Source of the DNA: a virus
Lineage: Duplodnaviria > Heunggongvirae > Uroviricota > Caudoviricetes > Demerecviridae
Virus record (IMG/VR): IMGVR_UViG_2974655256_000001
Span: 84,530 to 111,601 of that record
DNA length: 27,072 bases
Direction: 5' to 3' (one strand)
In this document: positions 1-27,072 of the stretch, one piece after another
How the letters are laid out: each line of letters opens with the position of its first letter
Position numbering within the stretch: the first letter of the stretch is position 1
Made by a program: the position numbers and the translations under genes
The notes under the pieces: model-generated
Seen by the model: the letters and a program-made list of their open reading frames with translations, nothing else
The model's database searches: none
Told to the model about the DNA's origin: nothing

Positions 1-1
1 T

Positions 2-1048
2 GAGTCTATTATCAAGGGTTGTGTAGTAGCTCCTCCTGGATATCGTGTAATCGCATGGGACTTAACAACTGCGGAAGTTTATTATGCTGCTGTTCTGTCT
101 GGTGACAGAAATATGCAACAAGTATTTATCAACATGAAGAATGAGCCTGATAAATACCCTGACTTCCACTCAAACATCGCACACATGGTATTTAAACTGA
201 CCTGTGAACCGCGTGATGTTAAGAAGTTGTTCCCAGCTCTGCGTCAGGCTGCTAAGGCAATTACCTTCGGTATTCTGTATGGTTCTGGCCCAGCTAAAGT
301 CGCTCACTCTGTTAACGAAGCTCTTCTGGAACAGGCCGCTAAGACAGGCGAACCGTTTGTTGAATGTACCGTTGCAGATGCGAAGGACTATATCGAAACT
401 TACTTCGGTCAGTTCCCTCAGCTTAAGCGTTGGATTGATAAGTGCCACGATCAGATCAAGAACTTTGGATTCATCTATAGTCACTTTGGTCGTAAGCGTC
501 GTCTGCATAACATCCATTCCGAAGATCGTGGTGTTCAGGGTGAAGAAATCCGTTCTGGATTTAACGCAATCATTCAGTCTGCATCTTCTGATAGTCTCCT
601 GTTAGGGGCTATTGATGCTGATGAAGAAATCCTGTCCCTGGGTCTAGGAAAAGAGATGAAGATCGTCATGTTGGTTCACGACTCCGTGGTTGCCATTGTA
701 CGTGAAGATCTGATCGATCAGTATAACGAGATTCTGATTCGTAACATCCAGAAGGATCGTGGTATTAGTATCCCTGGCTGCCCAATCGGTATTGATTCTG
801 ATTCTGAGAAAGGTGGTTCTCGTGACTACTCTTGTGGTAAGATGAAGAAACAGCACCCATCAATCGCTTGTATTGATGATGATGAGTATACTCGTTATGT
901 TAAGGGTGTATTACTCGATGCAGATTTCGAGTATAAGAAGTTAGCTGCAATGGATAAAGAGCATCCAGACCACAGCAAGTACAAGGATGATAAGTTTATT
1001 GCTGTATGTAAAGATCTGGATAATGTGAAAAGGATTTTAGGTGCTTGA
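2..1048 (+). CDS. pol: Family A DNA polymerase (T5 Pol type), C-terminal part; 5' end lies outside the window
   Basis: The frame is open from nt 2 (ESIIKGCVVAPPGYRVIAWDLTTAEVYY, motif A D..TAE). It also has motif B RQAAKAITFGILYG, motif C VHDS and a T5-type C-terminal extension. The ORF-track start at 113 is an internal Met. Confidence 0.96.
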   Translation, partial: ESIIKGCVVAPPGYRVIAWDLTTAEVYYAAVLSGDRNMQQVFINMKNEPDKYPDFHSNIAHMVFKLTCEPRDVKKLFPALRQAAKAITFGILYGSGPAKVAHSVNEALLEQAAKTGEPFVECTVADAKDYIETYFGQFPQLKRWIDKCHDQIKNFGFIYSHFGRKRRLHNIHSEDRGVQGEEIRSGFNAIIQSASSDSLLLGAIDADEEILSLGLGKEMKIVMLVHDSVVAIVREDLIDQYNEILIRNIQKDRGISIPGCPIGIDSDSEKGGSRDYSCGKMKKQHPSIACIDDDEYTRYVKGVLLDADFEYKKLAAMDKEHPDHSKYKDDKFIAVCKDLDNVKRILGA

Positions 1049-1538
1049 TTTCAAATTGCCCGTATATGCTTTACGGGCGTTTGTATCAATTGAGCAGGAA
1101 GGTGATTATTCCATAATTACAACAAGATATAATAAATATGTGTTAGATAACAGGGAGTTGCCTGGCACATTCTCTCAACGTAGGTTAGCCTTATTTGAGA
1201 AGCGGAAAGAATTACCTTATAAGCTCTATCCTATTCGTGGTAGAATATCAATGTTGTCCCAATTAGTTGGGTCAAAGCGTAGCCAGTTCATAGATTCTGA
1301 TGGAAATCTCATTAACTGGAAGAAAACTACGTTCTATGATGTTATCACATCTAAAGTTCTGCATTCTGCAAGAATTTATAATGGAAAGTATCAATGCTAT
1401 GTGGCTAAAGTCCCGTATCCATTCGTGCTATCCTATGTTCCAGCTTATATAAGCTATATTCTGGTAAATAATAGCCCTGTTATTTATCAAATCCATCAAG
1501 AGGAGCCTGAAATTCCTAGACTTAGAATAAAATTATGA
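1041..1538 (+). CDS. Conserved T5-like hypothetical protein between pol and D10 (165 aa)
   Basis: GTG start with AAGGA SD, 8-nt overlap with pol and 4-nt ATGA overlap with D10. It fills the gap exactly. No motif recognised. Confidence 0.85.
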   Translation: MLDFKLPVYALRAFVSIEQEGDYSIITTRYNKYVLDNRELPGTFSQRRLALFEKRKELPYKLYPIRGRISMLSQLVGSKRSQFIDSDGNLINWKKTTFYDVITSKVLHSARIYNGKYQCYVAKVPYPFVLSYVPAYISYILVNNSPVIYQIHQEEPEIPRLRIKL

Positions 1539-2887
1539 AGGTTGTTATATCTAATAAAGCCTATTTCAAGCCCGATGATGAACTCTGGGATTACTGTAGT
1601 AAACAAACCACTTATCACATCGAGACAATGACTAGTAAATACCCTATTATGTATAAGAATAGTGGTGTTGTTGCTAAAGAGATTAAGTGGATTCCCATTA
1701 CGCGTCTAGATTTACTAGATGCTAAGGGAGTAAAATACGAATTAGTTGACAAACGCACGTTAGCTCCGGTAGAAATACCAGAACCTCAGTTCAAGCTACG
1801 TGAGGAAGATCAGCTTCCTATATATGAAGAGTGCGATGATACTTGTATTATCAATGGTAAGCCTGGATTTGGTAAAACTATCCTAGCTCTAGCTCTTGCA
1901 TATAAGTTTGGCCAGAAAACTCTGGTAATCTGCACTAACACATCCATTCGTGAAATGTGGGCTGCAGAAGTTCGTAAATGGTTTGGATTCGAGCCGGGTA
2001 TTATAGGTTCTGGAAAGTATAACATTGATCCACCAATCGTGGTCAGTAATATACAAACAGTGAACAAACATGCGAATAATCTTTCTAAGGTATTCGGTAC
2101 TGTTATAGTTGATGAAGTTCACCACTGTGTAGCTACAACTTTCACTAATTTCCTAGAGATCTCATGTGCTCGCTACAAGATCGGTCTATCAGGTACATTA
2201 AAACGTAAAGATGGGCTACAAGTTATGTTCAAAGACTTCTTTGGATATAAGATCTTTAGTCCTCCGGTTAATAATACTGTTCCACCCACAATCCATAGGT
2301 ACTCCGTACCTGTCGAGTTATCAGGAAACCAGAACGTACCATGGGCACTACGTGCTAATGATGTATATAATCATCCTGAATATCGGGAAACTATTATAAA
2401 CCTAGCACATTTATATGTGTCTATGGGGCATAAGGTTCTCTTTGTAAGTGATAGGACGGAACTAATCCAAACAATATTAGAAGCTCTCGCACAACGTGGT
2501 GTTACAACCTATGAGATTATAGGTGCAACTCCTTTGGATGACCGATTGAGAATCCAGAAAGATGTAGCGGAGGGCGGACCCTGTGTGCTTGCAGCAGCTC
2601 AGAGTATCTTCTCAGAAGGTATTTCTCTTAACGAGCTGTCTTGTTTAATAATGGGAAGTCTCATTAATAATGAATCTCTCATAGAACAGTTAGCAGGCCG
2701 CGTTCAACGTATTGTTGACGGAAAGCTAGATCCGATTGTTGTAGATTTAATTATGAAAGGAGGTACTGGTTTAAGACAGGCTTCTGGACGTATGGCCGTG
2801 TATCGCAATAATGCATGGAAAACTATTACTATGACTCCGGAGAAAGCAGTACAATTAGCTAAAATTGCATTTGGCAACTGCTCATAA
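1535..2887 (+). CDS. D10: D10 superfamily 2 (UvsW-like) branch-migration helicase
   Basis: Walker A GKPGFGKT, DEVH box, motif III SGT, motif VI QLAGRVQR; 450 aa; T5 synteny. Confidence 0.93.
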   Translation: MKVVISNKAYFKPDDELWDYCSKQTTYHIETMTSKYPIMYKNSGVVAKEIKWIPITRLDLLDAKGVKYELVDKRTLAPVEIPEPQFKLREEDQLPIYEECDDTCIINGKPGFGKTILALALAYKFGQKTLVICTNTSIREMWAAEVRKWFGFEPGIIGSGKYNIDPPIVVSNIQTVNKHANNLSKVFGTVIVDEVHHCVATTFTNFLEISCARYKIGLSGTLKRKDGLQVMFKDFFGYKIFSPPVNNTVPPTIHRYSVPVELSGNQNVPWALRANDVYNHPEYRETIINLAHLYVSMGHKVLFVSDRTELIQTILEALAQRGVTTYEIIGATPLDDRLRIQKDVAEGGPCVLAAAQSIFSEGISLNELSCLIMGSLINNESLIEQLAGRVQRIVDGKLDPIVVDLIMKGGTGLRQASGRMAVYRNNAWKTITMTPEKAVQLAKIAFGNCS

Positions 2888-2899
2888 TTATTGTATAAT
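2871..2899 (+). promoter_or_regulatory. Sigma70-type T5 strong promoter P1 (PN25-like), overlapping the D10 3' end
   Basis: TTGGCA (2871-2876), 17-bp spacer, TATAAT (2894-2899). The predicted +1 at 2906 begins ATAAATTTGAGAGAG, which I recall as the initial transcribed sequence of T5 PN25. Confidence 0.75.
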
Positions 2900-2923
2900 A
2901 TACACATAAATTTGAGAGAGAAA

Positions 2924-2951
2924 GTTTCGGATTGATAAGAAAGTCCGAAGC
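2924..2951 (+). other. Stem-loop between the two tandem promoters
   Basis: GTTTCGGATT (2924-2933) pairs with AGTCCGAAGC (2942-2951): 10 bp including two G-U pairs, 8-nt loop. No U-tract follows on the + strand. Confidence 0.55.
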
Positions 2952-2953
2952 AG

Positions 2954-3000
2954 AAAAATAAAAATTGTACTTGTCAAATCCTCCCGATTTAATGTATAAT
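2954..3000 (+). promoter_or_regulatory. Sigma70-type T5 strong promoter P2 with UP element
   Basis: AAAAATAAAAATT (2954-2966), TTGTCA (2971-2976), 18-bp spacer, TATAAT (2995-3000). The predicted +1 at 3007 begins ATAAATTGATGAGAG, 21 nt before the ATG at 3028. Confidence 0.75.
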
Positions 3001-3027
3001 ATATACATAAATTGATGAGAGACAAAA

Positions 3028-3390
3028 ATGAAATTCTTTGATTACGAGAGAATTTACCTCTTAGCTAGAGGAAACTCCGACCTGATTGTCAAGCTATTTA
3101 ATAGAATGCTTGCAGAGCCTGATGCTCACCAGTTACTGGTCGGTTCTTCATTCATCTTGAATGAATCAACTATTGTTGATAACCCTTACAAATTGTCTAA
3201 TAGACAACTGGCAGAATATCTAGGAATTCTAAGTCTACGAAATTATGCCGAATATAAGTTTACAAACGATCCGAGTTTGGACATGCAATATGTTCCCATA
3301 TGGATACCACGTTCTGTAATCGACACTAACCCACTAATTGCAATCAATAAATCGAAGATAATCTTTAAAGAGGAAATAAAATATGGCTAA
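3028..3390 (+). CDS. Conserved T5-like hypothetical protein upstream of D11 (120 aa)
   Basis: ATG follows GAGAG downstream of P2; 8-nt overlap with D11. No motif recognised. Confidence 0.85.
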   Translation: MKFFDYERIYLLARGNSDLIVKLFNRMLAEPDAHQLLVGSSFILNESTIVDNPYKLSNRQLAEYLGILSLRNYAEYKFTNDPSLDMQYVPIWIPRSVIDTNPLIAINKSKIIFKEEIKYG

Positions 3391-4156
3391 GTCTTGGGGC
3401 GAAACTACTGGCGGTTCTAACGATAAAATCGACTTCCTGAAATTCAACAACGGTGTAACTCGTGTTCGTATCGTTTCTGGTGTTCTTCCACGTTATGTCT
3501 ACTGGCTGACTAACAAAGATGGTAATGCAGCTCCGTTTGAGTGCCTGCGTTTCAACCGTACTAAAGAGAGCTTCGTTCGCGGTAAAGCTGACCCGATTCA
3601 CGAAATGGGCTTCTTCGAGAAAGAGCTGGACAAAGATGGTAATCGTGTTCCGCTGAAACCGAAGAAAAACTACATCGCTTTCGTTATCGACCGTTCTGAT
3701 AACAAACTGAAAGTTATGGAAGTTAAAGCTACTATCCTGAAAGGCATCCAGTCTATCATGAAGCAGCTGAAACTGTCCGACCCGTTCGATATCGATATTT
3801 CTATCGAGAAGAAAGGTAAAGGCTTCGATACTGAGTACGATGTACAGCAGATCGCAGCAATGCAGTTCCAGATGGCTCTGAAAGATCCTACTAGCGCAGA
3901 AGCTAAACTGCACGCCGCAGATGCCGATATTCTCGGTGAAGCTATGTGTGATGATACTGGTGAGTTCATCAAGTTTGAAAAAGTTCCTTCTCTGGAAGAA
4001 ACCTACCCGGTTCCGTCCTACGAAGAGCAGAAAGAAGCTATTCTCGCCTTCATGGAAGGTCGTGAGAAGCAAGACGGCGGTGACGCTAAGTCTGGTGGTG
4101 ATGCTGGTTCTCAGAAAGGCATCGACGCTGAAGCTGCTAGCGATCTGGACGACTAA
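3383..4156 (+). CDS. D11: D11 putative single-stranded DNA-binding protein
   Basis: GAGGA SD; T5 D11-like N-terminus MAKSWGETTGG; acidic, Gly-rich C-terminal tail (DAEAASDLDD) typical of SSBs; visibly high-expression codon use (CTG, CGT, TTC, ATC). Position between D10 and D12. Confidence 0.85.
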   Translation: MAKSWGETTGGSNDKIDFLKFNNGVTRVRIVSGVLPRYVYWLTNKDGNAAPFECLRFNRTKESFVRGKADPIHEMGFFEKELDKDGNRVPLKPKKNYIAFVIDRSDNKLKVMEVKATILKGIQSIMKQLKLSDPFDIDISIEKKGKGFDTEYDVQQIAAMQFQMALKDPTSAEAKLHAADADILGEAMCDDTGEFIKFEKVPSLEETYPVPSYEEQKEAILAFMEGREKQDGGDAKSGGDAGSQKGIDAEAASDLDD

Positions 4157-4165
4157 TAAACCAAG

Positions 4166-4190
4166 GGGAGCTACGGCTCCCTTTCTTTTT
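4166..4190 (+). terminator. Rho-independent terminator after D11
   Basis: GGGAGC-TACG-GCTCCC stem with a C(UACG)G UNCG-type tetraloop, followed by TTTCTTTTT. Confidence 0.88.
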
Positions 4191-4195
4191 AACTT

Positions 4196-5173
4196 ATGAG
4201 AATACTATTTAGTGCTGATCATCATATCAAATTAGGACAAGATAAAGTTCCAAAGGAATGGCAGAAGCGTCGCTTCCTGATGCTAGGAGAACGGTTAAAT
4301 GACATATTCCATAATCATAACTGTGATCTGCATATTGCTGGTGGTGATATTCTTGATGTTGCCGACCCATCGTCGGAAGAAATAGAACTTCTTGAACAGT
4401 TCATGTCAAGACTTGACCATTCAGGCAAGATCTTCACTGGGAACCATGAAATGTTAACTAAAACTATTTCATGTCTGTATCATTATGCAGGAGTTATTAA
4501 TAAAGTAACAAACGGAAATTGGGAAGTCATTACTAAACCATATCGTTCTCCTGAATTTGATATTATCCCTTATGATGAAATCCACAAACCAAAGTGGAAG
4601 CCATCTGAATCAAAATTATGTTTCACGCATGTTCGTGGTGAAATCCCTCCACATGTAAAACCAGAGATTGATCTAACGAGATATAACTGTTATGACACTG
4701 TAATTGCTGGAGATTTACATTCTTATACTAATAGTCAAACTGTTGGTTCTACTAGACTTCTTTATCCAGGATCTCCATTAACTACATCGTTCCACAGAGA
4801 ACGCACAAAAGGTACAAATGGTTGTTTTATCATTGATACCGACACATTAAAAGTAGAATGGATTGACCTTGGTGATTTACCTCAACTGATTCGTAAAACA
4901 ATCGGAGTTGGTGAGGAAATGGAGCCTAGTGACTATGACCGTGTAATTTATGAAGTCACTGGTGACGTCGTTCAGTTAAAGTCTATTAAAGATTCCGATC
5001 TCTTAGATAAAAAGATTAACCATAGAGTTACTAAAGATGCTAAGTTAAATCTTGTTGATCTTGATATGTTAGGCGAGCTTGAGCTTTACTTCCGTGAAGT
5101 TGAAAAGCTGTCTCAAGGCGACATTGATAGAATCTTGGCTAGAGCTGCTAAATATGTCAAAGATTATAATTAA
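4196..5173 (+). CDS. D12: D12 Mre11/SbcD-like metallophosphoesterase nuclease
   Basis: Motifs SADHH, GGDILD, GNHE, THVRG and AGDLH, plus YPGSP; adjacent to a Rad50-like gene. Confidence 0.93.
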   Translation: MRILFSADHHIKLGQDKVPKEWQKRRFLMLGERLNDIFHNHNCDLHIAGGDILDVADPSSEEIELLEQFMSRLDHSGKIFTGNHEMLTKTISCLYHYAGVINKVTNGNWEVITKPYRSPEFDIIPYDEIHKPKWKPSESKLCFTHVRGEIPPHVKPEIDLTRYNCYDTVIAGDLHSYTNSQTVGSTRLLYPGSPLTTSFHRERTKGTNGCFIIDTDTLKVEWIDLGDLPQLIRKTIGVGEEMEPSDYDRVIYEVTGDVVQLKSIKDSDLLDKKINHRVTKDAKLNLVDLDMLGELELYFREVEKLSQGDIDRILARAAKYVKDYN

Positions 5174-6992
5174 GACACTAAAATTCAGCAACGTTATGTC
5201 TTACGGTAAGGATATCGTAATTCATTTCGATAAGAATCCAGTTACTCAGTTAATCGGAGGAAACGGTCTAGGGAAGTCCACTATTGCTACTGTTATTGAG
5301 GAATTGTTTTATAACAAGAACTCACGTGGTATCAAGAAGGACGCCTTATTCTCTTGGGGTTCTCCGAAGAAAGAGTATGATATGCACGCTTACTTCTCGA
5401 AAGATGAAGATGAGTATGAATTACATAAAGTAGTTAAATCAACTGCTAAGGTTACACTGATTAAGAATGGAGAAGATATCAGTGGACACACAGCAACTCA
5501 AACGTACAAGATGATTGAAGAGATTATGGGTGGTGACTTCCAAACATTCACTAAGCTGATCTATCAATCTGTCGGTTCCAATCTAGACTTCCTCAAAGCA
5601 ACTGATGCAACACGTAAAGCTTTTCTTGTTAACCTGTTCAATCAGGAACAGTATAAAGAGATGTCAGAAACTATTAAGGCTGATCGTAAAGAAGTGGCAA
5701 GTACGTTAAGTAATTTGCAAGGCCAGATGGCCGTAATTACGAAGATCCTCAATGGAAAAGGTAATCTCGGAAGTTTACAGGAGCCAGTCGAAGTTCCAGA
5801 GTTTGATGAAGAACCGTTAGCACAAGAACTTACTGAATCGAAAATTAAGGCGGCATTAGCCAAGTCACAAGAGGCTAATATTACTAAACTTCGTAATTTG
5901 GACAAAGCTGTACAAGTTGCCGAACAATCTTTCGAGCCTTTCAAAAATTTCCCTGCGCCCACTGACCAATCTGAAGAGATCTCAAGTGTTACGCGTGACC
6001 TAACGATTGTTACCTCACGTGCAGGAGAAGTCAAGAAACGTTATCAGAAGTTCAAGCAAGAGGCTTCAAATACTGAATGTCCTACTTGTGGTACTCACCT
6101 TGATACAACTGCTGCCCAAAAAGCAATGGATATGGCTAGAGCAGAATACGATCCTCTGTTTAAAGAGAAACAATCTCTCGAAGCTACATTGGAGCAGTTA
6201 AAGAAAGAACAACTCGAGTACGCTGCGTATACTAGAGTTAAGGATGCTTTAGATAAGGCAGTAGCAGCTAGAGACGAGTTCAAAAATTCAATGAGTGATG
6301 CTTCTTTTGAAGAACTCAATGTGCAAATCCTACAGGTGCAAATCCGACAATTAGAACAGGAAATCGCAGATGGACGTTCTAAAGTTGCAATTGCCAAAGA
6401 GCATAATGCAAATGTCGAATTAGCCAATGCAAAATATAAGGCGAAATTAGAACAGATTGAGAAAGCTGAGGCAGAAATGTCTGAGATAACGTCCAAACTG
6501 GATGGAGTATCAGAAGCTGTTGCTGATCTTGATATTCTAATCGCTGCATTGAAAAATCTGGTAGGATATAAACTAGAACATAGTGTGAAAGTATTTGAGG
6601 AATTAATTAATAAATATCTTTCTATTATGACTGGTGGTAAGTTCGCACTTGGATTTGAACTTGATGAAACTAAATTACAAGTAGTAATCTTCAATGATGG
6701 AAACCGCACCAGTATGGAGAACTGCTCTACTGGTCAGCAAAGTAGAATTAACCTAGCAACTCTGTTAGCTATTCGAATGCTGTTAACATCTATTAGTAAA
6801 GTTAATATTAATCTTCTGTTCCTTGACGAAGTTATTAGCTTTATTGATACGAAAGGACTTGATACTCTCGTTGAATTATTAAATGAGGAAGATAGTCTGA
6901 ATTCTATCATTGTTTCTCATGGGCATACGCATCCATTAGCCCATAAGATTACTGTTAAAAAAGATGCAGAAGGATTTTCCTACTTAGAATAA
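5154..6992 (+). CDS. D13: D13 Rad50/SbcC-like ABC ATPase (612 aa)
   Basis: Walker A GGNGLGKS, coiled coils with central zinc hook CPTCG, signature CSTGQ, Walker B LLFLDEV, H-loop VSH. The ATG at 5154 (MSKIII) places the Walker A near the N-terminus as expected. Confidence 0.93.
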   Translation: MSKIIIKTLKFSNVMSYGKDIVIHFDKNPVTQLIGGNGLGKSTIATVIEELFYNKNSRGIKKDALFSWGSPKKEYDMHAYFSKDEDEYELHKVVKSTAKVTLIKNGEDISGHTATQTYKMIEEIMGGDFQTFTKLIYQSVGSNLDFLKATDATRKAFLVNLFNQEQYKEMSETIKADRKEVASTLSNLQGQMAVITKILNGKGNLGSLQEPVEVPEFDEEPLAQELTESKIKAALAKSQEANITKLRNLDKAVQVAEQSFEPFKNFPAPTDQSEEISSVTRDLTIVTSRAGEVKKRYQKFKQEASNTECPTCGTHLDTTAAQKAMDMARAEYDPLFKEKQSLEATLEQLKKEQLEYAAYTRVKDALDKAVAARDEFKNSMSDASFEELNVQILQVQIRQLEQEIADGRSKVAIAKEHNANVELANAKYKAKLEQIEKAEAEMSEITSKLDGVSEAVADLDILIAALKNLVGYKLEHSVKVFEELINKYLSIMTGGKFALGFELDETKLQVVIFNDGNRTSMENCSTGQQSRINLATLLAIRMLLTSISKVNINLLFLDEVISFIDTKGLDTLVELLNEEDSLNSIIVSHGHTHPLAHKITVKKDAEGFSYLE

Positions 6993-6995
6993 AAC

Positions 6996-7478
6996 ATGGC
7001 CGTAGATAGTAGAGAGAAAGGTAAACGTGGTGAATATCAGGTAAGAGATATACTGCGTGAACGTACAGGTCTTGAGTGGGAACGTGTTCCAGGCTCTGGT
7101 GCTTTTGTCCAGAGCCATGGACTGAAGGGCGACATCTACCTTCCACCACAAAGCGGACACATTAGTAAATACTGCTTCGAAGTTAAGTGGTATAAAGATG
7201 ATAACATATCAAGTAATTTATTTAACGTTGGTGAATCCACTCTAGAGAAGTGGTGGCAGCAGTGTTCCCGTGAAGGTGAACAGATGAACTCCAAACCAGC
7301 CTTAATATTCAAGAAAGACAGAGGACAGTGGTTAATTGCTTTGGATAGCTCAGACCCGATGGTGGACAACTTAATGAGTCGTACCCATATGGTGTTAAAT
7401 AAGAAAGACATGGAAATCGTAATCGGGTTATTTGAACCGTGGTTACATCACGCATCTGTTGAGGACTTAATTAAATAA
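6996..7478 (+). CDS. D14: D14 PD-(D/E)XK nuclease, Hjc-type Holliday junction resolvase
   Basis: N-terminal KGKRGE, then PGSGA, GDI and FEVK catalytic motifs; T5 synteny. Confidence 0.87.
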   Translation: MAVDSREKGKRGEYQVRDILRERTGLEWERVPGSGAFVQSHGLKGDIYLPPQSGHISKYCFEVKWYKDDNISSNLFNVGESTLEKWWQQCSREGEQMNSKPALIFKKDRGQWLIALDSSDPMVDNLMSRTHMVLNKKDMEIVIGLFEPWLHHASVEDLIK

Positions 7479-8353
7479 TGAGTAAATCCTGGGGAAAATT
7501 TATTGAAGAGGAAGAAGCTGAGCTGGCTTCTCGTCGCAACCTAATGATTGTTGACGGAACTAACTTAGGCTTCCGCTTCAAACATAATAATAGTAAGAAA
7601 CCTTTTGCTTCTAGTTATGTATCAACGATTCAATCTTTGGCGAAATCTTATTCTGCTAGAACTACAATTGTTCTTGGCGATAAAGGAAAGTCTGTATTCC
7701 GTTTAGAGCATCTTCCTGATTATAAGGGCAACCGTGATGAAAAGTATGCTCAACGTACAGAAGAAGAGAAAGCACTAGATGAACAGTTCTTTGAATACCT
7801 TCGTGATGCTTTCGAGTTGTGTGAAACCACATTCCCAACCTTCACTATTCGTGGCGTAGAAGCAGATGATATGGCAGCTTATATTGTTAAGCTCATTGGT
7901 CATTTATATGATCACGTTTGGCTGATCTCTACTGATGGTGACTGGGATACTCTATTAACTGATCGAGTTTCTCGCTTCTCCTTCACCACACGTCGTGAGT
8001 ACCATCTTCGTGATATGTATGAACATCATAACGTTGACGATGTAGATCAGTTTATCTCTTTGAAAGCAATTATGGGAGATCTTGGTGATAACATCCGTGG
8101 TGTTGAAGGCATCGGTGCAAAACGTGGTTATAATATTATCCGTGAATTTGGTAATGTTCTGGATATTATTGATCAACTCCCTCTGCCTGGGAAACAGAAA
8201 TATATACAGAATCTGAACGCATCGGAGGAGTTGCTTTTCCGAAATCTGATTCTGGTTGATTTACCGACCTATTGTGTAGATGCTATTGCTGCTGTGGGTC
8301 AAGACGTATTAGATAAGTTTACTAAAGATATTTTGGAGATCGCAGGACAATGA
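7478..8353 (+). CDS. D15: D15 5'-3' exonuclease / flap endonuclease (T5 FEN)
   Basis: 291 aa, matching T5 FEN as recalled (MSKSWGKFIEEEEAE..RRNLMIVDGTNLGFRF, YKGNR, GVEADD, STDGDWD, H3TH GDLGDNIRGVEGIG). Confidence 0.97.
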   Translation: MSKSWGKFIEEEEAELASRRNLMIVDGTNLGFRFKHNNSKKPFASSYVSTIQSLAKSYSARTTIVLGDKGKSVFRLEHLPDYKGNRDEKYAQRTEEEKALDEQFFEYLRDAFELCETTFPTFTIRGVEADDMAAYIVKLIGHLYDHVWLISTDGDWDTLLTDRVSRFSFTTRREYHLRDMYEHHNVDDVDQFISLKAIMGDLGDNIRGVEGIGAKRGYNIIREFGNVLDIIDQLPLPGKQKYIQNLNASEELLFRNLILVDLPTYCVDAIAAVGQDVLDKFTKDILEIAGQ

Positions 8354-8796
8354 TTAAAATTAAACTAACTCATCCAGATTGCATGCCGAGGATTGGTTCT
8401 GATGATGCCGCAGGTATGGATCTGCGTGCATTCTTTGGTACTAACCTTGCGGCAGATTTACGTGCTATTGCACCAGGCAAATCCCTTATGATTGACACCG
8501 GTGTCGCGGTGGAAATTCCGCGAGGTTGGTTTGGTTTGGTAGTTCCTCGCAGCTCTTTAGGTAAGCGTAAACTAATGATCGCAAATACCGCAGGAGTGAT
8601 CGACTCAGACTACCGTGGTACTATTAAGATGAACCTGTTTAACTACGGTTCTGAAATGCAAACTCTGGAGAATTTCGAGAGACTTTGTCAGCTAGTGGTA
8701 CTACCACACTACTCAACCCATCATTTTGAAATCGTTGACGAACTAGAGGAGACTGATCGTGGAGAAGGCGGCTTTGGAAGCTCAGGAAGTAAGTAA
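8350..8796 (+). CDS. dut: Trimeric dUTPase
   Basis: All five motifs: AGMDL, PRSSLG, GVIDSDYRG, RLCQLV, RGEGGFGSSG. Confidence 0.97.
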   Translation: MIKIKLTHPDCMPRIGSDDAAGMDLRAFFGTNLAADLRAIAPGKSLMIDTGVAVEIPRGWFGLVVPRSSLGKRKLMIANTAGVIDSDYRGTIKMNLFNYGSEMQTLENFERLCQLVVLPHYSTHHFEIVDELEETDRGEGGFGSSGSK

Positions 8797-9025
8797 TTTT
8801 GTTGACCCTAATACGGTAGGATTAGATATAGACCAATCTAATTTTTACAAGATTGACGTTAAATACGTTGAACCTGAGAAAATAGTACTGAGAGTTGATG
8901 TATCGGGTGCAGTAGAACAGTGGGATGAAGAAGGGTTTATCGCACTTTGCACTGAATCTCAAGATCCTATGCTTAAAGCCATGCTAGCAGTATATAACTT
9001 AGGTATTATTGCAGGTAGTAGATAA
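8759..9025 (+). CDS. Hypothetical acidic protein (88 aa) overlapping the dut 3' end
   Basis: GTG start 7 nt after GAGGAG (8746-8751). It fills the otherwise empty 8797-9025 gap and stops just before the terminator. Confidence 0.7.
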   Translation: MEKAALEAQEVSNFVDPNTVGLDIDQSNFYKIDVKYVEPEKIVLRVDVSGAVEQWDEEGFIALCTESQDPMLKAMLAVYNLGIIAGSR

Positions 9026-9029
9026 TAAT

Positions 9030-9064
9030 AAACCCCAGTGGATTGTCCACTGGGGTTTTCTTTT
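9030..9064. terminator. Bidirectional Rho-independent terminator between the replication and tail modules
   Basis: 13-bp stem AAACCCCAGTGGA / TCCACTGGGGTTT with TTG loop. T-rich tail TTTTCTTTT on + and TTTATTATT on -. Lies between convergent stop codons. Confidence 0.92.
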
Positions 9065-10940
9065 ACTTAGTGAGTAGTTGATTGACAAGTTCTTTCAACT
9101 CTTCTATCTCTTTTTGCTGTGCTTGAATAGCCTGAGACATTTTAGCCATTATTGCAACCGTATCTAGTTCATAAGCTCCTTTAGGGTTATTTTCATCAAA
9201 ACCTTTGGTTAATCCTACGCCTTTGACACACTCTGGACTTATAGTTACAAGATCGTTTGCAATCCAACCAGTTTTCATCTCCGACTCAGGTAGCATACCT
9301 CTCTTCTTGTACCTAAAGTCAGCTATCTTCCACTGCATTACTTGTTTAAGGGCAACCTCATTATCCGTACGATAAGTTATGTCTTTCTTTAGTAACTTAT
9401 CAGATACTGGTGCTGTTTGTATATTACCAAAGTTAGAACTATCAATCCACAGCTGTGCAGCTCCTCCAGAATAGTCAATGCTATAACTATAAAGTTGTGG
9501 ATCTCCTAGAAGTCCAGGCTTACATATAACACCACCGCTAGGATATAGAACAGTCTTTCTATTATTAGAGACACTCAAAGCGTTAACTACTACTCGTGAT
9601 GTCCCATCTACGAAGTTAGCCATACTCCCCGCTAATGTAGCGCCTTCAGCTCCTTTTACTGTCTCAAGAACTATTCTATTTGAGAAAGTAGGATCTCCAC
9701 CTCTATCTAGTATAATACCATCAAATGATAAAGCTCTCAGAGTGTTAAAAGAAGCTACCCCACCAGAAGAGAATTTATACCCGCCATAGCGAATAATATG
9801 ACCTTGTGCATCAGCTAACGCAACGTTGAGATTAGCAACTGTATCAGGTTCACCCCACTTATACTCAGGAACTAAACTAGTAATAACACGCTGTACCCCA
9901 GCAATATTATGAGAGCTTTCTAGTAATCCCCCTCTTAATATTGTACTTGTACTTGTAGGCTCAGAAAGAGTATTAACTATCCAACGTACTACCCCATTAG
10001 CAGGGGTCCATTCTGCAATATTAGGAATTCCTAATTTAGTTATAGCACCTGCAGCCGTAGTTGCTCCAGTACCACCATTAGTTACTGGGACAGTTGATTG
10101 CAGATTAAACTGTTCTTGCCAACCTTTCCAGTTACCTGTACCATCTAGAACGTTAATCCATGAACTACCTGATAATCCAACAGCCTTTAAAACACCATAC
10201 TGTGCAGCACCGTTAATATCTACCCCATGACAGTGGAAATTATACGTCCACCAACCTTCTTTAACAGGAGGTATATGTGTAACTAAATCCCCGGAAGAGT
10301 AGTATCCGCTTTGACCTGCAATAGCAATATAGTCTAAGACATTACTATTTGCCGGAATTATCTCCGCATTAGCCCCAACAGGGATATTTAGATTTTTCCT
10401 TGCGTTCTTAGGATTTAAAGCACCAGTACCTCCACTACTAATCCCTAGTGCAATTTCTTGGCCTGTTTCAGGGTTATAGGCCCCCCACATGGAATCAGAT
10501 ATTCTAAGTATCTTTTTCCTGTCTGGACTAAACATTCTAGTATCTACAGCAGTCATTTCAAAAGCCGTAAGACCTAGATTCTTTCTAGCTCCAGCAACAT
10601 CAGTAGCGCCAGTACCACCCTGAGCAATAGTTATAGCTTTTGTAAGTGCATTTAGTTCAGTAATATCATTATTAGCACCTTTAGCTGCTTTAGTACCTAG
10701 AGTAGTATTAATTCCTCCAAGAGCAGTGTTAATATTACCAATAGATTCATTAATACTATTGATAGATGCATCAGTAGCAGCCTTATCAACAGCATATTTA
10801 GACAATTGAAGGTATTTAGAAGTTAGTACAACAGCACCAGCTTCTCCATCAACAGAGAAAACGCCGGCAACTGCGGCGTCTCTATTAACTACAACATAGG
10901 GGGCCATAGCCCCACTTTTTGGCATTAAATTACGTGACAT
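9063..10940 (-). CDS. ltfB: Second lateral (L-shaped) tail fibre, LtfB-type, with C-terminal S74 intramolecular chaperone
   Basis: Three GGTGA repeat joints, a knob-like module (SGYY...W.GW), and an S74 start VS|DKLLKK (about 9404) with a terminal coiled coil. It lacks the pb1 baseplate-anchoring N-terminus. The ltfB name comes from the DT57C-type arrangement, by recall. Confidence 0.8.
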   Translation of the reverse strand: MSRNLMPKSGAMAPYVVVNRDAAVAGVFSVDGEAGAVVLTSKYLQLSKYAVDKAATDASINSINESIGNINTALGGINTTLGTKAAKGANNDITELNALTKAITIAQGGTGATDVAGARKNLGLTAFEMTAVDTRMFSPDRKKILRISDSMWGAYNPETGQEIALGISSGGTGALNPKNARKNLNIPVGANAEIIPANSNVLDYIAIAGQSGYYSSGDLVTHIPPVKEGWWTYNFHCHGVDINGAAQYGVLKAVGLSGSSWINVLDGTGNWKGWQEQFNLQSTVPVTNGGTGATTAAGAITKLGIPNIAEWTPANGVVRWIVNTLSEPTSTSTILRGGLLESSHNIAGVQRVITSLVPEYKWGEPDTVANLNVALADAQGHIIRYGGYKFSSGGVASFNTLRALSFDGIILDRGGDPTFSNRIVLETVKGAEGATLAGSMANFVDGTSRVVVNALSVSNNRKTVLYPSGGVICKPGLLGDPQLYSYSIDYSGGAAQLWIDSSNFGNIQTAPVSDKLLKKDITYRTDNEVALKQVMQWKIADFRYKKRGMLPESEMKTGWIANDLVTISPECVKGVGLTKGFDENNPKGAYELDTVAIMAKMSQAIQAQQKEIEELKELVNQLLTK

Positions 10941-10957
10941 TAACTAGTACCTTTATA

Positions 10958-10973
10958 AGGGGCCTAGGCCCCT
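10958..10973. other. Perfect 16-bp GC-rich palindrome between the two fibre genes
   Basis: AGGGGCCTAGGCCCCT is its own reverse complement. It lies between the ltfA stop and the ltfB SD (AAAGGT). Confidence 0.8.
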
Positions 10974-10982
10974 ACTGTATTA

Positions 10983-13900
10983 TCATAGTGGCGTTAAAGA
11001 TGTAACAGCTTGCTTAAGTTGTTCTAACTCTTGCTCCAGTTTATTCATCTTATTACCCATATAAACCATTGCACACGCCATATCTGTTAGAATAACATTA
11101 CTATCAAGAGCAAGTGTGTCATCTGCTCTATCAGTTTCTATTTGTCTATCAACATATTCATTACCTTCTTCATCTACTCCAATAACGTCCTCAAAAACTG
11201 GAGAGCCAGGTACGATTTTTACATATTGAAGATCTATTTTTGCAAGATCCTGGGCAATCAAACCATATCTTTGAGTATTACCCCACTTATATTTAAACAT
11301 AGTAGGTAGCCACTGCATAACACGGTCATAACTTTCCTTTCCATCTGTGTAAACAATTTCTTTCTTTAAGTCACGGTCTGAAGTTGGGTTTTTTGCAAAA
11401 TCATAACCAACCCCCCACATATCGCCGGGAGCATTTGCCCATGTTCCTAAACTACCATCTACGTTAAACTCAAATCCTCTATGTTTATCGGTATCACCTA
11501 ACAGCTTGAGTATTGTACTGGACCATCCAGTGGCGCCCGGGGATAACATACCAATTGCGAAACGTATGTTATAACCGTTTGGAGTTGAAGTGCCTCCCGC
11601 GACTACCGGACTGAATGATCCGTTGTTATTTACAGTGGAGATAGTGTTATAAGGAATTGCATTTCCTGATTGTGATGCTTCTATACCCCATCCATGATTA
11701 TTGTAAAGAGCACCTGCATTGACCGCCCTGGTTTGTAAGTAACCTTGCGGGTAGAAATCGAAATCTTGACTATCAATACCAGGGCTATGTACACGGATAC
11801 GATGACACTTAATTTTATCACTTCCAGATCTAACAGCCCCGGATAATGACATATCATTATACCAGTTATACCTAGTAAAGTTAGCCCAATCATCCAAAGG
11901 AACATTAGACCCAGCATAAAGTTGAAGATTGTTTTGTTCACCACCTTCCATTGTAAAACTATAATTAGCACCAATTTTTATTTTCTGAGCACTAAACTCC
12001 CCATTTTCATCAAACTGGTAAAAACTAGTATTTCCGTTTTCCCTTGTTGTTCTAATTGTTGTCTTTGCAATGCTACCCTGCAGCTCATTATAAATAGAGG
12101 AATACGAAATTAAGTTTCTAGAAGCATCGTGGTTCCTCATATAAAACAGCCCAGAATTGAATCCATTATATAAGCTAGCGGCAACCTGAGCAAAGGTAGG
12201 TGTATTAACTTCGCCTAATTCTATGTTAGCCCTTGCACCTGCTGCATTCGTCGCCCCTGTACCGCCATTATTAATAGCTAGAATTCCTTGGGTATCATTA
12301 TTTAAATCAGGCTTATTTGCAGAACCATATAGAATATTAGTATGGATAGTAGGATTTTCACCGTCTAATTGATTATCATTTATAGTCCCGACAAAAACAA
12401 TACCACTAGAGTATTGGGGGCAAATAAATGAGTGAGTATCCGCAGTTTTAGAATAAAATCCTGCAGAATATGACGGTAGTCCACCTATTCCTGTGTCATT
12501 TCTATAGTAGCCAGAACCAAAAGCTCTCATAGCTTTAAAAAGAGATACTAAATCAGGCTCGTTTAAAGTGAGTCCTGCACCACCTAAGCCAAAAGCACCA
12601 CGAAGTAAAACCTCACCATTAATGCCATCCCAAACATTCTTAGTAACAACGTTACCTAGAGAAATATTACCACTCTCGTCTGGGCGAATAGTTCCGTTAA
12701 CCATTGCTACATAAGGAAGTTTAATAGCTCCGGTATCATCAGCAGGACCAATTCCATTCACAGTAGTGATATAGGGAATTTGCTCTTTAATTGCGCCAGC
12801 ATCTTCCTCTCCCTTAGTTGGAGCGCGGAATGCTTGCCCTTGCATCATATCTGGTAAACGGAACGTCGTAGATCCATCACCAGTGGAGAAGTAAAGAGTT
12901 GCACCAGCTTGCCATTGTTCTTCAGTAACAGAAGGGATTAAGCCAGCCTCAATAGCTTCCCAAGTATCTGGATAGTCTACACGAAGAACTTCACGACCAT
13001 CAGCAGGAAGAACACCAGGGTAGCCAACACCTGAATCTTTATCATAAGGGAACCAAGTAACTTCGCCCAACCATAAAGAGGGATTACCACCAGGAAGAGT
13101 AATCTGTACGTTACCTGCGTCATCTGCACGAACATTGTTAATAGAAACTAGCTTTTGCTCTGTCTCTGCTAACTCTAGCACTGGAGCTTCAACCGTCCCA
13201 GCTACTTTATACCATCCATATTTTGAGTCAGTTTGGTTCCACACTAGGATCTTTTCACCTAGCACACGACTACTAACGTCAGTATCCGCTTCTTCTTTGG
13301 TCTTGTAGACTTTGATAAAGCCGGATATATCTTCTTTATCCAACTTACTATCTACAATCTGAGCTGCGCGATCGGCTTCAGCCTTAGCACGATCTGCCTC
13401 GGTAGTAGCATCAATAGCTTTGTCCCCCGCTTCGGTAGCAGAACCAGCAGCATTAACTTCAGATTCCTTAGCATTTAATTCTGATTGCTTAGCAGCAGCA
13501 GCGTGTTCTCCAGCAGTTATAGCCGCAGCATCTGCTCCCTCTTTAGCTGTCTCAGCTCCAGCTTTTGCTGTCTCTGCAGCTGTCTGAGCTTGTTGAGCCG
13601 CAGTTTTAGCTTGTTCGGCAAGTCTACGACTAGTCTCCGCATTTTGAGCAGCAAGTTCAGCAGCATCTTTATAGGTGCCTGCTTCAGTAGCAGATGCTGC
13701 AGAGGCATCAGCACTATCTTTAGATAAACCAGCTTGTCTCTCTGCTTCGGTAGCAGATGCCGCAGATTGAGTTGCAGATGTTTCAGAAGAAGTAGCATAA
13801 ATTGCAGCTAGGTTCTCCGAGTCCTTAGCATTTGTTTCAGATTCTTTTGCTGCAATCTCAGAATCTTTTGCTGCCGCAGCAGAAGCAGCAGAGGCTTCTA

Positions 13901-14042
13901 CAGCAGCAGTTAGTTCACCAGCAGTAATAGAACTAATAGAATTACCTAAAACTACTGTATATTTAGGATACTTACTAGCAGTAGTTGTAGTGTCATCTAT
14001 GTTCAGAATCTGCTGTACAATAATTTTAGTTTTAAGTGCCAT
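10983..14042 (-). CDS. ltfA: Main L-shaped tail fibre (pb1/LtfA-type) with C-terminal S74 chaperone
   Basis: T5 pb1-like N-terminus [17 protein letters not shown], Ala-rich coiled coil, collar-like domain (LGEVTWF...STGDGSTTFRLPD), GEVLLRGAFGLGG motif, S74 start TS|DRDLKK (about 11381). TAATG coupling to p132. Confidence 0.9.
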   Translation of the reverse strand: MALKTKIIVQQILNIDDTTTTASKYPKYTVVLGNSISSITAGELTAAVEASAASAAAAKDSEIAAKESETNAKDSENLAAIYATSSETSATQSAASATEAERQAGLSKDSADASAASATEAGTYKDAAELAAQNAETSRRLAEQAKTAAQQAQTAAETAKAGAETAKEGADAAAITAGEHAAAAKQSELNAKESEVNAAGSATEAGDKAIDATTEADRAKAEADRAAQIVDSKLDKEDISGFIKVYKTKEEADTDVSSRVLGEKILVWNQTDSKYGWYKVAGTVEAPVLELAETEQKLVSINNVRADDAGNVQITLPGGNPSLWLGEVTWFPYDKDSGVGYPGVLPADGREVLRVDYPDTWEAIEAGLIPSVTEEQWQAGATLYFSTGDGSTTFRLPDMMQGQAFRAPTKGEEDAGAIKEQIPYITTVNGIGPADDTGAIKLPYVAMVNGTIRPDESGNISLGNVVTKNVWDGINGEVLLRGAFGLGGAGLTLNEPDLVSLFKAMRAFGSGYYRNDTGIGGLPSYSAGFYSKTADTHSFICPQYSSGIVFVGTINDNQLDGENPTIHTNILYGSANKPDLNNDTQGILAINNGGTGATNAAGARANIELGEVNTPTFAQVAASLYNGFNSGLFYMRNHDASRNLISYSSIYNELQGSIAKTTIRTTRENGNTSFYQFDENGEFSAQKIKIGANYSFTMEGGEQNNLQLYAGSNVPLDDWANFTRYNWYNDMSLSGAVRSGSDKIKCHRIRVHSPGIDSQDFDFYPQGYLQTRAVNAGALYNNHGWGIEASQSGNAIPYNTISTVNNNGSFSPVVAGGTSTPNGYNIRFAIGMLSPGATGWSSTILKLLGDTDKHRGFEFNVDGSLGTWANAPGDMWGVGYDFAKNPTSDRDLKKEIVYTDGKESYDRVMQWLPTMFKYKWGNTQRYGLIAQDLAKIDLQYVKIVPGSPVFEDVIGVDEEGNEYVDRQIETDRADDTLALDSNVILTDMACAMVYMGNKMNKLEQELEQLKQAVTSLTPL
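13380..13910 (-). repeat. Ala/Ser-rich heptad repeats in the ltfA coiled-coil shaft
   Basis: SAASATEA occurs twice 21 aa apart with near-identical DNA (about 13678-13702 and 13740-13766). AK(E/D/Q)SE.NAK.SE is also repeated. Confidence 0.75.
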
Positions 14043-14464
14043 TATTGAGTTACTCCATCGCTGATGTATACTTTACCTTCCATAATACGGAAAGAACTGA
14101 CTTCAGAGCCTATCACATCCCGAGTCATTAGGATATCATAATAACCAGCAAAACGTTGTCTTGGGCTATACTTATCACGTTCTTTAGATGCTTTTTCACC
14201 AATATTAGTAACGTCTGCAACAGAAAGACTAATTGCAGCAGCACCTTGAGCAGCATCAATAACACGAGTTTTAAAGTTAGCTAGAACCTCGGCGTTCTCA
14301 TCTAAACTAGATTTAATAGTTCCTCGGAGTGAATATCCTGTTAAGTTAACAGGAACTTCTGTTGGTGGATATACACTATCATCAACATCCATAAATTGCA
14401 TGATAAGACCATATGGTACTTTTTCATCAACAACAATATCAATAACTCGGTTTTCTGTACTCAT
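14042..14464 (-). CDS. Collar protein p132 (L-fibre anchor)
   Basis: 140 aa, directly upstream of the fibre gene; BppU-like pattern ([11 protein letters not shown]...GAAAISLS...YYDI...[10 protein letters not shown]); T5 synteny. Confidence 0.85.
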
Positions 14465-14469
14465 TATAA

Positions 14470-16527
14470 TTACCTTATATGGATATACCCACTATTTAGG
14501 TCTATCTTCATCTTGTAGTATGCTTCAGGGTTCCCTGATAACGCAGCATTTCTATCATAGATTATATTAACACCGATTTGTGATAAGAAGGCATTTCCTG
14601 CCACAATCTTATCCGCAGTAACAGTTCCATTAACAATCATATTGCCATGAAGAACCATTGCAGGGTTAATCCATCCAGCTCCGTTCCATTGACGGGTAAA
14701 TGCTGTTTGCGGAGCATTACTGTTAAATTGTGTTAGAACATCATACTTAACCGGAGGTTTTCCAAAGTTATTTTGGAAGAATGCGTTAGCTTGTCCATCA
14801 TCCCAACCACCTAGTCCAGGAGTACCCATGGAGTACATCCCAGGACCACGCTGTCCATCATGTCCTATAGTACCTTCAGTACCACTCCACTGAACTACAT
14901 CAGACCAGCTAGTACCTTCAAGAAGTTTGTTAGTAACTGGATCAAGTGTACCTGTAGTCGCATAGATATTTTGTGTCATATCTGTACGGTTAGGTGGAGT
15001 TTTTGACCAACCAGGAGGCGGATAATCTTGTTCTAGCGGTTTGGCCGGTAAAGATGTTGCTAACTTATAAACAAATACTGTTTGCTTACCTTGTAAACCA
15101 GTTCCAATATCTACGTCACCATTTGGTGTTCCAATTACTACACCACTAGAAATACGCAGAGTAGTGCCATCATAACGTATCCATTGTGTAGCATTACCAA
15201 TGTCTAATTTAGCTTTGGCAGAGGTATTATCCATACCCATCCAAATACCAGAGTTATTATCCCCCCAGGATTTACCCTGAGTATAAATTGCTGGGTTATC
15301 TTTACCAGACAAGTTAGTCATGATAAAGTTCGCAGCATTAATATCTCTAGTAATTACTTTACCATCAACGTTAACAACACGGTTTATAGGGTCGAAAGAA
15401 ATAGGTGCTTTACCTTCTTCATCGAGCAGACCAATGTTAATAGCACCAGTAGCTGCATCAATTAGGAATGTTTGTCTCCAGATTTCCCCATCTTTCATGC
15501 TGCCTTTAATAAAGGCATAGTTAACATCAATACCCGTCTCATTGACAAAACTATTATCTAGAGGAGTATCTTCATTCAGAATAAATGTTACAGGAGCTGA
15601 CTCGGTTATATCTTGTTTATTTGGTCCCCAGGCAATTGATGATACCTTAAACGTATGTTCAACTCTCCATGGGAATGATATAATTGTTGCAGCTCTAGCA
15701 GCGCCCACGTTTATCTTTTGAGCTTTAGCCCAGCCAGTCTTAGCGTATTCCTCGGAATTTATATAAGTAACCAAGAACTCACGAACGTTAGCACCAGCAC
15801 CGCGTTCCCAATCCCACTCAATTCTAACATCATATCGTTCTTTACCATCAGCAATTCGTGCAGCTTTAAAAACAATATCGATAGGTGCAGTAGGAGGAAC
15901 AAAATTATAAGCTACAGTTAGAATATTAGGGAACTCATAGTAACCAGAAGAATCAACTGTAACACCATCAGGCATAGTTACTTGACCAGATATTCTGATC
16001 TTATAATCTCCTATAGGAACTCCACCAAATTTAATAGTAGAACCTAAAGCCCCAATGTAATACTTAGTCCAAGGACTATCTTCCGTGGCTGTACTTTTTA
16101 ACTCAATAGTACAGTAACTTGCTTCACCAGTAGTTTCCACAACAACTATCGGTGCGCCCACCCCAACATCCACTGGTTCTGACTCAGACCTTGCTGTAAC
16201 AATTATTGGCTTCTCTTTTGTTTTAAAGTTAGTTTCATTAGAGAGGTTAATACCAATTTTTGCATTTAAAAGTTCTGAGTCAATAATTGAGTCATAAAAA
16301 GCTCCCTGAACCTGATAGGTAGTTGAGGGAGTTAAGTTATTGATCATAACAAAGAAAGTGTCGATTCCAGTGAAATCTCTTCTATCCACTTCTTCGCCAA
16401 GTTTAAGCCAGAATGATCTACCGATAACATCGTAGTCGGTATAGATAGAATGCTGGATATACGCCATAGTATATCCAGTCATAATACTATTTAAGACCAT
16501 CTTGGCTGGTGCATTATTCGAAATCAT
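14470..16527 (-). CDS. pb4: Central straight fibre / spike protein pb4
   Basis: 685 aa; FnIII-like N-terminal domains and a beta-rich C-terminus ([14 protein letters not shown]); lies between pb3 and p132. Confidence 0.87.
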
Positions 16528-19377
16528 TTAAATAGATGCCCAATCCACAGATTGCTCGCCATTATCACCTTCTGCTCTTATACGGAAGCGTAACTTCCTA
16601 TTAATACCTAGAGCATCCTCGTTATGAAGGGCATAGTCTGCCTTATTGTATATCAGTAGATAATCGTAGACATACTGATCTTCAATTCGTACACTTCTTA
16701 ATAAACGATCTAGGTTATCGTAGATTTCGAGAGTGTAGAAGATTCCATCAATAATATCTTCTTCTGGAATTCTATCCCAGGCCAACTTAACGTCTGGTCC
16801 TACAAACTCCGATGCATCTCCTGAAGCTGTGTTAGTAACCCTGAAATTACTAACGACGCTTAAGTTTTTAGCAGAGTTAAGTTCTACCGATAGTGTTACA
16901 GGAGAACTTCGTCTACCATTAATATCTACAGCTCTAATCTCAAAGACTGCTAAACCAGCAGGTTCTCCAATAATTTCTTGGATCATTCGTAGATTTGGAT
17001 TAGTTTCTAGTTGCTGTACGATATAAGGATCAGCATGTCCAGAATGAACGATGGAGTAATAAACAACGTTATTAGTTAAGCTAGGAAGCCAAGATAGCTC
17101 ACCATTCTTACCAATAGATCCTACTTGTCCACCCGGTGTTGGTGTGTACATAAAGTCTCTAGGAGGCAGTACGTTATTACTAACATCAGGGATATCGTTA
17201 CCACTATTATCAACCTGCTCGGAGTTAATGAATACATCCTCACCATACTCTTGCAGTGTAATATTAATCTTACCTTCTCTAGAGTTTTCAACTTCATCAA
17301 CTAGGAAGTATTTCTTATCCCAACCATAACGACCATATGTAAAAGCAACCGGATCGTTAGGCTCAATACCTATGAAATGATATGGTAATGAGAATGTGAG
17401 AGTTCGTGAGTAACGAGATTTTTTCAGTTCTCTATCTGCAAAGCTACGTGCAGTATAATAGTTAGTGATGTTTGCAAAAGAAAGCTGAAGTTTTTTATCT
17501 AATCCTTTATCTTGTTCTTTAAATATAGAGTTAAAGAATGTAATGGAGTTAGTTTTCCAGCTTAATGCAGGGTCTAATATGGAGGCTTGTACTGAGTTGA
17601 ACTTATTTCTGCCCGTAGTATCTGACAGCTCCAGATCACCGTAGGTATCTAAGAAGTCAATCTCTAGTGGAGTATTTGAGAACTTCTCAACAGTTATCCT
17701 ATACTGTCCAGATAAGTTGTTGATAGCACCACCGTAAGACTCTATTAATCCCTGCACGTTTTTAAATACTGACTCAGAGGTATCGAGAATAGTATTCATT
17801 TGAACTATTTGTCTATTCTCTCCTACAGCATCAGTCCATCCAACGTATCTCCAGTAGGGTTGCCAAGAAACCTGATAGGATTCATCAATGATATCCAGGA
17901 TAGCTGCTTCTTGAATAAGTTGCTGGAGAGGGAACTGATCAATAGTGATATTAGCACCGTAGCGGTCAGAGGTTAGGTAGTCCAGAGTTTGCCAGATACC
18001 ATTTAAGCTAGTCTTATCAGCAGTTACTCTACCATCTGAATGATAGATCTTAATCTTCTTACCTTGAACTTCAGCGCTAACTTCTGGAATTTCTGTTCTG
18101 TTTTCATTAATAGTAAAGCGAACAATAGCATAAGCAGTATCTAACAGTTTATAACGAGAGTCCCAGTATTCCGGGCCATTCTCATTCATGTTCTGTAAAT
18201 AGAAACCTTTCTCTTTTGCAATGTTAACTAGAACATCCGCAGCAGATTGATCTGCTTTACCATGATAAGTCCATATACGGATATCGCCATTACCATCATT
18301 ATACTTATATTCCTGTCCATGAACAGAAGGTTCAGAGCTTGGCTGGCCTGAAGCAATACGTTGCATGGTATCACCAGCTACTTTCTTAGTACCAAAGCAA
18401 GTACGAGACTTACTATCATTAGGATCAATACAGATCATTGGTACATCACCAAAGTAGAAATCTAGGAATCCATCAATCTCACCCTCACAGAAAGCGTATA
18501 CTACATATACGATATTAGGGTTATGCAGTTCAGTATCTGCGAATACTGGGATTCCAGGAATTTTCTGAACTCCGTACACTACTGGCAGGAATTTAGCAGC
18601 TAAGTTAAAATCAAGATCTACTTCCTTAGTTACAGTCTCATAGTATTTCTTTAGGCTATAGCTTCTAGAAAGACCAAATAACTTTTTCTTAGATTGTAAC
18701 TTATAACGTTCTTCCTGAACCTGATACTTAGCAAGAATAGAGATACTCTTGTTAGCGTGGAAGAACCCGTAGTCCTCTTGATATTCAGGTCGCTTAGCAC
18801 CATTAGACGGAACTAATTGTCCGGCAACAATCTCAAGCCCTCTATGGTCAGCATCATCTGTGAAACGTCCATTTACCCTATCAAAGTCATAGAATTGGTT
18901 TGAACAGTTCCATGTAATAACGGATGTACTAACTCCCGAAGTACCAATGTTATCTTTAATACCACCACCAGTGATTTTACCACGGAAGTAAAGTAAAGGA
19001 CCATTAGTGTCTGGATCTACAGGAAGAATGTTACCTTCTTCATCAATAACCGCTTGATGGATTGAGATAGATCTATCTAGGAAGGATACACCATTTTGGA
19101 CTAGTTTTAATACTTCATCCTCAGCAGTACCTGTGATAGTAAAAGAAAGGCTACCAATGGAAAGTTTTCTATTTTGTTTATGTGTTGTTATAGACTTAAC
19201 TTTACCGGATGTGTAAAGAATACCATTATAAATTACATCCCTAAAATAGTCTGTAAGATAAATGTATGCAGAACTTGATCCGGTAGAGCTTGGCAATTCA
19301 AGAGTAATAAGGCATGCAGTTTTTATTTTATTATTAGTTCTTAAATACTCTCTTGCACTGTCAAGAATTTTCTTCAT
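16528..19377 (-). CDS. pb3: Baseplate hub protein pb3
   Basis: 949 aa; hub motif LPVVYG and C-terminal FnIII-like repeats; T5 synteny and length as recalled. Confidence 0.9.
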   Translation of the reverse strand: MKKILDSAREYLRTNNKIKTACLITLELPSSTGSSSAYIYLTDYFRDVIYNGILYTSGKVKSITTHKQNRKLSIGSLSFTITGTAEDEVLKLVQNGVSFLDRSISIHQAVIDEEGNILPVDPDTNGPLLYFRGKITGGGIKDNIGTSGVSTSVITWNCSNQFYDFDRVNGRFTDDADHRGLEIVAGQLVPSNGAKRPEYQEDYGFFHANKSISILAKYQVQEERYKLQSKKKLFGLSRSYSLKKYYETVTKEVDLDFNLAAKFLPVVYGVQKIPGIPVFADTELHNPNIVYVVYAFCEGEIDGFLDFYFGDVPMICIDPNDSKSRTCFGTKKVAGDTMQRIASGQPSSEPSVHGQEYKYNDGNGDIRIWTYHGKADQSAADVLVNIAKEKGFYLQNMNENGPEYWDSRYKLLDTAYAIVRFTINENRTEIPEVSAEVQGKKIKIYHSDGRVTADKTSLNGIWQTLDYLTSDRYGANITIDQFPLQQLIQEAAILDIIDESYQVSWQPYWRYVGWTDAVGENRQIVQMNTILDTSESVFKNVQGLIESYGGAINNLSGQYRITVEKFSNTPLEIDFLDTYGDLELSDTTGRNKFNSVQASILDPALSWKTNSITFFNSIFKEQDKGLDKKLQLSFANITNYYTARSFADRELKKSRYSRTLTFSLPYHFIGIEPNDPVAFTYGRYGWDKKYFLVDEVENSREGKINITLQEYGEDVFINSEQVDNSGNDIPDVSNNVLPPRDFMYTPTPGGQVGSIGKNGELSWLPSLTNNVVYYSIVHSGHADPYIVQQLETNPNLRMIQEIIGEPAGLAVFEIRAVDINGRRSSPVTLSVELNSAKNLSVVSNFRVTNTASGDASEFVGPDVKLAWDRIPEEDIIDGIFYTLEIYDNLDRLLRSVRIEDQYVYDYLLIYNKADYALHNEDALGINRKLRFRIRAEGDNGEQSVDWASI

Positions 19378-19988
19378 AGACTTTCCCTCAAGGAAAGTGA
19401 AATACCAGTATATGTACCATTACTATTTAACGTAGAGCCGAAGCTGTCTCCGTTCATTAATTTAGTTCTAAATAGAATACCATTAAATACCGGTTTCTCA
19501 CTACCCGTAGTAGTAATGAATAGATCAGGGTAAACACTTATATTCCAAGTATTTCCTACTGTGTTGATAGAAGTGATTTTGTACACTTTTGGGTGGTTGG
19601 ACAATTTAAATAAATCGCCTGGTTTAGGCAGTCCACGAAGTGTACCTTTAGTGTCCATAATAACTGTTGAACCTTTTTGTCCAGCAGGAATATTTACAGC
19701 ACTAGTATCACCACGAACTCGGAAAGCTTCATATTGCGGTAATAACACATCAATATAGCTACCTGTTCTTTTGTAATCTAGAATGAATGAATCTAATTTA
19801 GCAAATTCATCTGGGAATAATTCTGGATAAGAGATATTAATACCCCAATATTGAGCAGACACCTTAACCTCCCTAACTTTACCATTAGGTAATTCATCAC
19901 GAATCATAGGGTCATTGTCTACTAAGTTAACGCTTTCAAAACCTAACCCTGATAGCTCTGGGTTCGTGTATGGGTCTGGTAGTCTCAT
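19374..19988 (-). CDS. pb9: Distal tail protein pb9
   Basis: 204 aa, MRLPDPYTNP start, strong SD GAGGAG; first gene after the late promoter; ATGA overlap with pb3. Confidence 0.9.
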   Translation of the reverse strand: MRLPDPYTNPELSGLGFESVNLVDNDPMIRDELPNGKVREVKVSAQYWGINISYPELFPDEFAKLDSFILDYKRTGSYIDVLLPQYEAFRVRGDTSAVNIPAGQKGSTVIMDTKGTLRGLPKPGDLFKLSNHPKVYKITSINTVGNTWNISVYPDLFITTTGSEKPVFNGILFRTKLMNGDSFGSTLNSNGTYTGISLSLRESL

Positions 19989-20014
19989 AGTTAATTTCTC
20001 CTCTTAATAACAAT

Positions 20015-20058
20015 ATTATAATAGGATTGGAAAATTTTATCAAGAAATTTTTATTTTT
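20015..20058 (-). promoter_or_regulatory. T5 late promoter PG25 orthologue driving pb9-pb3-pb4-p132-ltf
   Basis: On the - strand: AAAAATAAAAATT UP element, TTGATA (20043-20038), 17-bp spacer, TATAAT (20020-20015), then ATTAAGAGGAGAAATTAACTATG. Confidence 0.9.
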
Positions 20059-20061
20059 CCA

Positions 20062-20090
20062 TAAAGAAAAGGAGGACATAAAGTCCTCCT
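20062..20090 (-). terminator. Rho-independent terminator after pb2
   Basis: AGGAGGAC-TTTAT-GTCCTCCT followed by TTTCTTT on the - strand. Confidence 0.87.
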
Positions 20091-20096
20091 CCAGTA

Positions 20097-23000
20097 TTAA
20101 GAATTACCAAGTGATTTCAGGGTGGTTCCATTCTCATTAAGAGCCTGTTCCACGGCATCCCTGAAAGCAGCACTATTGCTCGAAGCAAAATCTCGGAAGC
20201 TAGCCGCATCCATCGTACTGATGTTCAGCACAATAGGTCTACCCGATGTGCCTTTTGAAGATCCTTTGAGTTCATCAGTAGGGGTAGCCTTCATCGGAAC
20301 CATAGGAGTGATTACTTCGGTACCATGCTCACCCATCTGGTAACTAACTCCAGGATACATATTACCACCTTCTGCACGAGGTACGAAAGAGTTAGCATTA
20401 CCAATCCCTTGATCTCCTCGAATATAAGAAAGTTCACCTGCATTAGCCGACATAGAAACGTCTACATTCTTCTGGCGTTCTCCAAGAGTTAAGTAACCAG
20501 CTGTCTCAGCACCAGAGTCCCCAATAGAAGACATACCAGATGCAGAAGATGCTTGAGCAAGAGCCATAGCACCTGCTAAACCAGCCGCAACCATCAGAGG
20601 AATAGAGAATGGATACGGAACAGCTGTTGCTGCCTGCATCACCGCTACTGCCGTCTGGATAATGATTTGCTTCTTAGCTGCATCTTGCTGGATCTTGAGC
20701 TTTTCAGCCTCTAACTTCTTGATCTTAGCTTTAGATTGCTCAGATTTACCATCACGTTTCTGTTCTGCTGCAATAGCTGCATCAATAGCACTTACCTGTT
20801 GACCAACACTATACTGAATCATTGAAGATACAGTTTGCATACCAGCCGCTACTAGAGAGGTAGTATCCAGAGATCCTTGAGAGAACTGGATCATAGCATT
20901 AGTTAGGTTACCCATACTTTGTGCTACAGCAGTTGCTTCGGAGTTCAGTTCAGACAGCTTAGAAATAGCCTGGTCATAGGACGCCATTCTATTCTGCATA
21001 TCTGCGAAGTTTTTATCTTCTCCAGTTAATCCAGTAGTAGGAGTATAGGTAGCCCCTACAGCCGCACCTACAGAAGACTGCATTTCTGCATCGCGCTGTA
21101 CTCTTAAAGCTGCGAGCTGGGCTCTAGTTTCTGCTAGCTTTTTATTATACTCTAACTGAGCAGCAGCATTCCCTAAAGTTTTTTGCTTAAGGTCTTCGAA
21201 TAGCTGGATTTGCTCCTTGATATGTTCCGCAGCTCCCATTAAAGGATTTGCAGTAAACTTCCTTTGTTGCTCCTCTTCCCTGCCAGCAGCCATTTCCCTT
21301 TGCTGATCCTGACGGAATTTCCAGATTTCACGTTCAATTTGTGCCTGAGCACGTCTTGATTGTTCAGCTTCCTTATGCTTATCAACCTGTTTGGAGTACC
21401 ATTCATACTTTTCTTTCTCGACAGTCAGTTCAAGATTCAACTGAGCTAAACGATATTGAGTATCTGTCATAGTACGGTTATTCAGGAGAGCAATTTCACG
21501 ATCAACACCAAGAATCTTATCGGTATAGTCCTTAACCTTCTTCTGAGCTTCCATACCCTGGTTAGTAATCTTGATACGTTCTAACTGAATCTTAGCTATT
21601 TCACCTTCGATTGCTTTGTTACCTTTGTTAGTTTCTAGGACACGCTTAAGAGCTGCTTCCTGTTCTTCTAACTGTTGGATTTCCAGACGTCTACCAGCTT
21701 CCTGTGCTTTCTCTTTGTCCTTAGTCTGGTTGTATACTTCTGCAATCTTTTGCTGAACTTCTAACTGATTCTTAGTCTCATTACCAGTTAATTTTACGTA
21801 ACCAGCAAGAGCTTGTGAAGCAGTCTTCATCTCACTAAGAGTATTATACCCTAAATTCAGGCTCTTAACATACTCATCAGCATTTTTACCAGTACCCGCG
21901 GACAGAGACTCAATAGTCTTAATCGTATCTGATAAGGATGCACTAGTTTTAGCCGCAGTATTAGTATTCTGAGCAATGTTCTGGATATCGTTAGCTAAGT
22001 CACTGGCAGTTTTCTTGGCTTGGTCATACGCTTTCTGCTGTTCTGTCAATCCTTTCAGAGTTGCAGAGTTAAAGTCATAAACCGCATCCGGGTCATTTGC
22101 ATCTTTCTGTAGGTTAATTTGCTTCTGGAATTCTGTATTAGATTTGGCTGCGGCAGCACCAGCAGCTTGGTATGCCGATTTCCATGCATTAAGATTGCCA
22201 GTTGAATCCTCTACTTCCTTATCAAGACGCTCTACCTGGAGAGCTAATGCAGCAGTATCTGCAATGAATTTCTGGTTTTCTTCAGAAGATCCTATGCGAA
22301 CTCCTCCTACTTCAAAACCTCCTGCAGCTAACCCTACCGGTGCACCTTGAGCAACTAAACGAATAGCCCCTGCTGTAGATGCATCTGCTTGCTGCATACG
22401 CTTATCTAGATCAGCTTTTAACTTATTACGCTTTTCTAGAGATTCTTTGTACATATCAAGAGCTTTATTATATCCTTCCTCAGAAGCGGAAAGACTTAAA
22501 GCTACAGCACCAACGTTAGTTGGGTCAATCTGACGGTTAGTTTCTTCCTGTGCTCTAGCAGCAGAGGCCGAGATAGATGCTTGAGAAGTATAGAATACTG
22601 CGTTGATAGAATCAATTACTGGCCCTAAATACTTAGCAGCAGCCTGTTGAACCTTTCTCAGTGCAGCATCAGCATTAGCAGCAAACTGTTCCCAGGGGGT
22701 TGCACGAAGTACATCATCAAGATAGCCGAAACGTTTAGTAGATTCAGCGATAACTGCGTTAGCATATGCTTGTTGCTTCTGGAAAGTAGAGAGACTATTA
22801 ACGTTATATGTAATACCTGTGTTAGCAGCATTTAACTGTTTAACGTAGTCTGCGTAAGCATCGTTAAGACGAATAGTAACACCAAGTTCGTCCAGAAGTT
22901 CGATTTCTTGTTTAGATACGCCCTTGATTACACGGTTAAGTGCATCAGTCATATCAACACCAAGAACAGCAGCAGCACGACGAGCTACTAGACCAAATTT

Positions 23001-23804
23001 ATTAAGTTGTTCAGCATCGAATCCATATGCAGAAGCAGAGGATGCCTGTCTCATTGCTTCTTCGAAGGAGATTGCATAACCAGCAGCCTCTTGTAGAGAT
23101 CTAGCTAGAGTTTGTACAGGAGTACCTGTTTGAGTACCAACAATAGTACCAAACTTCTCAAGACGGTTTAACTGGTCACCCATCTTAAGTTGTTCGAATG
23201 CAGATTGTAGAACGAACACGTTAGACGCGATAGCAGCATACATAAGAGGTAAACTACCACCCACTTTAGCCATTGCTGCGAAGTCACGAGTAGCACCACG
23301 TGCTGAACCAGAAGTATTACCAATTGCACGACTAGCACGTCCTGCGGAGGTAGTTGTATCGTTAAAGCCTCTAGCAGTATTGCCTAGTGCTCGGTTAGTA
23401 TCATATAATCTATCTTGAACTTTTTCGGTTGCAGCAGCTACATCGTTACCCATAGCCTTAACAGATTTACCCACATGTGTAAATCCAGACTCTAGCTTCT
23501 CAGATACTTCGATCATAGCAAGGGCAAGATCATCTAGCTTATCACCAATACCTTCAATGGATTTAGTGATACCAGCCATACCTCTACTAGCCTGCATTTT
23601 AGTTAGACTTTTAGCTGCTCTATCCGCCGCCCTCTCAATGGAGTAAAGAGTTTTGGGCATTTTTCCTAACTGCTCATTAGTCAGTTCGGAAGCGGCAGCA
23701 GCATTTTCTAACGCATCGGAAACGTTCTCAATAGATTTTGCAGTACGGGTTGCCCCTTTCTGCTTTACATCTATAAGTAGTTCTCGTATTAGCTTATCAG
23801 TCAT
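20097..23804 (-). CDS. pb2: Tape measure protein pb2
   Basis: 1235 aa; Ala/Gln/Lys-rich helical; hydrophobic segments (LPLMYAAIASNVFVL; IPLMVAAGLAGAMALA); C-terminal TMP motif RAEGG..Y.MGEHGTE; follows the chaperone ORFs. Confidence 0.93.
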   Translation of the reverse strand: MTDKLIRELLIDVKQKGATRTAKSIENVSDALENAAAASELTNEQLGKMPKTLYSIERAADRAAKSLTKMQASRGMAGITKSIEGIGDKLDDLALAMIEVSEKLESGFTHVGKSVKAMGNDVAAATEKVQDRLYDTNRALGNTARGFNDTTTSAGRASRAIGNTSGSARGATRDFAAMAKVGGSLPLMYAAIASNVFVLQSAFEQLKMGDQLNRLEKFGTIVGTQTGTPVQTLARSLQEAAGYAISFEEAMRQASSASAYGFDAEQLNKFGLVARRAAAVLGVDMTDALNRVIKGVSKQEIELLDELGVTIRLNDAYADYVKQLNAANTGITYNVNSLSTFQKQQAYANAVIAESTKRFGYLDDVLRATPWEQFAANADAALRKVQQAAAKYLGPVIDSINAVFYTSQASISASAARAQEETNRQIDPTNVGAVALSLSASEEGYNKALDMYKESLEKRNKLKADLDKRMQQADASTAGAIRLVAQGAPVGLAAGGFEVGGVRIGSSEENQKFIADTAALALQVERLDKEVEDSTGNLNAWKSAYQAAGAAAAKSNTEFQKQINLQKDANDPDAVYDFNSATLKGLTEQQKAYDQAKKTASDLANDIQNIAQNTNTAAKTSASLSDTIKTIESLSAGTGKNADEYVKSLNLGYNTLSEMKTASQALAGYVKLTGNETKNQLEVQQKIAEVYNQTKDKEKAQEAGRRLEIQQLEEQEAALKRVLETNKGNKAIEGEIAKIQLERIKITNQGMEAQKKVKDYTDKILGVDREIALLNNRTMTDTQYRLAQLNLELTVEKEKYEWYSKQVDKHKEAEQSRRAQAQIEREIWKFRQDQQREMAAGREEEQQRKFTANPLMGAAEHIKEQIQLFEDLKQKTLGNAAAQLEYNKKLAETRAQLAALRVQRDAEMQSSVGAAVGATYTPTTGLTGEDKNFADMQNRMASYDQAISKLSELNSEATAVAQSMGNLTNAMIQFSQGSLDTTSLVAAGMQTVSSMIQYSVGQQVSAIDAAIAAEQKRDGKSEQSKAKIKKLEAEKLKIQQDAAKKQIIIQTAVAVMQAATAVPYPFSIPLMVAAGLAGAMALAQASSASGMSSIGDSGAETAGYLTLGERQKNVDVSMSANAGELSYIRGDQGIGNANSFVPRAEGGNMYPGVSYQMGEHGTEVITPMVPMKATPTDELKGSSKGTSGRPIVLNISTMDAASFRDFASSNSAAFRDAVEQALNENGTTLKSLGNS

Positions 23805-23818
23805 TTATTTTTCCCAAT

Positions 23819-23849
23819 AAAAAAGGCTCTGGGCAAATCACCCAGAGCC
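23819..23849 (-). terminator. Rho-independent terminator immediately upstream of pb2
   Basis: GGCTCTGGG-TGATTTG-CCCAGAGCC followed by TTTTTT on the - strand, 14 nt before the pb2 ATG. Confidence 0.87.
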
Positions 23850-23884
23850 AAGCCTCATCGTGGAACGCCCATTGGAGGAAACTT

Positions 23885-24253
23885 TTACTGAGCTCGAGAT
23901 CTAGCATGCGGTTTAATGTTCGGAGTACGACCATTAGGTTTACTATGCTTCTCGGCTCTCTTACGAGCTGCATCTACAGCTTTCGAATCAAATATATTGA
24001 TGATGTGTAGAACAAACTCTTTCTCTATAGGATCAGTAATCCCATAGATATCAAATAAAACACCTAGTGCACTTTTGTCTTTTCCTATAAAGATAGGAAA
24101 GTCACCTGGTATGAAACAGTCAATAAGACTGTTATAAATATTCATACTAGTAGATACAATAGGTGGAAAATCTTCGAGTTCAACAGGCATTGCCTTAGGA
24201 TCAGGTTCAATACCTAGTGACTCACAAAGCATTAAATATTGTTGTTTTGTCAT
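23885..24253 (-). CDS. Tail assembly chaperone, downstream (T-like) ORF; probably made as a frameshift fusion
   Basis: Lies between the G-like ORF and the TMP gene. LGIEPDP...P...F pattern. No SD before the ATG at 24253, and the frame is open upstream to 24340. Confidence 0.75.
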   Translation of the reverse strand: MTKQQYLMLCESLGIEPDPKAMPVELEDFPPIVSTSMNIYNSLIDCFIPGDFPIFIGKDKSALGVLFDIYGITDPIEKEFVLHIINIFDSKAVDAARKRAEKHSKPNGRTPNIKPHARSRAQ

Positions 24254-24314
24254 TTTAGATGCTGAGGATTTAATGCATTTATCTGCAAAATCGGCAACAG
24301 CATCTAGTAACTGC

Positions 24315-24719
24315 TTACGCTTTTGAGCTACGAAAAGTGTCTAAGTGGAACACTGTCTGGTTGATCCAAGAATCAAACGCAGCAGAGTTCTGCATAAGCA
24401 TGATAGCATTATCGCGGCTAAATGGAACTTCAGTAGTAGGATCAGCTTCAGTTTCGATAAGCATCAGCTTCTCAACATCTCCAATCGTCAAGCCAGTCCA
24501 GCCAGCAATTGCAGTATCAACGAAAGCTTCAATAAACTTATCATCATCCTGAACCTGAATCATAGTACCGTTAACCCACTCATCACGCTTAGCGGAAGAG
24601 ATAACACGCTTAGATGCAGCACGAGACATGTAGTTCAGTTGCAGCTTGAAGTTAGGCATACCTGGGTAAGCCAGCTCAATAGTACGAGTTTCAAGGGTAA
24701 TATCTTTTAAATTGATCAT
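24315..24719 (-). CDS. Tail assembly chaperone, upstream (G-like) ORF
   Basis: 134 aa, acidic; IAGWTGL pattern typical of tail chaperones; GGAGA SD; canonical position. Confidence 0.82.
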   Translation of the reverse strand: MINLKDITLETRTIELAYPGMPNFKLQLNYMSRAASKRVISSAKRDEWVNGTMIQVQDDDKFIEAFVDTAIAGWTGLTIGDVEKLMLIETEADPTTEVPFSRDNAIMLMQNSAAFDSWINQTVFHLDTFRSSKA

Positions 24720-25615
24720 TTCTTTATTTCTCCAAAGAAGTCGATTCTTACCGGATCAGAGTCTGCAGTAGGGATTACATCCCATTCAACTCTGTATATA
24801 TCCGAGAATTGTAGGCGTTTTGTTATACGTGCTGAAGGAAAATCAATCGAAATATGTTCATTTCTGATGGTTAATGGTATGTCAGTTTCGGGTTCAATAT
24901 TATAAAATATATCACCAGCAAATCGCTTGGTGTAGTAAAATGCAATTGTTGCCGAAGCATTCATTTCATTAACATAAGCTCTCTTATTATTATATATTTT
25001 GTTTATGTCAAATACGCTTTTATCTTCTCTCCAAGAACATTGTTGCTGGAATGACATAGAAGCGGATAAAAGAGCTGGTAAAACATTACTGTTGGTAGAT
25101 ACTCTAGGAGGACTATATGACATAACTTCACCCTGAACAATAGAACCAGCAGGAGTAAAAGTAGACACCTCAGAGAACTTACCAGATTCAATTCCTACGT
25201 TTAGGATAGGAACGCTTTTATCTAGAGAAAAGTCTACAGTAGATACATAGCAATTCTCAAAGTATACACAGTTATTATCTTTATTAACTATGTATATATT
25301 AAACATTGTTGGCTCAATATTTGTACTATAAAGTGGTAGTAAGAATGTGTTACCCTCTCGGTCAAAGCCCATCCATTCAAAGAAGTTAGCTTCAGTAAGG
25401 GTATTACTAAAATTTATAGCCAGTGATATTGAAGATGGAGTTTGTGCATTAATAATAGAGTCAGCATAGTTGGTTCTACGATGGATAGTCCTACGAAGAG
25501 TTTTAAATTCCTCATAGGACGTATTGATATCGTAATTTGACAGGGCATCAAAATGATAAGCCCTGCCATCATACTCAACTATAACTTTTGACTCCCTCAT
25601 TAGAGAGTAGTACAT
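24716..25615 (-). CDS. Baseplate tube protein p140 (minor tail protein)
   Basis: 299 aa directly after pb6; T5 synteny; MYYSLMRESKV N-terminus as recalled for p140. Confidence 0.82.
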   Translation of the reverse strand: MYYSLMRESKVIVEYDGRAYHFDALSNYDINTSYEEFKTLRRTIHRRTNYADSIINAQTPSSISLAINFSNTLTEANFFEWMGFDREGNTFLLPLYSTNIEPTMFNIYIVNKDNNCVYFENCYVSTVDFSLDKSVPILNVGIESGKFSEVSTFTPAGSIVQGEVMSYSPPRVSTNSNVLPALLSASMSFQQQCSWREDKSVFDINKIYNNKRAYVNEMNASATIAFYYTKRFAGDIFYNIEPETDIPLTIRNEHISIDFPSARITKRLQFSDIYRVEWDVIPTADSDPVRIDFFGEIKK

Positions 25616-25619
25616 TTAA

Positions 25620-27029
25620 TTAGCCACCAGAAGCAGTAACTGTAATGCTCTTAGTACCTTCTACACCAGAACCATCTTTAGCTACGGCTTTCACAGTAAC
25701 TGCACCAGTCTTAGAAGCATCAGCGGTCAGTAAACCAGAAGTTGCATCAATAGTAGCAGCAGTACCGGAGGAAATAGACCAAGTTACTTCCTTATTAGTA
25801 GCTTCAGCAGGCAAAACATCTACAGTCATCTGAAGAGTTGCACTATTATCAACGGAAGCTGCATCACCCGCGGATTTAACAGTAATACCTGTTACCTTAA
25901 CCGGAGCTGCTTTACCACCGTCACCAGTTGCAATCAGATTTGCAATAGTAGTTTTGGTGTACTTATTAGAGAAACCAAGATAACCTTCATCACCAGTATC
26001 CAGATCAGTAGGAATTGCTTTGAACTCTACAGAAGTACCAAGTACATCGTCAGTCTCAATAGTTGGGATGTTAACGTGAGCTTGCTTAGCAACTAGAACA
26101 GCGGCTGGGCGCTCATCATCATATTCACCGCCAAGTACTAGAGCGATTTCGAAACGGTTAACTACCTTCAGGGTCTTAATCAGATCTTTATACAGATCCA
26201 TAGAACCTAGAGCTTTATCGTTAAGATAAGCGGTCAGAGAACCAGTTAATTCGAATGCACCAGTAAATGAACCGATTGCGATGTTAACACGGGACATGAC
26301 GTTAGGAGTCAGATATGTGATGTTGTTGTTAATTGTAAAGCTACCACCAGTGATCGGAATGTCATATGCCTTACCAGTATCCATATCCTTAATTTTGAGG
26401 ATAGTCAGTTTGTTCTTGATGTAAGAACCCTGGATAGTCATGTAAGTTTCATCATCAATACCCACAGTATCAGGATCAAAGGGAGCAGCGTCCAGAGGGA
26501 TCAGCTGGTTACCATTACCTGACCAAGTTACACGACCGATATCTTCGATATCAACGTTTACTTCAGCCTGGTTGATCTGACAGGAATCGATGTAGCTCCA
26601 TGCTTTATCAGTAAGGATGTAAATATGTAGCATTGCCAGCTCGTGGTATGCGTTATCCTTAAAGTTAACCATGAAGTTAGTTTCGTTAGTGTGAGCACCT
26701 GTATCACCATCTAGGTTGATAGGCTTACCACTAGAAAGAGCATGCCACAGCATGTAGTCCGGAACGATCTGCTTACTAGTAGTCTTATCTAAGTAAGGCA
26801 GGATGTAAGTAGAGAAACTCCACTCAGCTGCGTTCAGGGAGTCGTTGAAACGTTTTGAACCACGAGTTGGACGCGGACCAGCTTCGTTAACAGTAATATC
26901 GGTTGAGTTACTGTCCTGACCCCAAGAAATATCATCTTGAACTAGAATCTCTTGCGTGTTGGTCTTATCGTGACCAGTCTTAACCGTAGACACGAAGATT
27001 CGAGTATTACGTAATAGTTGTAAAGACAT
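25620..27029 (-). CDS. pb6: Major tail tube protein pb6 with C-terminal Ig-like (Big_2) domain
   Basis: MSLQLLRNTRIFVSTV start, AGGAGA SD, 469 aa. C-terminal V.V.GITV...T.QMTV.V.PA.ATNK.VTWS Ig pattern. Confidence 0.95.
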   Translation of the reverse strand: MSLQLLRNTRIFVSTVKTGHDKTNTQEILVQDDISWGQDSNSTDITVNEAGPRPTRGSKRFNDSLNAAEWSFSTYILPYLDKTTSKQIVPDYMLWHALSSGKPINLDGDTGAHTNETNFMVNFKDNAYHELAMLHIYILTDKAWSYIDSCQINQAEVNVDIEDIGRVTWSGNGNQLIPLDAAPFDPDTVGIDDETYMTIQGSYIKNKLTILKIKDMDTGKAYDIPITGGSFTINNNITYLTPNVMSRVNIAIGSFTGAFELTGSLTAYLNDKALGSMDLYKDLIKTLKVVNRFEIALVLGGEYDDERPAAVLVAKQAHVNIPTIETDDVLGTSVEFKAIPTDLDTGDEGYLGFSNKYTKTTIANLIATGDGGKAAPVKVTGITVKSAGDAASVDNSATLQMTVDVLPAEATNKEVTWSISSGTAATIDATSGLLTADASKTGAVTVKAVAKDGSGVEGTKSITVTASGG

Positions 27030-27072
27030 TTATTTATATTCTCCTAATCTGTAACTTATCTGCGAAGTGCCC

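Follow-up and report, generated by a model that had tools for sequence, protein, structure and literature searches.

The gpG/gpGT pair of phage lambda and the G-T frameshift conserved among long-tailed phages have been described in a line of work (Levin 1993; Xu 2004, 2013, 2014) that we cite as presented in PMC5009743. There the frameshift is treated as widespread, with -1, -2, and +1 forms on record, and lambda is known to require a G:GT ratio near 30:1. Chaperone shifts other than -1 include those of Mu (-2) and halovirus HSTV-2 (+1, proposed) and the forward shifts annotated in SEA-PHAGES genomes (PMC5009743, PMC10885494). For T5 and Sugarland, PMC6256483 reports no predicted frameshift signal, citing Zivanovic 2014. 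Sites of the form UUU_Ynn are especially prone to +1 shifting in bacteria, with no adjacent stop, and E. coli argI and Yersinia YopN-TyeA are the described examples (PMC5009743). Among eukaryotic viruses, influenza A PA-X shifts at a low level without a stimulator.

The window examined here, meaning the whole stretch of 27,072 nucleotides that was analyzed, makes up the final 27 kb of a genome of 111,601 bases. Profile searches locate a T5-type tail operon on its minus strand, and its source is a T5-like phage of the Demerecviridae. All features described below lie on this strand, in the order pb6 homolog, p140, G, T, terminator, and tape measure, which places G and T between the tail-tube and tape-measure genes. 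The gene for the major tail tube protein (pb6 homolog; 25620–27029; phrog_3575), the presumed partner of the T domain, is followed by that for the baseplate tube protein p140 (24716–25615; PF23779, phrog_3889), whose stop overlaps the start of G. The G gene (TAC-N; 24315–24719), a homolog of T5.143, has a good Shine-Dalgarno (SD) sequence and encodes a short tail assembly chaperone of 134 aa that matches the tail assembly chaperone family phrog_313 (E 4e-35). The T domain (TAC-C; 23885–24331), a homolog of T5.142 that would be read after the shift, matches phrog_3914 (E 2e-57) as well as positions 170–255 of phrog_313. An intrinsic terminator (23815–23849), also present in the T5 annotation, lies between T and the gene for the tape measure protein (pb2 homolog; 20097–23804; phrog_3779, Pfam TMP_N and TMP_C), the presumed client of G and GT. 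The T tail of this terminator continues without a gap into the tape measure gene's weak ribosome site (23849–23804). In four Vibrio Demerecviridae (L030, L031, L034, and L037), the annotated gene 3' of T is only about 250 aa rather than a 1200-aa tape measure protein; in these phages the tape measure gene may be divided, or a further gene may precede it.

The G protein of the window is identical in many Salmonella and Escherichia T5-like phages. Altogether, G and T are matched by about 900 phage records, these being deposited T5-family genomes, and a best match of the fusion is found in phage Stitch, an Epseptimavirus. The T5 counterparts, T5.143 and T5.142, are annotated as two genes, also named p139 and p138. 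As in lambda, the locus combines a position between the tail tube and tape measure genes with a short G, an overlapping and apparently start-less T, and a fusion of about 270 aa; as with gpG/gpGT, both G and T have chaperone profile and fold matches.

The arrangement of reading frames is as an earlier note, made from this DNA alone, had described it. The G frame (24719–24315) ends ACT TTT CGT AGC TCA AAA GCG TAA, and the downstream frame is +1 to it and open from 24340, running 151 codons to a stop at 23887–23885. Upstream, this +1 frame is closed by a TAG (24341–24343), and many relatives have a stop at the same spot; the shift therefore has to happen 3' of it. Counting the G stop codon, the frames overlap by 26 nt (23 nt before the stop), and the only synonymous +1 re-pairing sites in this interval are TTT-C (24335–24332) and AAA-G (24323–24320). 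The -1 frame meets a TAG two codons past the Phe codon and another three codons past the G stop, and an open -1 frame with an X_XXY_YYZ heptamer was absent from the window and from all Demerecviridae checked, in which -1 is likewise closed. The note had also argued that the fusion could arise only by a +1 shift. Frame logic goes less far, since a -2 shift reaches the same frame; it is the comparative evidence presented below that supports +1 as the direction.

Read through a +1 shift, the fusion comes to 277 aa with a computed mass of 31.1 kDa, in line with the predicted size. It matches phrog_313 over positions 12–255 of 258 in a single stretch (E 3e-53), and fold searches match each of its halves to annotated tape measure chaperones. 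A search for fused G+T proteins in a collection of 5.8 billion returned none, which carries little weight because the fusion of Salmonella phage Shivani is in UniProt. In a single NCBI record, the 94-aa protein P0011, the end of G passes into the T frame at an AAAA run, probably through an assembly or sequencing deletion. Considering the layout together with the conservation of UUU_C, the coding character of the sequence bridging G to the annotated T start, and the lack of a conserved start for T, we find it highly probable that this T5-like phage makes its G/GT tail chaperones from the locus by programmed +1 frameshifting at UUU_C.

The putative shift site occupies positions 24332–24335, with Phe UUU re-pairing to UUC in the P site; the A-site codon is CGT in the zero frame (24332–24330) and GTA in the new frame (24331–24329). 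Conservation was assessed in loci from cultured Demerecviridae of Klebsiella, Serratia, Providencia, Proteus, Yersinia, Vibrio, and Aeromonas and from metagenomes. G was aligned, the codon at the invariant C-terminal Phe was read, and lineages were cut at 70% identity, which gave 21 lineages whose T is in the +1 frame and whose G is 28–64% identical to that of the window. The homologous Phe codon is TTT followed by C in all 21, T5 itself included. The three bases preceding TTT vary freely across these lineages, and the next base is invariably C. Elsewhere in the same genes, pooled Phe codons number 136 TTT and 107 TTC, from which 21 TTT in 21 has a chance probability of about 5e-6, an approximate figure as the lineages are related. 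In six other Phe-rich columns of G, both codons occur in roughly equal numbers (TTT:TTC 10:9, 10:7, 9:8, 5:9, 13:8, and 6:7) as against 21:0 at the site, which shows that there has been time enough for third positions to diverge.

The same tetranucleotide is disfavored in the rest of the genome. Across 66 long ORFs of the window genome, C follows TTT in 37 of 480 cases and TTC in 139 of 473 (P 1e-18), and Phe-Arg(CGN) is encoded with TTT in 4 of 31. The shift site is thus retained against a general trend, and the rarity of in-frame TTT-C is as expected if UUU_C is shift-prone. The invariant element is UUU_C and not the longer UUU_CGU that had been proposed: the codon after TTT may be CGT, CGA, CGC, CAC, CAG, or CCA. 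CGN predominates (CGT in the window, and 19 of the 21 lineage representatives). CAC (His), CAG (Gln), and CCA (Pro) also follow TTT in +1 loci, so Arg itself is not what selection keeps. In L034 and L091, G ends TTT CGT TAA, and within the resulting four-codon overlap no synonymous re-pairing other than TTT to TTC is available. From the Phe to a conserved T motif the distance is 22–28 codons, in frame every time, and the G stop falls 2 to 21 codons past the Phe, never immediately after it. The UCC that precedes the PA-X site is replaced by ACT in the window, and TCC occurs in only one of the 21 lineages.

The Aeromonas phages Akh-2 and AhSzw-1 (L033 and L036; Shenzhenvirus) have in-frame TAG codons in G, T, and neighboring tail genes, all of which are unannotated or fragmentary in the records and become fully open if TAG is read as Gln. 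Both retain a TTT-CGA site and the +1 layout. Recoding of TAG has been reported for Shenzhenvirus.

A Mu-like -2 shift within the overlap would reach the same frame and here yield a fusion of 278 aa. Such a shift bears on the one T5-like record in which G and T are already joined, CPT_Shivani132 of phage Shivani (GenBank KP143763; UniProt A0A0A7TXI3). Its joined CDS (18208–19039 of our locus L113, corresponding to KP143763.1 93207–94038) spans 832 nt and is listed at 277 aa, as fits -2 (277) and not +1 (276). In the window, the codon just ahead of the Phe could also re-pair synonymously after a -2 slip, from ACT to ACA. Against this reading, the ACT-to-ACA site recurs in 3 of the 21 lineages, and no -2 site is common to more than 3. 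The codon that tRNA-Phe would meet after slipping back two bases is CTT, ACT, AGT, CAT, GAT, TGT, CGT, or CCT, never a cognate one. The free variation before TTT and the constant C after it likewise point forward rather than back. We therefore regard a -2 shift as very improbable and consider that the Shivani join was probably drawn in the wrong direction. The Shivani paper (PMC4342426) does not mention the joined G+T, and nearly all other records inspected, T5 included, keep two genes.

Under the standard annotation, as for T5.142, T would instead be a separate gene started at the ATG at 24251–24253, with no fusion made. In addition to the two genes annotated in nearly all records, this reading can draw on an ATG at the same column in 10 of the 21 lineages. 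Nonetheless, in the other 11 the column holds ATA, CTA, GTA, TTC, CTT, GTT, or ATT, none of them taken as a start codon, and across the family it encodes Met, Ile, Leu, Val, or Phe, at 22–28 codons from the Phe of the shift site and in frame every time. The ATG at 24253 also lacks SD pairing, as the earlier note had pointed out (+1.2 kcal/mol, compared with -4.2 to -9.1 for six neighboring genes). Ahead of the aligned ATA or ATT, the Klebsiella phages L028 and L088 have a strong SD-like AGGAGG (about -11.7 kcal/mol) about 27 codons past the site, which could be counted in favor of a separate T. This AGGAGG codes for K-G-G in the T frame and may be incidental.

The T frame upstream of this ATG is itself constrained. 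In the bridge (24254–24331), we counted variable columns over the 61 nt from the G stop to the ATG in 21 distinct Markadamsvirinae sequences. Sorted by position in the +1 frame, 18 of 21 third positions vary, compared with 6 of 20 at the first position and 1 of 20 at the second. By this substitution pattern the bridge evolves as a +1-frame coding sequence, and in tblastn searches with the T frame, alignments to Klebsiella, Providencia, and Vibrio phages begin at its first residues. The helix that had been proposed for the bridge is predicted over residues 2–21 (pLDDT 88–90; AlphaFold2 with a T-frame alignment), and the last six residues form a loop instead. A coding bridge that aligns across the family counts against a separate T, which also leaves the TTT-C site unexplained. 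We accordingly give a separately initiated T hardly any credence, and the ATG at 24253 is, from its context and conservation, most likely an internal Met codon of GT.

A 9-bp RNA stem lies over the ribosome site that a separate T would use. Its 5' arm is at 24298–24306 and its 3' arm at 24256–24264, ending 2 nt before the ATG at 24253 (fold z -3.3). Among 19 Markadamsvirinae sequences, two of its pairs show compensatory change and 98.8% of cells are paired; the stem is not kept family-wide. It begins 29 nt past the first T of the shift site, a distance too far for the usual frameshift stimulator. One speculative role in Markadamsvirinae would be to hide the ATG at 24253 and suppress internal initiation. 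In the 100 nt after the site, no family-wide 3' RNA stimulator was found, with z values ranging from -3.6 to +1.2 and no common position. This counts against the +1 reading, in that no conserved stimulator accounts for sufficient fusion being made.

The second re-pairing site in the overlap, AAA-G (Lys; 24320–24323), near the G stop, would allow a cognate +1 slip from AAA to AAG in the window and its close relatives. AAA-G occurs at that codon in only 1 of the 21 lineage representatives. In 13 of the 21 neither AAA-G nor AAA-A is found in the overlap, AAA-G is scattered in the others, and in several lineages G stops upstream of its position. This site is therefore an exceedingly unlikely source of the fusion, and may act as a minor extra route in Markadamsvirinae only. 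Equally remote is the suggestion that RNA polymerase slips on the T run (TTTT at 24336–24333 in the window) and drops one U so that ordinary translation yields the fusion, since the run is merely three T in 16 of the 21 lineages, polymerase slippage leaves the invariant C unexplained, and productive transcriptional slippage normally needs runs of seven or more.

In the favored model, a +1 shift at UUU_C, most ribosomes would read G through to its TAA and release the 134-aa chaperone. In a minority, peptidyl-tRNA-Phe (anticodon GAA) would sit on UUU in the P site with CGU waiting in the A site. The tRNA would slip one base forward from UUU to UUC, exchanging a G:U wobble for a G:C pair, and GUA would be read next, continuing in the T frame to give the 277-aa GT with the junction D-T-F-V-A-Q. 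The slip, its P-site +1 nature, and its low rate (a few percent, if the lambda ratio near 30:1 is a guide) are all parts of this proposal, and at a ratio like that of lambda a low shift rate would suffice. The phage encodes tRNA-Phe(GAA), tRNA-Arg(ACG), and tRNA-Val(TAC) among 25 tRNA genes at 40.6–53.1 kb. By analogy with lambda, G and the G part of GT would coat the tape measure protein and T would recruit the tail tube protein.

More distant homologs place the opposite shift at the same codon. A profile search recovered 518 relatives, of which seven were chosen by the residue after the Phe and examined at the DNA level. Among the aligned proteins, 74 have Arg at this position, and most of the rest have Thr, Ser, Asn, or Gln. 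Of the seven selected homologs, three (Arg, Gln, and Pro) combine TTT-C with a +1 T frame and two (Thr and Asn) combine A_AAT_TTC with a -1 T frame; a -1 T frame also accompanies the A_AAT_TTT of L095 and L099. As A_AAT_TTY ends on the same Phe in these four -1 homologs, that codon is marked as the shift position. One Phe codon would thereby appear to be the position of the shift in both directions, with the same spacing to the T domain. In L111 (752–779) the site reads TTT CAG, T is in -1, and a canonical heptamer is missing; a single-tRNA -1 slip on TTTT may be at work. TTT-C is present in every +1 locus seen and is insufficient to call one, as L111 carries it too. L110 encodes Phe-Arg as TTC CGC and has a closed +1 frame; its G has an A_AAA_AAC heptamer at the end, on a contig too short to confirm T. 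A G+T tree, with one change at support 17/0, does not establish how many direction switches took place or in which order. On these comparisons we think it likely, with less assurance than for the window itself, that an essential tail protein is produced throughout the T5 family and in its environmental relatives by a four-base UUU_C shift that requires no conserved stimulator, and that within the wider chaperone family the shift has changed between +1 (UUU_C) and -1 (A_AAU_UUY) while staying on one Phe codon with the T-domain spacing kept.

Judged from the sequence comparisons, the locus is very probably the usual phage tail frameshift run in its less common direction. It reveals no new kind of system and is less new than proposed, given the Shivani join, the known shiftiness of UUU_Y in E. 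coli, and the +1 chaperone shifts proposed elsewhere. A description of the UUU_C site in the T5 family was not found in the literature searched, which was mostly without subscription papers. What the analysis provides is the closing of a small gap in a model phage, as T5 has been stated to have no predicted chaperone frameshift signal. In nearly all inspected records T is a separate gene and N-terminally truncated; the correct GT would be about 277 aa, a length that matters for work on T5 tail assembly and for engineering the tail length of laboratory phages. The site also represents a conserved, apparently functional use of UUU_C for +1 shifting on bacterial ribosomes and supplies a four-base signature for spotting missed chaperone frameshifts in other phages. 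If the switching between +1 and -1 is true, it gives a natural series, in a model phage, for asking what determines in which direction and how often bacterial ribosomes shift frame.

Set beside the known systems, the locus departs from lambda at the slip itself: lambda shifts -1 on a tandem heptamer, whereas here -1 is closed and the proposed slip is +1 on the single codon UUU_C. The cases of Mu, HSTV-2, and SEA-PHAGES likewise show that the direction of the G-T shift varies among phages; they concern other phages and, as far as the cited passages describe them, other sites. Two classes considered for the locus were set aside. For the Mu-type -2 class, the 21 lineages have no conserved run for re-pairing two bases back, and for the stop-adjacent +1 class (prfB, Listeria phage CCC_UGA), no stop occupies the A site at the shift. 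The Salmonella phage Shivani, itself T5-like, carries this G+T fusion at about 90% identity; its join implies -2 by length, and the record gives no site or evidence. The resemblance to UUU_CGN motifs, raised in the earlier note from PA-X and amalgaviruses, holds for the type of site and not for a restriction to eukaryotic viruses, as UUU_Ynn sites are also documented in bacteria (PMC5009743). As in PA-X of influenza A (UCC_UUU_CGU) and the Amalgaviridae, a P-site UUU would re-pair to UUC, usually with CGN next, with no adjacent stop and no evident stimulator. Those viruses use eukaryotic ribosomes; here the upstream UCC is unconserved and CGN is usual (19 of 21) and not required. Closest in decoding are argI and YopN-TyeA, which share the tetranucleotide class, the enterobacterial ribosome, and tRNA-Phe. 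In argI the shift is an error and in YopN-TyeA it gives a minor hybrid, whereas the present site has become fixed throughout a phage family, where by its conservation it probably makes an essential product.
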